Shown here: positions 1 through 64,000 of the stretch, in pieces
Layout: every line of letters starts with the position of its first letter
How positions within the stretch are numbered: position 1 is the first letter of the stretch
NCBI GenBank assembly: GCA_965115955.1
Contig: OZ220473.1
Span: forward strand, 2,662,410-2,726,409
Direction: 5' to 3'
From: Dehalococcoidia bacterium
GTDB lineage: Bacteria > Chloroflexota > Dehalococcoidia > Lucifugimonadales > UBA3495
Length of the DNA stretch: 64,000 nt
Translations under genes and position numbers: made by a program
Notes under the pieces: model-generated
Told to the model about the DNA's origin: nothing
What the model saw: the letters and a program-made list of their open reading frames with translations, nothing else
Database searches by the model: none

Positions 1-470
1 CCTATTTTTCCGAACTGCATCGCTTCTGCCGTAATAACGTCATTCCGCTGGCCGTGGTCAGCCAGGGTTTGGATTTCTATATATCGGCCTTGCTGGAGCG
101 CGACGGCTTCGGCGACCTTCCCATATATGCCGTAGACACCAGCTTCGAAAAGGGGCGCATCGCCTATCACTACAACCACGCCTACCCAGGTAAGGAAATT
201 CAGGGCAATTCCAAGGCCCTGATTGTTGAGCAGTACCAGCGTTGGGGATACTTCGTAGTGTTTGCAGGAGACGGCGCGTCGGATCAGGAGGCGTCTCGCC
301 AGGCGGATATGGTTTTTGCCCACCGGACGCTGGCGCGCTACTGCGAAAAAGAGGGCATAGCGTATAGTCCGTTCCAAGACTTCAAGTCTATCCTCCTGGC
401 GGTGCGCGAGCTTCATATGAACGGCGCGAAACCCGAAGTGACGCCGCCGCAAAACCTTATGGGGCCTTAA
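1..470 (+). CDS. HAD-superfamily phosphatase (MtnX/phosphoserine-phosphatase-like), 5' end outside window
   Basis: Frame 3 is open from base 3 (YFSELHRFCRNNVIPLAVVSQGLDFY...), so the listed Met at 54 is internal. 'VVFAGDGASD' fits HAD motif III. Stop at 468-470. Confidence 0.6.
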   Translation, partial: YFSELHRFCRNNVIPLAVVSQGLDFYISALLERDGFGDLPIYAVDTSFEKGRIAYHYNHAYPGKEIQGNSKALIVEQYQRWGYFVVFAGDGASDQEASRQADMVFAHRTLARYCEKEGIAYSPFQDFKSILLAVRELHMNGAKPEVTPPQNLMGP

Positions 471-472
471 CA

Positions 473-1789
473 GTGATTGACCGATACTCACGGCCCGCAA
501 TGAAGCGGGTGTGGTCCGACGACAACAAATACGAAAAGTGGCTCGCCGTTGAGCTTGCCGTCTGCGAAGCGTGGTGTGAAGAAGGGGTTATACCGCCCGA
601 TGACCTGGCGCGGCTGAGGAAGGCCAAATACGACCCTCAACGAATGGATGATATCTTCCAGACCACCCGCCATGACGTCACCGCGTTCATTTCGTCCATC
701 ACCGAGGCCATGGGACAGGAGGGTCGGTGGCTCCACCTGGGGCTGACGTCCAGCGATATGCTGGACACCGGCCTGGATCTGCAGCTTGTCGAGGCCGGGG
801 GGTTGCTTTTGGGTGAAATGGACCAGGCCATTTCCGCCTTGTGGGAACAGGCGCTGCGCCACAAAGACACCCTGATGATGGGCCGCACGCACGGGGTTCA
901 CGCAGAGCCGATTACTCTGGGGCTTAAGCTGGCCCTGTGGTGGGACGAAATGAACCGCCAGAAAAGTCGGCTGGAGGCGGCCCTGGAGACGGTGCAAGTC
1001 GGCAAGATCTCCGGCGCCGTGGGCACCCACGCCACGGTGCCTCCCTCAGTGGAAGAGCGCGTATGCAGGCAACTGGGGCTGAAGGCGGCCGGAGTTTCCA
1101 ATCAGGTTGTCCAGCGGGATCGCTACGCCCACTTCGTTACGACCCTGGCGCTGGTCGCCGCATCCCTGGAGAAGTTCGCCACCGAAATACGATCGCTGCA
1201 GCGCACCGAGATCCATGAACTGGAGGAACCTTTCGGACACGGCCAGACCGGTTCCTCTTCCATGCCGCACAAGCGCAACCCGGAACTGGCCGAGCGCATC
1301 TGCGGGCTGGCCAGGCTGATCCGCGGCAACTCGATAACCGCCCTGGAAAACGTCGCGCTCTGGGGCGAGAGAGACATCAGCCACTCGTCGGCGGAACGTA
1401 TCATCCTGCCCGATTCCTGCCTGGCCCTGGATTACATTCTGAGCGTTTTCACGCGCATCATCGAAGGGCTGAATGTGTTTCCCGACAGAATGCAGGCCAA
1501 CATCGAGAGCAGCAGAGGGCTGGTCTTCAGCCAAAGGGCTCTGCTGGAATTGGTGGAGAAGGGGCTGGCCCGCGAGGGCGCATACAAAATTGTTCAGACC
1601 TGCGCTTCCCGCGCCTGGGATGAAGGCAGAGACTTCCGCGACCTGCTGAGATCCGACCGGACGGTTGCTGCGTACCTTACTCCGGAAGAGCTGGAGAGCC
1701 TGTTCGACTATAGCTACTATACCCGCTATATCGATGACATATTCATGCGGCTCGGGCTTCTGCCTTCCCGTGTTGGCAGTAGAGAGTAG
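473..1789 (+). CDS. purB: adenylosuccinate lyase
   Basis: 438 aa with a GTG start giving MIDRYSRP. Fumarate-lyase signature 'GSSSMPHKRNP'. Starts 2 nt after the upstream stop. Confidence 0.95.
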   Translation: MIDRYSRPAMKRVWSDDNKYEKWLAVELAVCEAWCEEGVIPPDDLARLRKAKYDPQRMDDIFQTTRHDVTAFISSITEAMGQEGRWLHLGLTSSDMLDTGLDLQLVEAGGLLLGEMDQAISALWEQALRHKDTLMMGRTHGVHAEPITLGLKLALWWDEMNRQKSRLEAALETVQVGKISGAVGTHATVPPSVEERVCRQLGLKAAGVSNQVVQRDRYAHFVTTLALVAASLEKFATEIRSLQRTEIHELEEPFGHGQTGSSSMPHKRNPELAERICGLARLIRGNSITALENVALWGERDISHSSAERIILPDSCLALDYILSVFTRIIEGLNVFPDRMQANIESSRGLVFSQRALLELVEKGLAREGAYKIVQTCASRAWDEGRDFRDLLRSDRTVAAYLTPEELESLFDYSYYTRYIDDIFMRLGLLPSRVGSRE

Positions 1790-1856
1790 AGCAGCCCGCA
1801 AGCGTTGAATAGCAGCCACAACAAGAATCCGGACGCTGAAAACAGAGGAAAAACGC

Positions 1857-2762
1857 ATGATTATGGAAACTCCGTTGCCCGGTCGGATGCACCGGGGCAA
1901 GGTGCGCGATACCTACGACCTGGGCGGAGGACGCCTGCTGATGGTGGCGACCGACCGCATTTCCGCTTTCGACGTGGTGCTGCCCACCGGCATCCCCGAC
2001 AAGGGTCTTGTGCTGAATCGCATCTCCGCTTTCTGGTTCGCCAGGACCGCCCACATCGTTCCCAATCACCTGATCTGCCTGGCCGACTCGCCGGAGGCGG
2101 GCGAGTATCTCGCCGGAAGGAATGGCGCCGGGCTGAATGCCTTGCTGCCGATGGAGGTAGCCCGGCAGTCGATGGTGGTCAAGAGGGCGGAGCGAATCGA
2201 CATCGAGTGCATCGTCCGGGGATATATCACCGGGTCGGCGTGGTCCGAATACCGGCGGCAGGGCACGGTGCAGGGGATGGAGATGCCGGCAGGACTGGTC
2301 GAGGGCCAGCCCTTCCCGGAGCCGCTGTTCACTCCCACCACCAAGGCAGAGGAAGGCCACGACGAGAATATGTCCCGACAGCAGGTTGTCGAAATGGTGG
2401 GCGACGAAATGGCCGCCAAACTGGAAGAGACCAGCAAGGTCGTTTACGGGTTGGCTGAGGAGTACGCCCGCAGTCGCGGCATCATCCTCGCCGACACCAA
2501 AATGGAGTTTGGAGTTCTGGACGGCCGGTTGATCCTGATCGACGAGCTGCTGACTCCCGATTCCAGCCGCTTCTGGGATGCGGAAGGATACAGCCCCGGG
2601 CGTTCGCAGCCCAACTTCGACAAGCAGTTCGTAAGGGACTGGCTGGATGCCCATGACTGGAATCACGAACCGCCGGCGCCTGAACTGCCTGGTGAGGTAG
2701 TTTCCCGCACTACTGAACGCTACCGCGAGGCTTATATACGGCTCACGGGCGAGGAGCTCTAG
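1857..2762 (+). CDS. purC: phosphoribosylaminoimidazole-succinocarboxamide (SAICAR) synthase
   Basis: 301 aa. Contains 'GKVRDTYDL...LLMVATDRISAFD' and 'ILADTKMEFG', typical of long-form PurC. Confidence 0.95.
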   Translation: MIMETPLPGRMHRGKVRDTYDLGGGRLLMVATDRISAFDVVLPTGIPDKGLVLNRISAFWFARTAHIVPNHLICLADSPEAGEYLAGRNGAGLNALLPMEVARQSMVVKRAERIDIECIVRGYITGSAWSEYRRQGTVQGMEMPAGLVEGQPFPEPLFTPTTKAEEGHDENMSRQQVVEMVGDEMAAKLEETSKVVYGLAEEYARSRGIILADTKMEFGVLDGRLILIDELLTPDSSRFWDAEGYSPGRSQPNFDKQFVRDWLDAHDWNHEPPAPELPGEVVSRTTERYREAYIRLTGEEL

Positions 2763-2804
2763 ACTTTCGCCCGCGATTCGGAAACGCCCTCATGGAGATG
2801 CTCA

Positions 2805-3491
2805 TTGCCCGAATCCAGACACCGCCGCAACCGGCAGCCGCGGAATCTTGAGATTTCCCGGACTACGCAGCGCAGCGGCACCAGCAAATTTGTTCTTGTC
2901 GTATCGATAATAATTGCAGTCCTGGTGATAGGCAGTTTTGCCCTTGGTCCCATACTTGATAGCCTGCAGAACAGGGAAGAAATCTCCTACGGGTCGGCGG
3001 CGGCGTATGTCGATGGTGTCGGCATTAAGCAGGACATCATGCGCACCAAGAACCACGTCGACCTGGACAGTAATCCGGATAACGATGACGTAGTCTACAA
3101 CTCTGTGCCGCCTACGTCCGGTGATCACCAGAGCGTTGCTCATAGATGCGGGTTCTTTACCGACCCGGTGCCGGACGAACAGATAGTTCACAATCTGGAG
3201 CACTCCAACATCGTTATCAGCTACAATCTGCCCAACCAGGCGGATGTCGAGGCGCTGGAAAACGTTTATAACGACCTTCAGGAAGGCTGGCGCAATCACT
3301 TCACCATCGCCCGCCCTTACGATCAAATCAAGGAAGGGCAGGTGGGGCTTTCCGCCTGGGGGGTGCTGGACGTGATGGATGGTGTGGACCAGGCCAGGAT
3401 CGAAAGATTTTTCGAGCACTATGTCGGCAGGTTGGGGCCAGAGGGTGCAGTATCCTGCCGAGGCGCACAAACCAGTATGCCCGGCGGCTGA
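2805..3491 (+). CDS. membrane-anchored DUF3105-like protein
   Basis: 228 aa. One N-terminal TM helix (FVLVVSIIIAVLVIGSFALG). 'PPTSGDH' and 'VHNLEHSNIVISY' match the DUF3105 pattern as I remember it. Only a TTG start is available at 2805. Confidence 0.7.
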   Translation: MPESRHRRNRQPRNLEISRTTQRSGTSKFVLVVSIIIAVLVIGSFALGPILDSLQNREEISYGSAAAYVDGVGIKQDIMRTKNHVDLDSNPDNDDVVYNSVPPTSGDHQSVAHRCGFFTDPVPDEQIVHNLEHSNIVISYNLPNQADVEALENVYNDLQEGWRNHFTIARPYDQIKEGQVGLSAWGVLDVMDGVDQARIERFFEHYVGRLGPEGAVSCRGAQTSMPGG

Positions 3492-3497
3492 TTGGGT

Positions 3498-3758
3498 ATG
3501 ACCTACCTGGCCAGGATATACGTGACCCTTAAGCCGGCGGTCAGCGACCCTGCAGGGCAGACGGTACTGGCCGCCCTGCGGCGGATGGGCCACGAATCGG
3601 CGAAGGACGCCCGCATCGGAAAATACCTGGAGCTTCGAATCAGCGGCCAGGACACGGATGCTGTTCAAGAATCGGTAGACAGGATGTGCCAGGATCTGCT
3701 GTCCAACCCGGTGATCGAAGATTATCGTTTCGAACTGGAAGAAATCGTTCTTCCCTGA
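3498..3758 (+). CDS. purS: phosphoribosylformylglycinamidine synthase subunit PurS
   Basis: About 86 aa from ATG 3498: 'ARIYVTLKPAVSDPAGQTVLAALRRMG...'. The track ORF starts 6 nt earlier at TTG 3492. Confidence 0.9.
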   Translation: MTYLARIYVTLKPAVSDPAGQTVLAALRRMGHESAKDARIGKYLELRISGQDTDAVQESVDRMCQDLLSNPVIEDYRFELEEIVLP

Positions 3759-4108
3759 AAACGACACAAATGGCCCGGATACGCTTTATGCGTCCCTCTG
3801 GGCGGCTGCCCGTATCCGGAGGGGAGAGAGCTAATAGATCTACCGGAGCCGTGACTCTGTTCAAGACCTTCGAGCGCATTGATCGCTGGGGTTCTGCCAA
3901 CCCTGCAATGGTGTCGGCCTCTGTTGATCCTCGCGCTCCCGCCAGCACCGCCTGCGACGGCCGGGTGTTTCGGAGCGACGACAGCGGCGAAACCCGCAGC
4001 AGTCCCTTGATGCTGGGAAAGGCCCTCGAAGTCCAGACTGCGGCTGAGGAGTAGCCTGGATTTCCCGGGCTGCTGATCGCCTTATGGTCGTCTGATGCCC
4101 ATACTTTG

Positions 4109-4134
4109 GAGGGACGCACACTGGTGCGTCCCTC
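4109..4134 (+). terminator. hairpin GAGGGACGCAC-ACTG-GTGCGTCCCTC followed by a T-containing tail
   Basis: 11-bp perfect stem read directly from the sequence. Lies about 40 nt upstream of the ABC ATPase start. Could terminate the purS transcript or act as a leader structure. Confidence 0.4.
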
Positions 4135-4171
4135 TCCATTTGCTGTCTTCGGATAAGGTGGAAAGGCGCTG

Positions 4172-5758
4172 TTGGAGCAGCAGAGCATGATTCCCTCCCT
4201 TCAAGACAGCGCTGGTGAAGCGTCGCCGCCTATGCTGGAGCTGTATGGAATCACCAAGCGCTTCCCCAATGTCACTGCCAACGACAATATCGACCTGTTG
4301 GTTCAGCCGGGAGAGATTCACGCCGTATTGGGGGAAAACGGATCTGGCAAGACCACCCTTATGAAAGTCATCTATGGATACCATGCTCCCGACGCCGGCT
4401 CCATATTCGTCGACGGCCGTCCGGTCAGGCTTGACTCTCCTTCCGTCGGAAGGCGCCTGGGTATTGGAATGGTGTTCCAGGACTTTTCATTGATACCGGC
4501 GTTGTCGGTGGCGGAGAATGCGGCGCTGTTTTTGCCTGGGCAGGGACGGATTCTGCGCAGGAGACAACTGTCGCGGCGCATCCGGCAGCTCGCAGACGGG
4601 TATGGTTTGGGAATAGACCCCGGCAGACGGGTTGGCGAGCTTTCCCTGGGCGAGCGACAGAAGGTAGAACTGATCAAGCTGCTGCTCACGGGAGCGCGAT
4701 TGCTGATATTCGACGAGCCTACCAGCGTGCTTGCTCCGCATGAAGTCGAAGGCCTGTTCCGGCTGTTCTCCTCGCTGAAAGCAAACGGTTATTCCATCTT
4801 GTTTATTACCCATAAAGTACAGGAAGCTTTGGCGGTCGCCGACCGGGTTTCCGTGCTGCGGCGCGGTCGGCTGGAGGTGGCAGCTCCGCGCAGCGCCTTT
4901 AATGCGGAAAGCCTTGTAGCCGCCATGGTCGGCCGTGGTAACCCGGAACAAGCACGTACCCCGTATCGGCATCGCGAGATCGGGGAGACTGCTCTGGAGT
5001 TCCGCAGCGTAACTGCCGGCAATTACGCATCAGGCGCCGGCGGGACGAGGGGGCTTGACTCCGTAAGTTTCAAGGTCAGCCGGGGCGAAATCCTGGGGGT
5101 AGCCGGAGTAGCCGGCAATGGGCAGAGGGATTTGGGAGAGGTCCTTCTGGGGCTGGAACCCGTCTGGAGCGGCAGCATCAAGCTGTTCGAGCTGCCGTTA
5201 ACGGCGCACTCCGCTGCTGACGTTCTCGGGCATGGAGTGGCAGTCATTCCTGAAAATCCAATGGCAGACGCTATGGTTCCTGAGATGCGGGTTGACGAAA
5301 ACCTCTTTCTCGCCAGAGTCGCAAGGGGCGGCCACAGGGGATTCTGGATGGAGCGAAAGAATATTTCCGCCAATGATGATCGCGTTCGAGGCGAATTTCC
5401 CTTTCCACTGGCGGAACCCGGCGCTCAAGTCCGGCGTCTCTCGGGCGGCAACGTCCAGAGGGTGCTACTGGCCGGTGAACTTGGGCGCGAAGTGTCGGTT
5501 CTGCTGGCCTGCTATCCCACTCGCGGCCTGGACGTGGCGAGCGCTGACTCCGCCCGACGCCTGCTGCTGGATCGCAGGGATGCGGGAGCGGCTATAGTGC
5601 TGGTATCCGAAGACCTCGACGAGCTGTTTGCCCTGAGCGACCGCCTGCTGGTGATGTACAGAGGGCGGATTGTGGGGCAGTTTGCGACCAGCGAGGTTTC
5701 CATGCAGGAGATAGGGCTGATGATGACAGGACAGGCCGCTTCTCAGGGCTCCCTTTGA
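4172..5758 (+). CDS. ABC transporter ATP-binding protein, duplicated NBD (BMP/nucleoside-sugar type)
   Basis: 528 aa. Two Walker A sites ([18 protein letters not shown]) and two signature motifs (LSLGERQ, LSGGNVQ). An alternative ATG start is at 4187. Confidence 0.9.
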
Positions 5759-6825
5759 ACCTCTGGCGGAATCTCTCTGCCTACACCCTTTCCTGGCGGA
5801 AGATCAGCGAGGCGTTCGCCAGCCATTCCGCTCCACGCCCTGCGCTGGGGATAGTCCTGGCCTTTGGGGCCTTTGCGCTGTTCCTGGCAGTCTCCGGCCG
5901 CAATCCCTTCAATACGCTCCTGGGGGCCTGGAACGGCGTTATTGGCAGTTCATTCGGCTTGAGCGAAGTCGGGGTTACGATGATTCCTCTGACGCTGACT
6001 GCGCTGGCCACTGCCATACCCGCCCGTGTCGGACTGGTCAACGTGGGCGGCGAAGGGCAACTGTACGTTGGCGCGTTGACCGCGACCGGGGCGGCTCTGT
6101 ATTTCCCGACAGAGCAGATATGGCTGATGCTGCCAGTTATGGCCATCGCCGGATGCGCCGGGGGCGGACTGTGGGCCGCCTCGGCAGCCCTGCTGAGGCG
6201 GTGGAGAGGGGTCAACGAAGTCATTTTCACGCTACTGGCAAACTATGTGGCGATTCTGCTGGTGAACGCGCTCGTGTTCGGCCCGTGGAAGAATCCGGAT
6301 GGGCTTGGCTACCCATACACCGCGCCGTTCGACGCAGCGGCCATTTTTCCTGCCATCGCCGGGACGCGGTTTCACTGGGGGTTCCTTGCCCCGGCGATGG
6401 CGCTGCTTGTCGCTTACGTGATCCTGACGCGGACTTTCTGGGGATTCAAGATGAGGGCCATCGGCGGAAACCCGGAAGCCGCGCGCCGGCGGGGCATAGC
6501 AGTAGACAAGTATGTCATGGCTGCCATGGTTGCCGGGGGCGGGCTGGCCGGACTGGCCGGCATGGTGGAAGTATCGGGCATACACCACGACCTGCGTCCG
6601 GGAATCTCGAACAACCTGGGATACCTGGGGCTGCTGGCGAGCTGGCTGGCCGGTCACAACTCGGCGGCAATTGTGGCCGCGTGCTTTATGATTGCGGCGT
6701 TCCTGGTAGCCGGAGACGTGTTGCAGTTGACGGCCGGGTTGCCTTCGTCCGCCGGGCTGATCCTTATTGGCCTGGCCCTGTTCTTGGCGCTTGGCCTGCG
6801 ACGGGCCGGGCGGAGCTCCCTGTGA
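5755..6825 (+). CDS. ABC transporter permease (BMP-family system)
   Basis: 356 aa, polytopic hydrophobic protein. 4-nt overlap with the ATPase stop. Confidence 0.85.
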
Positions 6826-7742
6826 GCGCCTTCTGGGTGGTTGTCAGCGGCGCCCTGACCGGAGCGGTAGGCCCTGGAATTTCGGTATTGTATGCGGTGT
6901 ATGGCGAGCTGATAACGGAAAGGGCGGGCCGCATCAATCTGGGAATGGAAGGATGTCTGCTGATGGGGGCCTGCTTCGGCTTCCTGACTACGGCGGAGAC
7001 CGGGTTAGCGGGAGCGGGAGTCCTGGCGGGAATCGCCGCCGGCGCCATGGCTGCTTCAATCCACGCCTGTCTGATCGTTTTTCGCGACACCAATCAGGTG
7101 GCTACCGGCCTTGCGCTTACCCTTTTCGCCGGGGGGATCACCGCCTACGTGGGCCGGGACTACGCAGACAGCATCATCGACGGGCTCAATCCCATCTCCA
7201 TTCCCGGCCTCGCCGGAATACCGGTCTTGGGCGAAGCTCTGTTCCGGCAGGACATCCTGGCATACACAGCCTATGGAATCGGGCCGCTCCTATGGTTTGT
7301 CCTCCAATACACCCGGTGGGGGCTGAGCCTGCGGGCCGTGGGAGAAAACGCTGCGGTGGCTTTTGCCGCCGGACGCAACCCTGCCATGCTGCAATTCAGC
7401 GCCGTTGTGCTGGGGGGAGCATTGGCCGGCCTGGGAGGAGCGCAGTTATCCCTGGCGCTAACTCACACCTGGTCGGAAGCTATGACTGCCGGTCGGGGGT
7501 TCATTGCCGTAGCGCTGGTGATTTTCAGCCTCTGGTCGCCTATCCGCGGCATGCTCGGCGCCCTGCTTTTCGGGGGCGCCGTAGGGCTGCAACTACAGCT
7601 ACAGGCCTTGGGCGCTCCGGTTTCGCCCTTTCTGCTCGATATGCTACCATACGTGCTGCCCATAGCCGTGCTGACCGTTTGGACCGGCGCCGCCGACAGG
7701 GCCATGCCAGAAGGACTGAAGGAGATACTGCGCACCGGCTGA
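6822..7742 (+). CDS. ABC transporter permease (second subunit)
   Basis: In-frame GTG at 6822 overlaps the upstream TGA (GTGA) and gives [14 protein letters not shown]..., about 306 aa. The Arg/Gly-rich N-terminal extension of track ORF 6120..7742 overlaps the previous permease and is not believable. Confidence 0.85.
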   Translation: MSAFWVVVSGALTGAVGPGISVLYAVYGELITERAGRINLGMEGCLLMGACFGFLTTAETGLAGAGVLAGIAAGAMAASIHACLIVFRDTNQVATGLALTLFAGGITAYVGRDYADSIIDGLNPISIPGLAGIPVLGEALFRQDILAYTAYGIGPLLWFVLQYTRWGLSLRAVGENAAVAFAAGRNPAMLQFSAVVLGGALAGLGGAQLSLALTHTWSEAMTAGRGFIAVALVIFSLWSPIRGMLGALLFGGAVGLQLQLQALGAPVSPFLLDMLPYVLPIAVLTVWTGAADRAMPEGLKEILRTG

Positions 7743-7830
7743 TACGGATCACGCTGTACAGCAAGCGCCTGTTGCAATCAGCGCAAGCCTGCCGCGCTTT
7801 ACAGGGCGATGTGACCGGAGAGAGGATCAA

Positions 7831-8184
7831 GTGATTACTTACAATTGCATCATCCAGGAAGGAGTGATATCCGACGAGCAGCGCGAGATATTGAACTTGC
7901 GTTTGGTCCAGATCGGGGCCTCGGTTCTGAGCGTGGCCCCCGATGACATCACTGTGGACTATGAGGTAATCCCGCACGGGTTCGGGTTCCGTGGCGGCGA
8001 GCTTTCCGCTTCCTCGTCGGTCAGAAGCTCCATACCCGACGGCTTTACCCAGGAGAAACGGGTGGAGTTCATGCAGGCAGTACAGGATATGTGGATCGAA
8101 GTTACTGGACAAACTACCGCCGAGCTGGTGGTAGGCGCCGCAGACGCCAGTTACCGCAACTGCCAGAACCAGGCCAGCCAATAG
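7831..8184 (+). CDS. tautomerase-like small protein lacking Pro-1 (paralog of the next gene)
   Basis: 117 aa. Its layout parallels the downstream gene (MITYNCIIQEGVISDEQREIL... vs MPIYRFKVPADSVPFGQREKI...), but it begins Met-Ile rather than Met-Pro. Confidence 0.5.
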   Translation: MITYNCIIQEGVISDEQREILNLRLVQIGASVLSVAPDDITVDYEVIPHGFGFRGGELSASSSVRSSIPDGFTQEKRVEFMQAVQDMWIEVTGQTTAELVVGAADASYRNCQNQASQ

Positions 8185-8204
8185 ACCAGATCAGGAGAGA
8201 ATCA

Positions 8205-8600
8205 ATGCCTATCTATCGCTTCAAGGTTCCCGCAGACTCTGTTCCTTTCGGTCAGCGCGAGAAGATCGCCGTGGACGTTACCAACATCCATTGCGGCTCA
8301 ACGCTCGCTCCTCGCCACTTCGTTCACGTATTCTTCGACGAGCAGCCCGATGGCGAATCCGGATACCCCACTCGCTATTATCTGGACGCTATCAACCGGG
8401 CCGGGCGTCCCCAGGAGGTCAAGGACAAGCTGCTGAATGACCTGCTGGACTGCTTCGTCGCTAACACTGGCGTATCCCGGCAGGAGATAAGCGGGCGTAT
8501 CGGTGAGACGCCCGCTTCATGGGCAATGGAAGGCGGGGCTGTGCTGCCCGAACCGGGACAGGAAACCGCCGAATGGTACGCTCACGTTACTGCCGACTAG
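8205..8600 (+). CDS. tautomerase family protein (4-OT/MIF superfamily, Tautomerase_3-like)
   Basis: ATG 8205 is preceded by AGGAGAGA. 131 aa starting Met-Pro (catalytic Pro-1 position). C-terminal 'WAMEGGAVLPEPGQE' resembles the long tautomerase family. Confidence 0.7.
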   Translation: MPIYRFKVPADSVPFGQREKIAVDVTNIHCGSTLAPRHFVHVFFDEQPDGESGYPTRYYLDAINRAGRPQEVKDKLLNDLLDCFVANTGVSRQEISGRIGETPASWAMEGGAVLPEPGQETAEWYAHVTAD

Positions 8601-8608
8601 ACTGACTA

Positions 8609-9937
8609 TTGAAGGGGTGTGCTGTGCTGTCAGGGCTGTTTGCCAAAGTTCGCTGTTATTCCATTCCCGCAGTCCTGGCAGCAGCGCTGGCCATCCTGGC
8701 CGTTGCGTTGTTGTCCTGCAGCGAGGCAGAAACCCCTACCCGCGGCTCTGCGTCGTCGACCTCCTCGCCAACCTCCGCTTCCGCGCCTTCTCAGGCAGAT
8801 CTCGCTACTCCTTCGATGGAGCTGCTGGGCGGAGGGTCGCCCGATAAATTCATGCAGGTTTTCGACAATGGCAGAGCCGGCAGCTCCTTCCGTCCCGCCA
8901 TCGAGTTCGCCGCTGCCGCCCGCCCCCTGGCTCAGGGCGAGAAGCTGAAGGTTGGAATCATCTTCGTAGGGTCCCAGCGAGACTTGGGCTGGAATCAGGC
9001 CGCCGCACAGGGGGCCGATTATGTTGACCAAATCTTCTCAGACGTGGAGGTGCTGCGCGCTGAGAATGTGCCGGAGACTGCCGAAGTGCAGGAAGTAGCA
9101 GAGCGGATGATTCGGGAAGGGGCAACCATCATCATTCCCACCAGTTTCGGCTACTCCGGCCCCATCAAGGCCATATTAGACAAGCACCCCGAGGTGATGT
9201 TCCTTCACATGGGCGACCGGGAGATATTCGAGAACTACGGGTCATTCTTCGCCAACATCTGGCAGTTGGAATATGCCGCTGGCCGGGCTGCGGGAACGGT
9301 CACCAAGAGCAACAAGCTGGGTTTTATCGCCGCTTTTCCGATTCCTCCCAGCCTGCTTAACATCAACGCCTTTCACCTGGGCGCACAGTCGGTCAATCCA
9401 GACGTTGAGACCACGGTCGTGTTCACCAGCAACTGGTGCGATCCCGCCAGGCAGGTAACGGCAGTCAAGACTATGACAGACGCCGGCGTGGACGTCTTGT
9501 CCATGCACCAGGACTGTACCCACACGGTCGTAGAAGCGGCAGAACGGGCCGAAGCATGGGTGACCGGGTTCCATTACGATGCCAGCGCAATTGCCCCTAA
9601 TTACTGGATAACCGGCGCCGCCTGGAACTGGGGGCCGATTATGGCCCAGATTATCCATGAAATCCGCACCGGCGTTTATCGCAGCTCGGTGAAGCTCGCA
9701 GGTATAGATGCGGGCTGGGCCAAGCTGGCCCCCTTTGGAGGAGAGGTCGACGAAACGACGCGCGATCTGGTCATGGATACCGTTGAGGGCCTTCGCACCG
9801 GCGATATTTCCCCGTTCACCGGTCCTGTATACGACCAGGACGGCGAGATTCGCATCGCAGAGGGCGAGACCGCAACGGACGAATACTTGCAGAGTATAGA
9901 CTGGCTGGCGCAGGGGATCGCAGGTCGGACCAATTAG
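8609..9937 (+). CDS. BMP-family ABC transporter substrate-binding lipoprotein
   Basis: 442 aa. Lipobox 'LLSC' after a hydrophobic leader. 'KVGIIFVGSQRDLGWNQAA' is typical of the PnrA/Med (BMP) family. Confidence 0.9.
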   Translation: MKGCAVLSGLFAKVRCYSIPAVLAAALAILAVALLSCSEAETPTRGSASSTSSPTSASAPSQADLATPSMELLGGGSPDKFMQVFDNGRAGSSFRPAIEFAAAARPLAQGEKLKVGIIFVGSQRDLGWNQAAAQGADYVDQIFSDVEVLRAENVPETAEVQEVAERMIREGATIIIPTSFGYSGPIKAILDKHPEVMFLHMGDREIFENYGSFFANIWQLEYAAGRAAGTVTKSNKLGFIAAFPIPPSLLNINAFHLGAQSVNPDVETTVVFTSNWCDPARQVTAVKTMTDAGVDVLSMHQDCTHTVVEAAERAEAWVTGFHYDASAIAPNYWITGAAWNWGPIMAQIIHEIRTGVYRSSVKLAGIDAGWAKLAPFGGEVDETTRDLVMDTVEGLRTGDISPFTGPVYDQDGEIRIAEGETATDEYLQSIDWLAQGIAGRTN

Positions 9938-9963
9938 GCGCGACAGGTCGCAATATCAGGGAA

Positions 9964-10004
9964 CCCCGGTCTTTCTTGGGCAGACTGAAGAGACCGGGGT
10001 TTTT
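9964..10004 (+). terminator. rho-independent terminator
   Basis: CCCCGGTCT (9964-9972) pairs with AGACCGGGG (9991-9999) and is followed by TTTTT (10000-10004). Lies 27 nt after the SBP stop. Confidence 0.7.
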
Positions 10005-10099
10005 GCATTCCTGCGGGTTGTTCTTGCGCCGGGCTTTTGCAGACGCGGTGTTGTGGATATAAGGCCCAGATCTGGAGAATTTCCGGGAAGAGTCCGGCC

Positions 10100-11833
10100 T
10101 TAAGCCGTTTCTATCCGGCCGGCTGCCTGAAGGCCCAGCTCTTCGACTGCCATTTCGCGCATACGGAACTTCTGAATCTTGCCGGTGACCGTCATTGGGA
10201 ACTCTGTTGTCACCTTGACGTAGCGCGGAATTTTGAAGTGGGCGATTTTGCCTTGGCAGAACTGGCGGATTTCCTCGGGGTCTGCCGATTCTCCTGGCTT
10301 CAGTATCACCCAGGCCATAACCTCCTCGCCAAAACGCTCATCAGGCACTCCTATGACCTGAACGTCAGAGAGCTTGGGGTGGGTATACAGGAACTCCTCT
10401 ATTTCCCGGGGATAAACGTTTTCTCCGCCCCGGATGATCATGTCCTTGAGACGGCCGGTAATCTTGTAGTAGCCATCCCCGTCTACTGTCGCCAGGTCTC
10501 CGGTATGAAGCCAACCTTCCCCGTCGATGGCGGAAGCAGTGGCCTCCGGCATATTGTAGTAGCCGCGCATCACCATGGAACTGCGAGCCTGCAACTCCCC
10601 CTGTAACTCCGGCCCAACCTCCCTGCCTGTGTCGGGATCTACGATCCTGACCTCGACGCCCGGAAGCGCCTTGCCCACAGTGGAAACCCGACGTTCAACG
10701 GGATCCGGGGTCAGGGTCTGGGTGATAACCGGGGAGTGCTCGGTCTGCCCGTAGGCGATGGCCATCTCATAGATGCCCATCCTGTCAATAACCTGCCGCA
10801 TGACCTCCATGGGGCAGGGCGAGCCCGCCATGATGCCGGTGCGAAGGGACGAGATGTTGAAGGTGTCGAAGTCGGGATGGCCCAGTTGCGCGATGAACAT
10901 CGTTGGAACGCCGTAGAGCGCGGTGCAGTTCTCTCTCTCCAGCGCTTGCAGCGTCTTCAGCGGGTCGAAGTGCTCTGACGGAATGATTATAGCCGAGCCG
11001 TGGGTGATGCAGCCCAGGTTGCCCATGACGCAGCCGAAGCAATGGTAGAAGGGCACTGGGATGCACAGGCGGTCATTTTCCGTCATCCCGATGCAGTCTC
11101 CCACATACACTGCGTTGGCCACCAGGTTGTGATGAGTGAGCATAGCTCCTTTGGGGCTGCCGGTAGTGCCCGAGGTGTACTGTATATTGACCGGGTCGCC
11201 GGGGCTGCATTCAGCCTGCCGCGCCGCCAATTGCGCCGGAGAGACCCGGCTATGCTTTGCCGCCATTTCGGCCCACGACCACATGCCCGCAGGGGCGTCC
11301 GAATCCGTCCTGTCGTCGTGGGGCGGGATGTGTACCACGTTGCGCAGATAGGGGAAACGGGAGCTGCGCAGCTCTCCGGGCCGGGAGTCCCGTAACTCCG
11401 GGACAACCTCGTTCAGCATGGCCGCGTAATCGGAATTTCGGAATCTCCCTATGAGAATGAGAGCGTTGCTCTCCGATTGCTCCAGCAGGTACGCCAGTTC
11501 ATGCGTCCGGTATGCCGGGTTGACGTTGACCATAACCGCGCCGATCTTCGAAGTAGCGAACTGGGTCATCACCCACTCGGTATAGTTGGTTGCCCAGATT
11601 CCCACGTGGTCGCCTCGGCGAATTCCCAGGGATATGAGGCCCCGGGCAACCCGCTCCACTTCCGCCTTGAACTCCGAGTATGTGAAGCGTTCCCCTGTCT
11701 CGACATTGACAACTGCGTCTCTATTGCTGAAGCGCTCCACCTGGCGGTCGAGCATATCGCCGATGGTGCTGTTTATGTCCACGCCGGAAAAAACCCCGGC
11801 CCAATTCGCGCTATCTGCCATGCCTCGCCTCAT
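10100..11833 (-). CDS. AMP-dependent acyl-CoA synthetase/ligase
   Basis: AMP-binding motif 'YTSGTTGSPKGAMLTHHN' and 'GWLHTGD'. Start placed at ATG 11833 (MRRGMADS); ATG 11821 is also possible. The longer track ORF to 12031 adds an implausible leader. Confidence 0.9.
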   Translation of the reverse strand: MRRGMADSANWAGVFSGVDINSTIGDMLDRQVERFSNRDAVVNVETGERFTYSEFKAEVERVARGLISLGIRRGDHVGIWATNYTEWVMTQFATSKIGAVMVNVNPAYRTHELAYLLEQSESNALILIGRFRNSDYAAMLNEVVPELRDSRPGELRSSRFPYLRNVVHIPPHDDRTDSDAPAGMWSWAEMAAKHSRVSPAQLAARQAECSPGDPVNIQYTSGTTGSPKGAMLTHHNLVANAVYVGDCIGMTENDRLCIPVPFYHCFGCVMGNLGCITHGSAIIIPSEHFDPLKTLQALERENCTALYGVPTMFIAQLGHPDFDTFNISSLRTGIMAGSPCPMEVMRQVIDRMGIYEMAIAYGQTEHSPVITQTLTPDPVERRVSTVGKALPGVEVRIVDPDTGREVGPELQGELQARSSMVMRGYYNMPEATASAIDGEGWLHTGDLATVDGDGYYKITGRLKDMIIRGGENVYPREIEEFLYTHPKLSDVQVIGVPDERFGEEVMAWVILKPGESADPEEIRQFCQGKIAHFKIPRYVKVTTEFPMTVTGKIQKFRMREMAVEELGLQAAGRIETA

Positions 11834-12004
11834 CAAATGCGGTTTACGCAAGGGTGAGCAAATTAAATCCGTCAGTAGAGCGTAACTATTTCCTGGCTGA
11901 TTATACTGTAACTGCGCAACTGGATAATCGACTCTTCCCGGATGTTCAGGGTGTACAATGGCTGCAGTCTGCCCCCTAAAAGCTGCAAGTTCAGAGAGAC
12001 AGGC

Positions 12005-12823
12005 ATGAAACGCACAACCCGCGAGGTTCACCCCGTTACGTCAGAGGCGGATAACGGCCATTACGCTGGCGCGATTGCGCTTGTTCGCCGCAGCTTTCGC
12101 ACCGGCGCGCCGGCAGCTCCGCTGGACAGTCCGGGGTTCACCGAAAGGGATGCCTATGAAACACAGTACAGGTTTCTCGCCCGGCTGGATCCCGCCGAGG
12201 TGGTGGTGGGCCACAAGGTTGCGCTGACCACCCAGGCCTACCGCGACCATCTGGGAGTTCACGAACCCTGCTACGGTCATATCCTGGATGGATGCGTTTA
12301 CCCCAGCGACTCCGATGTGCGGATCGGAAACCTCACCGCTCCTCACATAGAGGCGGAAATCGCCTTCGTGCTGGGCGACGACCTGCGAGGGCCAGGAGTG
12401 ACAGCAGTCGATGTCATGCGGGCGACATCGGGCGTAGCGCTGTCGCTGGAGCTGGTTGACCTGAAGGTGCAGGGGGATGGCATTCGAGCTGCCGACGTGA
12501 TCATGCACAACGCCCTTCACGGCGGACTGATCTTCGGCTCGCGGCTTTGTTCCCTGGACGGGCTGGACTTGCAGTATGAGGGCGTTACAGTGGAATTCAA
12601 TGGGGAGCTGCACGGTTCCGGCACCGGCTTTGAGGTGATGGGCAGCCCCATCAATCCAGTGGTCTGGCTTGCCAACAAGATGTCGGAATTTGACGATTAC
12701 CTGCGCGCCGGCGAAACGATAATCTCCGGCTCGATGGTAAGTCCAGTAAAGCTGAAGCCGGGAGACTCGGTCAAGGTAACCTGCACTCGCATAGGAAGCG
12801 TGGGCGCCCGGTTTGTGGAATAG
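12005..12823 (+). CDS. 2-keto-4-pentenoate hydratase family (MhpD/XylJ-like, FAH superfamily)
   Basis: 272 aa from ATG 12005. 'GHKVALTTQA...EPCYGHI...IEAEIAFVL' fits the hydratase/decarboxylase family. Confidence 0.8.
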   Translation: MKRTTREVHPVTSEADNGHYAGAIALVRRSFRTGAPAAPLDSPGFTERDAYETQYRFLARLDPAEVVVGHKVALTTQAYRDHLGVHEPCYGHILDGCVYPSDSDVRIGNLTAPHIEAEIAFVLGDDLRGPGVTAVDVMRATSGVALSLELVDLKVQGDGIRAADVIMHNALHGGLIFGSRLCSLDGLDLQYEGVTVEFNGELHGSGTGFEVMGSPINPVVWLANKMSEFDDYLRAGETIISGSMVSPVKLKPGDSVKVTCTRIGSVGARFVE

Positions 12824-14044
12824 CTCAAGCTGCTGTCGGAACTGCAATAAACCCGCATCGCCGGTGGCGGCTGGCGCCAGGCTGGGAGCGCTGGTTCATA
12901 TTTCCGCCCCGTCCGGACGCATCATTGAAACCCGATCAGCGCCGGATGACTGATCCAAGAGCTGCGCTTTCGGCTGCCGACCCTGGACACGCTCGCCGGG
13001 CAGCCATTCGCTCCCGGTAAGGCGATACGCTTCTACGAGGTCGGATTCCATGCTCGCTGTGGACCAGCCTGTACCTGCTGCCGATATAAGGCCGCCCGGC
13101 GCTCTTAACTTTATGTAAATAAATGGAAATAGGACGAGGTGACGTTTATAGAGGCCGGCAAGCTGGGGGGCGATGCCGGCGAGCCCAGCAACACCCCTCC
13201 GACCGCTTCGAGTTCCGCTTGGTCGGTCCCGATGCCAGGTTTGCCGGGTCCGACGTCAGCGTAGGGCGGGGGAGTTTCACATGCCCTGGGCACCAAGGCT
13301 GCATCGACTTGGGATAGCCGCATCCCCGCTTCCATTGACTAGGTAACTGCCCCGCCAGCTTCAAGGCGTCCCCAGTCCGGGTTTCTCCTCCGGCCCCGTA
13401 ATGCCTGCGAATGTGCGGGCAGACTGCTATTGTCCTGGAATCACGGCCTCTGTCTCGTGGAATCCTGCTTTCCCCGTCGGCAAATCCGGCGGGACTCCAT
13501 GCGCCGGTTGCCGCCATCCTGCCTCTCTGAAGCTGTTTCTTCTTGTTTATATTAAATTGTCGACTGCCCATTATGTTTGCTCGCGGGGTTTTCCTGGAGA
13601 GGTTTGTCAACTCCAGCTATTAGCAAACCTGGCGCAAGGGCTGGCGGCGCCTCCCGCATCCGGCAGATGACAGTCTCCGGTCTGCCGATGATCCGGCGGC
13701 GGGATTCTGGAATCTGGTCATAGACTGCGGCGGGCAGACTCTCCACGCTGGCCGCTGCATACGAATGCATACGAAGCCGAAGGCTGGCCTCCGGATGGGA
13801 ATCATGCCGATTTCGGGCGATTCTCATCCGGATGCAATGGGCGTCTAATCGGCGATCATACTGGTCAGTAAGGAAACTTGGACACTGAACCGTTGCCGGA
13901 ATTTTATGGAAGCCATAATCCGGACATCATTGAGTCTGTCGACCTTCATCTGCGGCAGGACGAATTGCCGAGCCTTTCCGCTGACCGCCCGGCTGGGTCT
14001 ATAATCCATTGAGATGTTCAGCGAGGAATGAATGAGGTGGTGAA

Positions 14045-14560
14045 ATGGACGTTTACCAGTGCATCAGATCCAGGCTGACGGTTCGGAGCTTCAAGCCCGA
14101 CCCGGTGCCGGAAGGTGTGGTTAGGCGGATGCTGCAAGCCGCGCGATGGTCTCCCAGCGCCCGTAATCGGCAGCCGTGGCATTTTGTAGTTGTTCGCAAC
14201 CGGAACACACTGGAACAGATTGGCGGCATCGCTTCATCTGGCGGGTTTATCGGAGAGGCCCCGATGGCCGTAGCCGTAGTCATGGACCGAGGGGGCCGGC
14301 CGGAATTCGACGCCGGCCGATCGATCCAGCACATGGAGCTCGCTGCCTGGGCCGAAGGTATTGGGGGCTGTGTAGCGGGAGTCCGCGGCGAGGAGAATGA
14401 CAGGGTCAAGGAGCTGCTGGGAATCCCGGAAGACAAGGAACTGGTAACTGTCATAGCTTTTGGCTATCCAACAGACGAGGCAGCCACTGGCACCAAGGCG
14501 CGCAAGACGCTGCCCGAGATAGCCCACAGCGAGCGTTTTGGGCAGAGTTTCAAAGGATAG
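14045..14560 (+). CDS. nitroreductase family protein
   Basis: 171 aa. 'RLTVRSFKPDPVP...AARWSPSARNRQPWHFVVV' is the classic nitroreductase N-terminus. Confidence 0.85.
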   Translation: MDVYQCIRSRLTVRSFKPDPVPEGVVRRMLQAARWSPSARNRQPWHFVVVRNRNTLEQIGGIASSGGFIGEAPMAVAVVMDRGGRPEFDAGRSIQHMELAAWAEGIGGCVAGVRGEENDRVKELLGIPEDKELVTVIAFGYPTDEAATGTKARKTLPEIAHSERFGQSFKG

Positions 14561-14815
14561 TCGGCAACAAGCGCGAACCAGCCCATGCCCAGGCCGGGTG
14601 ACGGCGACAGGCAGGCGGCGCTTATACTGTATCGCTTGCAACCCGGCCTGATACCCCAGGTCGTCCGGCGCCCTGCTGCCCAGCCTGCACCGTCGCTCTC
14701 TGTACGGGTTGAAGTCGATCGGGAAATCGACAATTCGACCGGCTGGCGGAATAAGACTGGCCAGTCCGTTATACTGCCAGTTACCCGAAAGACAAGTTTG
14801 AGTGGAGGGTGAACC

Positions 14816-15589
14816 ATGCGCCTGGAAAACAAGGTCGCTATCATCACCGGAGCAGCGGCTGGAATCGAGGGTCAACTGATGGGATTCGGCGGCGCGGCGG
14901 CCCGCATGTTCGCGCGAGAAGGAGCCAGAGTTGTGCTGACCGACATCAAGACAGAGATGGGCGAGGCAACTGCCAGCCAGATCAGAGAGAACGGAGGCGA
15001 CGTCTTTTTCATGGAGCAGGACGTTACCGACGAGCAACGGTGGCTGGAAGTCATAGCAGAAACAGTGGCCCGCTACGGAAAGCTGAATGTACTGGTCAAC
15101 AACGCTGGCACTGGCGCCCGCCTGACCGTCGAGGATACTTCGGTCAGCGACTGGGATGGCCAGATGAATGTTCACGCCAAGGGCGTGTTTCTGGGAACCA
15201 AGCACGCCATACCGGAGATGCGAAAGTCGGGCGGAGGCTCCATTATCAACGTGTCGTCCATCTACGGGCTGATAGGAAGCCCCACTTCGACAGCCTACCA
15301 CGCCGCTAAGGGAGCAAGCCGACTATTCACCAAGTCGGCGGCCATTCAGTACGCCAGCGAGAACATCCGGGTAAACTCGGTGCACCCCGGTTATTGCTGG
15401 ACGCCGCTGACGGACCCTGGCTATTCCGGAGAGGAAGGGCGAAGGGAATGGTCGCTGGAGCGCATCCCGTTAGGCCGAGTGGGAAATGCCGACGACATTG
15501 CCCATGGCATCGTGTACCTGGCGTCCGATGAATCGTCCTTTGTGACCGGCGCAGAGCTGGTCATAGACGGCGGCACAACCGCGCAGTAG
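14816..15589 (+). CDS. short-chain dehydrogenase/reductase (SDR)
   Basis: 257 aa. Contains '[14 protein letters not shown]', 'NNAG' and 'YHAAK' (YxxxK). Confidence 0.9.
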
Positions 15590-15598
15590 CGCCTCCTC

Positions 15599-15632
15599 TG
15601 ATTCACTGCCTCAGGTGATTCACTGCCTCAGG
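15599..15632. repeat. perfect 17-bp tandem duplication (TGATTCACTGCCTCAGG x2)
   Basis: Read directly from the sequence. Lies in the 71-bp spacer between the SDR stop and the agmatinase start. Confidence 0.95.
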
Positions 15633-15660
15633 ACAAGTAACACCCTCGCGGAGGATACCC

Positions 15661-16635
15661 ATGACTGCCCATCGGAATTCCAGTGCCCGAGACCAAACGC
15701 CGTGGCCCGTTTTGAGGCCGTCACCGAGAACCCTTTTCAATGCACCCCTCTGCGAAGACATCGAACATCTGCAGGCGGATGTCGCCTTCATCGGCATCCC
15801 CTTCGATCAGGGTACTCTTGGACGCCCAGGCGCGAGATTTGGGCCAGACGCCCTTCGAGACGCCCCCAGGGCCTATTCATACTCGGACCCTTACGGACGG
15901 CAAGGCGAAGCCGACGGCTATTTCGATATTGACGTCGGGGATGAACTGCTGCGAGGGGTGAAGATGTCCGACTGCGGCAATGTACCCATCGTGCCGTCGG
16001 AAGTCGCGGAAAACTTCGACCGCATAACCCGCGCCGTCGAGCAGGTTGCGGCCCGGGGGGCGCTGCCTGCCGTCGTGGGCGGCGATCATGCCGTTACCTT
16101 CCCCGTGGTTCGAGGGCTGTCCAGGTTTGCTCCGGTGGACATTGTTCACTTCGACGCCCATCTTGATTACACCCACGATGTTCAGGATGCCCTGTACACC
16201 CATGCCAGCCCCATTCGCCGCTGTCGCGAGCTGGATTTCGTTGGGCGCATTACATCCGTGGGCATACGTTCTGCGCGCCGGCTCCCCTACGAAGAAGCAA
16301 TCCGCGATGGAAGCCTGATCATCAGCGCCCGACGCTTCAGGGAATTGGGCCCGGAGGCCATTGCGGCGCTGATCCCGCCATCGCCAAACCTCTACATCAC
16401 TTTCGACGTGGATGTCCTTGATCCCAGCCAGGCTCCAGGAACAGGCACACCGGAAGTTGGAGGCCTCTTCTATGAAGAAGCGCGAGACTGTATCACTGCG
16501 CTACTGGATAGATCTAACCTGGTGGCTTTCGACATCGTGGAGGTCGCTCCCCCTTACGACAACTCGGAACTTACGGTGCAGGTGGCCGCCAGGCTGATGC
16601 AGGACATCCTGGCGCGCCGGTTTCCGTCCCGGTGA
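15661..16635 (+). CDS. agmatinase/ureohydrolase (arginase family)
   Basis: 324 aa. Contains 'GGDHAVTFP', 'VHFDAHLD' and 'ITFDVDVLDPSQAPGTGTPEVGG' (Mn-binding motifs). Confidence 0.9.
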   Translation: MTAHRNSSARDQTPWPVLRPSPRTLFNAPLCEDIEHLQADVAFIGIPFDQGTLGRPGARFGPDALRDAPRAYSYSDPYGRQGEADGYFDIDVGDELLRGVKMSDCGNVPIVPSEVAENFDRITRAVEQVAARGALPAVVGGDHAVTFPVVRGLSRFAPVDIVHFDAHLDYTHDVQDALYTHASPIRRCRELDFVGRITSVGIRSARRLPYEEAIRDGSLIISARRFRELGPEAIAALIPPSPNLYITFDVDVLDPSQAPGTGTPEVGGLFYEEARDCITALLDRSNLVAFDIVEVAPPYDNSELTVQVAARLMQDILARRFPSR

Positions 16636-17069
16636 GGGGTTGAGGGCGCGGGTTGTTTATGCCAACAGGATGACTGAGACGCCTTTTCGCCGCTGACACA
16701 CTGTTGCAGCAGCATTCAACTGTATCGGGCTGGAAATCTGACGCAGATACGAATGACTGCACTGCGTTGCGCCGTATTAGTTTCAAGACCCGCGCTGTTC
16801 CTATTGCTACGCTGGCTTGAGTTTGATCTGACGCAGAGACTGCGTTGACAACTGAATGAGCTGCGAAGGACACTGCCGACTGTAACGGGTATCGTCCTGA
16901 ATCTGACGTATCGCTGCAATTAAAATCAGAATTCCAAAGGGGCATCCGGGAATCGGTTAGAGGCAAGATGAGTGCGATTCCACAGAGAGGGTTTAGGAGA
17001 GAAAAGCCGCCGATACCGGGCGAATCGAAGGCAAGATGGGCAGAAAATATCGCAATACGCATCTTCCGG

Positions 17070-17141
17070 TGGAGGTGAGGGGGGTCGAACCCCTGGCCCC
17101 CTGCTTGCAAAGCAGGTGCTCTCCCACTGAGCTACACCCCC
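17070..17141 (-). tRNA. tRNA-Ala (anticodon UGC)
   Basis: Reverse complement folds as a cloverleaf: GGGGGTG/CACCTCC acceptor with G3:U70, anticodon loop TTTGCAA, T-loop TTCGACC. 72 nt, followed by CC (no full encoded CCA). Confidence 0.95.
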
Positions 17142-17257
17142 ACGATGTGCGCGCATAATGCTGAAAACGACGCTCGTATTCTATATCTGAATGTATCGCT
17201 ACGGCAATAAGCGGACCGGGAGCTGGGAAGTTTCGTCCAAGCGCTGCTATCCGGTCC

Positions 17258-17285
17258 GGGTTACCAGGTTTGGGTTACCGGGTCT
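17258..17285. repeat. 14-bp tandem duplication (GGGTTACCAGGTTT / GGGTTACCGGGTCT) spanning a stop codon
   Basis: 12 of 14 positions identical. Copy 2 contains the TAA stop (17275-17277, minus strand) of the adjacent gene. Confidence 0.9.
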
Positions 17286-18354
17286 GGATGGTCAAAGAAC
17301 TCCTGGGGTACCCGAACAGCTCTGTCACCTTTCTGGCTCTGCCCTCGACAAGCACCCCGGCGCCCTGGCAGGAAGCATATATCCCGGTGTCTCCTACTTG
17401 CCGCGGCATGTTGACTTGCTCTTCGAACTTTGAGAAATACGGAAGGGTTCTTCCCCGGATCTCCAGTATCTTCTCGAACTCGTCCGGATGCAGGTCCCGT
17501 ATCATCAGGCATACGCCTCTCAGCAAGTCGGGCCAGGATGACACCTCTCGCGTTTCCCCCTGGAACGTGAATGAGGCCGGCCTTCGGCGGGAGCCGGTAC
17601 TGCGGGATGCAGAGGATGCTCCTTCGCCGTCGCCAGAGGTCATCAACTCGGCTCTACTCTCCATAAGAACCCTGCGGGCGAAACGGTTATCAGGACGCGC
17701 CCCCAATTTTTGCTCGGCAGCAGTGGCAACCAGTTCTATGAGACCTTCGTCAAAGCCTTCGACGACTTGCCGCCAGGCATTCAGGACAGCACTGCGGGCA
17801 GTCTCGTCCCTCGATCGATCCAGAAGCACCCTCTCGGCAGATCTTGCCGCCTGTCCACTGGATACCCTGTCCTTTGAGAGGTATCTGTTGATGTCTTCTT
17901 TCGCCCGGTCTGGGTTGCCTATCAAGTCAATATCGCAGAAACGTCTTTCCTCTTGACCATCATCGGAACAGAAAAGCAGTATCCAGGTCGGCCCATTAGT
18001 CAGCGCGGCTAGTGATGCGCCCTCTCTAACGCAGTGGGAGGTCAACTGACGCTGGTATCTCTCGCTTTCCAGGTTATCGCTCAGTGATCTGACATCAATA
18101 AGCACCTTGGGAGTTGACGCGCCCCTGGATCGTCCGGCGGGAGGCGACTTCAGAGCAAAATCCACCTTGTTTCTGCCTGTACGATAATCGGGTTCTACCT
18201 CTGACAGGTTGAAGACGTTCCATCCAGCCGCACTCAGGAGCCTGAGAATAATCCCGTGGTTTATAGCAGCCTGGCTCAATTGATCCATCGATTCGATACC
18301 GCAGATGTCGGTAACTGCCTGCGAGATTGCATCTGTATGGCTTGCTCTGGGCAT
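17275..18354 (-). CDS. hypothetical protein with N-terminal PD-(D/E)xK (type I restriction HsdR_N-like) domain
   Basis: 359 aa. N-terminal 'GWNVFNLSEVEPDY...KVDFAL...KVLIDVRS...LAALTNGPTWILL' fits an E...D...(D/E)xK(R) nuclease-fold pattern. The rest is unrecognised. GC is visibly lower than in the neighbours. Confidence 0.6.
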   Translation of the reverse strand: MPRASHTDAISQAVTDICGIESMDQLSQAAINHGIILRLLSAAGWNVFNLSEVEPDYRTGRNKVDFALKSPPAGRSRGASTPKVLIDVRSLSDNLESERYQRQLTSHCVREGASLAALTNGPTWILLFCSDDGQEERRFCDIDLIGNPDRAKEDINRYLSKDRVSSGQAARSAERVLLDRSRDETARSAVLNAWRQVVEGFDEGLIELVATAAEQKLGARPDNRFARRVLMESRAELMTSGDGEGASSASRSTGSRRRPASFTFQGETREVSSWPDLLRGVCLMIRDLHPDEFEKILEIRGRTLPYFSKFEEQVNMPRQVGDTGIYASCQGAGVLVEGRARKVTELFGYPRSSLTIQTR

Positions 18355-18371
18355 TTTGCTGCCATCCTTTC

Positions 18372-18395
18372 ACAAGACGTATTACAAGACGTACT
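18372..18395. repeat. 12-bp tandem duplication (ACAAGACGTATT / ACAAGACGTACT) in a 5' leader
   Basis: Read directly from the sequence. Lies 18-41 nt upstream of the minus-strand start at 18354. Confidence 0.9.
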
Positions 18396-18532
18396 TCCAA
18401 CAATTCGCCAGAGGGAATGTCATCCGGAAGCATCAACTAAATTATAATGCAGTTTTGCAATAATGCAATTCCTGTTTACCGGATTATATCCCGCCAGCCC
18501 CTATGTACAAGGCTGTGGGAGACGCTGGCGCT

Positions 18533-19534
18533 TCAAGCAGACAGTCTGTGCCTTGGCTTAGGGTGATTCAACACAGCCGGATTCACCAGGTTATCGGGTA
18601 TGCGTCCATTTATAACATTAACCACTTCCTGCGCAGCGCGACGCTCCAGTTCCAGGGTGGATTCCTGCGAGAAAAAAGCAACATGAGGGGTGATGAGAAT
18701 GTTGTCCAGCGATAGCAGAGGGTGGTCTTCGGGCGGCGCGTTCTGCGCCATGACGTCGAGGCCTGCCCCCGCAATCCTGTTGTGTTTCAGGGCATCAAAG
18801 AGAGCATTTTCATCAATCAACGCTCCCCGGGCGGCGTTAATCAGGAAAGCGTCGCGCCTCATAAGCGCCAGTTCGTCAGCTCCGATCATGTTGCGGGTTT
18901 CGCTGGTCAAGGGGGCGTGCAAAGTGACGAAGTCCGATCCCCTCATCAAAGCGGGAAGGTCTACCAGGCTTCCGCCGAAAGACGCCACCACTTGTTCCGA
19001 AACCAGTGGATCTGCAGCCAGAATGTTCAAACCGAAGGCGTGGGCTTTGAGCGCCACTGCCTGTCCGATTCGTCCGAATCCTACGATTCCGATGGTCTTG
19101 CCCCGCAGTCTCATCATCCGCATGTTCAGGGGTTGGCTCCCCCAGCCCCGCTCTTTCACCGAGCGGTCAAAGAGGACAATTCTTCGATTCCATGCGTGGA
19201 GGAGAGCCATTACGTGGTCTGAGACTTCGTCTACGCAATAGTCCGGCACATATGTTACCGCGACGCCCAGTTCCGTCGCTGCGGCCACCGCAATGTTGTC
19301 CACCCCCACTCCGAATCGGCCGATGACGACGCAACGCTTGGCTGCCTTCACGACTCTCTCGGTTACCTGCGCGAAGCAGGTCATAATCGCGTCGGCGTCC
19401 CGGGCGAGCTCAATCAGTGTCTCCTCATCGCCATTGGGGGCGACTACAACCTCGGCCCCGCCGGCTTCCAGCACCTGACGTTCCGGGTCAGTGGAGGGCC
19501 AAACGTAGTCGGTAATGAGAACTTTCCAAGGCAT
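18533..19534 (-). CDS. D-isomer-specific 2-hydroxyacid dehydrogenase (PGDH/CtBP-like)
   Basis: 333 aa. NAD-binding 'GKTIGIVGFGRIGQAVA' and 'LINAARGALID...TPHVAF'. Confidence 0.9.
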   Translation of the reverse strand: MPWKVLITDYVWPSTDPERQVLEAGGAEVVVAPNGDEETLIELARDADAIMTCFAQVTERVVKAAKRCVVIGRFGVGVDNIAVAAATELGVAVTYVPDYCVDEVSDHVMALLHAWNRRIVLFDRSVKERGWGSQPLNMRMMRLRGKTIGIVGFGRIGQAVALKAHAFGLNILAADPLVSEQVVASFGGSLVDLPALMRGSDFVTLHAPLTSETRNMIGADELALMRRDAFLINAARGALIDENALFDALKHNRIAGAGLDVMAQNAPPEDHPLLSLDNILITPHVAFFSQESTLELERRAAQEVVNVINGRIPDNLVNPAVLNHPKPRHRLSA

Positions 19535-19570
19535 GGCAAACTCCTGTCGGCCGCTCTGCGCGGCGCATTC

Positions 19571-21199
19571 TCATCCGGAGAAGTCGCGGGGCATGGGCTT
19601 GAACATGCAGCCCTCCACGAAAATCTCGAAAAAGTCCGATGCTGTTTCAAGCTCTACGTGATCGATAAGCCGAACCAATTCTTCCGCGCGCTTCCGCATT
19701 TCTCCGGATAGCAACATGATGATTGCGCCTTCCAATGCGGCGTTTCCCACCCGAAAAACACGCTCAACCGGAAAGTCGGCGATGAGGCCTATGCCAATGG
19801 CGTTGGCGATGTTCAGGTAGTTGGCGAACCCGCCGGCAAGATAGACCCGCGAAATCTCGCCCATCGGCAGGCCGTATCTTCGCAGCGTGATAAACTGTCC
19901 GCAGTAGTTTGCAGACTTGGCCTGGGCCAGGGCGCTGATGTCTGTCCGTGAAATGCCCAGCCCCTGTTCCGGCGAGAAAGCGAACTCGCTGGCGCCGTCT
20001 TTGAATGCCCCAAGCTCGTTAATAAGTCCGTTAGCACGAAGCTCATAGAGAAGGTCGACCAGGCCGGAGCCGCAGATACCTTGTGGAGCAGGGTTTCCTA
20101 TGGTAGATATTTCAGCCCTTCCTTCCACGATGCGCACCGATTCCACCGCGCCATCATAGCCAGGCATTCCGTAGGTCACCTGCCCTCCTTCGAAAGCCGG
20201 ACCCGCCAGACAAGACGCGGCGACCATGTCCTTCCGGTTTCCGATGACCACTTCGGTATTGGTGCCCGCGTCTACCAGCATCACCGGTTCTTCCTGTTCG
20301 TCCAATCCGACGGCAATAAGACCAGCGGCGACATCCTACCCCACATGGCAGCCTATAAGCGGCCCGCTGTAGACGCGGGCCCGGGGAAAGACGCGCAGCC
20401 CCATAGCCTGCGCGCTGGAGTCCAGCGCGGTGCCTGGGGCCTCTTTCCATTTGCGTATTCGATCTCTGATATTGGCTTGTATGGCTTGACTCCCACGGTT
20501 TGAACATTGACGCCGAAAGCAATGTCGCGCATCGTAGTGTTGCCAACCGGAACAACATCGTAGATCTGTCTCCGGTGCGCCCCTGCCTGTCGCGTCAGCT
20601 CCCCGATCTCGAAGTTGATGGCGGAAATAATCGCGCGGCGCAGCTCCCCTCGGCATTCTCCGCCGTCATAAGAAATACGGTTCATTATGTCGCTGCCGCC
20701 GAATCGCTGGGGGTTTTCGAAAGACGAGGCGGCTAGAATCCCGCCGCTCTCCAGGTCTGCCAGACTCATCGCGACGGTGGTGGTTCCTATGTCGGCCGCC
20801 AGCCCCAGGATTCTCCCCGTATAGACGTCCGACGGATGCCCCCCGATAGTTACTTCGTCGCCGTCGCGCCGGGCGCAGGGAGCCGGCGTCACTGGCCGGC
20901 GTATTCTCTCGGTAAGGATGCGGGGCTGCCTGCGCAAAACGCTGAAGTCCACTGCCGCAGAAAGGTCGCGGAACCACTGACTGGCATGCCAGGCGGAACC
21001 CTCCCCGGAGGAAATCTTCGGCGGCGGTCTTGGGGGTCAGAGGGTCCATTCCGCCGCGCACTTCTACGATGCATTCGCGGCATTGCCCGGTCCGTCCGCA
21101 GGAAGTCGGGACTCGAACCCGGATTGCATCGGCATAGTCGAACAGGGTACGACCAGAGACCGACGGGATTTCGCGCCCGTTCAGATATACAGGAGGCAT
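19571..21199 (-). pseudogene. disrupted RACo-like corrinoid activase (N-terminal 2Fe-2S ferredoxin + ASKHA/DUF4445)
   Basis: Three track ORFs (20666..21199, 20353..20952, 19571..20305) plus 20336..20656 tile one ~542-codon gene. It starts with ferredoxin 'SCGRTGQCRECIV...FRLACQ', shifts frame near 20975, shifts back near 20440, and carries an in-frame TAG at 20336-20338 inside '...LIGCHVG*DVAAGLIAVGLDEQEEPVMLVDAGTNTE'. Confidence 0.75.
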
Positions 21200-21231
21200 G
21201 AGGTCATTTTAACAAAGGGAAAGGGCGTTAA

Positions 21232-21661
21232 TTAGAAGCCGGCTGAACTCGATTTTGACACGGGTTGAACAGGAGAGCGAAGACCAGTCAGGTTTCCCTG
21301 GCAGAGCGATAGTCCAGATGGTCGCTGCCCAAGCAGGGGTAGAGCTCGCTCCCCGGAACAGCCCTGTCCTGATTGCGACGGCCAAATTGCGCCGTGCATC
21401 GGTTCTGGGCGTTCTTGTAAGTTCTGCATGAACACGCTGGCGCCGAACGAGTTGGTAAGCGCCATATCTGAACCGGCGGCAGAATATTGCCGCGCCATGT
21501 CCCTGACCACTTCGGGGCGGCTGGCGTTGAACTCTTCCGGGCAACCCCCCGGCTCCAGCCCGTGTTGTTGGAGGAAGGTGCCGGTTGCTCCATCGGAAAC
21601 AATCAGGTTGCCGCTGCGCCAGCCGCTCCAACAGGGCTGCCGGGCCGCTGCGGTTGCTCAT
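21232..21661 (-). pseudogene. truncated, frameshifted homocysteine S-methyltransferase-domain gene
   Basis: ATG 21661 gives MSNRSGPAALLERLAQR. After a +1 shift near 21608 the sequence reads NLIVSDGATGTFLQQHGL...PEVVRDMARQYSAAGSDMALTNSFGAS (the Hcy-binding/S-methyltransferase N-terminal pattern). It then degenerates and ends after about 140 codons instead of about 300. Confidence 0.6.
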
Positions 21662-21779
21662 CGGCAGTCAAATGCTCCCATACGTCCGGTTACGGCGCAT
21701 TCTATTCGTTCCGGTAGAGGGCTGCAACAGAGACCTGCTCAGGGTATTCTTTCAACGCAGGAAACCTGCCTGAATGGTA

Positions 21780-21820
21780 GGTTATACCTAGAGAGGTTAT
21801 ACTTGGAAAGGTTGCAAACC
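21780..21820. repeat. 15-bp tandem repeat, about 2.7 copies (GGTTATACCTAGAGA / GGTTATACTTGGAAA / GGTTGCAAACC)
   Basis: Read directly from the sequence, inside an ORF-poor stretch. Confidence 0.9.
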
Positions 21821-22490
21821 GGCTGTTCAGCTTTCGCTTGGCTCCGGCGTGCGTTCACATTACTTCCGGCGTTCTTCATGCTTCCGGGTTCCTCCTTCCG
21901 GGTTCTTATTGACAAGGCCCTTCGGATGAAACTAAGTCGTCGTGTTTCCTCGACAATCTCCAAGGGCGACCACGCTCTCCTTCCGTTCAGACGCATGGCG
22001 CTTTCGTTTTGCTGAAACAGTTTACGGATCGAAGCGCCGGGTTGATTCCTGCCTGTGGTGTTTTCAGTGGCAATCTGAGCTATTCCTTCAATATGCAGAT
22101 ATTCCTGATTTTCTATGCCTATTCGTAAGAAATTGCTCCAGTGTTTCATAAAATTCTTTATCCGTTTGCAGATTCCAAGCGCCAGCCCGGCTGCTGGCAA
22201 TCTCGGCTGCTGGCAATGAGGAGGCATCATATACCCCGTTCCGAACCGGCCGTTCCAGACAAGAGCGGCCCCCCGATGATGATTCCGCCGGAAACGGCTT
22301 TTGCCGCAGCATCCCGTCCGTGGCCTTCCGGCAATCCGCTGTCTCGCTGGTAACCTCAATCACTCCGTCCCGCCATTGCCGCCGTTGAGCAATTCCCGGC
22401 AGCCGTTGGTAGCGAGCCTTCCGTGTGGTTAAATTATGTCCCGAAGAGCAATCCGGCATTTAACTCGCTAATTATGGGAGGCGACCCGCC

Positions 22491-23672
22491 ATGACCAGCT
22501 ATCTCGCGTTTCTTGAATGTACTATTTGCGGTGCGCAGTATCCTGCGGACCGCCTGTCGGGAGTCAGCCCCTGCTGCGGCAAGGTGCTGTATGCCCGCTA
22601 CGACCTTGCCCGCATCCGCGCCGAGGTAGACCGGGACAGAATTCCGGAGCGCCCGTCGACCATGTGGTGTTTCGCCGAGCTGCTGCCGGTGGAAGACCCG
22701 GAAAGCGTCGTCACCCTAGGCGAGGGCGGCACGCCCCTGATAAGGGTGAAGAACCTGGAGCGGATGCTTGGGGTGTCTGGCCTCTATGTGAAAGAGGAAG
22801 GGTTGAATCCCACGGGAACTTTCAAAGCCCGCGGCATAGCAGCCGCCGTTTCCAAGGGGCTTGAGCTGGGCGCCGCAGGCTTCACTATGCCGTCTGCAGG
22901 CAACGCCGCAGGCGCCGCCGCTGCCTACTGCGCCCGCGCCGGGATGTCGGCCAGGGTATTCATGCCCCAGGACGCGCCAGACTCCAACAAGAAAGAGTGC
23001 CTGGTAGCCGGCTCTGAGTTGACCCTGGTTGACGGACTGATTGGCGACGCCGGACGGCAGGCAGTGGCAGTGGCCCAGGAACAGGGGCTCTTCGACCTGT
23101 CAACGCTGAAAGAGCCGTACCGGGCAGAGGGCAAGAAGTCGATGGGGCTGGAGCTGGCTATGCAGTTCGGTTGGCGTATGCCGGAGGCGATTATTTACCC
23201 TGCAGGAGGGGGCACCGGCATCATCGGGATGCACAAGGGGTTCCTGGAGCTGCTGGAGCTGGGCTGGATCGAAGGCAGCCAGCCCAGGTTCATCGCAGTC
23301 CAGGCCGAGGGATGCCAGCCCATCGTCCGGGCATTCAACGAAGGCAGGGAAACGGCAGAACCGTGGCAGAACGCCGCGACCATTGCCGATGGCCTGCGAG
23401 TCCCCGGCCCCTTTGCCGATTACCTGATGCTGAAAGCCATTCGCGATACCGGCGGCACGGCCCTTGCGGTGTCTGACGCCGACATGGTCTCTGCGATGTA
23501 TGAGCTGGCCACGGCCGAGGGTATCTTCGCCTGTCCCGAAGGCGCGGCTACTCTGGTGGCCTACAAGCGGCTGATTGCCGAGGGGTTTCTCCGCAGGGAC
23601 GAGACCACGGTTCTGTTCAACACCGGCTCCGGCTACAAGTATCTGCAACTTATCGAAGGAGAGCGCAACTAG
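22491..23672 (+). CDS. thrC: threonine synthase (PLP-dependent, N-terminal Zn-ribbon type)
   Basis: 393 aa. Contains 'CTICGAQY...CCGKVL', the PLP lysine context 'NPTGTFKARG', and 'GGGTGIIG'. GGGAGG SD before the ATG. Confidence 0.8.
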   Translation: MTSYLAFLECTICGAQYPADRLSGVSPCCGKVLYARYDLARIRAEVDRDRIPERPSTMWCFAELLPVEDPESVVTLGEGGTPLIRVKNLERMLGVSGLYVKEEGLNPTGTFKARGIAAAVSKGLELGAAGFTMPSAGNAAGAAAAYCARAGMSARVFMPQDAPDSNKKECLVAGSELTLVDGLIGDAGRQAVAVAQEQGLFDLSTLKEPYRAEGKKSMGLELAMQFGWRMPEAIIYPAGGGTGIIGMHKGFLELLELGWIEGSQPRFIAVQAEGCQPIVRAFNEGRETAEPWQNAATIADGLRVPGPFADYLMLKAIRDTGGTALAVSDADMVSAMYELATAEGIFACPEGAATLVAYKRLIAEGFLRRDETTVLFNTGSGYKYLQLIEGERN

Positions 23673-23778
23673 AAGAAGTTCCGAAAAGATTCGACAGCCT
23701 CGCCGGATGCGGGTTATCATAGCCGGAAATTCCCGTCAGAAACCTCTGTTCCAATCCAGCCTGATGCAGGAGTGTGCC

Positions 23779-24978
23779 ATGCGTCGCGTTGCCATTGTCT
23801 CACCCGTCCGAACGGCCGTCGGAAACTTCGGCGGCGCCCTTCGGGACGTATCCGCCGCCGATCTGGCCAGCGCCGTAATAAAGGAAACCCTCGACAGGTC
23901 GCAACTGGACCCAGCCAATGTAGACGACGTTATCCTCGGTCACGGCTACCCCAGCGGCGAGAACCCCGCCATAGGGCGTCTGGCGGCTCTTAAGGCCGGC
24001 CTGCCTATTGAGGTGCCGGGCTACCAGTTGGATCGGCGCTGTTCCTCTGGCCTCCAGGCAATCCTGAACGCCAGCATGCTGGTGCAGACCGAAAACGCAG
24101 ACGTGGTCATCGCCGGCGGCGTCGAGAGTATGAGCAACGCTGAGTTCTACAGCAACGAGTCCAGGTGGGGAGCCCGCTTCGGCTCGGTGACTTTCCATGA
24201 CCGGCTGGCCCGGGCGCGCGTGACCATCTCTCCCGACGAGCGTTTCGGCCCCATCCCCGGCGGCATGGTTGAGACGGCGGAGAACCTGGCCCGAGAGTAT
24301 GAAATTGCCCGCCAGGAACAAGACGGATATGCTCTTCGCAGCCACCAGCGCGCCGTCGTCGCCCAGGCCGAAGGCAGGTTCGACAGGGAGATCGTGGCTG
24401 TGCCCGTGCCGCAGCGCCGCGGAGACCCGGTGCCCTTCGAGCGAGACGAAGGCCCTCGCTCCGATACCAACATGGATACCCTGGCTCGCCTGCGTCCCGT
24501 GATGCGGGACGGAACCGTATCGGCCGGAAACGCCAGCAGTCAGAACGACGCTGCCTCGGTTTGCCTGATAGTCGGCGAGGATAAGCTGGAGGAGCTGGGC
24601 CTGTCGCCGATGGCCTTCCTGCGCGGGTGGGCTGTAACCGGCTGCCATCCGGCGACCATGGGTATCGGCCCTGTGCCGGCCGTCAACAAGGTTATGGACA
24701 AGGTGGGCCTGTCGCTGGAGGACATGGACCTGATTGAGCTAAATGAAGCCTTCGCGGCGCAGGTGCTGGCAGTTCTTCGCGAGTGGAAGCTGCCCCATGA
24801 AGACAACCTGAATGTCAATGGCTCGGGCATTTCGCTGGGCCATCCCATTGCGGCCACAGGGGCCCGCATTTTGACCACCCTGCTGCACGAGATGGAGCGT
24901 CGCAACGCCCAGTTCGGCCTCGAGACTATGTGCGTCGGCGGAGGTCAGGGCGTCGCCGCTGTGTTCGAGCGCAGCTAG
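23779..24978 (+). CDS. acetyl-CoA acetyltransferase (thiolase)
   Basis: 399 aa from ATG 23779 (AGGAG 6 nt upstream). Contains 'RRCSSGLQAI', 'NGSGISLGHPIAATG' and 'CVGGGQG'. Confidence 0.9.
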   Translation: MRRVAIVSPVRTAVGNFGGALRDVSAADLASAVIKETLDRSQLDPANVDDVILGHGYPSGENPAIGRLAALKAGLPIEVPGYQLDRRCSSGLQAILNASMLVQTENADVVIAGGVESMSNAEFYSNESRWGARFGSVTFHDRLARARVTISPDERFGPIPGGMVETAENLAREYEIARQEQDGYALRSHQRAVVAQAEGRFDREIVAVPVPQRRGDPVPFERDEGPRSDTNMDTLARLRPVMRDGTVSAGNASSQNDAASVCLIVGEDKLEELGLSPMAFLRGWAVTGCHPATMGIGPVPAVNKVMDKVGLSLEDMDLIELNEAFAAQVLAVLREWKLPHEDNLNVNGSGISLGHPIAATGARILTTLLHEMERRNAQFGLETMCVGGGQGVAAVFERS

Positions 24979-25028
24979 ATTCCGGGTTGTGAGCGCCGGC
25001 CGGCAAATTCCCACACTGGAGAATCATA

Positions 25029-26627
25029 ATGGTAAACAATCAAGACATACCGGATGTCCTTGTAATCGGGGCGGGAGCATCGGGGGCGGCTCTCGTATGG
25101 AGCCTGGCCGAGGCCGGTATCAACGTCCTCTGCCTCGAGCAGGGAGACTGGGTTCCCCGCGATGCTTTCCCTGCGACCAATCCCGACAGCCAGATTCACT
25201 GGCTGACAGACTTCCACCCCGACCCCAGCGTCCGAAAGCTGCCCCAGGACTACCCGGTAAACAGCGAGGCTTCACCCATAGCGCCGTATATGTACAACGC
25301 CGTCGGCGGCAGCACCGTCCATTACGGCTCGCATTATCCGCGTTTCCATCCCTCGGACTTCCGGGTGCGGACGCTGGACGGCGTGGCCGACGACTGGCCG
25401 CTCACATACGACGAGCTTGAACCGTACTTCGACCTGAACGACCGCATAATGGGCGTGTCTGGACTGCGCGGCGACCCGGCCTACCCGCCCAAATCCGAGC
25501 GCCCTTGCCCTCCGCTGTCCATCCGGCCCGGCGGAGAACTGCTGGCCAAGGGCTTCGACAAGCTGGGGTGGCACTGGTGGGCTTCGGACACCGCCATATC
25601 ATCGGTGGAGTACGACGGGCGCGAGCCAGACTCCGGCGGATACCTGCGCTCCCTTGCGAGCACCGACCTGACATACTGGCCCAAAGCGCTGGAACTGGGC
25701 GCGCAATTAAAGACCAACGCCCGCGTTCGCGAAATCCTTGTAGACAGCTCCGGCAAGGCCGCCGGCGCGCTCTACTACGACGCCGACGGCAACCTGGTTG
25801 AGCAGAAAGCCAGGGCGGTTGTCATGGCCTGCAATGGCATCGGCACCCCTCGCCTTCTGCTCAATTCCACGTCTCCTCTTTTCCCTGACGGCCTGGCCAA
25901 CAGCAGCGGGCTGGTTGGCAAGTGCCTGATGCACCACCCAGCAGGAGTGGTGGTAGGAATTTTCGACGAGTGGCTGGGCACCGAGGAAGGAATGCCCCGC
26001 GGCAGCACTATGCTCAGTCAGGAGTTCTATGAGACCGACACCCGCCGGGGTTTCATCCGTGGATACGACCTTCAGATTCTGGCGTTGGGCACATCCCCGC
26101 TCCCCACTGCCCTGGGCGGGCTGCTGGGCGAGCGGATTCCGTGGGGGGCGGAACATCACCGGGCTTTCGACGAGCGTTTCGGCCACACGGTCGGCATCAC
26201 CATAATGACCGAAGACCTGCCAGAGGAACACAACCTGGTTACCCTCGACCCCGATGAGACGGACAGCAACGGTATTCCTGCTGTCAAGGTGGAATACACT
26301 GTCAGCGAGAACACGAACAGGATGCTGGATCACGGTGTAGAGAGGGCCCGGGAAGTGATGGAAGCTGCAGGGGCCAGGAAGATCCTGGCGTCGCGCCTTC
26401 GCCGCAACGCCGGATGGCACCTGCTGGGAACGGCGCGCATGGGGGATAACCCCCGCAATTCCGTAGTTGACCGCTGGGGCCGCTGCCACGACGTGCCTAA
26501 CCTGTTCATCATCGACGGCAGCATCTTCACCACCAGCGCCTGCATCAACCCCACGGCAACCATCCAGGCGCTGGCCCTTCGCACCGCCGATTACCTCAAA
26601 GGTGAGGGGCGCGACTCTATCCGCTAA
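25029..26627 (+). CDS. GMC-family FAD oxidoreductase
   Basis: 532 aa. Contains 'DVLVIGAGASGAALVWSLAEAG' and C-terminal 'GTARMG...VPNLFIIDGSIFTTSACINPT'. Confidence 0.9.
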   Translation: MVNNQDIPDVLVIGAGASGAALVWSLAEAGINVLCLEQGDWVPRDAFPATNPDSQIHWLTDFHPDPSVRKLPQDYPVNSEASPIAPYMYNAVGGSTVHYGSHYPRFHPSDFRVRTLDGVADDWPLTYDELEPYFDLNDRIMGVSGLRGDPAYPPKSERPCPPLSIRPGGELLAKGFDKLGWHWWASDTAISSVEYDGREPDSGGYLRSLASTDLTYWPKALELGAQLKTNARVREILVDSSGKAAGALYYDADGNLVEQKARAVVMACNGIGTPRLLLNSTSPLFPDGLANSSGLVGKCLMHHPAGVVVGIFDEWLGTEEGMPRGSTMLSQEFYETDTRRGFIRGYDLQILALGTSPLPTALGGLLGERIPWGAEHHRAFDERFGHTVGITIMTEDLPEEHNLVTLDPDETDSNGIPAVKVEYTVSENTNRMLDHGVERAREVMEAAGARKILASRLRRNAGWHLLGTARMGDNPRNSVVDRWGRCHDVPNLFIIDGSIFTTSACINPTATIQALALRTADYLKGEGRDSIR

Positions 26628-26645
26628 CATCTGTAGAGGGAACAG

Positions 26646-27020
26646 ATGCCAAGAATAGTGCATTTCGAAATTTACGCCGACGACGTTGACCGCGCCGCGA
26701 AGTTCTATAAGGCGCTGCTCGGCTGGGAGATCAGCAAGTGGGACGGGCCGCCCCAGATGGATTATCGCCTGGCAACGACCGGCAGGGAAGGCCCCGGTAT
26801 CGACGGCGGAATCACCCGCCGACCACCCGGAGGGCCGGCTGGCGTCAACTACGTGGATGTCGAGTCGGTCGAGGAATACGTAGAGAGAGTTGAGGCCGCA
26901 GGAGGCAGGGTAACCCAGCCCAAGACATCCATTCCGGGCGTAGGATACATCGCCATCTGTCAAGACACCGAAGGCAATCCGTTAGGCTTCTATCAGCACG
27001 ACGAAACCGCATCATACTGA
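26646..27020 (+). CDS. VOC (glyoxalase/bleomycin-resistance) family protein
   Basis: 124 aa. 'IVHFEIYADDVDRAAKFYKALLGWE...GYIAICQDTEGNPLGF'. Confidence 0.85.
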   Translation: MPRIVHFEIYADDVDRAAKFYKALLGWEISKWDGPPQMDYRLATTGREGPGIDGGITRRPPGGPAGVNYVDVESVEEYVERVEAAGGRVTQPKTSIPGVGYIAICQDTEGNPLGFYQHDETASY

Positions 27021-27030
27021 ATCATACTGA
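27011..27030. repeat. perfect 10-bp tandem duplication (ATCATACTGA x2) including a stop codon
   Basis: The first copy contains the VOC gene's TGA (27018-27020). Confidence 0.95.
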
Positions 27031-27044
27031 CCGCAGCCCCATGG

Positions 27045-27079
27045 AAGCCCGCCCGTTGACACCCAATTAGGGCGGGCTT
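27045..27079 (+). terminator. terminator-like hairpin (AAGCCCGCCC ... GGGCGGGCTT)
   Basis: 10-bp perfect stem with a 15-nt loop, 25 nt after the VOC stop. No clear T-run follows. Confidence 0.4.
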
Positions 27080-27149
27080 ACGATTACCCTGCCCGCCGCC
27101 TGCGTAAACCTGAGCGGCCAGGCAAAATCCGCAGCGAAAGGATGTTAAG

Positions 27150-28094
27150 ATGCCAGAAGTGTACGGCGAAGGCGATTTTCGATACGAGTTCGTTGAGAAC
27201 TGGGCCAAGCTGCCCGAAGGAGTGAATTTCCAGGAATGCCCCGGGGTTGCCTGCGATTCCAACGACAACGTGTTCGTGCTGACCCGCGGCAGGAACCCCA
27301 TTATGGTTTTCGACCGCGACGGGAACTATATGCGTTCCTTCGGCGAAGGGCTGTTCAGCGACAACCGCACTCACGGGCTGTACATCGGCCACGACGACTC
27401 GCTGCTGGCCGCCGACGACGGGATTCACACTATCCAGAAGTTCAGCTCCAACGGCGAGAAGGTTTGGGAACTGGGCGAGCGCAACAACCCGGCCGAACGC
27501 TGGAGCGGCAAGCCGTTCAACCGCCCCACTTCCGCCGCAACCAGACCCAGCAATGGCGACATCTACGTCTCCGACGGCTATGGCAACTCCCGCGTCCATG
27601 TTTACAGCAGCCAGTTGGAGCACAGATTCTCCTGGGGCGAGCCGGGAATTGACGCCGGCCAGTTCATCCGCCCCCACAACATCGCCTTCGACAGCAATGA
27701 TCGGGTCTACGTGGTTGACCGCGAGTGCCACCGTATCCAGATATTCGACGCCGAAGGCAACTTCATCACCATGTGGAACAACATCCACCGGCCCGACTCC
27801 ATGGTGCTGTGGGGCGAGCACATCTACGTCGGCGAGCTGAACGGCATGGGCGGGGTCGACGACGCCCCCGGCCTGGGCCATCGCGTCAGCATCTACGACC
27901 TGGACGGTAATCGGGTCTGCATATTCGGCTCCAAAGATGAAGGTGAAGGTCCCGGTCAGTTCATCGCCCCCCACGGTATCGCCGTAGACTCGCGCGGCGA
28001 TATCTACGTGGCCGAGGTTTCCTACACTATCCGCGGCCAGCACATGAACCCGCCCCGCGAACTCCGCTCGCTGTCCAAGTACCGCCGGGTATAG
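27150..28094 (+). CDS. NHL-repeat beta-propeller protein (peptidylamidoglycolate-lyase-like)
   Basis: 314 aa. Repeated 'G..FNRP/FIRPHNIAFDS...YV.D..N.RIQ.F' NHL-type blades. Confidence 0.8.
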   Translation: MPEVYGEGDFRYEFVENWAKLPEGVNFQECPGVACDSNDNVFVLTRGRNPIMVFDRDGNYMRSFGEGLFSDNRTHGLYIGHDDSLLAADDGIHTIQKFSSNGEKVWELGERNNPAERWSGKPFNRPTSAATRPSNGDIYVSDGYGNSRVHVYSSQLEHRFSWGEPGIDAGQFIRPHNIAFDSNDRVYVVDRECHRIQIFDAEGNFITMWNNIHRPDSMVLWGEHIYVGELNGMGGVDDAPGLGHRVSIYDLDGNRVCIFGSKDEGEGPGQFIAPHGIAVDSRGDIYVAEVSYTIRGQHMNPPRELRSLSKYRRV

Positions 28095-28173
28095 CTCCAC
28101 CACTGATAAGGGTAACGGCGCGGCGCGGCCGTGTCGCGCCGGCATATTCTATAAACCCCAACAAGGAAAAGAC

Positions 28174-28575
28174 GTGGTAACTTACGAAGTTTTTTTCGGA
28201 GCCTCATCGTCGTTCCTGGTGGTAGGAGTTGGAGCCTTCCTCTGGATACTGTCTGAATTCCGGGCAATGCGCCGTGAATTTCGGGAAGAAAACCAGCGGA
28301 CGCGGGAAGAGCTTCGCGAAGAAAATCAGCGGATGCGGGAAGAGTTTCGGGAAGAAAACCAGCGGATGCGGGAAGAGTTTCGGGAAGAAAACCAGCGGAT
28401 GCGGGAAGAGTTTCGGGAAGAAAACCAGCGGACTCGGGAGGAACTGCGCGAAGAAATCCGCGCAAATGCACAGCGAATATTGGAAGCCCTTTACTTCCAC
28501 CGCCATGACACCGACACTGGCGAGGCGGTCTTCTACCCGCCCACATCCACAACACCGGCGCCGCAAGCGGATTAA
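28174..28575 (+). CDS. membrane-anchored protein with six 11-residue charged repeats (REEFREENQRM)
   Basis: 133 aa with a GTG start. One TM helix (FFGASSSFLVVGVGAFLWIL), then the repeat array, then the tail 'ILEALYFHRHDTDTGEAVFYPP'. The repeats are in-frame multiples of 33 bp. Confidence 0.6.
   Translation: MVTYEVFFGASSSFLVVGVGAFLWILSEFRAMRREFREENQRTREELREENQRMREEFREENQRMREEFREENQRMREEFREENQRTREELREEIRANAQRILEALYFHRHDTDTGEAVFYPPTSTTPAPQAD
28270..28467 (+). repeat. 33-bp tandem repeat x6 (coding)
   Basis: Units start at 28270, 28303, 28336, 28369, 28402 and 28435. Units 3 and 4 are identical and unit 5 differs by 2 nt. Consensus CGGGAAGAGTTTCGGGAAGAAAACCAGCGGATG. Confidence 0.95.
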
Positions 28576-28586
28576 GGAGCGATGCT

Positions 28587-29642
28587 ATGACCACGCTGAA
28601 CCCGCCGAAACTGACTGCAATAGAACTGGGGAAAATAGAGCGGGTTGATGACTTGAGGGTGGCTTGGCCCAGAGAAGCGCAAGATTTCACGCCATGGCTG
28701 GCCGAGAACATCGAAGAGCTGGGCGAAGCATTGGGCATGGAACTGGTATCTGAGGGAATGGAAGTCCCGGTAGGCTCCTTCGCGCTGGATGTTCTGGCTA
28801 CCGCTACCGACGTTTCTCAGAACCAGACTGTAGTCATAGAAAATCAACTGGGAACCACAGATCACGACCATCTGGGCAAGCTGTTAACCTACGCCGCCGG
28901 TAAAACCGCTGATGTAATTGTATGGCTGGCAAAGGAGTTTCGAGGCGAACATCGTCAAGCATTAGACTGGCTTAATCAGCGTACTGGAGAGGACTGCCAG
29001 TTCTTCGGCGTAGCTGTGGAGTTATGGAAGATTGGAGATTCTCCGCTCGCCCCGTACTTCAATTTGGTCTCTGCTCCTAACGAATGGAGCAAGCTTCTAA
29101 AAACAGCCCATCCACTCACTGAAGAGGATGAGATGAATTCCGAGTTTCGCAGGTTGCTCATCGAACGTTTCAAACAGGAAGACCCTCTCCTTATGGCCAG
29201 AAAGAGAACTACAGGAACCGGCGGAATAGTAAAAGCCAGATGGCTGTATATAAAATATCCGGTGCCCGAAGTCAAGCATCACCTTAGTTATGTTGCCGTT
29301 TGGCCTAATGGAGATCTTGGCTTCCAGTTCGTATCAGATATAAGAGGCAGAGATGGACTGGGCTGGACTCGAAGGGTTTTCGAGGATCTCGAAAAGCGCA
29401 AAGGGGAGATCGAGGAAAAGGTTCGAGGAGCCGGGCCATCGGAACGGTTTGAGTGGGAACCTGATTGGAAAAAGCAAGGATTCCGAGTAGGTATTTATCG
29501 CAATGACAACGTGTTCCAGTATCCTGATTCTTGGGACGAATACCACGATTGGATAGTTGAAAAGCTCCGGTTATTTCAAGAACATATCGAGCCTCTTCTT
29601 ATGAAGGAATTTTCAGAGCATGAGCAGCGAACCCGTGAGTGA
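28587..29642 (+). CDS. PD-(D/E)xK nuclease-fold protein with DUF4268-like C-terminus
   Basis: 351 aa. 'E..VPVGSFALDVLA...TVVIENQLGTTDHDHLGKLLTYAAG..ADVIVWLA..FR.EHRQALDWLN' is the pattern I associate with the nuclease-like N-domain of DUF4268 proteins. GC is visibly lower (about 50%) than in the flanks. Confidence 0.7.
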   Translation: MTTLNPPKLTAIELGKIERVDDLRVAWPREAQDFTPWLAENIEELGEALGMELVSEGMEVPVGSFALDVLATATDVSQNQTVVIENQLGTTDHDHLGKLLTYAAGKTADVIVWLAKEFRGEHRQALDWLNQRTGEDCQFFGVAVELWKIGDSPLAPYFNLVSAPNEWSKLLKTAHPLTEEDEMNSEFRRLLIERFKQEDPLLMARKRTTGTGGIVKARWLYIKYPVPEVKHHLSYVAVWPNGDLGFQFVSDIRGRDGLGWTRRVFEDLEKRKGEIEEKVRGAGPSERFEWEPDWKKQGFRVGIYRNDNVFQYPDSWDEYHDWIVEKLRLFQEHIEPLLMKEFSEHEQRTRE

Positions 29643-30693
29643 AATCGGCGAAACTACCACCGTCCAATGGGACAGCGCCCTTGAAGCCATCGAGCGGTGC
29701 TACGAGCTGGGCTGGACCGACGGGCTGCCCGTAGTCCCACCCACCGAGGCCCGCGTCGCGGAATTCATCGAGCGCACGGGGCGCCCGCCGGGAGAAGTCG
29801 TCGGCGAACTGCCTGAGCGCCGCCGCGAGATCACCGTAAGCAAGGTGGCGGCCAACGCAGTGATGGCCGGCTGCCTGCCGGATTATATGCCCGTGGTGCT
29901 GACGGCAACCGAGGCCATGCTCGACCCAGTGTTCAACCTGGTTGGGCCATCGTCCAGCATGGGCGGATCGGCAATACTGACCATCGTCAACGGCCCTGTC
30001 GTGCGGGACCTGAACATCAACGCCCGCAACAACCTGTTCGGGCCTGGGAACCGCGCCAACGCCACCATAGGGAGGGCCGTCAGGCTCATTCTGATGAACG
30101 CCTGCGCCGCCATCCCCGGAGTGTTCGACCGCAGCGTTATCGGGCATCCGGGCAAGTACACCTACTGCATCGCCGAGGCGGAAATCGAAACGCACTGGAC
30201 GCCTCTGCACGTCGAGCGCGGCCTGCGCCCAGATCAGAGCGCAGTGACCGTGTTCGCCGGAGAGTCGCCCCGGCAGGTGCGGGCCGTGGGGCGACCGGAG
30301 GCCATACTCTATGCCATCTCAGACGTTGCCTCTACCTTGGGCACCAGCATGTCTACCTCCGGTTCCGTGGGCGAGACGGGAACGGGCGTGCGGCAGGGTC
30401 AGATTGTTGTAACAATCGCCGGAAACTCAGGCCTGTGGCAGAACTGGACCAAAGAACAGGTACGGGACTTCATCTTCCAGAGGGCGCGCCGGACAATGGC
30501 GGAACTAAAGCAGGCTATGGTCCTGGCAGGCGATGCAGGCCCCGGAGATGATGCTGAATCGGTTCCGCTGATTCCCGACCCATCGGACATACTCCTGGTG
30601 TTTGCTGGCGGTGAGGAATCCAATATGTCGTCGGTGATCCCTAGCTGGGGGCCGAAAGTGGCCTGCACGGCCGTTACAAAAGCCATAAACTGA
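29620..30693 (+). CDS. conserved-looking hypothetical protein (no domain recognised)
   Basis: 357 aa with host-like GC. The ATG overlaps the upstream gene by 23 nt. Motifs seen: 'GWTDGLPVVPPT', 'GPSSSMGGSAILTIVNGP', 'NATIGRAVRLILMN'. Confidence 0.7.
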   Translation: MSSEPVSEIGETTTVQWDSALEAIERCYELGWTDGLPVVPPTEARVAEFIERTGRPPGEVVGELPERRREITVSKVAANAVMAGCLPDYMPVVLTATEAMLDPVFNLVGPSSSMGGSAILTIVNGPVVRDLNINARNNLFGPGNRANATIGRAVRLILMNACAAIPGVFDRSVIGHPGKYTYCIAEAEIETHWTPLHVERGLRPDQSAVTVFAGESPRQVRAVGRPEAILYAISDVASTLGTSMSTSGSVGETGTGVRQGQIVVTIAGNSGLWQNWTKEQVRDFIFQRARRTMAELKQAMVLAGDAGPGDDAESVPLIPDPSDILLVFAGGEESNMSSVIPSWGPKVACTAVTKAIN

Positions 30694-30751
30694 AGGAAAT
30701 TCCTTACCCAAAGGTTTGGTTTCTCGGAAATTCAATCTGACGGAGATAGCT

Positions 30752-31294
30752 ATGGCACAGGCAAATGAGCACACCTTGATAAATCCGATAACGCAGCCGG
30801 TAATTGCTCCGTTCAATGGCGCGCCGCGCCTGGCAAGCCTGGCCGGAACCAGACTGGGGCTGATAGACGACAGCAAGCGCAATGCCGACGTTCTGCTGGA
30901 AGAACTGGCGAACCTGTTGCGCACTCGCTACGAAATTTCCACGGTCAAGTGGCTGCGCAAGCCCAGTGCTTCCCGCCCCGCCGACCCGGACGCCCTGAGG
31001 GAGCTGGTTGAGGAGTGCGATTCCGTAATCGTCGCCATAGGAGATTGAGGGTCATGCAGCGCGTGCAGTGTGCACGACGGAATCCATATCGAGAACGCCG
31101 GCATCCCATCGGCCACCATTTGCACTGACCGCTTCGTTCCTACTGCCACCGGCATGGCCCGGATGTGGGGCGCCCCGGACTATCCGACCATCTACACCGA
31201 GCATCCCATCGAGAACCTCGACCGGGACGCGCTCCGGGCCCGCGCCGAGCGGCTTGCTCCGCTGGTCGTGCAGGTGCTGACCGGCGAAGGCTAG
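30752..31294 (+). CDS. probable selenoprotein with UGSCSAC motif (TGA 31046-31048 read as Sec)
   Basis: ORFs 30716..31048 and 31070..31294 share one frame, with no stop other than the TGA between them. ATG 30752 has a GGAGA SD 5 nt upstream. The joined product is 180 aa: '...SVIVAIGD-U-GSCSACSVHDGIHIENAGIP...'. Confidence 0.65.
31062..31076 (+). promoter_or_regulatory. candidate SECIS-like hairpin (CGTGCA-GTG-TGCACG)
   Basis: 6-bp GC-rich stem starting 13 nt after the in-frame TGA. It is short, and no extended lower stem was found. Confidence 0.35.
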
Positions 31295-31327
31295 GCTGCT
31301 AAGAGCGAACTCTTTTCACGATTTGCG

Positions 31328-31368
31328 CCTGAGGGGTTTCCTTCGACAGACTCAGGAAACCCCTCAGG
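31328..31368. terminator. 14-bp perfect hairpin between convergent genes
   Basis: CCTGAGGGGTTTCC (31328-31341) pairs with GGAAACCCCTCAGG (31355-31368), 13-nt loop. Sits between the + gene ending at 31294 and the - gene ending at 31374. Confidence 0.5.
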
Positions 31369-31373
31369 TGGGT

Positions 31374-31571
31374 TTATGCCGACTGACTACGCAATTCCGG
31401 GGGCAGCAGGTTAGGTATAGTGTCCTCAATTGGATAGGATTCATCGCAGGCGGCGCAGAACAGAGACCCAGTTACAACCTCATCAGCGTCCTCTTCCTCT
31501 ATCTTCAGTTCAAGCTCGCCCTTGCATACCGGACAGACCAGTATTTCCATCAGGTCTTTCTTCAAAGCCAA
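31374..31571 (-). CDS. Trm112-family small zinc-ribbon protein
   Basis: 65 aa. '[14 protein letters not shown]...[21 protein letters not shown]' is the Trm112/UPF0434 pattern. Confidence 0.85.
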
Positions 31572-31595
31572 TCCCCTCTGTCATTGACGCATTCG

Positions 31596-32078
31596 TCAGG
31601 CCGTCAACGCGTCTTCTATAAGCGCGTCCAGCACGTCAGAAAGGCCAATAACTACGAACCCGATTACCAGAAGCGTTATCGGACTGGTCAGGCTGCGAAG
31701 GATGCGCCGCGCCCGGGAAGCTCCGGATTCCGGTTGCTCCGAGTCTCCCCGCCGGACGAGGCGCGCCACGTAGAACATGTAGAGCGCCAGAGCGATCTTT
31801 ACCCCCAGGACTATCGCGTACGGCACAGTCGCGGCATCTCCGGTCAGTCGCGCCACCGAGAGAATCGCGCCGGTCAGCAGCAGTACCGCTATGGCTGTAG
31901 TTACCAGCCCTCGGAACTCATCCCGAATCGCCTCGTTTGTCTCCTGCGGCAACCCCTGGGAACGCCTGATGGCTGGACGCAGCACCATCAGGTAGAACAC
32001 GCCGCCGCCGACCCACGCCACAGCAGCGAGCGCATGCCCCCATCTAATAATCACCAGAATCCAGTCTAAAACACTCAT
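31596..32078 (-). CDS. integral membrane protein (CopD-like, tentative)
   Basis: 160 aa with about 4 TM helices. N-terminal 'RWGHALAAVAWVGGGVFY' resembles CopD-type proteins. Confidence 0.55.
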   Translation of the reverse strand: MSVLDWILVIIRWGHALAAVAWVGGGVFYLMVLRPAIRRSQGLPQETNEAIRDEFRGLVTTAIAVLLLTGAILSVARLTGDAATVPYAIVLGVKIALALYMFYVARLVRRGDSEQPESGASRARRILRSLTSPITLLVIGFVVIGLSDVLDALIEDALTA

Positions 32079-32128
32079 CTGTACCAGAAACGGGCTATCT
32101 GGGCCTGTGTTCGGCCATTGCGGAATTT

Positions 32129-32632
32129 CTATCCGCCCGTCAACTCGCCGACTATGCTCTTGATGCGCTCGGCATCGAGGGCGCTAACGTAAGTGGCTGT
32201 CACCCTTCCCTGTTTATCCACAAACACCGTGGTTGGGTAATACTCTATGCCGTAAGCGGCGGAAATGACCTCCTGCCGGTCTGTGGCAAAGCCGAAAGTC
32301 AGCCCCAGGTCGGCCACGAACTCCCGTGCAGACTGTTCGCTGTCGAGCCCCCTGGGAACAAACAGCCCAAGGAAACGGACGGGTTCGCCTGCCATGTCAT
32401 CCCACGCTTGCTGGAACTCCGGCATTTCCTCGCGGCAGGGCGCGCAACTGGGATACCAGAAATTGATCACCACCACATTGCCGGTATACTGCTCCGACAG
32501 CCGAAATCTGCCGCCATCGAACAGCTCAACCTCAAAATCCTTTGCCGATTCCCAGCCGCAAGCCGACATAAGGGCCAGCAATAGCGCAATGGCGAGAAGA
32601 TTCAGACGGGCGGCATTGAGGCGTAAAAACAT
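32129..32632 (-). CDS. TlpA/ResA-like thiol:disulfide oxidoreductase (lipoprotein)
   Basis: CxxC 'WYPSCAPC' in a thioredoxin fold. Start placed at ATG 32632 (MFLRLNAARLNLLAIALLLALMSACG, lipobox). The track ORF extends to 32671. Confidence 0.85.
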   Translation of the reverse strand: MFLRLNAARLNLLAIALLLALMSACGWESAKDFEVELFDGGRFRLSEQYTGNVVVINFWYPSCAPCREEMPEFQQAWDDMAGEPVRFLGLFVPRGLDSEQSAREFVADLGLTFGFATDRQEVISAAYGIEYYPTTVFVDKQGRVTATYVSALDAERIKSIVGELTGG

Positions 32633-32810
32633 GGGCTGATACGAGCAAACTCCAGGCAAGGCCGATTTCAAGCCACCGCATTCTATATGGGAGACAATAC
32701 CCTTTCAACGCCGATTGAACCGCTCTTCTTGACTGGACGGAACAAGCAAGTACAATCGTGGGAGATTGGCATCCTGCAATATATGTGACAATACTTGTGG
32801 AGGAAGGGCG

Positions 32811-33560
32811 ATGCGACTGGAGAACAAAGTTGCGCTCATCAGCGGAGGAGCTCGCGGTATGGGAGCAGTAGAGGCCAGGCTATTCGTACAAGAAGGCGCG
32901 AAGGTGGTAATTGGCGACGTTCTGGAGGACGAAGGGCGGCGCACTGAGGCTGAAATCAATGAGGCGGGCGGCGAATGCGTATTCGTGCGCCTCGACGTTA
33001 CCAGCGAAGAATCCTGGCAGGCGGCCGTAAGCGAGGCTGTCGGCCGTTTCGGGAAGCTGGACATTCTGGTAAACAACGCCGGGATCTACCGAACTCACAA
33101 CGTGACGGAGACTTCCTCGGAAGAATGGGACCAGGTGATGGACATCAACGCTAAGGGCGTGTTCCTTGGAACGAAGGCAGCCATTCCTGCCATGCGCGAC
33201 AGCGGCGGAGGCTCCATCGTTAATATCTCGTCGGTGGCGGGACTGATCGGCAACTTCTGGTCTTCGGCCTACACTGCGTCGAAGGGCGCAGTCCGACTGT
33301 TCACCAAGTCCACCGCCATCCAGTACGCTCGGGACGGCATCCGCTGCAACTCGGTGCATCCGGGTACGATTGAGACGCAGATGACCGCTCCTCTGCTCTC
33401 CGACGACTCATACCGGCAGGACCGCGTCAGCCGCACTCCCCTCGGAAGGCTGGGCACGGCAGAAGACGTAGCCTACGGAGTCCTGTTCCTGGCCTCGGAC
33501 GAGGCGTCCTTTATGACCGGCTCGGAACTGGTCATTGACGGCGGACGGACGGCGGAGTAA
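32811..33560 (+). CDS. short-chain dehydrogenase/reductase (SDR)
   Basis: 249 aa from ATG 32811 (GGAGGAAGG upstream). Contains 'KVALISGGARGMG', 'NNAG' and 'YTASK'. Close paralog of the SDR at 14816. Confidence 0.9.
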   Translation: MRLENKVALISGGARGMGAVEARLFVQEGAKVVIGDVLEDEGRRTEAEINEAGGECVFVRLDVTSEESWQAAVSEAVGRFGKLDILVNNAGIYRTHNVTETSSEEWDQVMDINAKGVFLGTKAAIPAMRDSGGGSIVNISSVAGLIGNFWSSAYTASKGAVRLFTKSTAIQYARDGIRCNSVHPGTIETQMTAPLLSDDSYRQDRVSRTPLGRLGTAEDVAYGVLFLASDEASFMTGSELVIDGGRTAE

Positions 33561-33701
33561 GGGGCGCACAGGGCGTGCAGGGAATCATATACAACGCCGC
33601 GAAAGCCGCATCCGGACGACGCTGATGGCGCACGGGCATGCGTCCCTCAGCAGACCTTGGCCTTCTTGTCGGGGCGGAGTATCGGTGCTCTTGCCATTTT
33701 G

Positions 33702-35459
33702 TCAGCGTCCCATAGCATAGCCGTCGCGGCGCGGATCCGCGCCGCCGCTGCGCCCTCCTCGTTCCTGGTCTACATGAACCGCGCACAGGCAGCCCATCCG
33801 GGGCGTAAAATCGTCCCACACTTCAACCTTGTGGCCCAGGCGGGAGAGATCGCTCACGACCTGGGAGTCCATCCGTCCTTCAACTCCCACCAGTCCCGGA
33901 TGGTAAGCGTGAGGCCAGAAAGAGTTGGGGAAGCTCCACGTGGAGAATCGGGGAGCCTCGACTGCCTGCTGAACATCCATACCGAATTCGAACACGTTCA
34001 GGAACAGTTGCACCATGGACTGAGGCTGAACGTCGCCGCCGGGGGTGCCGAAGGGCATGAGGGGCTTTCCGTCGCGCATTGCCAGCGCGGGATTCGGCGT
34101 GAGACGCGGTCGCTTGCCTGGGGCCAGGGCGCTGGGGTGATCCTGATCCAGCCATGTCTGCGAGCCGCGAGAGGAAGCAATAAAGCCCAGCCCAGGAACG
34201 ATGGGCGAGGTGCCGAAGCTGTCGCTGGGCGTGGCGGAGAAGGCATTGCCCCAGCGGTCGACGACGCAGGCGTAGCTCGTGTCGGCTGGCAGTCCGCCGG
34301 CAACCGCGTCGGGCCGGGCCGGGTGGCCATTGCGGGCGGGCATCCCCTGATGGGGCCACGGATCGCCGGCTAACGGCATCTCTGGAAACGCCTGCCGGGG
34401 GTCAATGGCTGCCCTCCGTTCTGCGGCGTATGATTTGGACAGCAAGCCCCCCATCGGCACGTTCACGAAATCGGGGTCGCCGATGTAGGCTTCGCGGTCG
34501 CTGAAGGCCAGCTTCAGGGCTTCCAGCACAGTATGGGCGTAAGCTGCCGTATTGTGGCCCATACCGCGAAGGTCGAATCCTTCCAGAATCTGAAGGGTCT
34601 GCAAGTTGACCGGGCCCTGGCACCATGGCCCGCAGGCATACACCTGGATGCCCTTGTAGTCGATGGATGGCGGGGTTTCGACGCCTGCGTTGAACCCGGC
34701 CATGTCTTCCATACTCAGAAATCCGCCCTGCCCCCGGACGAACCGCACGATTTCCTCGGCGATTTCTCCTTTGTAGAAGAAGTCTCGGGCTGCTTGCAGG
34801 GCCGCCTCCCGCCCCTGGCCGGCGTGGTCCCGCTCAACATCAATCAGCCGGCGGAAGGTGTGCGCCAGATCCTTTTGCATCAGGATGTCGCCTGTGGCGG
34901 GAAGGCGCCCGCCGGGGAAAAAGACGGCGGCAGTGGAGCTCCAGCGGCCATCGCCGTCGGAGTCCCCGATGAGGGCGTCGCCAGTACGGGTCAGGGCAGA
35001 CTGAAGCGTGGCCGGGATGGGGAAGCCCCCTTCGGCCAACTCCAGGGCCGGTGTAACCACCTGCTCGAAGGACATGGTTCCATAGAGGCGCAACGCAGTC
35101 ATCCAGGCGTCGGCGGCAGAGGGCGTAACGGTGCGAAGGATTCCGGGGGGCAGCTCGCCTCCTTGGCTCTTCTTGAAATAGTCGATACTAGCTTCCTGGG
35201 GCCACCTGCCGAGTCCGCTGATGGACACTGTCTCGCCGCTGCCGGCGTCGTGGATGATGATGGGCGCCACGCCGCCGAACCCCGTCCACTGAGGGAGAGT
35301 CACGTTGATCGCGATTCCCGCAGCGACGCCGGCATCGGTGGCATTGCCCCCCTGCTCAAGGATGCGAAAACCGGCGGAAGTGGCCAGGTAGTGGCCGCTG
35401 GACACCATGTGCTGCGCTCCGGACACCATCGGCCGCAGAGATCTGATTCCAAGGGCCAC
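33702..35459 (-). CDS. gamma-glutamyltransferase family protein
   Basis: Thr-nucleophile region 'DTSYACVVDRWGNAFSATPS', 'GGNATDAGVAAG' and 'MPFGTPGGDVQ'. The start is uncertain: GTG 35459 is chosen so that the conserved 'RSLRP..SG..HMVSS' is included, while the track ORF runs to 35570. Confidence 0.85.
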   Translation of the reverse strand: MALGIRSLRPMVSGAQHMVSSGHYLATSAGFRILEQGGNATDAGVAAGIAINVTLPQWTGFGGVAPIIIHDAGSGETVSISGLGRWPQEASIDYFKKSQGGELPPGILRTVTPSAADAWMTALRLYGTMSFEQVVTPALELAEGGFPIPATLQSALTRTGDALIGDSDGDGRWSSTAAVFFPGGRLPATGDILMQKDLAHTFRRLIDVERDHAGQGREAALQAARDFFYKGEIAEEIVRFVRGQGGFLSMEDMAGFNAGVETPPSIDYKGIQVYACGPWCQGPVNLQTLQILEGFDLRGMGHNTAAYAHTVLEALKLAFSDREAYIGDPDFVNVPMGGLLSKSYAAERRAAIDPRQAFPEMPLAGDPWPHQGMPARNGHPARPDAVAGGLPADTSYACVVDRWGNAFSATPSDSFGTSPIVPGLGFIASSRGSQTWLDQDHPSALAPGKRPRLTPNPALAMRDGKPLMPFGTPGGDVQPQSMVQLFLNVFEFGMDVQQAVEAPRFSTWSFPNSFWPHAYHPGLVGVEGRMDSQVVSDLSRLGHKVEVWDDFTPRMGCLCAVHVDQERGGRSGGADPRRDGYAMGR

Positions 35460-35772
35460 GTTACACCCCCCAATGGCCTGAATTTGCGCTTCCTGACATC
35501 CGGCGCAGGCTATGAGCGTTGCGCCATCCAAGTTGAGGGGTATGATAAGAATCTGGTTCAGGGGTGTCAACTGAGCCGGATAACCCGGAGTCTATCCCTT
35601 TGCGCAGGGCGCGCCGAATGGTTGTTGAAGCTGAAGCAACCGCCGGGGATAACAGACTTCTGGATTTGCGCCGGATGTTCGACCTGACGGAAGAACTGCG
35701 ACCGTTGGCGCAAGGGATCGCGCCGAATCCGCCGAGCGAGGACACTTCCGCAGAACAGGCTTCACAGAGGGG

Positions 35773-37056
35773 CTATGACACGGACGCCGTTAATTCCTTG
35801 ACCAGCAATTTCATCGCTGCCGGTTCATCGCTGCGAAAGTCCGCCTCATCACCACTTCTCAGCCGCCGGCACAGGCGATCCTGCCTCTGGTAGAACAAGT
35901 CTCCGAAGGCAAGGGCGGTTAGCGGAGCGGCAGGCGCTTGCCCCCCGGCGCGGACGAGTTCGGCGAAGTAACGGCTGGTAAGAGGATTTTCCAGGGCGGA
36001 GTCGGTGCAGAGCAGAGCCAGGCGGTCGTAGTACACAGTGTGGTCCAGAGAGGCTTCGCCCGAGTTAAGAGAGTCCTCATCGTCGGGATACAGCACCCAT
36101 GCAGGTATACGTTCCTCCATGAGTCCCAGACGCAGGCGCTCGGCAAGAGCATAATCAGCCATAGATGCAATCAGCAGCACCGTGGGAAACGCCCTGCGTT
36201 CGCATGTCATCGACTCTTGGGCGGCTATCAGAGGTTCAGCCACTCCCGCTCCCTGAAGGAACTGCCGTGGAATCCTCCCGCCGGAGCTGGAAAGGGTATC
36301 CAGGGCTATGACGCTGGGCGCCGTGTGTACCATGGAATCCAATCCGATTACCGATCGAAAGTCGCAGTTGGCGAACAGTGTCCCGCCTGCTTTTGCCAAG
36401 TGAAGAACGGAGCTGTCCAGCGAAGGCCTGACTATTTTTGCCCCCCTGAGGTCGGCCCCCGTCAGGTTCGCCATCGACAGAGATGCGCCGGTCAGGACAG
36501 AGCCTCTGAGGTCGGCATAGGCCAGGTTCGCCCAAGAGAGGTCGGCACAGGTCAGGTTGGTATCACTGAGGTCAGCCTGCTCCAGGTCGGCGTAGGAAAA
36601 CCCCGCATACGACAAGTCTGAGCCCTTGAGCGCCGCGTTGCTCAAAGTTCCGTTGGATACGTCGGCCCGGGTTAGCGAGCAGCCGGCCAGTTGGGCGCCG
36701 GCGAGGTTTGCGCGAGGCAGTCTGGCCCGGAACAGGTGCGCTCTGGTCAGGTTCGTTCCCGACAGATCCGCCATACGGAAGTCGCCGCCTGTGAGGTCGG
36801 CGCCGCTCAAGTCGTCATGGCGGAGGTCGGCTCCTGGCAGCTTGATCCCGCTGAGAAATGCTCCGGCCAGGTCTAGAGCGGGTCGTCCGTAAATGAACTC
36901 TGGGGTAAAAGTCTCGCCGGCTGCCCTGTCCTCCAGGCGATAGCCCAGATCGAATCGGGGCTGGCGAGTGTTCAGGGTGCGAAAGGTGAGTTCCCGCCAC
37001 CGGGCAATGGCGTTAGGCCCGGAACGCGCCAAGCCCACGTGATCAGGGTTGGCCAA
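35773..37056 (-). CDS. pentapeptide-repeat protein with C-terminal TIR-like domain
   Basis: 427 aa with about 30 A(D/N)LxG-type pentapeptide repeats (residues ~70-215). The C-terminus 'TVLLIASMADYALAERLRLGLMEERIPAWVLYPDD...YDRLALLCTDSALENPLTSRYFAEL' parallels the FISYS..D..FA..L...L...G...W pattern of TIR domains fused to pentapeptide repeats in cyanobacteria. Confidence 0.75.
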   Translation of the reverse strand: MANPDHVGLARSGPNAIARWRELTFRTLNTRQPRFDLGYRLEDRAAGETFTPEFIYGRPALDLAGAFLSGIKLPGADLRHDDLSGADLTGGDFRMADLSGTNLTRAHLFRARLPRANLAGAQLAGCSLTRADVSNGTLSNAALKGSDLSYAGFSYADLEQADLSDTNLTCADLSWANLAYADLRGSVLTGASLSMANLTGADLRGAKIVRPSLDSSVLHLAKAGGTLFANCDFRSVIGLDSMVHTAPSVIALDTLSSSGGRIPRQFLQGAGVAEPLIAAQESMTCERRAFPTVLLIASMADYALAERLRLGLMEERIPAWVLYPDDEDSLNSGEASLDHTVYYDRLALLCTDSALENPLTSRYFAELVRAGGQAPAAPLTALAFGDLFYQRQDRLCRRLRSGDEADFRSDEPAAMKLLVKELTASVS

Positions 37057-37176
37057 CTGCTACACCTCTCGCTGGAGCTACAGGGTAATGGCCCTGACCT
37101 GGCAATTATCGGCGGCTGGGTTCCCGCCGCCCTCTGCATACTGTCGTCAAGGCCATCCCGAAACTAACCGGGGGCA

Positions 37177-38322
37177 TCACCCGCGGCCTGTAAAGGCAGG
37201 CATTACCTCGCGCGAAAATATTTCCAGTTGGCTGCTCAATTCGCGCCAGGGCATGCCCTCCGGCCATTGCAGGACTATATCTTCAAGCCCTGGGTACTTT
37301 TCCTCGAATTCGCGCAACGTTTCGATAAACACTTCCGGCGGGCCGCAGATCCAAGCCTTCTGCTGTACACCGTCCTCCACAGTGGGAGTGCGGGCCGGCG
37401 CGCCGGGCGATCCCCACATACGCCCCTCCTCATCCACGTAGCGGACCAGGCCAAAGGGAGCGAACCACTTGTAGCGCTCGTCGTGGAAGGGACGGACGCG
37501 TTCAACAGCCTCTTCTACGGTGTCTGCAATGTAAAACCCGAACCCCAGAGCCATATCCTGCCCCAGTTGCAGGTTTCGGCCTGCCTCGGCGGAAGCCTGC
37601 TGGTAGGCCTCGAAGAACTGTTCCACGATCTTCTCGCCCGAGAGGGCGGTCATTCCCTTGATGCCCTTTCTGGCGATGAAATCGATGGTGCGCCCGCTGG
37701 TAACCGGCTGCCAGATGTCCACAGGCAGGTGGAGGGGGCGCGGCACCAGGGTGATGTCCTTCAGGTTGTATCCGCGGTACGGCACGTCGGGGGGAATCTG
37801 GTAGTACTTCCCGTGATGGCTGAAAGATTCCTGGTTGAATGCTTTGAGGATGATTTCGACCTGTTCCTCGAACAGCTCACGATTGGCTTGCTGGTCCAGA
37901 AGAGGAGCGCCGAAGGTCTCGACTTCGCGGGTCTGGTAGCCGCGCCCGATCCCGAAGACCAGTCGCCCTCCGGTGAGCACGTCGCCCATGGCGAAGTCTT
38001 CGGCCAGCCTAAGCGGGTGCCACATGGGCACGATATTGAAGGCAGCGCCGAACTTCAGGTTTCTGGTGTGGGCTGCCAGGTGAACTCCCAGCAAGGTGAG
38101 GTTGGGGATGCACTCGTATCCTTCCCGCTGGAAATGGTGCTCGGCGGCCCAAAGGCAATAATAGCCTGAATCATCCATCTGCCTGGCGAGGGCAATGGCG
38201 TGGTCGAAGGACTGCACCAGTTTCTCGTTGGAATACCGGCGCCCGTCGGGGTCACGCCCGTTGGCTCCCACGTCTTCCAGGTCAATCTGACCGACGTATA
38301 GAACTGAGAAACGCTTGATCAT
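37177..38322 (-). CDS. LLM-class (luciferase-like) flavin-dependent oxidoreductase
   Basis: 381 aa from ATG 38322. 'YYCLWAAEHHF', TIM-barrel LLM pattern. Confidence 0.85.
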   Translation of the reverse strand: MIKRFSVLYVGQIDLEDVGANGRDPDGRRYSNEKLVQSFDHAIALARQMDDSGYYCLWAAEHHFQREGYECIPNLTLLGVHLAAHTRNLKFGAAFNIVPMWHPLRLAEDFAMGDVLTGGRLVFGIGRGYQTREVETFGAPLLDQQANRELFEEQVEIILKAFNQESFSHHGKYYQIPPDVPYRGYNLKDITLVPRPLHLPVDIWQPVTSGRTIDFIARKGIKGMTALSGEKIVEQFFEAYQQASAEAGRNLQLGQDMALGFGFYIADTVEEAVERVRPFHDERYKWFAPFGLVRYVDEEGRMWGSPGAPARTPTVEDGVQQKAWICGPPEVFIETLREFEEKYPGLEDIVLQWPEGMPWRELSSQLEIFSREVMPAFTGRG

Positions 38323-38441
38323 CTGCCTGACTCTGGTTGCTCTCGAAAATTGCCCCAGCGAATTACGATTCCGATACAATTTTGGGGCGCAGCCAGTATA
38401 GCACGCTCCGTCCTGCCGACGCCCCGTGAAGTTCCGCCGAA

Positions 38442-39650
38442 TTACGCAACGGCTCCACGTTGTTTCAGCCCCGCAATCGCATCCGGCGCATAGCCCAGGC
38501 TGGCCAGCACTTCGGCGGTGTGCTGGCCTGTTACACTGCCAACGCAGCGAATCGCGCCCGGTGTTTCGGACAGGTGAAACGGGATGCCCGGCTGCTTCAC
38601 AACCCCTTCGGTCACGCCGGGAGCATCCAACTCCACAACCATGTTCCGCGCCAGGACCTGGGGGTCGGCCAGAGCTTCGTCAAGGTCATAGACCTTTCCC
38701 ACCGATATGTTGGCTTCGCGAAGGGCCTCGAACCACTCGTCGCGGGTCCTGGTAAGGAAAGTGTCCTTCAGCGTATTGGCAATCTCCTCCCGCTTCTCGC
38801 CCACTGAAGCCTGGTGACCTGTCAGGTCGTCCCGCCCAATGGCCTTGCAGAGATTTTCCCAGAACCACGGTTCTATGGCGGCAATGGATAAATATCTGCC
38901 GTCGGCAGTGCGGTATACGTTGTAGAAGGGCGACCCGCCGTTGAGCCGGTTGCCTCCGCGTGTGGGCGTGTACCCCTGGGAAAAGGCGTCCGCGATTATG
39001 CCGCAGAGCATATACAGCACGCCTTCCGCCATGGCGATGTCGACATACTGCCCTCGCCCGGTCTTCTCGCGGGCCATGAGCGCGGCCAGTATGCCCACCG
39101 CGCCGCACAGTCCGCCCCCGGCGTAGTCGGCGATGAGATTCAGAGGTATGGCGGGCTGGCATTCGGGCGATTCCCCGATGAGTCCAAGAGCGCCGGCGAA
39201 GGAAATGTAGTTTATGTCGTGCCCCGCCATTTGCGAGTATGGACCGCTCTGACCATACCCGGAAACCGAGCAGTAAACGGCGCGGGGGTTGATTGCCCTG
39301 ACCTGCTCGTAGCCCACGCCCAGGCGATCCACTACGCCCGGACGGAAGCCTTCCACTATCACGTCGGCATCGGAGGCCAGTTTGCCGAAGACCTCCAGCG
39401 CTTCTGAATCCTTCAGATTTAGCGCAATGCTGCGCTTGTTGCGATGGAGAGTGCTGAAAGAAGCGCGGCGGCGTTCGTCATCCGGGGTTTCAATGCCTGC
39501 CACGATGCGCTCGTATGCTGCTCGCGTCTCGTCCATGGGCCGCTCCACCATCAGCACGTCGGCTCCCAGATCCGAGAGGATCATGGTGACGAACATCCCG
39601 GGGGCGTTGCGGCAGAAGTCCAGCACCTTGATCCCTTCCAGAGCCAGCAT
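38442..39650 (-). CDS. family III CoA-transferase (CaiB/BaiF)
   Basis: 402 aa. 'LEGIKVLDF...GMFVTMILSDLGADVLMVERP' is the canonical N-terminus. Confidence 0.9.
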   Translation of the reverse strand: MLALEGIKVLDFCRNAPGMFVTMILSDLGADVLMVERPMDETRAAYERIVAGIETPDDERRRASFSTLHRNKRSIALNLKDSEALEVFGKLASDADVIVEGFRPGVVDRLGVGYEQVRAINPRAVYCSVSGYGQSGPYSQMAGHDINYISFAGALGLIGESPECQPAIPLNLIADYAGGGLCGAVGILAALMAREKTGRGQYVDIAMAEGVLYMLCGIIADAFSQGYTPTRGGNRLNGGSPFYNVYRTADGRYLSIAAIEPWFWENLCKAIGRDDLTGHQASVGEKREEIANTLKDTFLTRTRDEWFEALREANISVGKVYDLDEALADPQVLARNMVVELDAPGVTEGVVKQPGIPFHLSETPGAIRCVGSVTGQHTAEVLASLGYAPDAIAGLKQRGAVA

Positions 39651-39823
39651 CAGCTATCCTCCTGCGGTCTATGAATCAGAGGTGATTATAGCCGGAATTG
39701 ATCCCTCCATTGATTCTTCCATCAGGCAGGGGCGCCAGCTCCCCGCAAGCAGCAAGCCCGTGCAGTACCGTAAGCGCCGCACTATAATCCCCGCTGAAGA
39801 TTTCACTTCATAAGGAGAGGGTC

Positions 39824-40600
39824 ATGGATCTTGGGCTGCAGGGTAGAGTAGCGATGATCACCGGGGGCAGCCACGGCCTGGGCAAGCAGGCTGCGGCGGC
39901 GCTTGGACGCGAGGGATGTAAAGTTGCCGTCTGTGCTCGGGGGGCCGAGCAACTGGAGGAGACACGCTCGGAGTTTGCGGAATCCGGGATTCAGGTTATA
40001 GCGGTACAGGCCGACGTGACCGCCCGCAACGACCTGGTCAGATTCCACAGCGAGACTGTTTCGGCGCTGGGCGAGGTGGACATCCTGGTGAACAACGTAG
40101 GGGGGCGTCGCGGCACCGCCGATTTCCAGGAGACCGGCATGGAACGCTTCCGGGAGGGCATGGAAGTCAACCTGTTCAGCGCGGTGGAGCTGGTGGCGCT
40201 GGTCCTGCCCCACATGAGGGAGCAGAAGTGGGGACGGATCATCAGCATATCCTCGATCTACGGCCGGGAATACGGCGGGTCGGTTGACTACATGACGGCA
40301 AAGGCGGGCCTGATCGCCTTCTCCAAGCACCTGGCGCTGAACCTGGCGCCTGAAAACGTGCTGGTTAACTGTGTGGCGCCCGGGTCGATTGACTTTCCCG
40401 GCAGCACCTGGGATCGCTTCCAGCAGAACAATCCGCCGGAGGTAGTAGACGAGTTTATCGCCCGTAACCTGCCGGCGGGCAGGTTCGGATGGCCGGAGCC
40501 CGTAGGAGAGACAGTGGCTTTCCTGGCGTCGGAGCGCGCCGACCTGATCACGGGTACATGCCTTAACGTTGACGGCGGCCAGTCCCGATCGCTTTTCTAA
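39824..40600 (+). CDS. short-chain dehydrogenase/reductase (SDR)
   Basis: 258 aa. Contains 'RVAMITGGSHGLG', 'NNVG' and 'YMTAK'. Confidence 0.9.
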   Translation: MDLGLQGRVAMITGGSHGLGKQAAAALGREGCKVAVCARGAEQLEETRSEFAESGIQVIAVQADVTARNDLVRFHSETVSALGEVDILVNNVGGRRGTADFQETGMERFREGMEVNLFSAVELVALVLPHMREQKWGRIISISSIYGREYGGSVDYMTAKAGLIAFSKHLALNLAPENVLVNCVAPGSIDFPGSTWDRFQQNNPPEVVDEFIARNLPAGRFGWPEPVGETVAFLASERADLITGTCLNVDGGQSRSLF

Positions 40601-40747
40601 ACGTTCGTCTACGGAACTGGCTGAGGGCTGGCGCAGGAGGCCGGGCGGCTGGATTGCAGAAGAGCTGGCGCCGGCCTCCTGCCGCTACCTGGGCGTAGGG
40701 CATACCGGCCTTCCAAAGGCGCGGGCTGGGGTCTTTCGAACGACTGG

Positions 40748-41098
40748 CTAATCGACGATGGGTATGGCGACCGAGACGCGGGGGCTGTTGCCGTGAACGG
40801 CTGTGGTGTGGCCTCGTCCGGTCAGATCGTCTGCCAGCAGTACGTCGCCGGGGTTGAAGATGCGCTTTGTGCCGTCGCCAATGCCGATTTCCGCCTGACC
40901 TTCCAGGGTGATGACATACTGGCGCCGGGGCGCGGGATGCCAGTCGATAAAATTTCCGGGTTGGGTGCGGCTGAAGGTGATGCTGGAGGCGTTCCGGGCT
41001 GCGGTGCGCTCAGCATCGGCAACCGCCTCGAAAGGCAGATTCAGTTCCTCAAAATGCGACTCCCCGTCGTCGCCCGTATAGATCCGGACTACCTGCAT
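40748..41098 (-). CDS. cupin-domain protein
   Basis: 116 aa from ATG 41098 (AGGAGGGAG upstream). 'DWHPAPRRQYVITLEG...GDVLLADD..GRGHTT' has a cupin-like beta-barrel pattern. Confidence 0.65.
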   Translation of the reverse strand: MQVVRIYTGDDGESHFEELNLPFEAVADAERTAARNASSITFSRTQPGNFIDWHPAPRRQYVITLEGQAEIGIGDGTKRIFNPGDVLLADDLTGRGHTTAVHGNSPRVSVAIPIVD

Positions 41099-41183
41099 AA
41101 CTCTCCCTCCTGTTCGACTGATCCAGATGCGCTGCCCATTGTGAGCTGGTTGGCAGGAATCATAATTCCGGGCCCAGGCCTCG

Positions 41184-41909
41184 TCAATTCTCTTTGCTTT
41201 GGCTAGCTGATGCCGATGTTTCGCAGATGTCGGCGAGACAGCAGGCTGCGCATTTGGGTTCACGCTTGGCGCAGGTTACCTTGGCGTGGCGGTCCAGCAG
41301 GGCGTGAAACTCGTTGAACAGGGGGGTGTCGGCCGGCAGATTTTCGTGAAACAGGGCCTGATAGCTTCCGTACCCTGGGTTTCTTCCGGCTCCGGGATTT
41401 CTTCCTGTTGGCGTCAGGCCCATTCGATCGACTATCCGCCGGGTGTAGCTGTCGATAACGAAGGACGGTTTCTCTGCTACATATACGATTATGTCGTCGG
41501 CCGTCTCCTCACCGATGCCGTGTATGGAGAGCAGCTCGGCCCGCAGAAGCTCGACGCTCTGGTCCAGCATGGCGTCCAGGTCCCCGCCGCGCTTTTCCAG
41601 CAAGTGGTCCGTGAATGCCCGCAGCTTTCTGGCCTTGGCGTTGTAGTAGCCGGAAGAGCGGATGATGGACGCCAATTCCGTCTCCGGCAGTCTTGCGACT
41701 GAATCGAACGACCAGCAGCCCGCAGCCCGCATCGATGCCAGGGCCTTTTCTACGTTAACCCAGCTCGCAGACTGGGTCAGGATAGCCCCGACGATAACCT
41801 CAAACCTGCTGTCGCCGGGCCACCAGCCCTGCGGCCCGTAGGACTCGTAGAGACGGCGGTACACATCTGGCAAAATGCAAGACAGCCTGGCGGGAGAATG
41901 TTGCGTCAA
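41184..41909 (-). CDS. endonuclease III-like HhH-GPD base-excision protein with Fe-S Cys cluster
   Basis: 241 aa. HhH 'LLSIHGIGEETADDII' and C-terminal 'CAKREPKCAACCLADIC' (C-x6-C-x2-C-x5-C). Confidence 0.75.
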   Translation of the reverse strand: MTQHSPARLSCILPDVYRRLYESYGPQGWWPGDSRFEVIVGAILTQSASWVNVEKALASMRAAGCWSFDSVARLPETELASIIRSSGYYNAKARKLRAFTDHLLEKRGGDLDAMLDQSVELLRAELLSIHGIGEETADDIIVYVAEKPSFVIDSYTRRIVDRMGLTPTGRNPGAGRNPGYGSYQALFHENLPADTPLFNEFHALLDRHAKVTCAKREPKCAACCLADICETSASASQSKEN

Positions 41910-42637
41910 GCCGTTGACTCCTCTCTGCTATGGACGGCATCGAACGGGACTATAGGGAGCTGACGGTCTATCCGAATCTGCTCCAGGGACACCAGGCAGT
42001 TGTAAGCGTAAGCCTCAACACCGTGGGCGACGGCTCGCAGAAAAGCCTCAGCGAGCGCCGGATCTGCGGGATCATTGGTAGAAAAGGCCCTGGCGTCTGG
42101 GCGCTGGACCACGAACACTACCGTGGCGCGGTGCCCCGCGATGACCGCCTTCGACAGCGAATTCAGGTGCTTTGCGCCGCGCAGAGTGGGAGAATCAGGG
42201 AACAGGCCCACTCCCTGTTCCACCAGCGTTACCGATTTCACTTCCACATATCGACGGTTATCTCCTTCCGTAAACGCCAGGTCAAAACGACTCTCCCCGA
42301 AGGTAGGCTCGCGCGTAATAGACGCCGGCTTTGCTATGCCGTCGAGCAGTCCGCCGGCAGCGGCCTCGGCAACAAGGGCGTTGGGAAGACGAGCGTCTGT
42401 AGAAACCATTGCTCCATCTGCCTCTATCAGGGCAAGGTCAAACTCAGTCTTGCGCCCCTCGCGCCGTACCGGCTTGAGCCAGACCCTTGCCCCGGGCAGG
42501 AAGAGCTCGCGCAGCCGCCCGGAGTTGGCTACATGGATGGGCGTTTCCCGACCGGTCACATCAACCACCGCCAGGAAGCGATTGACCCGTCGTCGGAACC
42601 TGGCCTCTACGAGGTTGTCTTCCAGATGCACCGGCAA
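41906..42637 (-). CDS. sfsA: sugar fermentation stimulation protein SfsA
   Basis: 243 aa. 'RRVNRFLAVVDV...IHVANSGRLRELF' and 'YVEVKSVTL'. 4-nt overlap with the downstream gene. Confidence 0.85.
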   Translation of the reverse strand: MPVHLEDNLVEARFRRRVNRFLAVVDVTGRETPIHVANSGRLRELFLPGARVWLKPVRREGRKTEFDLALIEADGAMVSTDARLPNALVAEAAAGGLLDGIAKPASITREPTFGESRFDLAFTEGDNRRYVEVKSVTLVEQGVGLFPDSPTLRGAKHLNSLSKAVIAGHRATVVFVVQRPDARAFSTNDPADPALAEAFLRAVAHGVEAYAYNCLVSLEQIRIDRQLPIVPFDAVHSREESTA

Positions 42638-42716
42638 TCCGCTCCGACGCTATTGCGCTCGCCGCGCACAATGGTAACAATGAACGAATCGAAGGGCAAA
42701 CGGGAACGGCGAATCA

Positions 42717-43559
42717 ATGAGCATTTTCGTGGAAAGAATCCGGCAGGCTTGTCAGAAGACCACGAGCCTGGTTTGCGTTGGCCTCGACCCCGACCTTAAG
42801 CTGATGCCGGTCGACAGCGTTTACGACTTTAACCGGGCTATTGTTGAAGCAACCTGCGAGGCAGCGTGTGCTTACAAGCCGAACCTGGCATTCTACGAGG
42901 CCCTTGGGATGGCGGGACTGACAGCCCTGGAGCGCACGGTGTCCTACATTCGGGACGTCGCAAAGGACGCCCTGATCATAGGCGATGCCAAGCGAGGGGA
43001 CATTGGCCCATCGGCCAGAGCCTATGCCAGCGCAATGTTCGATAGCTGGGGCTTCGATGCCGTCACAGTCAACGCATGGGGAGGAAGCGACTCGATCGAG
43101 CCATTCCTGGAGTACGCCTCGCAAGGCGTGTTCGTATGGTGTCGGGGCTCCAATCCCGGATCGAGAAACTTCCAGGATCTGCCAGTCCTCGCCGATGGAT
43201 CGGCAATGCCCGTTTACGAGCGAATGGCGCGGGCCTGTTCCGATTGGAATTCGCGGGGTAATGTCGGGCTGGTCGTCGGCGCCACCGCGCCAGAGCAGTT
43301 GGCCAAAGTACGCGCGATATGCCCCGGAATGCCTTTGCTGATGCCAGGCGTCGGAGCGCAGGGGGGAGATTTGGAAAGGGCGGTGTTGGCCGGAGTCGAC
43401 GCCGGAGGACGACTGGCGCTTGTCAATTCATCCCGGGGCATCATTTACGCTTCCTCAGGCGCAGATTTCGCCGCGGCGGCAGGCAATGCCGCCTTCAACC
43501 TGCGGGGAGCAATTAACGATGTTCTTGAGGAGGCCGGACTGGGTTGGCGCTTCAACTGA
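42717..43559 (+). CDS. pyrF: orotidine 5'-phosphate decarboxylase (type 2)
   Basis: 280 aa. Contains 'LVCVGLDPD', 'IGDAKRGDIG' and 'LMPGVGAQGG'. Confidence 0.9.
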   Translation: MSIFVERIRQACQKTTSLVCVGLDPDLKLMPVDSVYDFNRAIVEATCEAACAYKPNLAFYEALGMAGLTALERTVSYIRDVAKDALIIGDAKRGDIGPSARAYASAMFDSWGFDAVTVNAWGGSDSIEPFLEYASQGVFVWCRGSNPGSRNFQDLPVLADGSAMPVYERMARACSDWNSRGNVGLVVGATAPEQLAKVRAICPGMPLLMPGVGAQGGDLERAVLAGVDAGGRLALVNSSRGIIYASSGADFAAAAGNAAFNLRGAINDVLEEAGLGWRFN

Positions 43560-43756
43560 AGATTGGGGATGCAGTGCGCCTGAAGAAAGCCCACCCATGC
43601 GGCGGGTTCCTGTGGACCATCACGCGGGTGGGCGCGGATATCGGCCTGGTCTGCCAGAAGTGCGGGCGGTATGTGCTGATACCGCGTTCGCAACTGACCG
43701 GGCGCATCCGGCGGATTGTCCCTGAGGAGCAGGGCCAGGCGGAGGAGCAGGCCTAG
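43544..43756 (+). CDS. DUF951-family small protein
   Basis: 70 aa. 'IGDAVRLKKAHPCGGFLWTITRVGADIGLVCQKCGRYVLIPR' fits the DUF951 pattern. TTG start overlaps the end of pyrF. Confidence 0.75.
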   Translation: MALQLKIGDAVRLKKAHPCGGFLWTITRVGADIGLVCQKCGRYVLIPRSQLTGRIRRIVPEEQGQAEEQA

Positions 43757-44721
43757 GCGTCGTCAATGATGGGCAGGGTGGAACGGCTGCCCGGCCTATC
43801 GGAAGCCATAAGCTCCGGCTGTTCCCACGCCTCCGCGTGGAATCCGCTCATGTGCTTGGTCATCAGTTGGGTGAAATTGCGCACTCCCTGACCGGCGAAC
43901 TTCCCCTTGAGGGTGCAGATCCCTACGACGGAGCTGGGGAACAGGTGATCAAGGGGCACCACTCCCACGTGTTCATGGTCTTCCGGCCGCATGGCGAAAT
44001 CTACGGCCACTGCCAGCCCCATGCCGATTTCGACGTAACGTTTGATGGACTCCATGTTGTCCAGAGAAAGCACCACGTCGCCGGACAGTCCCTGGGCTTT
44101 CATGGCCTGATCCACCTTCTGCCTTAGAATGCTCTCCGGCCCCGGCAGTATCAGCGGCGAGGATGCCACGTCTTCCAGCGACAAATTCTTGCGACCAGTG
44201 AGGGGATGTCCCAGTGGGGTCATCAGGACCGCCTTGTATTCGAAGAGTTCCAGGAATTCCAGAGACGGGTCATCGGCTGGCGGAGGCGAACAGAAAGCCA
44301 TGTCTATCTCGCCCGACCGCACCAGTTGGATCAACGGGTCGTAGGAACGGGCCACCAGGCTTATTCGTATGTCGGGATACTCTTCACGAAAGGCCTGGAT
44401 ACCCTTGGGAAGGTGGTGAGCGATCAAGTCCGGATAAGCCCCGACAGTGAAGGCTCCGCGCCTGTCGGCGTAGTCCATTTGACGCTTCAATATTTCAATG
44501 GAGGTCACCACAGGAGTAACCAATTCCAGCAGGGTGATGCCTTCGGATGTCAGTTGGATAGGCCGCTTGATTCGGTCGAACAGGGTGATACCGAACTCAC
44601 TTTCCAGTTTGCGCAGATGCGTTGTTACCGTTGGCTGCCCAAGTTCCAGCGTCCTGGCCGCCTTGGAGACGCTTCGCAAGCGCGCGACGTGATAGAAGCT
44701 GATAAGTTCTCGCAATTCCAT
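43753..44721 (-). CDS. LysR-family transcriptional regulator
   Basis: 322 aa. N-terminal wHTH 'LRELISFYHVARLRSVSKAARTLELGQPTVTTHLRKLE'. Confidence 0.9.
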   Translation of the reverse strand: MELRELISFYHVARLRSVSKAARTLELGQPTVTTHLRKLESEFGITLFDRIKRPIQLTSEGITLLELVTPVVTSIEILKRQMDYADRRGAFTVGAYPDLIAHHLPKGIQAFREEYPDIRISLVARSYDPLIQLVRSGEIDMAFCSPPPADDPSLEFLELFEYKAVLMTPLGHPLTGRKNLSLEDVASSPLILPGPESILRQKVDQAMKAQGLSGDVVLSLDNMESIKRYVEIGMGLAVAVDFAMRPEDHEHVGVVPLDHLFPSSVVGICTLKGKFAGQGVRNFTQLMTKHMSGFHAEAWEQPELMASDRPGSRSTLPIIDDA

Positions 44722-44745
44722 GTATTTGCCCCCAGCAACGCCCGC

Positions 44746-44758
44746 TTATCTTTCGATA
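44746..44758. promoter_or_regulatory. candidate LysR box (T-N11-A: TTATCTTTCGATA)
   Basis: TATC-N4-GATA dyad 25 nt upstream of the LysR start, in the divergent spacer. A TTGACA hexamer is at 44780-44785. Confidence 0.3.
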
Positions 44759-44907
44759 GGATATATCATACAGTATCCCTTGACAAAATAAGAGGGCCAA
44801 ATCAAGAATGGTTAGAGCTCCCGGCAGGCGGGCGTTATTGACCGTTGCGGGAAGATGACGATACCCATCTCTTTAGCCAGGGCGGGCAGCGCCTTCAGGT
44901 TGACAGT

Positions 44908-45150
44908 ATGCCTTTCGTTATAACCGAACCCTGCATTGGCGTGAAAGATGCGACCTGTACCGAAGTTTGCCCTGTTGATTGCATCAACACGGCCGATGGT
45001 GAAGACCAATACTTCATCGATCCCGTAACCTGCATCGACTGCGCTTACTGTGAGTCGGTCTGCCCTGTGAACGCAATTTTCGATGAGTTCAGGGTTCCTT
45101 CCGGCCAGCGGCAATTCATCGCCAAGAACCGGGATTTCTACAAGAAGTAG
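44908..45150 (+). CDS. 4Fe-4S ferredoxin
   Basis: 80 aa from ATG 44908. 'CIGVKDATCTEVCPVDC' and 'CIDCAYCESVCPVNAI'. Confidence 0.85.
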   Translation: MPFVITEPCIGVKDATCTEVCPVDCINTADGEDQYFIDPVTCIDCAYCESVCPVNAIFDEFRVPSGQRQFIAKNRDFYKK

Positions 45151-45182
45151 CAGCCCCGGAGCAGTTTCGGAGGTTGCCATAC

Positions 45183-46136
45183 ATGGCTCTGTTCCTGCGT
45201 GATGACGACGTTGCCCAATGTGTGACCATGAGCGCCATGCTTGCCAGCATAGAGAACATGCAAAGGCAGTATGGCATGGGCGAAGCCTGCAACCTGGGCC
45301 GGCGCAAGATTATCGCTGAAGGCGGTATGCTGTCGGTAATGGGCGGGGGCCTCTTTTACGAAGGCGTGCTGGGCGTCAAGACCTACACCGTGGTGCGGGG
45401 GTCATACTCTTTCCATGTCAGCCTCTACGATGCCGACAGCGGCAGGCTGCTCTGCTACACCCAGGCCAACCGGCTGGGTCAACTGAGAACCGGGGCAACT
45501 ACGGGCGTTGCCGTTAAACATCTCTCCAACGGCGGAGCGGTCGAGGTCGGCATCATCGGCTCCGGGGGGCAGGCGCCCACCCAGCTTCAGGCCGTCGCCG
45601 CTGTCCGCGACATATCCGCAGTCAAAGCCTTCAGCCGCAACGAGGAACGACGGGCCAGGTTCGCGGCCCGTATGACCGAGGCCTTGGGAACTCCTGTCAA
45701 GGCAACCGAATCCAACGAAGAGGCCGTAAGAGGCTGTGATGTCGTAATCGGAATTGCAGCCACCATGACGCCTGTCATCGAGGGGGAATGGCTGAAGCCT
45801 GGCGTTACCGTCATAGGGGCAGGGCCAACGACCTGGCGGGCCGGAGAAGTGGATGAGCTGACGCTAACCCGGGCAGACAAGCTCTTTGTGGACTCGCTAG
45901 ATCAAGCCCCGATAGAGGCAGGCGACATTGCGGCCGCCGTGGACAAGGGCTTGCTGAACTGGAGTCAGTTGTCTGAACTGAGGCACGCCGTCTGCGGGGC
46001 CATTTCCGGCCGCGATAACGACTCGCAGATTGTGTACGCCAAGCTGATGGGCACGGGAGTAGCCGACGTAGCCGCTGCCAAGCTGGCCTACGACAGCGCC
46101 CGCGAGCAGGGACTGGGAATGGAGATCGACTGGTAG
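45183..46136 (+). CDS. ornithine cyclodeaminase/mu-crystallin family protein
   Basis: About 317 aa. Rossmann motif 'VGIIGSGGQAPTQLQAV'. GGAGG lies 9 nt before ATG 45183. Confidence 0.85.
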   Translation: MALFLRDDDVAQCVTMSAMLASIENMQRQYGMGEACNLGRRKIIAEGGMLSVMGGGLFYEGVLGVKTYTVVRGSYSFHVSLYDADSGRLLCYTQANRLGQLRTGATTGVAVKHLSNGGAVEVGIIGSGGQAPTQLQAVAAVRDISAVKAFSRNEERRARFAARMTEALGTPVKATESNEEAVRGCDVVIGIAATMTPVIEGEWLKPGVTVIGAGPTTWRAGEVDELTLTRADKLFVDSLDQAPIEAGDIAAAVDKGLLNWSQLSELRHAVCGAISGRDNDSQIVYAKLMGTGVADVAAAKLAYDSAREQGLGMEIDW

Positions 46137-46268
46137 CAGACCTTCGTCATTGCCAGAAGCATTCGCGGGTCTGTTGCTGCGGCAAGACCTTACGGATCTG
46201 CTATGCGGGCCTGCCGCCTTGTTCGGGAGTAGCTCACGATGCAGGCCCGACGACCGGTTGCCGCCGGC

Positions 46269-49200
46269 TTAGTTGCGGCGGAGGTAGTCGCGAGTGGTGC
46301 CAACAGAGTAGGCCGAGTGGCCGGTGAGCAGGCTCTCCACAGCAGCGCGGGCGGTGTCGAGAGAGGTGAAGCAGGGAATTTGCCGCTCCACCGCAGCGCG
46401 GCGGATGTGGAACCCGTCTCGCAGCACCTCGCTGATTCCGGTGATCGTGTTTATGACTGCGCCCACGCTGCCATCGTTGATTACGTCGACTACGTTGGGG
46501 TGGCCTTCACTCAGCTTCTTGGTTGTCATGGTCACTGGCAGATTCATTGCGGCGACCATGGCTGCTGTGCCTTCCGTTGCATACAGCCGGCATCCCGCCC
46601 GGCTCAGGCCCTGGATCAGGGATACCGCCTCAGCCTTGTGCTGGTCGGCAATGCTCAGCAACACTCCGGTTCCTTCGCGCAGGTTCAGGCGGGCGGCCAG
46701 CAGAGCCTTGGTCAAGGCGGCCGAGAAGCTGCTGTCTATGCCCATCACCTCGCCGGTGGACTTCATCTCGGGGCCCAGATGCCAGTCAACGCCTACCAGC
46801 TTTGCCATGGAGAAGACCGGCGCCTTGACGCCTACCAATCCCTGCCTGGGCCACAATCCGGTGGGGAATCCTTCCTCCTTCAGTGTATGTCCCAGCATGA
46901 TCCTCGTAGCAAGCCTGGCGACAGGCACCCCGGTGACCTTTGATATGAAGGGAATGGTACGACTGCCGCGAGGGTTGACCTCAAGCACATACACTGTAGT
47001 TGCCTCCGCCGCGTGCGATTGTGGGGCATGGGGGCTGCGGTATGCGCTGCCGCCGTGGATGACGAACTGGATGTTCATCAACCCGCGCACGCCCAGGGCC
47101 AGCCCAATGCGGGTTGTGTAATCGACTATCGTGTCCACTTCCGGCTCGGTCAAGTTCAAACCGGGGTATATTGCCATGGAATCGCCGCTATGCACCCCGG
47201 CTCGCTCCACGTGTTCCATAACCCCTGGAATCAGAACGCCTTCGCCATCGCAAATGGCGTCCACCTCGCATTCCTTGCCTTCCATATATCGGTCGATAAG
47301 CACCGGCCTGTCTGGAGACATTTCGGTCGCGGCAGTCAGGTAGCGAATAAGCTCGGTGGCATTCTGGACAATCTCCATGGCGCGCCCGCCCAGGACATAG
47401 CTGGGCCGGACTACGGCAGGGTATCCGATGGTTTGGGCCACCTGGAGCGCCTCGCTGACGGTCGCCACCGCCGCTCCGGGAGGCTGAGGAATACCCAGTC
47501 GGGAGAGAAAGTCCTCGAACTTGTGCCGGTCTGAAGCAATGTCAATGGCCTCTGCGCTGGAACCCAGGATGGGCATCCCCGCCAAGGAGAGAGCCTGCGA
47601 AAGGTCGATGGCCGTCTGGCCTCCGAACTGCACCAGAGACACCGGCGGGGGGATGTCGCCGTTATCGCCTCCTCCTGTTTCGTTATCGATGATATCGCGA
47701 ACCGACTCTTCGTCCAAAGGCTCGAAATAGAGGCGGTCGCTGGAATCAAAATCCGTCGAAACCGTTTCGGGGTTGGAGTTGACCATGATGCTGCGGACGC
47801 CAGCCTCCGACAGGGCGATGGCGGCATGGACGCTGCAATAATCGAATTCGATGCCCTGCCCAATGCGTATTGGGCCGCTTCCGATGACGAGGGCCTTTTT
47901 CCCTTCCAGCGGCTGGGCCTCGTTCTCCTCGTCGTAAGTGCTGTAGTAGTACGGCGTAACCGCGTCGAACTCGGCGGCGCAGGTGTCGACGGTCTTATAG
48001 ACAGGGCGCAGGCCCCACTGGCGGCGCAGGTTGCGCACCTGTTCAGGCAGCATATCCGACAGGGTTCCCGTCTGAGCGTCGGAAAAGCCCAGGCGCTTGG
48101 CCTGGTGAAGCAAAGTTGGGGTCAGCTCTTCCGAAAGCAGCCGCCTCTCCATCTTCACTATTCGCTCCAGCGCGATGAGGAACCAGGGATCGAAGAGGGT
48201 GCGCTCCACCAACTGATCGATGGTCTGCCCGCGCCGCAGGGCAGCCATGATGGCCCACAGGCGTTGATCGTTTGGCCCCAGGGGCAGGTCATCGACTGCG
48301 GCGCCGCTGCCGGCTCGCCAGGCTGGATCTTCCCAGAGCAGGGTTCGTCCGCCCAGTTCCAGGGATCTGGCTCCCTTCTGCATGGCGGCCTCGAAGGAAC
48401 GGTCTATGACCATTATCTCGCCCGTAGCCTTCATCTGGGTTGTAGTACGGCGGTCCCCGTGGGGAAACTTGTCGAAGGGCCATCGGGGAATCTTGACTAC
48501 ACAGTAGTCAAGGGCGGGTTCGAAGGCGGCCTTGGTGCGACCGGTAACGGCGTTGTCTATCTCGTCGAGGCGGCGCCCGACTGCTATCTTTGCCGCGACG
48601 CGGGCGATGGGATACCCCGTTGCCTTGCTGGCCAGGGCCGAGCTTCTGCTGACTCTGGGGTTCACTTCAATAACGTAATAGGGGGAATTGTCCTGCCACT
48701 CAAGGCCAATGTTATTCGCCACGGCAGGGTGCGGCTGGAGGGCGAACTGAACATTGCAGCCGCCCTCGATTCCCAGCCCGCGGATAATCTTCAGGGCAGC
48801 GGTGCGCAGCATCTGGTATTCCTTGTCGGTCAGCGTCTGGCTGGGCGCGACCACTATGCTGTCGCCGGTGTGGACACCCATAGGGTCCAGATTCTCCATG
48901 TTGCAGACAATGATGCAGTTGTCCGCGCCGTCGCGCAACACCTCGTATTCGATTTCCTTCCAGCCGACCAGCGACCGCTCCAGAAGGATCTGCGAAATGG
49001 GGCTGGCCGAGAGCCCCGACTGGGCGATGGCTTCGAATTCCTCCTCCGTGGCTGCTATACCGCCGCCGCTTCCTCCAAGGGTATACGCAGGGCGTATTAC
49101 CAAGGGAAGCCCCATTCTATGAGCTGCGCGGCGAGCTTCATCTATGGAGTTGACTGTGATATTCTCCGGTTCCGGCTCGCCGATTTCGTGGAGGAAACTT

Positions 49201-49565
49201 CGGAAAAAGTCCCGATCTTCGGAGCGTCGTATCGTCTCCAGGGGAGTGCCCAGGAGCTTTATGCCGTAACGCTCGAGCACTCCGGCATCGGCCAGATCTA
49301 CGGCCAGGTTGAGGCCGGTCTGCCCTCCCAGTGTCGGTAGGAGGCCGTCGGGCCGTTCCTTCTGGATGATCCTCTCCAGCACCTCCACGGTGAGCGGCTC
49401 GATATAGACGTGATCAGCTATACCCTGGTCGGTCATAATTGTGGCCGGGTTCGAGTTGACCAGAACCGTTTCAACTCCCTCTTCCCTGAGGGCTTTACAA
49501 GCCTGGGTGCCAGCATAGTCGAACTCTGCCGCCTGCCCTATTACGATGGGGCCGGAACCAATCAC
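46269..49565 (-). CDS. carB: carbamoyl-phosphate synthase large subunit
   Basis: 1098 aa from GTG 49565, with the canonical duplicated ATP-grasp and MGS domains. The reading frame stays open upstream (TEKPRKVLV-IGSGPIVIGQ), so the true start may be 5' of the first canonical start codon. Confidence 0.95.
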   Translation of the reverse strand: MIGSGPIVIGQAAEFDYAGTQACKALREEGVETVLVNSNPATIMTDQGIADHVYIEPLTVEVLERIIQKERPDGLLPTLGGQTGLNLAVDLADAGVLERYGIKLLGTPLETIRRSEDRDFFRSFLHEIGEPEPENITVNSIDEARRAAHRMGLPLVIRPAYTLGGSGGGIAATEEEFEAIAQSGLSASPISQILLERSLVGWKEIEYEVLRDGADNCIIVCNMENLDPMGVHTGDSIVVAPSQTLTDKEYQMLRTAALKIIRGLGIEGGCNVQFALQPHPAVANNIGLEWQDNSPYYVIEVNPRVSRSSALASKATGYPIARVAAKIAVGRRLDEIDNAVTGRTKAAFEPALDYCVVKIPRWPFDKFPHGDRRTTTQMKATGEIMVIDRSFEAAMQKGARSLELGGRTLLWEDPAWRAGSGAAVDDLPLGPNDQRLWAIMAALRRGQTIDQLVERTLFDPWFLIALERIVKMERRLLSEELTPTLLHQAKRLGFSDAQTGTLSDMLPEQVRNLRRQWGLRPVYKTVDTCAAEFDAVTPYYYSTYDEENEAQPLEGKKALVIGSGPIRIGQGIEFDYCSVHAAIALSEAGVRSIMVNSNPETVSTDFDSSDRLYFEPLDEESVRDIIDNETGGGDNGDIPPPVSLVQFGGQTAIDLSQALSLAGMPILGSSAEAIDIASDRHKFEDFLSRLGIPQPPGAAVATVSEALQVAQTIGYPAVVRPSYVLGGRAMEIVQNATELIRYLTAATEMSPDRPVLIDRYMEGKECEVDAICDGEGVLIPGVMEHVERAGVHSGDSMAIYPGLNLTEPEVDTIVDYTTRIGLALGVRGLMNIQFVIHGGSAYRSPHAPQSHAAEATTVYVLEVNPRGSRTIPFISKVTGVPVARLATRIMLGHTLKEEGFPTGLWPRQGLVGVKAPVFSMAKLVGVDWHLGPEMKSTGEVMGIDSSFSAALTKALLAARLNLREGTGVLLSIADQHKAEAVSLIQGLSRAGCRLYATEGTAAMVAAMNLPVTMTTKKLSEGHPNVVDVINDGSVGAVINTITGISEVLRDGFHIRRAAVERQIPCFTSLDTARAAVESLLTGHSAYSVGTTRDYLRRN

Positions 49566-49672
49566 CAGGACTTTTCTTGGCTTTTCCGTAGTATTGCCTC
49601 CAGGATGTCGATGTCGGCAGCGTTGCGCAAACTGCCGGAGTGATATCGCGCCGGGATTGGATTTTACATACC

Positions 49673-49699
49673 AAGCCCGGTTTTCAGCGAACCGGGCTT
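49673..49699 (-). terminator. 10-bp perfect hairpin (AAGCCCGGTT-TTCAGCG-AACCGGGCTT) in the orphan-carB spacer
   Basis: Read directly from the sequence. No T-run follows, so it may be a processing or regulatory structure rather than a terminator. Confidence 0.35.
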
Positions 49700-49739
49700 G
49701 TGCTTCAGTGTCCGTTTTGCGACTGAGCCGCGTGGCCTG

Positions 49740-50159
49740 CTAGACCTTGGGCAGAATACCGGGAAGGTCTATTAGGTTCCTATCGTAAAGTGAGTTCAGC
49801 AACTGGAAAACGAAGGCGCCAAACAGCTTTCCGTCCCAGTCGGCGGCGTCCTCTCCGGGTACGGTTTGCTCGATTCTTGGCGGAATGCTGATGCTCATGT
49901 TGCCGTCTCTGGTTGCTTCGACTTCCATGCGGCCGAGGGAAGTCAAAGGATGCTTTCCTGGCTGGTTCAGAGGAAAAGCGCTGACCATGAAGATCCATTG
50001 GCGCCCGATTTCTCCTCTGCCGGGCGTCACCATGAAACCGAATTCGCCGCAACTGTAGCGGGGCACCTCTTGATCCAGGATCGAGGTCATCTCCGCGAAA
50101 TCTACGTCCACTACCACATCCACCCCCCCTTCCAGCAAAACCATGGAAAAAGAAGACAT
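49740..50159 (-). CDS. hypothetical protein inserted between carA and carB
   Basis: 139 aa. ATG preceded by GGAGG (10-nt spacer). No recognisable motif. GC is visibly lower than in carA/carB. Confidence 0.55.
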   Translation of the reverse strand: MSSFSMVLLEGGVDVVVDVDFAEMTSILDQEVPRYSCGEFGFMVTPGRGEIGRQWIFMVSAFPLNQPGKHPLTSLGRMEVEATRDGNMSISIPPRIEQTVPGEDAADWDGKLFGAFVFQLLNSLYDRNLIDLPGILPKV

Positions 50160-50295
50160 CGAAATAATTCCTCCGGAAGGTTACTGTTTCCGCTGCTAGG
50201 GGGCTGCGCACGAGCCCTGCCCGGGCCTTACCGGATTCAGCGTCCGGCTGCCACTGACTGCCACCTCCTTACGTATTCGCATACTTCGTTCCTGC

Positions 50296-51387
50296 TTACC
50301 CGTTGAAGTCGTCCATTAACTTCAGGAATCGATCGAACAGATACTCGTTGTCTCTCGGCCCGGGGGACGCTTCCGAGTGGTACTGAATCGTGAACAACGG
50401 CAGTTGGCGATGAGTCAGCCCCTCCACCGTGTCGTCGTTCAGATTGATGTGAGAGACTTCCAGGCCAGGCGGCAGTGAATCGGCCATTACCGAATAGCCG
50501 TGATTCTGCGCCGTGATGTAGACTCTGCCGTCGGACAGGTCGCGAACCGGATGATTGCCGCCCCGGTGTCCAAACTTGAGCTTGAAGGTTTCCGCGCCCA
50601 GCGCCCTGGCCGCTATTTGATGGCCCAAACAGATACCCATGACCGGAACCCTGCCCAGAATTCGCCGGGTGTTGTCGACCAGGTAATCGAGCAGTTTCGG
50701 ATCGCCGGGGCCGGGCGACAGGAGTACCCCCGACGGGTTAAGCGAGAGCAGTTCCTCAGCCGAGATGCTGGCTGGCGCCACTTGCACCTGGCAGCCCCGC
50801 CGGGTCAGCTCACGAAGGATATTGTATTTAAGGCCGCAGTCCGTTACCAGCACCCGGTAGGGCCTTTCCGCACTGTTTTGGCGCGTCTCGCCCCAGCCGT
50901 AGCCTGTGGGGGTGGTAACGCTGCTAACGTGGTCGATTTCCCCGTAGTTGGGCGCTTCTTTCAGCAGGGCCAGGGCCGCGCCGGGATCGGAAGCAATCGC
51001 ACCCATCATCACGCCTCCGGATCGCAGCCGCCGGGTGATCGCCCTCGTATCGACTCCGCTGATGCCGGGAATGCCCTGACTGTCCAGAAACTCATGGAGC
51101 GTCAGGCTGCTGGAGCCGTGGCTGGGGGAGTCGCAATGCTCCCGGACGATCAGCCCACTGACCTGGATGCGGCGGGACTCGAAATCGCGCTCATTGATCC
51201 CGTAGTTGCCGACCAGGGGATACGTTAGAGTGACCAACTGCCCGGCATAGGAAGGGTCTGTCAGCACTTCCTGATAGCCGGTCATGGTGGTGTTGAATAC
51301 CACTTCTCCAACGGCATCGGCTATGGCCCCGAAGCCCTGGCCCCGATGCACCGACCCATCCTCCAAGACGAGGCAAGCAGCGGGCAA
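50296..51387 (-). CDS. carA: carbamoyl-phosphate synthase small (glutaminase) subunit
   Basis: 363 aa. 'GICLGHQ' catalytic Cys and 'QNHGY'. Confidence 0.95.
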   Translation of the reverse strand: MPAACLVLEDGSVHRGQGFGAIADAVGEVVFNTTMTGYQEVLTDPSYAGQLVTLTYPLVGNYGINERDFESRRIQVSGLIVREHCDSPSHGSSSLTLHEFLDSQGIPGISGVDTRAITRRLRSGGVMMGAIASDPGAALALLKEAPNYGEIDHVSSVTTPTGYGWGETRQNSAERPYRVLVTDCGLKYNILRELTRRGCQVQVAPASISAEELLSLNPSGVLLSPGPGDPKLLDYLVDNTRRILGRVPVMGICLGHQIAARALGAETFKLKFGHRGGNHPVRDLSDGRVYITAQNHGYSVMADSLPPGLEVSHINLNDDTVEGLTHRQLPLFTIQYHSEASPGPRDNEYLFDRFLKLMDDFNG

Positions 51388-51440
51388 TCTAGTTCACCTC
51401 CTGCGATTTGCGCACCGGCAAGCGCGGCTGCAGACCTGAA

Positions 51441-52820
51441 TTATGCTGATACATCGGCTTCCTGAATGCTCAATTCTTCTGATCTGTAGGTGATCTTTCC
51501 GCTGAGAATAGTGGCCAGGTTGCGGCCGCGGAGCCGTGTGCCGTCGAGGGGCGTATTCTTGCCCTTTGACGCGAATTCCGCGGCATTCACAGTCCACTCC
51601 AGTTCCGGGTCGAAAAGGACCAGGTCGGCAGAAGTGCCCGGGTCCAGCGACGCCAAGGAGTGATACGCGGGTCCCAAAACGGAGGCAGGACCAACAGTCA
51701 GGCGCTCAACCAGAGTCGGCAGCGAGAGCTTTCCTTCGTGCACAAGTTTCAGCGCTGAACCCAGGGCCGTTTCGAGAACGCTGATCCCGAAGGCTGCCTC
51801 CTGGTAGGTTACCTGCTTGCTGGCCGCGTCGTGGGGAGCGTGATCGGTAGCGATGCAGTCTATTGTCCCGCAGGCCAGGGCTTCCACCAGCGCTTCGGCA
51901 TCGCGCCGGCTTCGCAAAGGGGGGTATACTTTCGTAGACGTGTCATAGGCCCACTCGCTGCTGGCGACGCCGTTTCCCTTGTCTCCCAGGATCCAGTTAT
52001 CCGTAATGGTCAGGTGATGCGGGCAGACCTCTGCGGTAACTCTCAGGCCGATCTCTTTAGCGCGCTGCACTAGGGATACACTGCCGGCGGTGCTAACGTG
52101 GACCACGTGAAGCTGCCCGCCGGTGGTCTGGGCCAACGAAATGTCGCGGGCGATCATAGCGTCCTCGGCGGCGGGGGGTATGCCAGTCAGCCCCAGACGC
52201 GTCGCCACTGCCCCTTCGGCCATCACGCCGTCGCCGCTCAGCCGGCGCTCCTGGCAGTGATTGCTCACAGGGCTGCCCAGGTCTGCGCTGTAAGCGAGCG
52301 CCATTCGCATAAGGTTGGCGTCCTCCACAGGGTCGCCGTCGTCGCTGAAGCCCACCGCCCCTGCCGCAGCCAATTCCTCCAGGTCGGCCAGCTCCTTCCC
52401 TTTCCGGCCGCGAGTGACGCAGCCGATGGGCAATACTCTTGCCAGGCCGGTTTCTCTGGCGCGCCTTAGAACGAACTCCACCACCGATTCACTGTCGATA
52501 GCCGGATCTGTGTTGGGCATACAGCAGATGGTGGTATATCCGCCCCTCGCTGCCGCCTCCGAGCCGGTGGCGATAGTCTCCTTGTATTCGTAGCCGGGCT
52601 CCCGCAGGTGGGCGTGAAGATCTATGAATCCGGGGCAGGCCACCAGGCCGGCGCCATCGATGACGAGACATCCGTCGGGCCGCCCGTCGATTGTCCGGTC
52701 AACAGCGGCAATCCGACCGCCCTCGACAAGCAAGTCTCCGACGAAGTCCAGGCGGCGTGAGGCGTCTATCATCCGAGCCCGGCGAACCAGAACAGGCGGC
52801 AGCCCCTGGACGGCGGTCAT
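51441..52820 (-). CDS. pyrC: dihydroorotase
   Basis: 459 aa. 'GFIDLHAHLREPG' metal-binding motif and 'ATDHAPH'. The start overlaps the pyrB stop by 4 nt. Confidence 0.9.
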   Translation of the reverse strand: MTAVQGLPPVLVRRARMIDASRRLDFVGDLLVEGGRIAAVDRTIDGRPDGCLVIDGAGLVACPGFIDLHAHLREPGYEYKETIATGSEAAARGGYTTICCMPNTDPAIDSESVVEFVLRRARETGLARVLPIGCVTRGRKGKELADLEELAAAGAVGFSDDGDPVEDANLMRMALAYSADLGSPVSNHCQERRLSGDGVMAEGAVATRLGLTGIPPAAEDAMIARDISLAQTTGGQLHVVHVSTAGSVSLVQRAKEIGLRVTAEVCPHHLTITDNWILGDKGNGVASSEWAYDTSTKVYPPLRSRRDAEALVEALACGTIDCIATDHAPHDAASKQVTYQEAAFGISVLETALGSALKLVHEGKLSLPTLVERLTVGPASVLGPAYHSLASLDPGTSADLVLFDPELEWTVNAAEFASKGKNTPLDGTRLRGRNLATILSGKITYRSEELSIQEADVSA

Positions 52821-53836
52821 TGCTGATATCCGGCGTTCAATTGATACAGCACCGCCATGCGCACGGCTACTCCCGCCGTCACCTGTTCTTCGATGGCCGA
52901 GCGGCTGCCGTGAGCCAGCCCGGAACTGATCTCGATACCCTCGTTCATCGGGCCAGGGTGCATTACCAGCACGTTCTGCCTGGACATGGCGATGCGGGCG
53001 TCATTGACCTGCCAACGGCGGATATACTCGCGGATGCTGGGCAGAAACCCGCCCCGCTGTCGCTCCGACTGTAGGCGGAGCGCCATAACAACGTCGGCGT
53101 CTTCCACGGCCCGGTCGAGGTTGGAATCAACCTCCACCAGCGAAGCCATGTCGCCATCCTCGCTGCGCCCGTCGCGATTCAGAAAATCCGGGGGCATCAG
53201 AGTCGGCGGCCCGGAAAGCACCACGCGGGCGCCCATCCGGGCAAACCCCCAGATGTTCGACCGGGCCACCCGGCTGTGCAGCACATCGCCAACAATCACT
53301 ATCTTGCGACCGGCGATGCCGCCCAGCCGGGACTGCACAGTGTACAGGTCCAGCAGCGCCTGCGTAGGATGCGCGTGCAGTCCGTCCCCGGCGTTGACCA
53401 CGCTTACCCGCTGAAGGTGGCGGGCCAGGAAGTTGGGCGCGCCAGAGTGCGGATGCCGGACGACCAGCGTGTCCACCCCCATCGCCTGCAACGTCAGTCC
53501 GGTGTTGAGCAAAGACTCGCCCTTATCCGCGCTGCTGCCGGAAGCGCTCATATTGATAACGTCGGCGCTTAGAACCTTGCCGGCTTCCTCGAAGGATATG
53601 CGGGTGCGGGTGCTGGCTTCGTAGAACATGGTGACTATAACCTTGCCGCGCAGCGCCGGGACCTTTTTTATATCCCGGCCCAGAACCTCCGCCATCCCCT
53701 GCGCGGAAGCCAGCGTTGCCGACAGCTCTTCGGCGGAGTAGTCGTCCAGGTCGAGAACATGGCGGCGCGCAGGCGGATTTTCCGCGGGAGATGCCCGAAA
53801 CTCCGCCTGTTCGGCAATAGCCTTCGGCAGCGTCAT
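52817..53836 (-). CDS. pyrB: aspartate carbamoyltransferase catalytic subunit
   Basis: 339 aa. Contains 'STRTR', 'HPTQALLD' and 'HPGPMNEG'. Confidence 0.95.
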   Translation of the reverse strand: MTLPKAIAEQAEFRASPAENPPARRHVLDLDDYSAEELSATLASAQGMAEVLGRDIKKVPALRGKVIVTMFYEASTRTRISFEEAGKVLSADVINMSASGSSADKGESLLNTGLTLQAMGVDTLVVRHPHSGAPNFLARHLQRVSVVNAGDGLHAHPTQALLDLYTVQSRLGGIAGRKIVIVGDVLHSRVARSNIWGFARMGARVVLSGPPTLMPPDFLNRDGRSEDGDMASLVEVDSNLDRAVEDADVVMALRLQSERQRGGFLPSIREYIRRWQVNDARIAMSRQNVLVMHPGPMNEGIEISSGLAHGSRSAIEEQVTAGVAVRMAVLYQLNAGYQQ

Positions 53837-53875
53837 GGATGAGGCTTCCAGGTTTCCTGTCTGCCGACCACGAAA

Positions 53876-54520
53876 CTAATTCCTGGCCTCAATAGTCTCT
53901 CCTGCGCACTGTCCATTGGCGCCGGCGGCTGGCTGGGTTTCATCTTCCGGCTTCTCCTCCGGGCGCAGCAGTACCACATCGTCTTCACCGTCTATTTCGT
54001 GGAGTCGCACCGCAACTATTTCGTTGTGCGCTGTGGGGATGTTGCGCCCGGCATAGTCGGCGCGAATGGGAAGCTCCCTATGGCCCCGGTCGATCATCAC
54101 CGCCAGTTGCACCTGTTTCGGCCTGCCGTAATCGTTGAGCGCGTCCAGCGCGGCCCGAATGGTTCGCCCCGTATAGAGAACGTCGTCAACCAGCACCACC
54201 CTCTGGCCCTGGATGCTGACGGGCAGACTGGTACGATGCACGCGGACTCGCGGCCTCTTGCGCTCGCGCAGATCGTCCCGGTACAGGTTAATGTCCAGTG
54301 AACCCACGGGTACCTCCGCTCCTTCGAAATCGGCCAGCCGGGCAGAAAGCCGCTGGGCCAGGGGAACTCCGCGGCGCTGGATGCCCACCAGCAAGAGATC
54401 GCCAGAGCCTCGATTCCGCTCCAGGATTTCGTGAGCAATGCGGGATAGCGACCGGCTCATGGCCTCCTGGTTCAGAATCTGCCGTTCCGTCATCCCGGCG
54501 GCGATGGCTCCGTCGGACAT
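53876..54520 (-). CDS. pyrR: bifunctional pyrimidine operon regulator / uracil phosphoribosyltransferase PyrR
   Basis: 214 aa from ATG 54520 (AGGAGAG 7 nt upstream). '[10 protein letters not shown]' and the PRPP loop '[13 protein letters not shown]'. The track ORF to 54589 reads through the leader repeats. Confidence 0.9.
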
Positions 54521-54534
54521 AGACTCTCTCCTAG

Positions 54535-54576
54535 TTGAAACTCCAGGCCGGAAACTCCAAGCTTGAAACTCCAGAG
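54535..54576 (-). repeat. 14-nt-period direct repeat x3 (minus strand: YTGGAGTTTC) in the pyrR leader
   Basis: GAAACTCCAG at 54537, GAAACTCCAA at 54551 and GAAACTCCAG at 54565 on the plus strand. They lie between the attenuator terminator and the pyrR SD. Confidence 0.9.
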
Positions 54577-54592
54577 CGGAACCCGGCAAGGC

Positions 54593-54627
54593 AAAAGAAA
54601 ACCCCTTGCCTCAAGAGGGGCAAGGGG
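54593..54627 (-). terminator. pyr leader attenuator terminator
   Basis: The minus strand reads CCCCTTGCC-CCTCTTGA-GGCAAGGGG-TTTTCTTTT. Upstream GGCAAAG can pair alternatively with the 5' arm as an antiterminator. Confidence 0.7.
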
Positions 54628-54690
54628 ACGCTGTTTCGCCCGGCATTCCCTGTCATGTCGGGTCTGCCTCCGCGGACGCCCAACTTTGCC

Positions 54691-54706
54691 AGCCTCACGG
54701 GACTGT
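54691..54706 (-). promoter_or_regulatory. PyrR-binding loop (ACAGUCCCGUGAGGCU)
   Basis: Matches the ARUCCAGAGAGGCU PyrR box at UCC..GAGGCU. It lies about 65 nt upstream of the terminator and directly 5' of the antiterminator strand. Confidence 0.6.
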
Positions 54707-54877
54707 CTTAAAAGTCCGATCGCCCGGCCGCCATATTACAAGGCGACCATCAGGAAACTCGATTGTCTTACTATCTTACCAGACCGGCCACGAGGAGTGA
54801 AGGCCTTCTCTGCCCTGGTTGCGTATTTCTCCATCCTGTTCCCTGCCCTGTTCCCGGCGGCCCTGCTTCGGCTTCCG

Positions 54878-56905
54878 TTAGGCGACCCGCTTCCGGCGGT
54901 TGTTGAGGTAGTCCACCAGCACGAACTCGCTCAGGTTGGAGGCGCTGGTGTAGAAGGCGCGGCCCCGGTTTATCCGGGTCATGCGGTCCACGAAGTTGAC
55001 CAATTGGTAATTGTTCTCCAGCATGAAGGTGTTTATGAGAATATCTTCCTGCGTGCAACGGCGCACTTCCCGCAGGGTCTCCATCTCTGTGCGGTAGCTG
55101 GTCGGGTAGCTGAAGCAGGAGCGATCGCCCTCCAGGTGCGCCGTCGGCTCGCCATCGGTGATGACCAGAATCTGCCTCGTGCCGCCCTTTTCCCTGGACA
55201 GCAGCTTGCGGGAGAGCATCAGCGCGTGATGCAGGTTAGTTCCCGACATCCAGGCATTCCAGCTGCACGAAGCCAAGTCTTCCTCTTTGATCTCCCTGGC
55301 GTAGTCGGAGAACCCTACAATGTAGAGAGAGTCTCTGGGAAACTGGGAGCGAATCAAGGCCATCAGCGCAACGGTCACTTTCTTGGCGGCCTGCCAGTTG
55401 TTGAACAGGCCCATGGAACGGCTCTGGTCCAGCAGGACGACGGTAGCGGCTTTGGTCATGTGCTCCGTGCGGTGTATTTCAAAGTCTTGAGGGCTGAGGC
55501 GGACGGGCGTCTGTGTCCCGCCACGCAGCACGGCGTTCTTGACAGTGGTCTGCAAGTCTACAAGGAACGGGTCTCCAAACTCATAGGTTTTGGTCTCGCC
55601 CAGAAGATCGCCATTGACCCCGCGCGTGTCCATCAGGTGTCCGCCGATGCGATCTTTCTTGAGATGGGCGAAGACTTCCTTAAGCGCCTTCTGGCCGATT
55701 CTGCGGATGCCGCGGGCGGTGAGTTCGGCCTTGTCGCCGCCGGTCATGTAGCCCGCCTCCTCCAGCAGCTTGCGCAGGTTCTCCAACTCGTCCCGGATGC
55801 GGCGAGCGTCCTCTCCCAGCAATTCCGCCAGCTTATCGGGGTCAATCCCGGCAAGGTCGCCGGTGCGTATGGCCTCCTGCAGCGCCGCCTCCAGTTGGTC
55901 CAACTGCTGTAGATCGCGCATCATCTGCATCGCCTGGTCCATGGTCAGACTGTCGTCGCCGAGGAAGGGGTATTGCCGGCGCAGGTCTTCCATGGGCATG
56001 AGCTGCTCCATGAGACTGGCAAACTGGGCCATTTCCCCTCTGGTCGCGGGGTCGAGAGCCTGAGACAGAGCATCCTCCATATCCCGGCGGGCTTCGGGCG
56101 ACATACTTTCCAGCATCGACTGCATCTGCGCTAATTGCCGCTGCAGCATTTCCGTCAGGTCTTCGAAGCTCTGCGGCGGATTGGGGCCGAACATCGGCCC
56201 CCACTTATCCATGAAGCCATCGAAGTCCGGTTCGCGCCCCGACAGCTTATCGCGCATCATCTGATTCAGGTCGCGCATCATCTCACGGATGGCGGTCATG
56301 TCTTCGGGGGTCATGTTCTGAATTTGCTGATGCATCTGCCGGGAAATGTTCTGGGCCATCTGGCCCTTGAGCATGTCCAGCAGCTCCTGGAACTTACGCT
56401 GCGCTTCCGGGTCGATGAAGTCGTACTCCATCAGCTCCTTCAGTTGGCTTCCCGCGCCTTCGGGCAGGCTGTCCAGGCGGATCAGGTTTCTGTTGGCGCG
56501 CTGTTCCAGAAGGTTGAAAAGGGCTTGCCGCTGGGCGCGGTCATCTTCCATCGCTTCTTCGACCTGCTGGCGGGCATCGTCCAGGCGGTTCCGGATGCCG
56601 CGCCGCTCGGTGTCGATAACGTCTTGAAGGCGCTCTTTCAGGTCGTCCAGCACCGAGTCCATGTTGTGCTGCTGCATTTGCTGGCGGCGACGGTCTTTGA
56701 GCTGCTCCATGAGTTGACGCAGACCGGGCATCTGCTCTCCGTCGCGGTTCTGCATACCCTGCCGGAGCAGTTCCCGGAGGGCCTGCATGATGTCGCCGCT
56801 GTTGAGGACATCATCCGACAGCATGTCCATCAACTGATCGGCGTCGAGATCAAATATATTCTGGGTTCCGTCCCACCGGGAATAGCGGTAAGTGCGAAAC
56901 AGCAT
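54878..56905 (-). CDS. VWA-domain protein with long Gln/Met/Asp-rich helical N-region (MoxR-associated type)
   Basis: About 675 aa from ATG 56905 (MLFRTYRYSRWDGTQ). C-terminal vWA with MIDAS-like 'VVLLDQSRSM' and 'ILVITDGEPT'. Confidence 0.85.
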   Translation of the reverse strand: MLFRTYRYSRWDGTQNIFDLDADQLMDMLSDDVLNSGDIMQALRELLRQGMQNRDGEQMPGLRQLMEQLKDRRRQQMQQHNMDSVLDDLKERLQDVIDTERRGIRNRLDDARQQVEEAMEDDRAQRQALFNLLEQRANRNLIRLDSLPEGAGSQLKELMEYDFIDPEAQRKFQELLDMLKGQMAQNISRQMHQQIQNMTPEDMTAIREMMRDLNQMMRDKLSGREPDFDGFMDKWGPMFGPNPPQSFEDLTEMLQRQLAQMQSMLESMSPEARRDMEDALSQALDPATRGEMAQFASLMEQLMPMEDLRRQYPFLGDDSLTMDQAMQMMRDLQQLDQLEAALQEAIRTGDLAGIDPDKLAELLGEDARRIRDELENLRKLLEEAGYMTGGDKAELTARGIRRIGQKALKEVFAHLKKDRIGGHLMDTRGVNGDLLGETKTYEFGDPFLVDLQTTVKNAVLRGGTQTPVRLSPQDFEIHRTEHMTKAATVVLLDQSRSMGLFNNWQAAKKVTVALMALIRSQFPRDSLYIVGFSDYAREIKEEDLASCSWNAWMSGTNLHHALMLSRKLLSREKGGTRQILVITDGEPTAHLEGDRSCFSYPTSYRTEMETLREVRRCTQEDILINTFMLENNYQLVNFVDRMTRINRGRAFYTSASNLSEFVLVDYLNNRRKRVA

Positions 56906-57037
56906 TGCGCCTCCCATAGCAGCGGCAGAAACCGGCCGACAGGACGATGATACGCGCCAGGGCCTGGGTATGGCAAATCAGAGGCCTGGATCGTCCGGGA
57001 GCGTCCGGCTCGCCAGGATGGGCTCGAAAACGGTTTT

Positions 57038-57556
57038 CTAGATTACCTTCGCCCCAAGAATCTGCTGGCAGTGCGAAAGCGCCCAGAGGTGGGCTTCAGG
57101 GTCGGGGCTGGAAACACAGTCGGAATATACCTCCACTGCGTAGTCCCGATTGCGGGCATCGGAAACTGTGTGCATCACGCAGATGTTGGTGGCTACTCCG
57201 CAGACCAGCAGCTTTTCCGGCGCGAGCCGCTCCAGGCGTTCGGCCAGGCGGGTGTTGAAAAAACCGCTGTATCTCTTCTTGGGGATGAGATTTCCGTCGG
57301 TGACGTACCCGGCCAGTTCGGGAATCACATCGGTTTCCTCGGTGCCGATGACACAATGGACAGGGAAGACCTGGAACTCCAGGTCTTCGGGGTCGTGGTT
57401 GTCGGCAACGAACAGTATTTCCGACCCGGCCGCTTTTTCCCGGGAAATCAACTGCCGGACTTGAGGGATGATCCTTCGGGAATCGGCGTGATAGAGGTTG
57501 TGTCCAGGCTCCAGGAATCCTTTGAGCATATCCACTACCAGAACGGCGTTGCTCAT
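57038..57556 (-). CDS. isochorismatase-family cysteine hydrolase (nicotinamidase-like)
   Basis: 172 aa from ATG 57556. 'AVLVVDMLKGF' and catalytic Cys context 'LLVCGVATNICV'. Confidence 0.85.
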   Translation of the reverse strand: MSNAVLVVDMLKGFLEPGHNLYHADSRRIIPQVRQLISREKAAGSEILFVADNHDPEDLEFQVFPVHCVIGTEETDVIPELAGYVTDGNLIPKKRYSGFFNTRLAERLERLAPEKLLVCGVATNICVMHTVSDARNRDYAVEVYSDCVSSPDPEAHLWALSHCQQILGAKVI

Positions 57557-57627
57557 AACTCCCCCGCGCCATCGGGATATGGGGCGAGCAGGCCTTGCCG
57601 CCGCGCCTGTCTCGATGGCGGTTATGG

Positions 57628-58143
57628 TCACGGGTTTTCTGAATCGGGATCGAAAGGCCGACCGTCAACCAGCAGATCCTTGATGATCGCGCTTCCGTCG
57701 GTAGCGACTTTGACGACCACTTTAACATCCTGGGCTGTCTCGACGATGTAGCCGCTTCCCTCTGGAACGAAATAGGTATCGATGCCAAAGTCGGCATGTC
57801 CGGTGCGATCCACCCGGCCTTTTATGAACAGCTCCCCGTTGGCAGACTGCTCCGAAACAGAGTATCTTGCCGCTGTCCAGACATCGGGGCCTTCCTTCAG
57901 GAATACGTAGATAGTATTGCCAACCGACTGGTCCTGCATGAACTGCGGCAGTGAGGCGATTTCGTAGTCGAGTATTGCGTAATCGCCCTGCATCAGAGAG
58001 CGCGGGTCAACCGGAACCGTTTGCAGCACGACTTCGGTTCCGCTTCGGAGCGCGGTTTCTTTTACGGCGATGAATCCGAGCAGAAACAGCACCTGGCCGG
58101 CAACGACGATCCAGAAAGCTATGCGGCTCCAGCGATTCATCAC
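57628..58143 (-). CDS. GDYXXLXY-domain protein
   Basis: 171 aa. N-terminal TM helix and a literal 'GDYAILDY' motif. Overlaps the upstream gene by 4 nt. Confidence 0.85.
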   Translation of the reverse strand: MMNRWSRIAFWIVVAGQVLFLLGFIAVKETALRSGTEVVLQTVPVDPRSLMQGDYAILDYEIASLPQFMQDQSVGNTIYVFLKEGPDVWTAARYSVSEQSANGELFIKGRVDRTGHADFGIDTYFVPEGSGYIVETAQDVKVVVKVATDGSAIIKDLLVDGRPFDPDSENP

Positions 58144-59381
58144 CGGCCCTCCCCGCTTCGCATGGACTCCAGGAGCCGCCGTCGGCCCCGCTCCAGCAGG
58201 AACCCGCCGGCCAGTAATATGACCCCTGCCCCCGCAAACACCAGTGAGCGATCGAACAGAGTGGTTGAATATTCGAAATATCGGGAGATTATAAAGATCG
58301 CTATCAGCGCCAGCGCCAGGTTTACCCGGCTCTCCCGTTCCTGCAGATAGCCTGAGATCATCAACCCCAGGGCCGAGAGAGCGAACAAGGCGTTAAAAAT
58401 GATGGGATAAAGGGGATCCCAGTCGGACGGAAGCCACACCAGCAGGTGAGAGGCCGTCAGCAGCGCCAGGACGGTTGCGATTTCCAGGGGTTCAACCATC
58501 GATCTTGCCCCGAGGCTAATCCGCCGCCACTCCAGAGCCAGCAGCACCGCGACGCTGATGGCGGATGCTGCATAGGCCAGGCTCCAGTATTGGTAATTCG
58601 CTTCTCCGATTCGTCCTGCATTATTGATGAATTCGTGGAACGTAAGCGCGTAAAGCGCTCCGAATCCGACAATCAAGCCAACAGCCCGAAACAACCCGCC
58701 GGTTTCTTCCCATCCTGCGAGCAGTCCTTTGGCCTTTCCGATGGCATAAAGCAGCGCCGCCAGGGCAAGATACAACATGGCAGACAGCACGGCGGCATCC
58801 GCCTCGTCGTTAATGCTCTCCAGCCAGTAAGCCAGGCGGAAACCCGATGCCGCCAGGAACAGGATTATGGCCAGAAACATCATTGGGCGGGAGCGGGTCA
58901 CATAGGCCAGCGGCAAAACGCCAATAAACCAAAAGGCGGTAAGATTGGGGTGGTCAACGGGCATCTGGTAGATCTGGCCGATAAGGTGTACGCCCGCGCC
59001 GTAGATTATGCAGCCCAGCAAGACCAGAGCGATTCCAACGATATGGTAGCTCGTTCGCTGCCACAGGTAGAATCCGGCGCCATAGGACAGCAACACGCCG
59101 GCCACCAGCGCAGCCAGTTTGACATTGCGCGGGATTTCGTCCCAATTGGCCGCAAAGAAGGTGATGACCCCCAAACCGACAAGAACAGCCCCCAGGGTGG
59201 ATATGCCCGCCACCAGGGGCTGCCTGCGCCTGGCAGCCTCATGCCCAGGGGAAGTTTCGGGGTACCGGGTCAGGATTGCGCCAGCCTGCTCCGGAGTGAT
59301 CGTCCCTTCCCTCTCCCACGACTCGACCTCGCCTCGCAGTCTGGATACGAATCTCTGTTCGAAGTTATCGAAGGGATTCAT
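58140..59381 (-). CDS. DUF2157/DUF4401-like polytopic membrane protein
   Basis: 413 aa. Soluble N-terminus 'ESWEREGTITPEQAGAILTRY' followed by about 10 TM helices. This is the usual partner of GDYXXLXY proteins. Confidence 0.75.
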   Translation of the reverse strand: MNPFDNFEQRFVSRLRGEVESWEREGTITPEQAGAILTRYPETSPGHEAARRRQPLVAGISTLGAVLVGLGVITFFAANWDEIPRNVKLAALVAGVLLSYGAGFYLWQRTSYHIVGIALVLLGCIIYGAGVHLIGQIYQMPVDHPNLTAFWFIGVLPLAYVTRSRPMMFLAIILFLAASGFRLAYWLESINDEADAAVLSAMLYLALAALLYAIGKAKGLLAGWEETGGLFRAVGLIVGFGALYALTFHEFINNAGRIGEANYQYWSLAYAASAISVAVLLALEWRRISLGARSMVEPLEIATVLALLTASHLLVWLPSDWDPLYPIIFNALFALSALGLMISGYLQERESRVNLALALIAIFIISRYFEYSTTLFDRSLVFAGAGVILLAGGFLLERGRRRLLESMRSGEGR

Positions 59382-59516
59382 TGACTATTCATCCATAGCG
59401 CGGATAAAGCAGCGTTCCAGGCATCCTGGGGCGGTTCTTGACATCTCCGCTGAAGGGAACAAACCTTGGTCGGGGGATGACGTTCGGACGAGGTGCTTTG
59501 CCGCGGGTATGCGGCT

Positions 59517-60401
59517 TTAGCTGGCCGCCGCGGGTTCAGGGGCAGCAAAGCGGGCATCGTCGGTCAGCATCGCAGACAGCCCGACTGCTTCAAAGCAGTC
59601 TTGCAGGCTGTCCATGTTGTCGAGGAGGTGGGATGTTGTTCCCTGTTGTTTCAGCGCAGCCAGCGTCTCACGCACCGCTCGCATTGCCGACAGGAGGCCG
59701 CTCGCCGGATAAATGACAATCTTGAAGCCCATCCGCTCGAGCTCGGATGCCGGAAGCAGCGGGGATTTCCCGGTTTCGACGTAATTGTAGAGCAGGGGAA
59801 CGTTGAGCTCCCGGCCTGCCTGCTCAATCTGATCCGGAGTTCTCAGCGCCTCTACGAACAGCGCGTCCGCCCCGGCTTCCACATACTCTTTGCAGCGGCG
59901 CATGGCGTCGTCCCACCCCGTGACGGCGATAGCGTCGGTTCGGGCTATGATTGTGAAGTCGTGGTCGGTGCGGGCATCCACCGCCGCGTGGATTTTCTGC
60001 ACCATGTCCCTCGTGTCTATGACCTTTTTGTCGGCCAGGTGGCCGCAGCGCTTGGGAAACTCCTGGTCCTCCAGGTGCAGGGCGGCAACGCCGCTTCGCT
60101 CGTACTGTCGCACCGTGCGCCGCACGTTCAGGATGCCGCCGTAACCAGTGTCTGCGTCGGCAATCACCGGAATATCCACTGCCGAGGCAATCTGCCCGGC
60201 GTTGTCCAGCATTTCGGTCATAGTCGCCAGGGCAAGATCCGGGTACCCCAAGCGGGCTACGGAAGTTCCGGCGCCAGTCATGTACACCGCAGGAAATCCG
60301 GCGCTCTCGATGAGTTTAGCGGTCAGGCAATCGTAGGCTCCTGGGGCCATTATGATGCCCGGCTGCTCCAATAGTCTGCGAAACCTGGTAGTGGCTCGCA
60401 T
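59517..60401 (-). CDS. isocitrate lyase/PEP mutase family enzyme (methylisocitrate-lyase-like)
   Basis: Contains 'IADADTGYGG' and 'HLEDQEFPKRCGH'. ATG 60401 follows GGAGGG. The track ORF starts at 60413. Confidence 0.85.
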   Translation of the reverse strand: MRATTRFRRLLEQPGIIMAPGAYDCLTAKLIESAGFPAVYMTGAGTSVARLGYPDLALATMTEMLDNAGQIASAVDIPVIADADTGYGGILNVRRTVRQYERSGVAALHLEDQEFPKRCGHLADKKVIDTRDMVQKIHAAVDARTDHDFTIIARTDAIAVTGWDDAMRRCKEYVEAGADALFVEALRTPDQIEQAGRELNVPLLYNYVETGKSPLLPASELERMGFKIVIYPASGLLSAMRAVRETLAALKQQGTTSHLLDNMDSLQDCFEAVGLSAMLTDDARFAAPEPAAAS

Positions 60402-60447
60402 ATCGCCCTCCAAGATTTACCCTCGGACGCTCTGAATCGAGTTAGGA

Positions 60448-61212
60448 TTATGCAATCAGGCCGCCGTCCACGGTAAGCACCTGTCCGGTGAGATACCCGG
60501 CAGCCCTGCTGCTCAGGAACAGGATGGTCTCGGCCACGTCTTCGGAAGTTCCAAAGCGGCCCATGGGTATGCGCTCAAGTATCTGGCTGCGCTGCTCGTC
60601 GTTCAGGTCTTCCACCATGCCGGTGGCGATATATCCGGGGGCTACCGCGTTGACGGTAACGTTGCGGGAAGCGACTTCACGAGCTACGGACTTGGTGAAT
60701 CCAATCAGGCCTGCCTTGGCGGCGGCGTAGTTTGCCTGCCCGGGGTTTCCCGCAACTCCCACTACCGAGGACATGTTGATCACCCGGCCGTAGTGCTGGC
60801 GAATCAGGTGGGGCATGACAAAGCGGGTGCATAGGAAGGCGCCGCGAAGGTTGACCTGCAATACTTCGTCGAAATCGGCAGGCTTCATCCTGAGCAGCAG
60901 CCTGTCGCGGTGAATGCCGGCGTTGTTGACCAATATGTCAACGCGGCCGAATTGGTCTATAACGGCCTTGATGATCTGCTCGGCTTGCGACTCGTCGGAA
61001 ACGTCCCCCGCAGTCAGCATGGCGTCCCCGCCGGTAGCCGCAATAGAGTGCTGCACTTCGACGGCTGCGTCGATGCTGGCGTTATAGTTGAGCGCAACTC
61101 TGGCCCCGGCCTGAGCCAGCCGGCGGGCTATCGCCGCGCCGATTCCCCGGGAAGACCCGGTTACCAGCGCAACCTGCCCTTCGAGGCTTATCCCGGTGTT
61201 AGTCTCCGCCAT
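60448..61212 (-). CDS. fabG: 3-oxoacyl-ACP reductase
   Basis: 254 aa. Contains 'ALVTGSSRGIG', 'NNAG' and 'YAAAKAG'. Sits immediately downstream of plsX with a 14-nt overlap. Confidence 0.85.
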   Translation of the reverse strand: MAETNTGISLEGQVALVTGSSRGIGAAIARRLAQAGARVALNYNASIDAAVEVQHSIAATGGDAMLTAGDVSDESQAEQIIKAVIDQFGRVDILVNNAGIHRDRLLLRMKPADFDEVLQVNLRGAFLCTRFVMPHLIRQHYGRVINMSSVVGVAGNPGQANYAAAKAGLIGFTKSVAREVASRNVTVNAVAPGYIATGMVEDLNDEQRSQILERIPMGRFGTSEDVAETILFLSSRAAGYLTGQVLTVDGGLIA

Positions 61213-62275
61213 CGGCTGCCTTCCCTGCTCCGGAGCTGGCCAAAGGGCTGGCGTCGGGGTTGTTGATGATGGCCAACTCCTGGCGCATTATGTCCTGAAG
61301 CCCTACATTGACATAGCGAACGGCAGTGCGCACTGCGCCCGCAATTCCATTGGCGCGGCAGGAGCCATGCCCGAGAATCACCGGGCCGTTGACGCCAAAC
61401 AGCGGGCCGCCGCCCACGGTGCGGGGCCGGTTGGTGGTTTCCCACAGGTCGTCGGCCAGTCTCTCCACCACCGAGGCATCCACTGAATCCGCCAGCCGCT
61501 CCCGGACGAAGTCGCCCAGCGCTCCGCCCATTCCCTCGGTGAACTTGACCAGGATGTTGCCGACAAACCCGTCGCAGATGATGACGTCGGCCTTCCCAGT
61601 GAAGAAGTCCATACCCTCGACGTTGCCTACGAAGTTCAGATGGCTGTCCCGGAACAGTTGATAGCTGTCCTGAACCTGGCGGTTGCCCTTGGCTGCTTCG
61701 GCCCCGACGCTGAGCAGTCCAATCCGTGGATTTTCGATTCCCATGTAAGTGTGCGCGAACGCCGCGCCCAGCACGGCGAAGTTGAGCAGCAGCCCGGGGC
61801 GGCAATCGAGATTGCTGCCAATATCGACCAGAACGGTGTTGGGGGCAAGACCCAGAAACGGGCCGCCCAGACAGGGTCGTTCCAGCCCTTCCAGCAGCCC
61901 CAACGACAGGACTGCGCTGGCCATCGAGGCCCCGGTGGATCCCATGGAGACCATGACATCGGCCTGGCCTTCCTTGACCAGGCGGGTTGCTACAACCACG
62001 GAGGCGCGGGGCTTTTGGCGCATTGCCCGAAGGGGGTGCTCGTCATCGCCGATTCTGCCCTCGGATGGAACGACAGCGATGGGCAGTCCTGTTACATCGT
62101 GCCTGGACAGTTCGCGCTGCACTGCCTGGGGGTCGCCCACGAGGAGCAGCTCGGCGTTGACCGACTGCAGAGCCTTGATGGCGCCTTTGATTGTTTCTAC
62201 AGGGGCGTAGTCTCCCCCCATCGCGTCTATGGCGACCCGAACAGGGCGCCCGGCTCCCGTTCCATTGAGTGACAT
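61199..62275 (-). CDS. plsX: phosphate acyltransferase PlsX
   Basis: 'VRVAIDAMGGDYAP' and 'GFVGNI'. Start at ATG 62275 or 62290. Confidence 0.9.
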   Translation of the reverse strand: MSLNGTGAGRPVRVAIDAMGGDYAPVETIKGAIKALQSVNAELLLVGDPQAVQRELSRHDVTGLPIAVVPSEGRIGDDEHPLRAMRQKPRASVVVATRLVKEGQADVMVSMGSTGASMASAVLSLGLLEGLERPCLGGPFLGLAPNTVLVDIGSNLDCRPGLLLNFAVLGAAFAHTYMGIENPRIGLLSVGAEAAKGNRQVQDSYQLFRDSHLNFVGNVEGMDFFTGKADVIICDGFVGNILVKFTEGMGGALGDFVRERLADSVDASVVERLADDLWETTNRPRTVGGGPLFGVNGPVILGHGSCRANGIAGAVRTAVRYVNVGLQDIMRQELAIINNPDASPLASSGAGKAADGGD

Positions 62276-62318
62276 TGTGCGCCTCTTCATGCCGGACAGC
62301 CCGGTTGGGCAGGGCCGG

Positions 62319-63206
62319 TCATAGATTGGTTTTTACTGCCGCAGTCCCTGTGATCAGAGCCTCGCCGGTCTTGCTGTTCAGAAGACCGATGGTGTAGCTG
62401 GGCGAATATCCGCCGGGCTTGCCGGAGCGTCCCCAGGTCTCTACGGAGTCGCCTGCATAGGCGGCCCCCTTGAATCTGGCCCGCAGGGAGCCGCCGATGA
62501 GCCACAGCTCGCCCAGCGAGGCGGTCAACATCTCGGAAACAAAGGCAAGGGTCAGCATCCCGTGCGCTACGATGCCGCCGAACTGGGTCGCCGCAGCGAA
62601 CTCGGCGTCAAGATGCAGGGGATTGTCGTCTCCGGACACCGCTGAATATTCGGCCAGTTGCTGCTGTTTAATAATTCGGCGCACCGCAGCCATTTCACTG
62701 TCGCCGCCATGGCTGGAAGAATTCCGGGAACGGGCTGCAGGATCGTCGAGGGGCGCTGCTACAGCCTCGCTCGAGATCATCAGTGTGGTCCTGATTGACT
62801 GGGCCGTGTCCTCTTGCGGCGTGTTTATGTTAATTGCGAAAGTCAAAAACCGAAGACCGGCTCGCTCCCGCTGCCGCTCCATCCAGGCAAACGCGCGAAG
62901 GGAGCTTCCTGCGCGTATGGGGAGAAGGGTGTCGAATTCCTGGAGGCTGTGGATCGCTCCCGGGGGCAAGGGTGCCTGCTGCAATATCTGCCCCAGCGCC
63001 CAGGCAACGGGAAACAGAGGCGGGGCAAGGCCGGAATCGCGGTATATCGTCAGCCGGTCTCCCACCGCCTGGAGATAGGCCGATATTCGCGCATCGGAAA
63101 GATCGACCCAACCCAGGTCCAAAGGCTGAGACGGTGTGCCGAAACGCTGGCTATCCAGCAGCGCGGTTCCCTCCTCCAAGCTACCCCCATCCCTGGCCGG
63201 CTGCAT
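62319..63206 (-). CDS. MaoC-like (double hot-dog) dehydratase
   Basis: 295 aa. C-terminal 'SGDDNPLHLDAEFAAATQFGGIVAHGML'. Confidence 0.8.
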   Translation of the reverse strand: MQPARDGGSLEEGTALLDSQRFGTPSQPLDLGWVDLSDARISAYLQAVGDRLTIYRDSGLAPPLFPVAWALGQILQQAPLPPGAIHSLQEFDTLLPIRAGSSLRAFAWMERQRERAGLRFLTFAININTPQEDTAQSIRTTLMISSEAVAAPLDDPAARSRNSSSHGGDSEMAAVRRIIKQQQLAEYSAVSGDDNPLHLDAEFAAATQFGGIVAHGMLTLAFVSEMLTASLGELWLIGGSLRARFKGAAYAGDSVETWGRSGKPGGYSPSYTIGLLNSKTGEALITGTAAVKTNL

Positions 63207-63354
63207 GGGGATTTCATGCGGGCCGCCAGCTTCCCCTATGCCTCAATTCTCCTTCGTAGGGGCAGAATTATACATAACGCCTGTAATTGCGGGCAACAAA
63301 TACCAGGTCAAGCATGGAGCATTTTGCAATGTTATGCTTGCGGCCGCGTCAAAT

Positions 63355-64000
63355 TCAGGACGCAGAACCGCTCTCTCGCTCCTGAAGGCCGAAGGCTTCA
63401 GCCGCCAGCCCAACAACGTGATCGCCGATAGCCAGAGATGACGTGGCCCCAGGCGACGGAGCATTCAGCACGTGAACCGCCTCCCTTCCCTGGATTATGC
63501 TGAAGTCGTCCAGCAGCGTACCGTCGCCGGCAACGGCCTGGGCTCGAACCCCTGATCCCCCCGGAGCAAGGTCCTCTTCCCGGATTTCAGGGAGAAGGCG
63601 CTGCAAGTCCCGCAGAAAGATCCCCTTGCTATAGGAACGGCGCATTTCGCTCATCCCGGTGCGCCAGTGCCTTGATGTCATCTTCCAGAAGCCGCCGTAA
63701 GTCAGCGTGTCCAGCGTTTCGTCGAGGCGGAAGTCCCGCTTGCGGTAGCCCTCCCTGCTTAGAGCCAGCACTGCGTTTGGGCCGGCTTCAACGCTGCCCC
63801 GGATGTTGCGCGTGTAGTGAACGCCCAGGAAGGGGAAACGGGGGTCGGGAACAGGGTATATCAGCCCGGAGACCAGATGGCGGCTCTCGGCCCGCAGCGT
63901 GTAGTACTCGCCCCGGAAGGGAATGATGCGCACGCCTACCCTCTCCTCGATCATGTCTGCTACCCGGTCGGCGTACAATCCGGCGCAGTTGATGATGTGG
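63355..64000 (-). CDS. L-2-hydroxyglutarate oxidase-like FAD oxidoreductase, 5' end outside window
   Basis: The frame stays open to base 64000 (..HIINCAGLYADRVADM..). 'IIPFRGEY', 'FPFLGVH' and C-terminal 'VLNAPSPGATSSLAIG' match the LhgO pattern. Confidence 0.8.
   Translation of the reverse strand, partial: HIINCAGLYADRVADMIEERVGVRIIPFRGEYYTLRAESRHLVSGLIYPVPDPRFPFLGVHYTRNIRGSVEAGPNAVLALSREGYRKRDFRLDETLDTLTYGGFWKMTSRHWRTGMSEMRRSYSKGIFLRDLQRLLPEIREEDLAPGGSGVRAQAVAGDGTLLDDFSIIQGREAVHVLNAPSPGATSSLAIGDHVVGLAAEAFGLQERESGSAS

Follow-up and report, generated by a model that had tools for sequence, protein, structure and literature searches.

A small gene in the 64-kb stretch of Dehalococcoidia DNA analyzed here (the window) encodes a membrane protein of a rare and undescribed family for which Pfam and NCBIfam have no model, no structure has been solved and no source offers an informative name. 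Its most informative features are an invariant HxH...G...F hairpin module and a charged stalk whose length is quantized by phase. The balance of the evidence tips, if only slightly, toward a parallel, self-associating hendecad stalk in which the transmembrane (TM) helix at one end and a foldon-like hairpin cap at the other fix the register, the whole serving as a spacer of tunable length. The coordinates on which the analysis rests are given in Table 1.

Table 1. Features of the small gene and its upstream flank. Positions are those of the window; residue numbers are those of the encoded protein.
Feature	Position	Strand	Detail	Basis
GC-rich hairpin	28116..28141	+	11-bp stem; follows the stop of the upstream NHL gene and precedes the small gene	RNA fold
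Shine-Dalgarno-like AAGGA	28163..28167	+	GTG start 6 nt downstream	Read from sequence
Coding sequence	28174..28575	+	GTG start; 133-aa protein; stop codon included	ORF, homologs, dN/dS on conserved ends
N-terminal TM helix	28186..28254	+	Residues 5-27, approximately	Alignment A1, AF2 models
Six in-frame 33-bp units	28270..28467	+	11 residues each; variable part of the stalk	Tandem Repeats Finder, unit cutting
Youngest core of the array	28336..28434	+	Units 3-5	Unit DNA comparison
Conserved C-terminal module	28471..28542	+	QRILEALYFHRHDTDTGEAVFYPP, residues 100-123	Alignments A1 and A2, motif table
Predicted beta-hairpin	28498..28533	+	HRH (109-111), turn DTDTGE, AVF (118-120)	AF2
Pro/Thr/Ala-rich tail	28534..28572	+	YPPTSTTPAPQAD; last residue acidic	A1; block pLDDT 78

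On the evidence of its codons, the open reading frame is a real gene under purifying selection. We compared the conserved ends of the window protein with those of 25 syntenic Dehalococcoidia loci. Against the relative at locus L001, the 42 codons of the conserved ends carried 13 synonymous differences and 1 non-synonymous difference, and among the 21 pairs with unsaturated synonymous sites the dN/dS ratio of these ends was mostly 0.02-0.3, with a value of 0.44 in one. The purifying selection falls on the + frame; the antisense open reading frames at 28022..28738 and 28204..28566 are by-products of the repeat. A purine-rich box precedes the start codon in most of the aligned loci. Hairpins that differ in sequence from that of the window stand at the equivalent place in L001, L004, L005, L009 and L013, and the window hairpin is probably a terminator or transcript-boundary element; a scan of 27950..28750 for promoter and terminator consensus sequences yielded nothing useful.

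The chromosomal position of the gene is kept in all 25 loci. Upstream of it, in order, lie genes for threonine synthase, a thiolase, a GMC oxidoreductase, a glyoxalase and an NHL-repeat protein; downstream come an optional gene, a 357-aa unknown protein and a UGSC selenoprotein, and PDC-S11 is also among the neighbors. Within the close clade this is ordinary core-genome synteny. The distant members of the family lie in unrelated neighborhoods, and a conserved partner gene, looked for around both close-clade and distant loci, was not found; because the contexts of the distant members are unrelated, no partner gene can be inferred and the target of the cap is a guess. The small open reading frames that adjoin L025 were checked and are not paralogs.

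An initial database search brought up 115 homologs, 78-157 aa long. Scanning a single genome from each species gave 24 loci, all of them in Dehalococcoidia or Chloroflexota metagenome-assembled genomes, including several complete long-read chromosomes and some sponge bins, and close relatives are also carried on Tara metagenome scaffolds. The close clade occurs in marine and sponge-associated Dehalococcoidia. When the close-clade profile was run against 1.84 billion representative proteins, only 106 matched at E <= 0.001. These matches, together with a second whole-database search that used a diverse alignment, led to a wider family with a common plan and the module R..N.Q.L.AL.NH.HD.DG.AVF..PP. 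The second search added members under no informative name, and the few that are labeled "ATP synthase b" are 360-400-aa JGI proteins that align via the charged helix.

A first-pass annotation, made from the letters of the window, had described six consecutive 33-bp units in this gene, and both in-frame cutting and Tandem Repeats Finder bore it out. Translated, the units read RREFREENQRT, REELREENQRM and REEFREENQRM (units 1-3), followed by REEFREENQRM, REEFREENQRT and REELREEIRAN (units 4-6). As the annotation had stated, units 3 and 4 have the same DNA and unit 5 departs from them at 2 nt (ATG to ACT). Tandem Repeats Finder placed the array at 28279..28439, with a period of 33, 4.9 copies, 92% matches and a score of 280; the runner-up among non-overlapping arrays scored 78, and this array is by far the strongest tandem repeat of the 64-kb window. 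Taken together, the Tandem Repeats Finder result and the unit comparison indicate 4-5 well-conserved units, with units 1 and 6 as degenerate edges. The youngest copies are the central ones, in agreement with the recent expansion that had been claimed for them, and this placement is expected if units were gained by slippage or unequal exchange.

The annotation had also suggested that copy number might vary and had advised a comparison across related genomes. Near-perfect arrays were present in the DNA of about 10 of the 25 loci, each lineage with its own unit sequence; the period was 33 bp (54 bp in L002), identity ranged from 92 to 100%, and there were up to 5.4 copies, this maximum being reached at 100% identity in L018. 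To judge from these sequences, near-perfect repeats of 33 or 54 bp had separate origins in about ten lineages. At L002, L003, L007 and L014 there were two or three tandem paralogs of unequal length. Measured from where the TM helix stops to where the C-terminal module starts, the stalk is 69 residues long in the window protein and 58, 47, 43 and 39 residues long in its nearest relatives. In units, the stalks of close relatives are two to three shorter. Because the flanking genes of these nearest relatives are only 83-89% identical to those of the window in DNA, the variation in length is demonstrated at the between-species level, and it is at that level that the suggestion of copy-number variability holds.

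All members share a three-part plan of an N-terminal TM helix, a hypervariable charged stalk and a C-terminal module. In the close-clade alignment (A1) both ends are conserved, and the middle is gapped and unalignable owing to differences in length and unit sequence. Within the TM helix F22 and W24 are invariant, and the motif SE(F/I)R follows, in the form SEFR in the window protein. The C-terminal module of the close clade is nearly invariant (QRILEALYFHRHD..G.AVFYPP), and in a set of 81 diverse members H109, H111 and G116 never vary and A105 and F120 seldom do.

An AF2 monomer computed from an alignment of 81 sequences (mean pLDDT 95) consists of a single helix over residues 4-107, followed by the hairpin and the Pro-rich tail, with a pLDDT of 94 for residues 101-120. 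A shallower alignment of 27 sequences gave one helix over residues 3-110 and an unconfident tail. Since the helix 4-107 is unbroken, the TM helix would run straight into the stalk. In the hairpin, HRH is paired with AVF around the glycine G116; on a strand, the two histidines would face the same way. The predicted helix is about 12 nm long here and about 4.5-16 nm long across the family. The initial description stands: the protein is small, has a single TM helix near its N-terminus, carries a charged repeat of 11 residues and ends in a distinct tail.

The orientation of the protein in the membrane was predicted from the positive-inside rule, which is the sole basis for it. The mean number of lysine and arginine residues adjoining the TM helix is 0.23 on its N side and 2.07 on its C side, and in 160 of 190 members the C side has more of them. 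The predicted topology is N-out/C-in, with the short N-terminus outside and the stalk in the cytoplasm.

We examined the periodicity of the stalks by their hydropathy. The pooled periodogram peaked at 3.69 residues, with power at 3.5 that was only 15% of the peak, in line with the hendecad period that had been proposed at the outset. The median peak was 3.66 residues in the close clade and 3.62 in distant members, and power at 11/3 was greater than power at 3.5 in 70 of 76 close-clade and 98 of 114 distant sequences. Counted back from HxH, strongly hydrophobic residues cluster at phases 3, 7 and 10/0, a 4-3-4 spacing that evidently corresponds to hendecad positions a, e and h. This seam is thin, occupying 2-3 of 11 positions, one of them often Asn; in the window protein it is made of F/L, N and M/T. 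Matched against itself, the stalk repeats best at a period of 11 residues in most members; in one subclade it does so at 18 (7+11). The unit sequences themselves vary, and include REENQRT-type, REENKAELQQV, REEDRRLWQTA, REELRQEIRAT and REERESDKLER units.

The lengths of the stalks follow the same period. We defined stalk length as the distance between the conserved anchors R30 and H109. The 93 unique stalks took 18 distinct lengths, from 30 to 107 residues, and in 91 of them the length modulo 11 was 8, 4 or 1; in the other 2 it was 0. These classes (8, 4, 1 and 0) are four neighboring phases on an 11/3 helix. The length spectrum of the 93 stalks peaked at 3.66 residues (R = 0.88). With a narrower, first anchor pattern (15 distinct lengths, R = 0.91), the observed concentration was reached by 0 of 5000 random length sets, a null that is too generous because 11-residue duplications preserve the class on their own. 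More conservatively, the chance that four occupied classes would be phase-adjacent is 11/330 = 0.03. On a crude tree of the conserved ends of 90 sequences (UPGMA, only 45 residues), we counted at least 26 class changes and at least 49 length changes. At least 26 class changes imply that the permitted classes were reached repeatedly, and this repeated return suggests that insertions and deletions are limited to about 3, 4, 7, 11 or 18 residues, each amounting to a whole number of turns along the seam. A heptad register was also considered; it is ruled out by the low power at 3.5 residues in the periodogram and by the length spectrum, in which R at 3.5 was 0.21.

The chemistry of the stalk bears on whether the helix needs a partner at all. 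It is 61% charged, almost entirely with E and R, and AF2 gives a straight, isolated helix with very high confidence, as would be seen if the protein were a monomeric, stable single alpha-helix, an ER/K-type spacer without partner chains in which the 11-residue period records the history of duplication. Stable single helices depend, however, on a large excess of attractive charge pairs, and the intrahelical i/i+3 and i/i+4 pairs of this stalk are balanced, with 27 attractive and 27 repulsive. Moreover, the apolar a/e/h phase is fixed across lineages with unrelated unit sequences, and the lengths are restricted by phase, which a free spacer would not need. We consider a lone helix unlikely on these grounds, although it is the strongest of the alternatives.

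The annotation had likened the 11-residue repeats to apolipoprotein, LEA3 and synuclein-type helices, which would have the stalk lie as an amphipathic helix on a membrane or lipid surface. The 11/3 periodicity is indeed present, and there are sub-threshold matches to the Pfam Apolipoprotein model PF01442, in some distant members, and to ApoA-I in the PDB. The likeness fails on chemistry: with 15% strongly hydrophobic residues (ILMFVWY), a mean hydrophobicity of -1.0 and a hydrophobic moment of 0.44, the stalk is far from surface-seeking helices. The best PF01442 score among relatives was 30 bits against a cut-off of 90, the window protein had no match, and the PDB E-values were 0.009 or worse. 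In addition, a stalk continuous with the TM helix would project away from the bilayer. A lipid-surface role is accordingly quite improbable in our estimation, and by charge balance and hydrophobicity together the stalk looks like neither a stable single helix nor a lipid-surface helix.

We return, then, to the self-associating stalk. The open reading frame would be expressed and would encode a small bitopic membrane protein whose family is undescribed. Several chains would associate in parallel along the seam, and the resulting hendecad coiled coil would be nearly straight or have a slight right-handed twist. Because a stalk so repetitive could slip out of register, we propose that it is held by two devices, one at each end: the TM helices and the hairpin cap. 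By analogy, the cap may play the part that the foldon plays in phage T4 fibritin, and, more speculatively, the HxH pairs might be clamped by metal. If both ends are required to face the axis of the bundle, the length of the stalk could change only by whole turns, as was observed, and registration at the two ends would explain the permitted steps of 3, 4, 7, 11 and 18 residues. Slippage during replication, or unequal recombination between 33-bp units, would allow rapid changes of length. The protein would in this way be a genetically tunable spacer of 4.5-16 nm (12 nm in the window protein), whose length each unit would change by 1.65 nm and which would keep the cap and the Pro-rich tail a defined distance away from the membrane's inner face.

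Several known proteins resemble parts of this arrangement. Phage T4 fibritin, a soluble viral trimer with heptad segments, is a long parallel coiled coil in which a small C-terminal beta-hairpin unit, the foldon, drives registration and oligomerization. The likeness is one of analogy: here too the helix is predicted to end in one beta-hairpin per chain, which in the AF2 monomer directly follows the helix and has an invariant turn glycine, G116. Unlike fibritin, the present protein is membrane-anchored, cellular and hendecad-based, and we detected no similarity to fibritin in sequence or by Foldseek. YhcB/ZapG (DUF1043) and similar small bitopic proteins have a comparable layout: a TM anchor at the N-terminus, a helical region in the cytoplasm that self-associates, and a short stretch at the C-terminus that is conserved. 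One distant member of our family matches the YhcB model, PF06295, at 18 bits (cut-off 33.5). YhcB, however, has no repeats, length variation or HxH hairpin and occurs in different taxa. In streptococcal M proteins and in the Braun lipoprotein Lpp, a periplasmic spacer, the length of the rod is set by the number of repeats, recombination between repeats alters it, and length is the functional parameter. The present family would have in common with them a coiled-coil rod whose length follows repeat number and shifts when repeats recombine. They are extracytoplasmic proteins built on heptads, whereas this family is predicted to be cytoplasmic, is hendecad-based and has both ends strictly conserved.

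We searched for a more direct relationship in curated libraries and structure databases. Pfam, NCBIfam, PHROGs and PADLOC, queried with the whole protein and with short and distant members, returned matches to the charged helix only, all of them below threshold. The annotation, which had recognized no family, was right in this respect. It had further recommended searching with only the N-terminal TM segment and the C-terminal tail; eight isolated C-terminal modules gave zero matches in the curated libraries. The best E-value in a PDB sequence profile search was 0.0013, with the hairpin module uncovered by any match, and Foldseek, run on the confident AF2 model against the PDB, gave no match at E <= 0.001.

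Among the weak matches were DUF2570 (22.1 bits), phrog_214 (E = 8e-5) and phrog_739 (E = 4e-4), which would suit a phage lysis protein, be it an Rz-like inner-membrane spanin or some other, built of an N-terminal TM helix and a periplasmic coiled coil. The DUF2570 score is under the Pfam cut-off of 26.6, the matches span just the TM helix and the charged helix, and a short member of the family (P0072) had no match at all. No relative was found when the close-clade alignment was searched against 2.9 million viral contigs. In 25 genomes the gene occupies a core-chromosome locus flanked by metabolic genes, where holin, endolysin and outer spanin are all absent, and a spanin needs an N-in/C-out orientation, the reverse of that predicted here. 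A lysis function is therefore very improbable.

We judge it just as improbable that the protein is a divergent b subunit of the F-type ATP synthase or a stator stalk of another rotary ATPase. The layout is admittedly shared, since subunit b also has an N-out N-terminal TM helix that continues into a long cytoplasmic hendecad helix, the seam of which yields a right-handed coiled-coil dimer (PMC6131620), and there were weak NCBIfam and PDB matches. The atpF models nevertheless scored 14-17 bits against cut-offs of 127-156, and the PDB chains matched at E = 0.24-0.79. There are no atp genes nearby, a genome may carry up to three tandem paralogs, and the proteins vary from 78 to 157 aa. In contrast to AtpF, the stalk here derives from recent tandem repeats and varies four-fold in length, and the C-terminus is a 12-residue HxH beta-hairpin followed by a Pro-rich tail, not a delta-binding domain. 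The comparison does overturn one remark of the first-pass annotation, that a hendecad repeat joined to one TM helix is unusual in bacteria, because subunit b is a textbook case of it (PMC6131620); it is the family that is undescribed, while a bitopic protein with a hendecad stalk is a structural kind already known.

That the frame is not a gene, or the array an error of assembly, is scarcely credible: two of the units are identical, so the exact copy number in the assembly needs reads, and an exact look-up of the window protein found no record, but the + frame is under strong purifying selection, similar arrays occur in complete long-read chromosomes (that of L018 among them), and the near-identical core spans just 99 bp with distinguishable units on either side.

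Beyond the registered, self-associating spacer that we prefer, a broader interpretation is conceivable, and we offer it tentatively. The family may consist of length-programmable rulers, each a membrane-anchored hendecad coiled coil registered at one end by a TM bundle and at the other by an HxH hairpin cap, possibly metal-clamped. Repeat slippage would rapidly retune how far a ruler extends into the cytoplasm, in phase-preserving steps, and tandem paralogs would set several distances in a single cell. Were this so, selection on coiled-coil register could be read directly from genome data, and the family would point to a membrane-proximal structure in Dehalococcoidia whose spacing matters.

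The pattern of lengths has a value of its own. Dozens of independent insertions and deletions, all within lengths that keep the 11/3 phase, make an unusually clean natural dataset and direct evolutionary evidence for selection on a non-heptad register. They also suggest a design principle for repetitive rods, in which the ends are fixed and the middle is varied by whole turns. Strong purifying selection acts on the gene, and its position is conserved in the genomes of abundant, uncultured Dehalococcoidia of marine and sponge-associated habitats; if the protein is indeed a spacer, some distance at the inner membrane face would matter in these organisms.

The stretch immediately upstream of the small gene, which encodes the membrane-anchored stalk protein, holds an NHL-repeat gene with a sub-threshold match to ScyF. 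At the DNA level this gene is 87-89% identical across species, as against 83-84% for the neighboring GMC oxidoreductase gene, and its conservation is unusually strong for its region. Between the NHL-repeat gene and the small gene we found a strong GC-rich hairpin at every locus examined, that is, in the window and at the syntenic Dehalococcoidia loci L001, L004, L005, L009 and L013. It lies approximately 30-60 nt 5′ of the small gene, with stems of 11-18 bp and z-scores of -2.5 to -9.1. The hairpin sequence differs from locus to locus and is not accompanied by a T-run; structure and position are conserved, and sequence is not. The hairpin is probably a terminator or a transcript-processing element.

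Coordinates of the features surrounding the small gene and of its tandem paralogs at other loci
Feature	Location	Strand	Remark
NHL-repeat gene	window 27150..28094	+	
GC-rich hairpin	window 28116..28141		between NHL-repeat gene and small gene
PDC-S11-like gene	window 28587..29642	+	begins 11 nt downstream of small gene
357-aa protein gene	window 29620..30693	+	directly 5′ of UGSC selenoprotein gene
UGSC-family selenoprotein gene	window 30752..31294	+	in-frame TGA at 31046..31048
Small-gene tandem paralogs	L002 6001..6821; L003 5564..6381; L007 5986..6889; L014 5652..6282		

The small gene itself has been multiplied at L002, L003, L007 and L014, where two or three paralogs per genome are arranged head-to-tail. 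The ends of these paralogs are near-identical, and their stalks are unequal in length (82, 116 and 94 aa at L007, for example). The ortholog at L023 (approximately 5953..6231) carries an in-frame stop (HGNS*SLRRGLVLVASLGAGAF...) in the stretch that encodes the N-terminal TM helix at other loci; this ortholog may have become a pseudogene, or its translation may begin farther downstream. The window also contains two more short tandem repeats, one with two copies of a perfect 17-bp unit at 15599..15632 (score 68) and one with two copies of a 28-bp unit at 54528..54581 (score 78).

Directly downstream of the small gene is a full-length match to the candidate anti-phage gene PDC-S11 in PADLOC (E = 6e-90), which also matched phrog_27742 in PHROGs (E = 9e-21) and, below threshold, Pfam DUF4268. 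Because this gene was found in only 15 of the 25 syntenic loci and, at 66-71% nucleotide identity, is far less conserved than the adjoining genes, the data suggest that an accessory gene was inserted here.

Farther downstream, the ORF list cut one gene in two at an in-frame TGA. Reading across this codon gave ...VIVAIGD-U-GSCSAC..., and the product, with U replaced by C, matched NCBIfam NF041046 at 157.9 bits (cut-off 125; E = 1.7e-46). This is the gene of a UGSC-family selenoprotein. A simple fold of 31040..31100 yielded no convincing SECIS hairpin. The 357-aa protein encoded just before it had no matches in Pfam, NCBIfam, PHROGs or PADLOC, and its gene has a 23-nt overlap with the one before it. 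The 357-aa protein gene is kept in 23 of the 25 loci, directly upstream of the selenoprotein gene, and its product and the UGSC selenoprotein may be functional partners.

Follow-up and report, generated by a model that had tools for sequence, protein, structure and literature searches.

A large unnamed protein family paired with the UGSC selenoprotein family in bacteria and archaea: a candidate two-subunit, thioredoxin-linked oxidoreductase

A gene for a 357-aa protein (gene A) stands directly before a gene of the UGSC selenoprotein family (gene B) on the + strand of the window, by which the whole stretch of DNA analysed (64,000 nt) is meant; UGSC was termed uncharacterised as late as a 2026 review (PMC13188914). 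The locus raises the question of whether the two genes form one functional unit and, if they do, which of the two proteins would carry the chemistry and of what kind it would be. In the earlier note a two-gene redox module was suspected, in which a GrdB-like selenoprotein would be served by the gene A protein as its substrate-handling partner.

Gene A, gene B and their surroundings

Gene A (29620..30693, + strand) was defined by its ORF, ATG start, homologues and conservation as the UGSC partner from a large unnamed family; a Shine–Dalgarno-like AAGGA (29604..29608, +) was read in the sequence 11 nt 5' of the ATG, and no sigma-70-like promoter was found upstream by consensus scans. The ORF, listed mechanically, proved real and protein-like, as had been held: the closest homologue was matched at E = 2.9e-211, and at least 3302 clusters at 50% identity match at E ≤ 1e-10. 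The three motifs quoted earlier were located in the protein (GWTDGLPVVPPT, residues 31–42; GPSSSMGGSAILTIVNGP, 109–126; NATIGRAVRLILMN, 147–160), and its GC content was rightly called host-like (0.63–0.66 for the ORF; ~0.6 for the remaining neighbourhood; 0.47–0.53 for the ORF just upstream). Searches of Pfam and NCBIfam with gene A gave 0 matches at E ≤ 1, sequence and profile searches of the PDB gave 0 matches at E ≤ 10, and a lenient Pfam scan of 46 diverse family members (E ≤ 10) returned scattered single matches, none of them recurrent; gene A thus lies outside the named families, in agreement with the first reading.

Gene B (30752..31294, +) encodes 180 aa, and its codon 99 specifies Sec within the motif GD-U-GSC-SAC; profile matching gave E 1.3e-57 and 195.2 bits (cutoff 25) for Pfam PF24696 and 157.9 bits (cutoff 125) for NCBIfam NF041046, and, judged by these scores, gene B is a bona fide UGSC family selenoprotein. 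The in-frame UGA (31046..31048, +) is read from the sequence as its selenocysteine codon; the TGA is retained in 80/80 SAR202/Dehalococcoidia relatives. A SECIS-like element (31061..31078, +) is formed by the hairpin CGUGCA-GUG-UGCACG at 31062–31076, and the six codons that hold it are invariant in 81/81 sequences, wobble positions included; the single-sequence fold of the region was no better than that of shuffles (z +0.95), so that the case for the element is made by the invariance of the wobble sites.

With the start of gene B at 30752, the spacer between the genes is 58 nt (30694..30751, +); it contains GGAG at 30742–30745, 6 nt 5' of the gene B ATG, and no terminator-like site was found in it on the + strand by a consensus scan, which bears out the short, terminator-free, same-strand gap described before. 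The strong hairpin that had been said to close the pair is likewise real: the stem (31326..31370, unstranded), situated between convergent genes 3' of the gene A–gene B pair, was folded against shuffles (ΔG −36.6 kcal/mol, z = −6.0, 0/200 shuffles as good); a U-tract is absent and an intrinsic terminator was not scored by the consensus scan; the hairpin is the probable terminator of the pair.

Linkage of gene A with UGSC

Conservation of synteny elsewhere, set beforehand as the test by which the pairing would stand or fall, was found from both sides. In 80/80 SAR202/Dehalococcoidia species genomes gene A is followed directly by UGSC with an in-frame TGA, and UGSC adjoins the gene A homologue in 10/10 distant metagenomic relatives from other lineages (40–48% identity; contigs labelled Tectimicrobiota and Burkholderiales included), where all other neighbours differ; at one of these ten loci the order of the two genes is reversed and a tandem A-A protein is encoded. 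Of 11 annotated loci on plasmids from cultured bacteria and haloarchaea, 10 have UGSC beside the gene A homologue or fused to it; the gene A homologue of the haloarchaeal Haladaptatus has no adjoining UGSC. When the search was seeded with UGSC instead, the gene A family was found directly upstream in 75/75 metagenome loci having upstream sequence, and UGSC almost never occurs without the 357-aa partner family.

The two are also joined in single proteins. The Pfam scan covered the 44 longest proteins from the best 150 clusters at 50% identity, and 23 of them carry a UGSC part, in both orders; the count therefore reads as at least 23 of the best 150 clusters. Full-length UGSC-A fusions numbered 45, and one natural fusion (536 residues) was modelled by AlphaFold2 as one body (pLDDT 92.4, pTM 0.92), the linker alone being of low confidence; this pTM, taken with the fusions, suggests a physical complex of the gene A protein and UGSC. 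The copy of gene A in the window is a separate, unfused gene. Given the 80/80, 10/10, 10/11 and 75/75 counts and the fusions, the pairing is not a matter of local chance: the gene A family adjoins or fuses with UGSC across bacteria and archaea, in obligate genetic linkage. In a SAR202 subclade, a Cys-rich DUF1326 protein is inserted between the gene A homologue and UGSC.

Zhang and Gladyshev in 2008 described UGSC fused to an 'Unknown_1' domain in ocean metagenomes and a few aquatic organisms (PMC2398784); as in the gene A fusions, this is a conserved domain annotated without a function and joined to UGSC. Matched by description, Unknown_1 is very likely the same family as gene A, whose motifs are absent from the supplementary text of that paper, and the gene A–UGSC link may accordingly be known in part. 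What the present analysis adds to PMC2398784 is the obligate nature of the two-gene module, the breadth of its occurrence and the thioredoxin link.

Conserved residues, predicted folds and redox partners

Near-invariant positions of the gene A family are D34-G35-x-P37 (the TDGLP motif), N79, C85 (in NAVMAGC), G125-P126, R145, N147, R152, C183, E186 and W193; in a census of 275 family members, C85 is present in 266/272 sequences (~98%) and C183 in 257/271. Both repeats of the tandem A-A proteins keep C85; at position 183 they mostly have V or some other aliphatic residue, with C in both repeats for 1 of the 9 examined. C85 is also retained in UGSC-A fusions whose UGSC domain carries zero Cys.

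The AlphaFold2 model of the gene A protein (pLDDT 88, pTM 0.89) gave no convincing fold relative in the PDB by Foldseek, only low-TM matches to class I fumarate hydratase, Toblerone-fold hydrolases and FtsZ. Class I fumarate hydratase was the sole match below 1e-3 (E 7.3e-4); with TM 0.24/0.17, rmsd 17.5 Å and only C85 and C183 conserved, it is no real fold match and homology was rejected. The Toblerone-fold cyclic amide hydrolases (AtzD/barbiturase; E 0.013–0.25, TM 0.18–0.25, no Pfam match) were rejected as well, and so was FtsZ, a low-TM match only. The hydratase and Toblerone-fold matches suggest similar alpha/beta building blocks, set against TM of 0.17–0.25, rmsd of 10–17 Å and no sequence similarity; Fe-S hydro-lyases use three Cys cluster ligands, whereas the gene A family conserves two Cys only. 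Pfam, NCBIfam, the PDB and Foldseek being without a convincing match, gene A does not map to any unrelated, self-sufficient family, the other outcome that had been named as fatal to the pairing.

The UGSC domain of the natural-fusion model matched flavodoxin-like alpha/beta/alpha domains in Foldseek, with lumazine synthase at TMt 0.52–0.55 and CheY-like receivers at TMt 0.47–0.57. A thioredoxin fold had been proposed for UGSC in 2008; no thioredoxin-fold protein was among the best 50 Foldseek matches of the fusion model, and that fold was set aside. Of the Cys in UGSC, the one at the Sec/Cys position is kept best; a large CGTS group has Ser in place of the second, and the third Cys of UxxCxxC is not conserved across the family (CGSCTSW and CGTSTS variants). 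Some fusions carry a UGSC domain with a single Cys (CGTS), and those of Vibrio, Sporomusa, P0159 and P0198 carry one with zero Cys; in these fusions a UGSC-borne redox couple is accordingly not required.

Thioredoxin-system genes recur in or beside the operon: the order is trxB-trxA-A-UGSC in Arthrobacter, A-UGSC-trxB in Roseovarius, trxB-TctC-SDR-A-UGSC in Variovorax and UGSC-A-TrxR-like (TIGR01292, E 1.2e-68) in Haloterrigena, and, of the 31 metagenome loci whose downstream flank is 3 kb or longer, 7 encode a TrxB homologue no more than 4 kb downstream. No trxB or trxA was found within the window, and most other contexts are without one nearby. Gene A homologues are fused also to FeThRed_B (ferredoxin-thioredoxin-reductase) and to AhpC/TSA-type redoxin domains, and the UGSC partner in Arthrobacter bears a fused NifU-like CxxC domain. 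The suspected two-gene redox module is supported by the trxB genes, in some cases accompanied by trxA, that several lineages have in the operon or next to it, and by the fusions to redox modules.

Type of reaction and rival readings

From the occurrence of the gene A family beside or fused with UGSC across bacteria and archaea, the pair is most likely a thioredoxin-driven reductase. That the two proteins are subunits of one thioredoxin-linked thiol/selenol oxidoreductase, with the gene A protein both catalytic and substrate-binding, is held with slightly better than even confidence. The gene A protein would be the larger subunit, and its pocket would present the near-invariant polar residues D34, N79, R145, N147, R152, E186 and H197 around an essential C85, with C183 as a second, assisting cysteine in most lineages. 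UGSC would pack onto it and offer the Sec99-x-x-Cys102 couple; each turnover would leave an oxidised Se–S or S–S bond, either between UGSC and the gene A protein or within UGSC, and in many lineages the thioredoxin system (thioredoxin reductase with thioredoxin) would reduce this bond again at the expense of NAD(P)H, or a fused domain resembling ferredoxin-thioredoxin reductase would do so. The module may serve in catabolic operons of varied kinds. What we infer in this scheme is how C85 and Sec act, which way the electrons flow and to which class the substrate belongs. As to the partnership proposed in the earlier note, the linkage is supported; handling of the substrate would still fall to gene A, and the analysis leans towards a protein that carries its own catalytic cysteine rather than merely presenting the substrate. 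Counting against the two-subunit reading are the fusions with CGTS or Cys-less UGSC, Haladaptatus with no adjoining UGSC, and the contexts that lack trxB.

Thioredoxin-dependent reductases that work with a catalytic and a resolving cysteine and occur fused to a redoxin (MsrA/MsrB-Trx, arsenate reductase, PAPS reductase) resemble the pair in the near-universal Cys and the less conserved second Cys of gene A, in its fusion to interchangeable CxxC/UxxC modules and in its trxB and trxA neighbours; they differ in that there is no relationship of sequence or fold, UGSC being predicted as flavodoxin-like alpha/beta/alpha and not as a thioredoxin fold. As for the substrate, recurrent neighbours are CoA-transferase family III, a family I CoA-transferase, enoyl-CoA hydratase, acyl-CoA dehydrogenase, acyl-CoA synthetase and biotin carboxylase, and carboxylate-type transporters (TctC, TRAP, TAXI) recur near the gene A–UGSC loci; these genomes contain many paralogues of CoA-transferases and acyl-CoA enzymes, which makes the recurrence of both a weak pointer. 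Read from these neighbours, a small organic acid or the CoA thioester of one is the probable substrate. In Vibrio and Sporomusa, the copies adjoin aconitase X and enolase.

A Stickland-type reaction was weighed against this scheme: UGSC would be a miniature PrdB/GrdB whose Sec attacks a substrate carbon, gene A would take the role of GrdE/PrdA in binding the substrate and activating it, and thioredoxin would resolve the selenide-sulfide. As with GrdB + GrdE and PrdB + PrdA, a small U-x-x-C(-x-x-C) selenoprotein is encoded beside a larger partner (gene B carries U-x-x-C-x-x-C as U-GS-C-SA-C), and the nearby transporters imply carboxylate-type substrates; genes of the thioredoxin system accompany the pair in several lineages, but neither in the window nor in most contexts. 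The trxB-trxA genes lie directly upstream in grd operons, and in Arthrobacter they lie directly 5' of the gene A–UGSC pair; the Sec/Cys position is the best-kept one of UGSC, with Ser for the second Cys in the CGTS group. UGSC residues 83–161 are weakly but specifically similar to the Sec region of GrdB/PrdB (E 2.3e-5 to 0.03), and this much of the GrdB-like label considered earlier for gene B stood, the similarity at the Sec site reaching E 2.3e-5. Over the full models it did not, since gene B scored 23.5 bits against a cutoff of 602 for TIGR01917, 18 (65) for TIGR01918 and 13.6 (300) for TIGR04483, and no GrdB or PrdB structure was among the Foldseek matches of the natural-fusion model, which were generic flavodoxin-like only. 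Gene A is unlike GrdE/PrdA: no glycine-reductase Pfam model matched it or 45 diverse relatives at E ≤ 10, there is no sign of a pyruvoyl-forming cleavage site, and it carries a near-invariant Cys of its own. Neither the Pfam annotation of neighbours at 10 diverse loci nor the annotated plasmid loci showed any GrdA, GrdC, GrdD or PrdC-E, GrdA-, GrdC- and GrdD-like genes being absent from every context examined. The lineages with Cys-less UGSC in which gene A retains C85 count against it as well, and the fusions of gene A to redox domains of another fold, AhpC/TSA or FeThRed_B, are easier to reconcile with a relay than with a catalytic Sec in an exact position. The hosts also differ from those of Grd/Prd: they comprise SAR202, Proteobacteria from soil and sea, Actinomycetota and haloarchaea, which are mostly aerobes and not Stickland fermenters. 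Taken together, the Stickland-type reaction is unlikely.

If gene A were a redox-neutral isomerase, racemase or hydro-lyase working through C85 and C183, with UGSC structural or regulatory and its Sec/Cys motif only modulating, it would be natural that the UGSC-A fusions with a Cys-less site (Vibrio, Sporomusa, P0159, P0198) keep every active-site residue of gene A, that class I fumarate hydratase is the lone Foldseek match below 1e-3, and that aconitase X and enolase adjoin the Vibrio and Sporomusa copies; yet that match has TM 0.24 and rmsd 17.5 Å, trxB/trxA lie in or beside the operon, FTR-B and AhpC/TSA domains are fused, and costly Sec is kept in 80/80 SAR202 species with a conserved SECIS, and we regard the redox-neutral enzyme as improbable. 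A little more improbable still is that Cys and Sec are metal or iron-sulfur ligands and that the pair is a metalloenzyme, or handles clusters or metals, instead of being a dithiol reductase. The spacing of UxxCxxC resembles that of cluster binding, and the NifU-like domain of the Arthrobacter UGSC, the FeThRed_B fusions, the intervening DUF1326 protein and the weak Foldseek match to an Fe-S hydro-lyase fit as well; gene A, however, has only two conserved Cys, C183 is dispensable in the tandem forms, the third Cys of the motif is not conserved (CGSCTSW, CGTSTS), and a thioredoxin reductase encoded with the pair speaks for disulfide chemistry. Incidental adjacency of independent proteins, for which Haladaptatus could be cited, is scarcely credible against a pairing that spans phyla and domains, unrelated neighbourhoods and both search directions and that is accompanied by recurrent fusions.

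For the thioredoxin-linked oxidoreductase a wider reading is offered tentatively, and with considerable doubt: gene A and UGSC may constitute a new class of enzyme whose fold the PDB does not contain, a widespread and mostly aerobic counterpart of the Stickland reductases, in which a Sec/Cys relay and thioredoxin would cleave organic acids or their CoA forms reductively. The gene A family is very large, neither Pfam nor NCBIfam models it, and the PDB offers no structural relative; it thus marks a sizeable annotation gap. Given the linkage to this partner and the frequent thioredoxin reductase, UGSC passes from a protein of unclear function to part of a defined, testable, putative two-subunit enzyme, for which cultured, Sec-independent hosts exist in Roseovarius sp. 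THAF8, Arthrobacter sp. ERGS1:01, Variovorax sp. SRS16 and Haloterrigena turkmenica; the Cys-type pairs of the first two are WP_152498376.1 with WP_152498375.1 and WP_054009257.1 with WP_054009256.1. The new-class reading, if true, would account for the place of UGSC among the most abundant selenoproteins of ocean metagenomes and for its retention in SAR202.

Genes A and B and their setting in the window

Gene A (29620..30693, + strand) is an ATG-initiated ORF of 357 aa preceded by an AAGGA ribosome-binding-like site; the three motifs quoted in the earlier note are present in it, and its GC (0.63–0.66) is that of the surrounding genome. A spacer of 58 nt, in which no terminator-like site was found, separates it from gene B (30752..31294, + strand; GGAG before the start), and the hairpin noted after the second gene is real (31326–31370; very stable, −36.6 kcal/mol, z = −6.0) and is located between B and a convergent gene. 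That A belongs to no named family was borne out by Pfam and NCBIfam scans, both without match; PDB sequence and profile searches with A also gave no match. The AlphaFold2 model of A was confident (pLDDT 88, pTM 0.89); Foldseek against PDB returned a single match below E 1e-3, class I fumarate hydratase (TM 0.24, rmsd 17.5 Å), followed by Toblerone-fold hydrolases (TM ~0.2), and the predicted fold was treated as one without a solved close relative.

B: reading of the in-frame TGA (31046–31048) as Sec or Cys gave a protein of 180 aa; Pfam PF24696 (UGSC family), E 1.3e-57; NCBIfam NF041046 ("UGSC family (seleno)protein"), 157.9 bits (cutoff 125). B is a member of a known selenoprotein family with no assigned function; the "UGSC-containing protein" was described as a major ocean selenoprotein without known function (PMC1976440, PMC2398784) and was still uncharacterised in 2026 (PMC13188914). 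The TGA was kept in 80/80 related genomes. Six codons 13–32 nt past it (31061–31078; GCG TGC AGT GTG CAC GAC) had invariant wobble positions in 81/81 SAR202 sequences, the flanking wobble positions varying freely; they form the hairpin CGUGCA-GUG-UGCACG, which is what a bacterial SECIS would be expected to look like.

Directly 5' of A, overlapping its start by 23 nt, is a 351-aa ORF (28587..29642, + strand) of clearly lower GC (0.47–0.53), with a weak C-terminal DUF4268 match as the only one (E 2.8e-4). The close relative L081 lacks it at this position, which makes it look like a strain-specific insertion. Further upstream (28174–28575, + strand) an ORF of 133 aa is hydrophobic at its N-terminus and continues with ~7 tandem charged repeats of 11 residues (REEFREENQRM-like). 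Three genes convergent to the pair (31374–32671, − strand) encode a Trm112-like zinc-ribbon protein, a CopD-like membrane protein and a TlpA/AhpC-TSA-type periplasmic redoxin (WYPSCAPC); the same arrangement was found in L081.

The A family and its linkage to UGSC

The A family is very large and unnamed: a word-indexed homologue search gave at least 8000 matches, and HMMER, run exhaustively over 1.84 billion cluster representatives, matched 3302 clusters at E ≤ 1e-10, of which 1060 also passed E ≤ 1e-30. The closest relatives of A were from SAR202/Dehalococcoidia MAGs. Distant members, where the source was named, were on contigs labelled NC10/Methylomirabilales, Tectimicrobiota, Burkholderiales, Betaproteobacteria, Bacteroidetes or Chloroflexota and were annotated "hypothetical protein"; fusion proteins were named after the UGSC part instead. 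Plasmids and megaplasmids of cultured Arthrobacter, Paracoccus, Variovorax, Roseovarius, Vibrio, Sporomusa and several haloarchaea also carried members.

The A–UGSC link is near-obligate ("essentially obligate") across domains. In close relatives UGSC was 3' of A on the same strand in 80/80 species genomes (gaps 14–794 nt); a Sec-interrupted UGSC directly adjoined A in 10/10 look-ups of distant relatives (40–48% identity to A) and in one close SAR202 relative looked up likewise, all other neighbours varying among these loci, and one distant relative had the reverse order, UGSC and then a tandem A–A protein. In cultured organisms UGSC was adjoining or fused in 10 of 11 annotated plasmid loci, Haladaptatus being the sole exception. 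In the reverse direction (80 metagenome loci found with Cys-type UGSC as the seed), A was directly 5' of UGSC in all 75 loci with ≥158 nt of upstream flank (gaps 15–90 nt), the other five having ≤101 nt. In one SAR202 subclade (L034, 7068–7676) a Cys-rich protein of 202 aa with a DUF1326 match (E 7.9e-39) is encoded between A and UGSC; 15 other SAR202 loci (within L032–L070) with a spacer of ~660–800 nt were grouped with it. The DUF1326 protein is a possible third component, or else a possible accessory with a metal- or thiol-related role.

Fusions: of the 44 longest proteins in the 150 best clusters (50% identity), 23 include a UGSC part, which may precede or follow the A domain, and in many the gene call breaks at the Sec codon; search with one fusion gave 45 full-length UGSC–A proteins. 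By AlphaFold2 the natural fusion P0408 (536 aa) folded as one body (pLDDT 92.4, pTM 0.92; low confidence confined to the linker), which speaks for the two parts packing against each other in a fixed way. The UGSC domain of the model resembled flavodoxin-like alpha/beta/alpha domains (lumazine synthase, TMt 0.52–0.55), not thioredoxin, with its Cys/Sec motif at the N-terminus of a helix following a beta-strand.

Redox neighbours, conserved residues and the probable seat of chemistry

Among cultured organisms, thioredoxin-system genes were found in or next to the operon of the pair in Arthrobacter sp. ERGS1:01 (trxB-trxA-A-UGSC; UGSC with an extra NifU-like CxxC domain), Roseovarius sp. THAF8 (A-UGSC-trxB), Variovorax sp. 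SRS16 (trxB-TctC-SDR-A-UGSC) and Haloterrigena turkmenica (UGSC-A-TrxR-like flavoprotein; TIGR01292, E 1.2e-68). A TrxB homologue was present in 7/31 UGSC-seeded metagenome loci with ≥3 kb of downstream flank; trxB was absent from the window. A betaproteobacteria-like operon described as conserved (L111, 239–7947) has the order MCC-alpha-like biotin carboxylase-A-UGSC-CoA-transferase III-TctC-TrxB, and similar A-UGSC-(TrxA)-CaiB-TrxB orders were seen in L112, L114, L127, L128, L132 and L138. Other A family members were fused to a ferredoxin-thioredoxin-reductase catalytic domain or an AhpC/TSA-type CxxC domain. Gene order and fusions point to thiol/selenol redox chemistry of A–UGSC, which would be fed by thioredoxin; the two-gene redox module proposed in the earlier note is supported by the near-obligate pairing, the fusions and these neighbours. 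On plasmid pFER4 of Paracoccus ferrooxidans (L104, 9359–10813), selB (Sec-specific elongation factor) is ~3 kb from a Sec-type UGSC–A pair, flanked on the side away from selB by DsrE, TusA and cysteine desulfurase genes.

In a residue census of 275 members of the family, C85 (within NAVMAGC) was present in 266/272 A sequences and C183 in 257/271; D34, G35, P37, N79, R145, N147, R152, E186 and W193 were near-invariant as well. Of the positions at the UGSC site the first (U/C) was best conserved; CGSC, CGNC and a large group with the monothiol form CGTS were among the variants. UGSC as the sole catalytic centre fits less well, because several fusions (Vibrio, Sporomusa, P0159, P0198) have no cysteine at the UGSC site and still have C85 and C183 in the A domain. 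The conservation of C85, retained where the UGSC site lacks Cys, favours A as the putative catalytic subunit with C85 as key residue, UGSC serving as a dedicated Sec/Cys relay. Two of the fusions, L097 5323–7008 (Vibrio europaeus) and L098 5317–7041 (Sporomusa termitida), have lost every Cys at the Sec site and are both encoded near aconitase X and DUF126; they may represent a branch of the family that works independently of redox chemistry.

Tandem duplications of A in one polypeptide (~640–740 aa; P0123, P0129, P0131, P0134, P0136, P0158, P0271) hint that A normally works as a dimer. Both repeats keep the invariant polar residues and C85; position 183 is mostly V or another aliphatic residue, with C in both repeats in one of nine examined (P0271).

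Recurrent neighbours of the pair were CoA-transferases of families III and I, enoyl-CoA hydratase, acyl-CoA dehydrogenase, acyl-CoA synthetase, CoA ester lyase, MCC-alpha-like biotin carboxylase, LysR regulators, carboxylate-type uptake systems (TctC, TRAP DctP, TAXI) and ABC transporters; a CaiB-like CoA-transferase is located in the window, 7 kb from the pair. The CoA enzymes and carboxylate uptake weakly suggest an organic acid or CoA ester as substrate; such genomes hold many paralogues of these families, however, and neighbourhoods this diverse do not single out a pathway.

Comparison with known systems

The nearest functional analogy is with the selenoprotein reductases for glycine/betaine/sarcosine and D-proline (Grd/Prd), in which a larger partner and a thioredoxin system go with a small UxxC selenoprotein. 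Membership was rejected: the GrdB and PrdB models matched B weakly in the region of the Sec residue (E 2.3e-5 at best) and scored far below their cutoffs, A is not of GrdE/PrdA type, and no GrdA, GrdC or GrdD genes were found in the loci examined. A second analogy is with thioredoxin-dependent Cys-based reductases, which occur fused to their redoxins. On balance we lean slightly towards a two-subunit thioredoxin-linked reductase with A as catalytic subunit.

A "UGSC/Unknown_1" fusion was reported by Zhang and Gladyshev (2008; PMC2398784), and "Unknown_1" is probably the A family. New relative to the papers found are the near-obligate, cross-domain A–UGSC pairing, its thioredoxin-reductase link, the near-universal cysteine in A, the partner of UGSC, and a list of cultured, Sec-independent hosts suited to experiments.

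Follow-up and report, generated by a model that had tools for sequence, protein, structure and literature searches.

A pentapeptide-repeat protein of SAR202 Dehalococcoidia that ends in a diverged and most likely non-catalytic TIR homolog

The fusion gene and its genomic setting

The window analysed here, a 64,000-nucleotide stretch of a Dehalococcoidia genome, carries on its minus strand a complete open reading frame (35773..37056, 427 amino acids plus stop) that encodes a pentapeptide-repeat protein fused to a degenerate TIR domain, and the coordinates given for this frame in the preliminary description proved exact; translation begins at a TTG. An in-frame TAG (37060-37062) lies two codons upstream of the TTG start codon (37054..37056, minus strand), and a Shine-Dalgarno-like GAGAGGTG (37063..37070, minus strand) is located 6 nt upstream of the TTG. 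A purine run of the GAGG/AGGAG type occurs at the same distance from the TTG in most orthologs and is degenerate in a few; apart from this run, the upstream sequence is variable. TTG is kept in all 57 orthologs with an intact 5' end, whereas neighbouring control genes at the same ortholog loci begin with ATG in 39 of 47 and 48 of 49 cases, from which we infer that expression is low; the conserved weak start may hold the protein at low copy number. A promoter and terminator scan found no terminator around the gene, and the only promoter-like site in the scan is uninformative because it lies downstream of the gene, at the start of the GGT gene.

Orthologs are present in 58 species genomes of Dehalococcoidia, SAR202 and Chloroflexota from marine and sponge-associated sources, with a full-length, in-frame reading frame in 57 of them at identities down to 51%. 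The neighbours in the window encode AhpC, an SDR, the GGT, a luciferase-like monooxygenase, a CoA-transferase, an HhH-GPD protein, SfsA and OMP decarboxylase, that is, housekeeping and metabolic functions, in agreement with the earlier remark that the gene stands alone among metabolic genes. The order CoA-transferase, luciferase-like monooxygenase, fusion gene, GGT recurs in about 50 of the 58 genomes. Functional coupling to the upstream monooxygenase and CoA-transferase is not supported, since collinearity extends over the entire 16-kb block in the ortholog genomes, the most divergent orthologs, about eight in number, are located elsewhere and, at several other ortholog loci, no monooxygenase adjoins the fusion gene. 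The protein has no PADLOC match at E≤10, no defence genes neighbour it in the window or in the same block of related genomes, and no phage match was found for the window domain; the one plasmid match (Skermanella, alphaproteobacterial) concerns a canonical family member. Based on the lack of PADLOC and phage matches, the metabolic neighbours and the fixed order in about 50 of 58 genomes, we conclude that the fusion gene is a conserved, vertically inherited gene at a fixed position and not a mobile defence gene. The missing PADLOC match and defence neighbours, together with the fixed position, also leave the defence or NADase role implied by the preliminary description without support.

The capped β-helix and the conserved linker

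The protein begins with an N-terminal helical cap (MANPDHVGLARSGPNAIARWRE..., residues 1-31; 36964..37056, minus strand), composed of two helices in the full-length AlphaFold model (residues 4-11 and 14-31) and common to the canonical pentapeptide-TIR proteins, whose family consensus is MANxEHLxxLKQGVxxWNxWR. An insertion of ~30 residues (about 28-58; 36883..36975, minus strand) that is specific to the clade of the window protein follows; it is kept in the orthologs, is modelled with low confidence (pLDDT <50 for residues 28-56) and is missing from P0024, P0039, P0069 and P0096 as well as from canonical members. Over residues 1-60, the mean column conservation among 61 orthologs is 0.80.

Residues about 61-235 (36352..36876, minus strand) are predicted to fold into a pentapeptide-repeat right-handed β-helix. 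The repeats recognized earlier by eye are confirmed by Pfam, in which PF00805 matches stretches within about residues 62-220 (E 2.1e-34; 117.1 bits, cut-off 20.2), and by the five-residue strand periodicity of the AlphaFold model from residue 61 to about 235 (pLDDT 90-98). The best natural Foldseek match of the β-helix is HetL (3du1; TM 0.74 normalised to the target, rmsd 2.7), and MfpA, Qnr and AlbG are likewise among its structural matches; all four form a right-handed quadrilateral β-helix of a length similar to that of the window protein, but they lack its TIR domain and conserved linker. The NCBIfam equivalog cut-offs were missed for HetL (92.7 versus 260), Qnr (45.8 versus 240) and MfpA (39 versus 360), while the Alr5209 score of 155.8 exceeds its cut-off of 125 solely by the summing of four stretches of a 113-position repeat model, and the architecture of the Alr5209 family differs from that of the window protein. 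With a net charge of -3 over 175 residues, the β-helix is not strongly DNA-like in charge.

The β-helix is joined to the C-terminal domain by a conserved linker module, GLDSMVHTAPSVIALDTLSSSGGRIPRQFLQGAGVAEPLIAAQ (residues 236-290; 36187..36351, minus strand), with three short helices (residues 252-258, 264-269 and 274-284; AlphaFold) and the family consensus GPSTIGIDTIYRSxGxIPExFLRGCGVPE. Most of the 18 columns that are invariant across divergent and canonical members lie within this linker; the invariant linker residues comprise L239, H244, P247, S248, S258, G260, I262, P263, F266, L267 and G271. Both the cap motif and the linker after the repeats match the consensus of the large family, as had been proposed from their resemblance to pentapeptide-TIR fusions regarded as cyanobacterial.

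The C-terminal domain and its catalytic column

The degenerate TIR domain (residues 291-427; 35776..36186, minus strand) was examined with AlphaFold, Foldseek and hhalign. Modelled alone, it adopts a five-stranded, flavodoxin-like β/α fold (pTM 0.80) in which the elements follow the order from βA-αA to βE-αE: βA (293-296), αA (299-314) and βB (319-322), after which comes the BB loop, then βC (345-350), αC (358-371), βD (379-383), βE (403-406) and αE (411-424). In Foldseek searches with this domain, TIR domains gave the highest TM-scores (0.55-0.62), the TIR matches at TM 0.5-0.62 including RRS1, RPS4, SARM1, SPARTA TIR-APAZ, BtpA, MAL and MyD88; receiver domains and flavodoxins were also among the top matches, with similar E-values and TM-scores of about 0.5. 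Foldseek by itself cannot tell the TIR fold from CheY-like and flavodoxin folds.

Neither the whole protein nor its isolated C-terminal 145 amino acids matched a TIR family in Pfam at E≤10, NCBIfam and PADLOC likewise yielded no TIR or defence match for the C-terminal region, and a profile of the clade and close homologs gave no significant TIR match to PDB sequences (best E 0.66). This lack of a direct Pfam match is outweighed by TIR_2 matches in homologs and relatives and by profile-profile comparison. Weak TIR_2 matches occur in three of ten close homologs (E 0.0012 at best), and the same-architecture relatives P0146, P0055, P0076 and P0062 exceed the TIR_2 gathering score of 28 bits (scores of 74, 54, 53 and 43 bits in this group). 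Nine same-architecture relatives from the representative search, whose profile spanned 338 positions including pentapeptide columns and whose matches were mostly giant repeat proteins, form a bridge to canonical TIRs. When the TIR-only regions of 14 divergent sequences were compared with those of 106 Pfam-positive pentapeptide-TIR sequences, hhalign aligned 124 columns with a probability of 99.0% (E 4.9e-18). The C-terminal domain is, as judged from these alignments and the model, a true but highly diverged TIR homolog. The degenerate TIR ending proposed at the outset is therefore upheld by the five β/α units of the model and by profile homology; of the two outcomes named as refuting it, a non-TIR model did not arise, as structure prediction returned a five-stranded β/α fold with TIR domains best by TM-score, whereas the lack of a significant profile match holds literally for the direct Pfam scan but is overturned by the relatives and hhalign. 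That the domain is a CheY-like receiver or has some other non-TIR fold of the flavodoxin-like kind appears extremely improbable: the receivers and flavodoxins among the top Foldseek matches and the missing Pfam match would fit it, but homology is continuous with Pfam-positive TIRs that share the N-terminal cap, repeats and linker, the Asp pocket motif of receivers was not observed, and TIR targets score highest by TM.

A search with the linker and TIR profile retrieved 841 proteins, most of them with Pentapeptide and PF13676 or PF01582 matches, the named members belonging to Chloroflexota, Chlorobiota and Acidobacteriota and to one alphaproteobacterial plasmid. Canonical pentapeptide-TIR_2 fusions, exemplified by Chlorobaculum limnaeum BIU88_07000, Ca. 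Amarolinea dominans and Prosthecochloris, are named 'toll/interleukin-1 receptor domain-containing protein' by NCBI and 'TIR domain/Pentapeptide repeats' by JGI, and the NCBI label of one SAR202 clade member is just 'pentapeptide repeat-containing protein'. Like the window protein, the canonical fusions proceed from a MAxxEH...W..WR cap through a pentapeptide β-helix and a linker (GLE.V.H.GPS.IG.DT...S.G.IP..FL..GVP) to a TIR domain with a common ending (DF..W....Y..A...L...L), and they too are single genes without a fixed partner. They differ in passing the Pfam TIR_2/TIR thresholds and in keeping S-x-W-V-x-x-E, where the window clade has L...Y and has lost most signature residues; the window clade is further set apart by a longer BB loop with D-D-E, the 30-residue insertion after the cap, the universal TTG start and the fixed syntenic position in SAR202 genomes. 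A literature search turned up neither a study of a pentapeptide-TIR fusion nor biochemical data on canonical or divergent pentapeptide-TIR proteins; pentapeptide repeats were mentioned there just in general terms, in connection with conflict systems.

The canonical W-x-x-x-E motif of TIR NADases is replaced in the window protein by L359-T-S-R-Y363 (35968..35982, minus strand). Among the 106 canonical relatives, the catalytic column holds Glu in 104 and the W column holds Trp in 64, whereas in the divergent clade the catalytic column is Y/L/F in the MAFFT alignment. The position of Y363 is occupied by Tyr in 54, Phe in five and His in one of the orthologs and by Glu in none of 61, and both the Trp and the Glu of the motif are absent from all 61. 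In the hhalign comparison, which used independently built alignments, Y363 is paired with the canonical Glu, and this Glu aligns in turn to the W...E of the NAD+ hydrolase AbTIR. The preliminary description had singled out the Glu of 'FAE' as the one remaining catalytic candidate, a proposal that did not hold: this residue, E366 (35959..35961, minus strand), lies three residues past the catalytic column, is only 64% conserved (Glu in 39, Ser in 12, Gln in five and Thr in four of 61 orthologs) and corresponds to a canonical column that varies (R39/A30/T22). A three-residue loop insertion that would bring E366 into the catalytic position was likewise rejected, as βC-αC is gapless in both alignments and the residue is poorly conserved. 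Further near-invariant canonical residues replaced in the divergent clade are, by alignment column, Ser 73 (of S-Y-S), Arg 97, Asp 118, Glu 158 and Pro 201.

Other parts of the domain are nearly invariant in the clade, foremost a BB-loop-like motif, D325-D326-E327-x-x-L330-x-x-G333 (36058..36084, minus strand), with D325, E327 and G333 present in 61/61 orthologs, D326 in 60/61 and L330 in 52/61; by eye, its D-E-x-x-L-x-x-G spacing equals that of WYDEFTLKVG in AbTIR. More than 15 columns of the domain are invariant among the 61 orthologs, including D325, E327, G333, Y343-D344-R345-L346, C350-T351 and S361. Judged by their place in the sequence, the most conserved residues (BB loop, end of βC and start of αC) appear to surround the would-be NAD+ pocket. 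Evolution is fastest in the TIR part, where the mean column conservation is 0.66 as compared to 0.74-0.80 elsewhere. The whole protein is under purifying selection, ω (NG86) being about 0.25 in the TIR part and 0.13-0.22 elsewhere, values that are rough because dS is near saturation (about 1.2).

Function of the fusion protein

The bacterial TIR NADases AbTIR (7uwg, 8g83), BtpA/TcpB (4lzp, 4lqc), PdTIR (3h16) and SPARTA TIR-APAZ (8qlp) share the fold of the C-terminal domain but use the αC Glu of W-x-x-x-E, where the window protein has Tyr, with Leu in place of Trp. To our knowledge, this Glu is needed in every TIR NADase in which it has been tested (SARM1, AbTIR, ThsB and TIR-APAZ). With the Glu required for NAD+ cleavage lost, the domain is most likely a catalytically dead TIR, and on the basis of the near-invariant BB-loop-like motif and a dN/dS of about 0.25 we regard it as maintained but most likely non-enzymatic. 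The best overall explanation, which we hold to be somewhat more probable than otherwise, is a two-module protein in which a capped β-helix is combined with a non-enzymatic, adaptor-like TIR; the interpretation in the preliminary description, taken as a whole, is partly supported. The protein would be cytoplasmic and descended from a widespread single-gene pentapeptide-repeat/TIR family; its N-terminal two thirds form the capped β-helix, which the 55-residue helical linker joins to the TIR homolog. In the SAR202/Dehalococcoidia lineage the TIR has lost W-x-x-x-E and most of the other canonical signature residues but has retained the BB-loop-like motif; it would no longer cleave NAD+ and may instead serve self-association or partner docking, as in animal adaptor proteins. 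The β-helix may provide the target-binding surface, the target possibly being a DNA-binding enzyme bound through DNA mimicry, as with Qnr and MfpA, or a peptide or protein, as with HetL. The structural matches include the TIRs of MAL, MyD88 and TRAM, and the proposed likeness to animal scaffold TIRs (MyD88, MAL, TRAM and TLRs) would consist in BB-loop-mediated assembly without catalysis; there is no specific sequence kinship with these eukaryotic proteins, in which the TIR is partnered with death domains or LRRs.

The conserved residues of the would-be pocket fit an assembly interface, but a ligand-binding site or a remodelled active site would suit them just as well. An enzyme (NADase, nucleotide-signal synthase or other chemistry) in which D325/D326/E327 or Tyr363 replaces the αC Glu, acting as a one-gene sensor-effector with the β-helix as the sensor, would account for the invariant residues that cluster, by sequence, in pocket-lining loops and the helix start, for purifying selection and for the weak TTG start, which would suit a potentially toxic protein. 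The ancestor was probably enzymatic, since 104 of the 106 canonical relatives retain the Glu. We nevertheless judge such an enzyme unlikely, since the αC Glu is required in the known TIR NADases tested, Trp and Glu are gone throughout the orthologs, E366 is weakly conserved, and the gene, which occupies a fixed place in the core genome, has neither a defence context nor a PADLOC match. Conserved pockets that have lost the catalytic residue are typical of enzymes turned binding domains, and the conservation of pocket-lining segments without the catalytic residue would thus also suit a non-catalytic receptor for a nucleotide or small molecule, whose sensed signal alters binding by the β-helix; this we consider distinctly improbable, as nothing links the gene to a ligand, a partner gene or an enzyme that makes a signal, the neighbours merely reflect general genome collinearity and the pocket itself is putative. 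The notion that the C-terminal domain is a relic in decay, with function confined to the pentapeptide-repeat part, draws on the faster evolution of the TIR part, its lost Pfam signature and frameshifts in or before the domain in the database homologs P0007 and P0011. It is largely refuted already, and highly improbable, by a domain that is full-length and in frame in all but one of the species genomes, even at the lowest identity, and that combines purifying selection with its many invariant columns. A bolder proposal, that SAR202 Dehalococcoidia, both free-living and sponge-associated, domesticated a conflict-type TIR as a low-expression core housekeeping factor, acting as a scaffold in the manner of animal adaptor TIRs or through a pocket rebuilt (D-D-E/Tyr363) for a new ligand or chemistry, with the helix targeting a conserved cellular DNA-binding enzyme, strikes us as quite unlikely.

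A bacterial TIR domain is nowadays taken, almost as a matter of course, for an NAD+-consuming immune effector, a reading that the window locus does not fit, as its catalytic motif is lost and yet the domain is under selection at one chromosomal position. At least 58 species keep the gene, within an abundant lineage of ocean bacteria and sponge symbionts, and its TIR has been overlooked by annotation pipelines. If the domestication proposal is correct, the protein would represent a bacterial scaffold-type or neofunctionalised TIR outside immunity, and if the domain is merely a structural appendage, the result would still correct annotation, in that a TIR fold does not imply an NADase or a role in defence. 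Should the domain act by assembling or by binding a ligand, bacteria would have an equivalent of the scaffold TIRs of animals, and the protein would offer an entry to what the large, uncharacterised family of pentapeptide-TIR proteins does.

Identity of the C-terminal domain

The gene at positions 35773-37056 (minus strand) of the window comprises 427 codons with a TTG start, and the sequence features noted in the preliminary description, such as the pentapeptide repeats, are present: in a Pfam scan the repeats matched with an E-value of 2.1e-34, with matched stretches within approximately residues 62-220. The full-length AlphaFold model (mean pLDDT 86.5) places N-terminal cap helices at residues 4-31, a beta-helix at residues 61 to ~235 (pLDDT 90-98), for which HetL is the top natural structural match, a linker of three short helices at residues 252-284 and the TIR domain at residues 293-424. 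The linker is the best-conserved element family-wide, including in canonical members (the Pfam-positive pentapeptide-TIR relatives). A conserved, clade-specific insertion of ~30 residues, RTLNTRQPRFDLGYRLEDRAAGETFTPEFIYGRP (residues ~28-58, window 36883-36975; modelled with low confidence, pLDDT <50 at residues 28-56), sits between the cap helices and the first repeat; it is well kept in SAR202 orthologs and missing from canonical and some divergent relatives. NCBIfam matches of the window protein are to generic pentapeptide models only: its scores lie far under the cut-offs of the HetL, Qnr and MfpA models, and that of Alr5209, a short repeat model, was exceeded only as the sum of four stretches. 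No PADLOC defence model matched the protein.

The earlier reading of the C-terminus as a degenerate TIR domain found no support in direct scans, in which no Pfam TIR model matched at E≤10, whether the query was the complete protein or its C-terminal 145 residues alone, but was upheld by transitive homology. Alignment of the few close homologs (the 90% cluster database contains 11, of which one is labelled as from the sponge Geodia barretti) revealed strong conservation of the C-terminal domain, with weak TIR_2 matches in 3 of 10 (best E 0.0012). Modelled alone, the domain has the beta-alpha x5 order (mean pLDDT 81, pTM 0.80), and the top TM-scores in a Foldseek search against the PDB (0.55-0.62) were to TIR domains, the TIR structures matched including RRS1, RPS4, SARM1, SPARTA TIR-APAZ, BtpA, MAL, MyD88, TRAM and L6; since receiver domains and flavodoxins scored nearby in the same search (TM ~0.5, with similar E-values), the fold alone is not decisive. 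A representative search, whose output was dominated by repeat proteins, returned nine proteins that share the cap, the repeats, the linker and the C-terminal domain; four of them score above the Pfam gathering threshold for TIR_2 (74, 54, 53 and 43 bits versus 28), and the rest match weakly. With a profile of the linker and C-terminal domain we retrieved 841 proteins, most carrying PF13676/PF01582 plus pentapeptide repeats and some named by NCBI as 'toll/interleukin-1 receptor domain-containing protein' (Ca. Amarolinea, Chlorobaculum, Prosthecochloris, Terriglobia). Finally, hhalign of the TIR-only regions, with 14 divergent and 106 canonical sequences aligned separately, gave 99.0% probability (E 4.9e-18) over 124 columns. 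Because of this transitive chain from TIR_2-passing relatives through the 841-protein family to the hhalign comparison, we conclude that the C-terminal domain is a genuine TIR, though a highly diverged one. The same chain to Pfam-positive TIRs essentially rules out a non-TIR fold.

Catalytic motif and retained residues

The canonical alphaC motif is S-x-W-V-x-x-E, with the Glu present in 104 of 106 sequences, and alignment of P0062, a canonical relative, with the NAD+ hydrolase AbTIR sets Trp on Trp and Glu on the Glu that we take to be the catalytic residue of AbTIR. Both the joint MAFFT alignment and hhalign run without gaps from the invariant betaC Y-D-(K/R)-L to alphaC, so that Leu359 of the window protein falls on the canonical Trp and Tyr363 on the canonical Glu; among 61 orthologs this catalytic column holds Tyr (54), Phe (5) or His (1), and never Glu. 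The Glu of 'FAE' (E366), previously put forward as the remaining catalytic candidate, must be discarded, as it lies three residues past the catalytic column, at a position where canonical proteins vary and only 64% of orthologs have Glu. Other near-invariant canonical residues are likewise replaced in the divergent clade, the Glu-less SAR202/Dehalococcoidia group to which the window protein belongs: the Ser of S-Y-S at column 73, Arg at 97, Asp at 118, Glu at 158 and Pro at 201 (columns of the joint canonical/divergent alignment, not residue numbers). Invariant or nearly so in the orthologs are D325-D326-E327, L330, G333, Y343-D344-R345-L346, C350-T351 and S361, and, compared by eye rather than by a statistical test, the AbTIR BB loop WYDEFTLKVG has the same D-E-x-x-L-x-x-G spacing. 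A further-diverged Glu-less member without the cap insertion bears only the NCBI label 'pentapeptide repeat-containing protein [SAR202 cluster bacterium]', indicating that its TIR is missed by current annotation.

Orthologs, start codon and locus

With a pattern search across GTDB species, each represented by one genome, we identified 58 loci, all in Dehalococcoidia, SAR202-cluster or Chloroflexota MAGs save one labelled Caldilineales; 57 yielded full-length in-frame orthologs (51-77% identity), and the 58th ends at a contig end. Nei-Gojobori omega over 643 pairs was 0.13 for the cap, 0.22 for the repeats, 0.20 for the linker and 0.25 for the TIR, values that are rough with dS near saturation (~1.2). 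The TIR is the fastest-evolving part of the protein, yet clearly constrained, and selection and conservation essentially refute decay of the domain. In two database homologs similarity breaks off abruptly, within the TIR domain in one and in the linker before it in the other (P0007, P0011), a pattern consistent with frameshifts, whether from errors in assembly or in an occasional pseudogene; for P0005, P0006 and P0008-P0010 the called protein is a fragment of 134-161 aa that covers the TIR alone.

TTG is the start codon in each of the 57 orthologs whose 5' end is intact, and is preceded in most at a similar distance by a purine-rich Shine-Dalgarno-like run (window 37054-37070 with the TTG, minus strand), other upstream sequence not being conserved. 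In the window an in-frame TAG two codons upstream leaves no alternative start. For the two genes upstream at the same loci, the aligned start is ATG in 39/47 and 48/49 cases; of two canonical relatives, one uses ATG and the other GTG. The retention of a weak start in all orthologs suggests selection for low expression through weak translation initiation.

As described earlier, the gene lies among metabolic genes, with an AhpC-like peroxiredoxin, a short-chain dehydrogenase and gamma-glutamyltranspeptidase (GGT) downstream and a luciferase-like monooxygenase, a family III CoA-transferase, another dehydrogenase, an HhH-GPD glycosylase, SfsA and OMP decarboxylase upstream. The one-strand order CoA-transferase, monooxygenase, pentapeptide-TIR gene, GGT recurs in ~50 of the 58 genomes, with the neighbours sharing 70-91% identity; approximately eight of the most divergent orthologs are located elsewhere, and several other loci have no monooxygenase beside the gene. 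The entire block from AhpC to OMP decarboxylase (window 32000-43600) is collinear with Dehalococcoidia/SAR202 MAGs, several of them long-read chromosome-level assemblies, the best relative reaching 77% identity on the pentapeptide-TIR protein and 91% on the neighbours; this collinearity assigns the window to that lineage. The locus reflects general core-region collinearity and is not a defence island, and we propose no functional connection with the neighbouring genes. Directly downstream of the gene, two ortholog loci carry a small antisense ORF of 114-139 aa without a Pfam match (L001 9214-9633, L004 8660-9004, minus relative to the gene); in the window this interval is a gap of just 200 bp. 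L001 additionally has an inserted glutamate dehydrogenase ahead of GGT.

The canonical members examined are single genes too, in unrelated contexts. One lies at a contig end (L063, 1-4700) among numerous short ORFs without annotation, together with a Fic-domain gene, whereas another (L064) adjoins a PemK toxin gene in a housekeeping context. We found one plasmid relative, for a canonical member, and no phage relative of the window TIR domain. Pelodictyon phaeoclathratiforme is reported to have 16 paralogous pentapeptide-repeat proteins forming a species-specific family (PMC4606965); they might belong to the pentapeptide-TIR family, because the named canonical matches include other green sulfur bacteria.

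Predicted role of the divergent clade

The protein couples a pentapeptide beta-helix, through a linker specific to the family, to a true TIR without the NADase motif, and its gene is confined to SAR202/Dehalococcoidia, where it is conserved and syntenic. We propose, with moderate confidence, that the TIR would act as a non-catalytic, BB-loop-dependent assembly or docking module and that the beta-helix would recognise the target. Alternatively, the active site may have been rebuilt with D-D-E or Tyr363, or the pocket may sense a ligand, readings compatible with the conserved TIR residues that ring the would-be pocket.

The pentapeptide-TIR architecture is already in databases, and a literature search returned no studied function for it; the novelty of the clade is that it is unrecognised by Pfam, lacks the catalytic Glu and is fixed in the core genome of its lineage. 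The finding counters the reflex that a bacterial TIR means NADase defence and makes the clade protein a candidate bacterial scaffold-type TIR.
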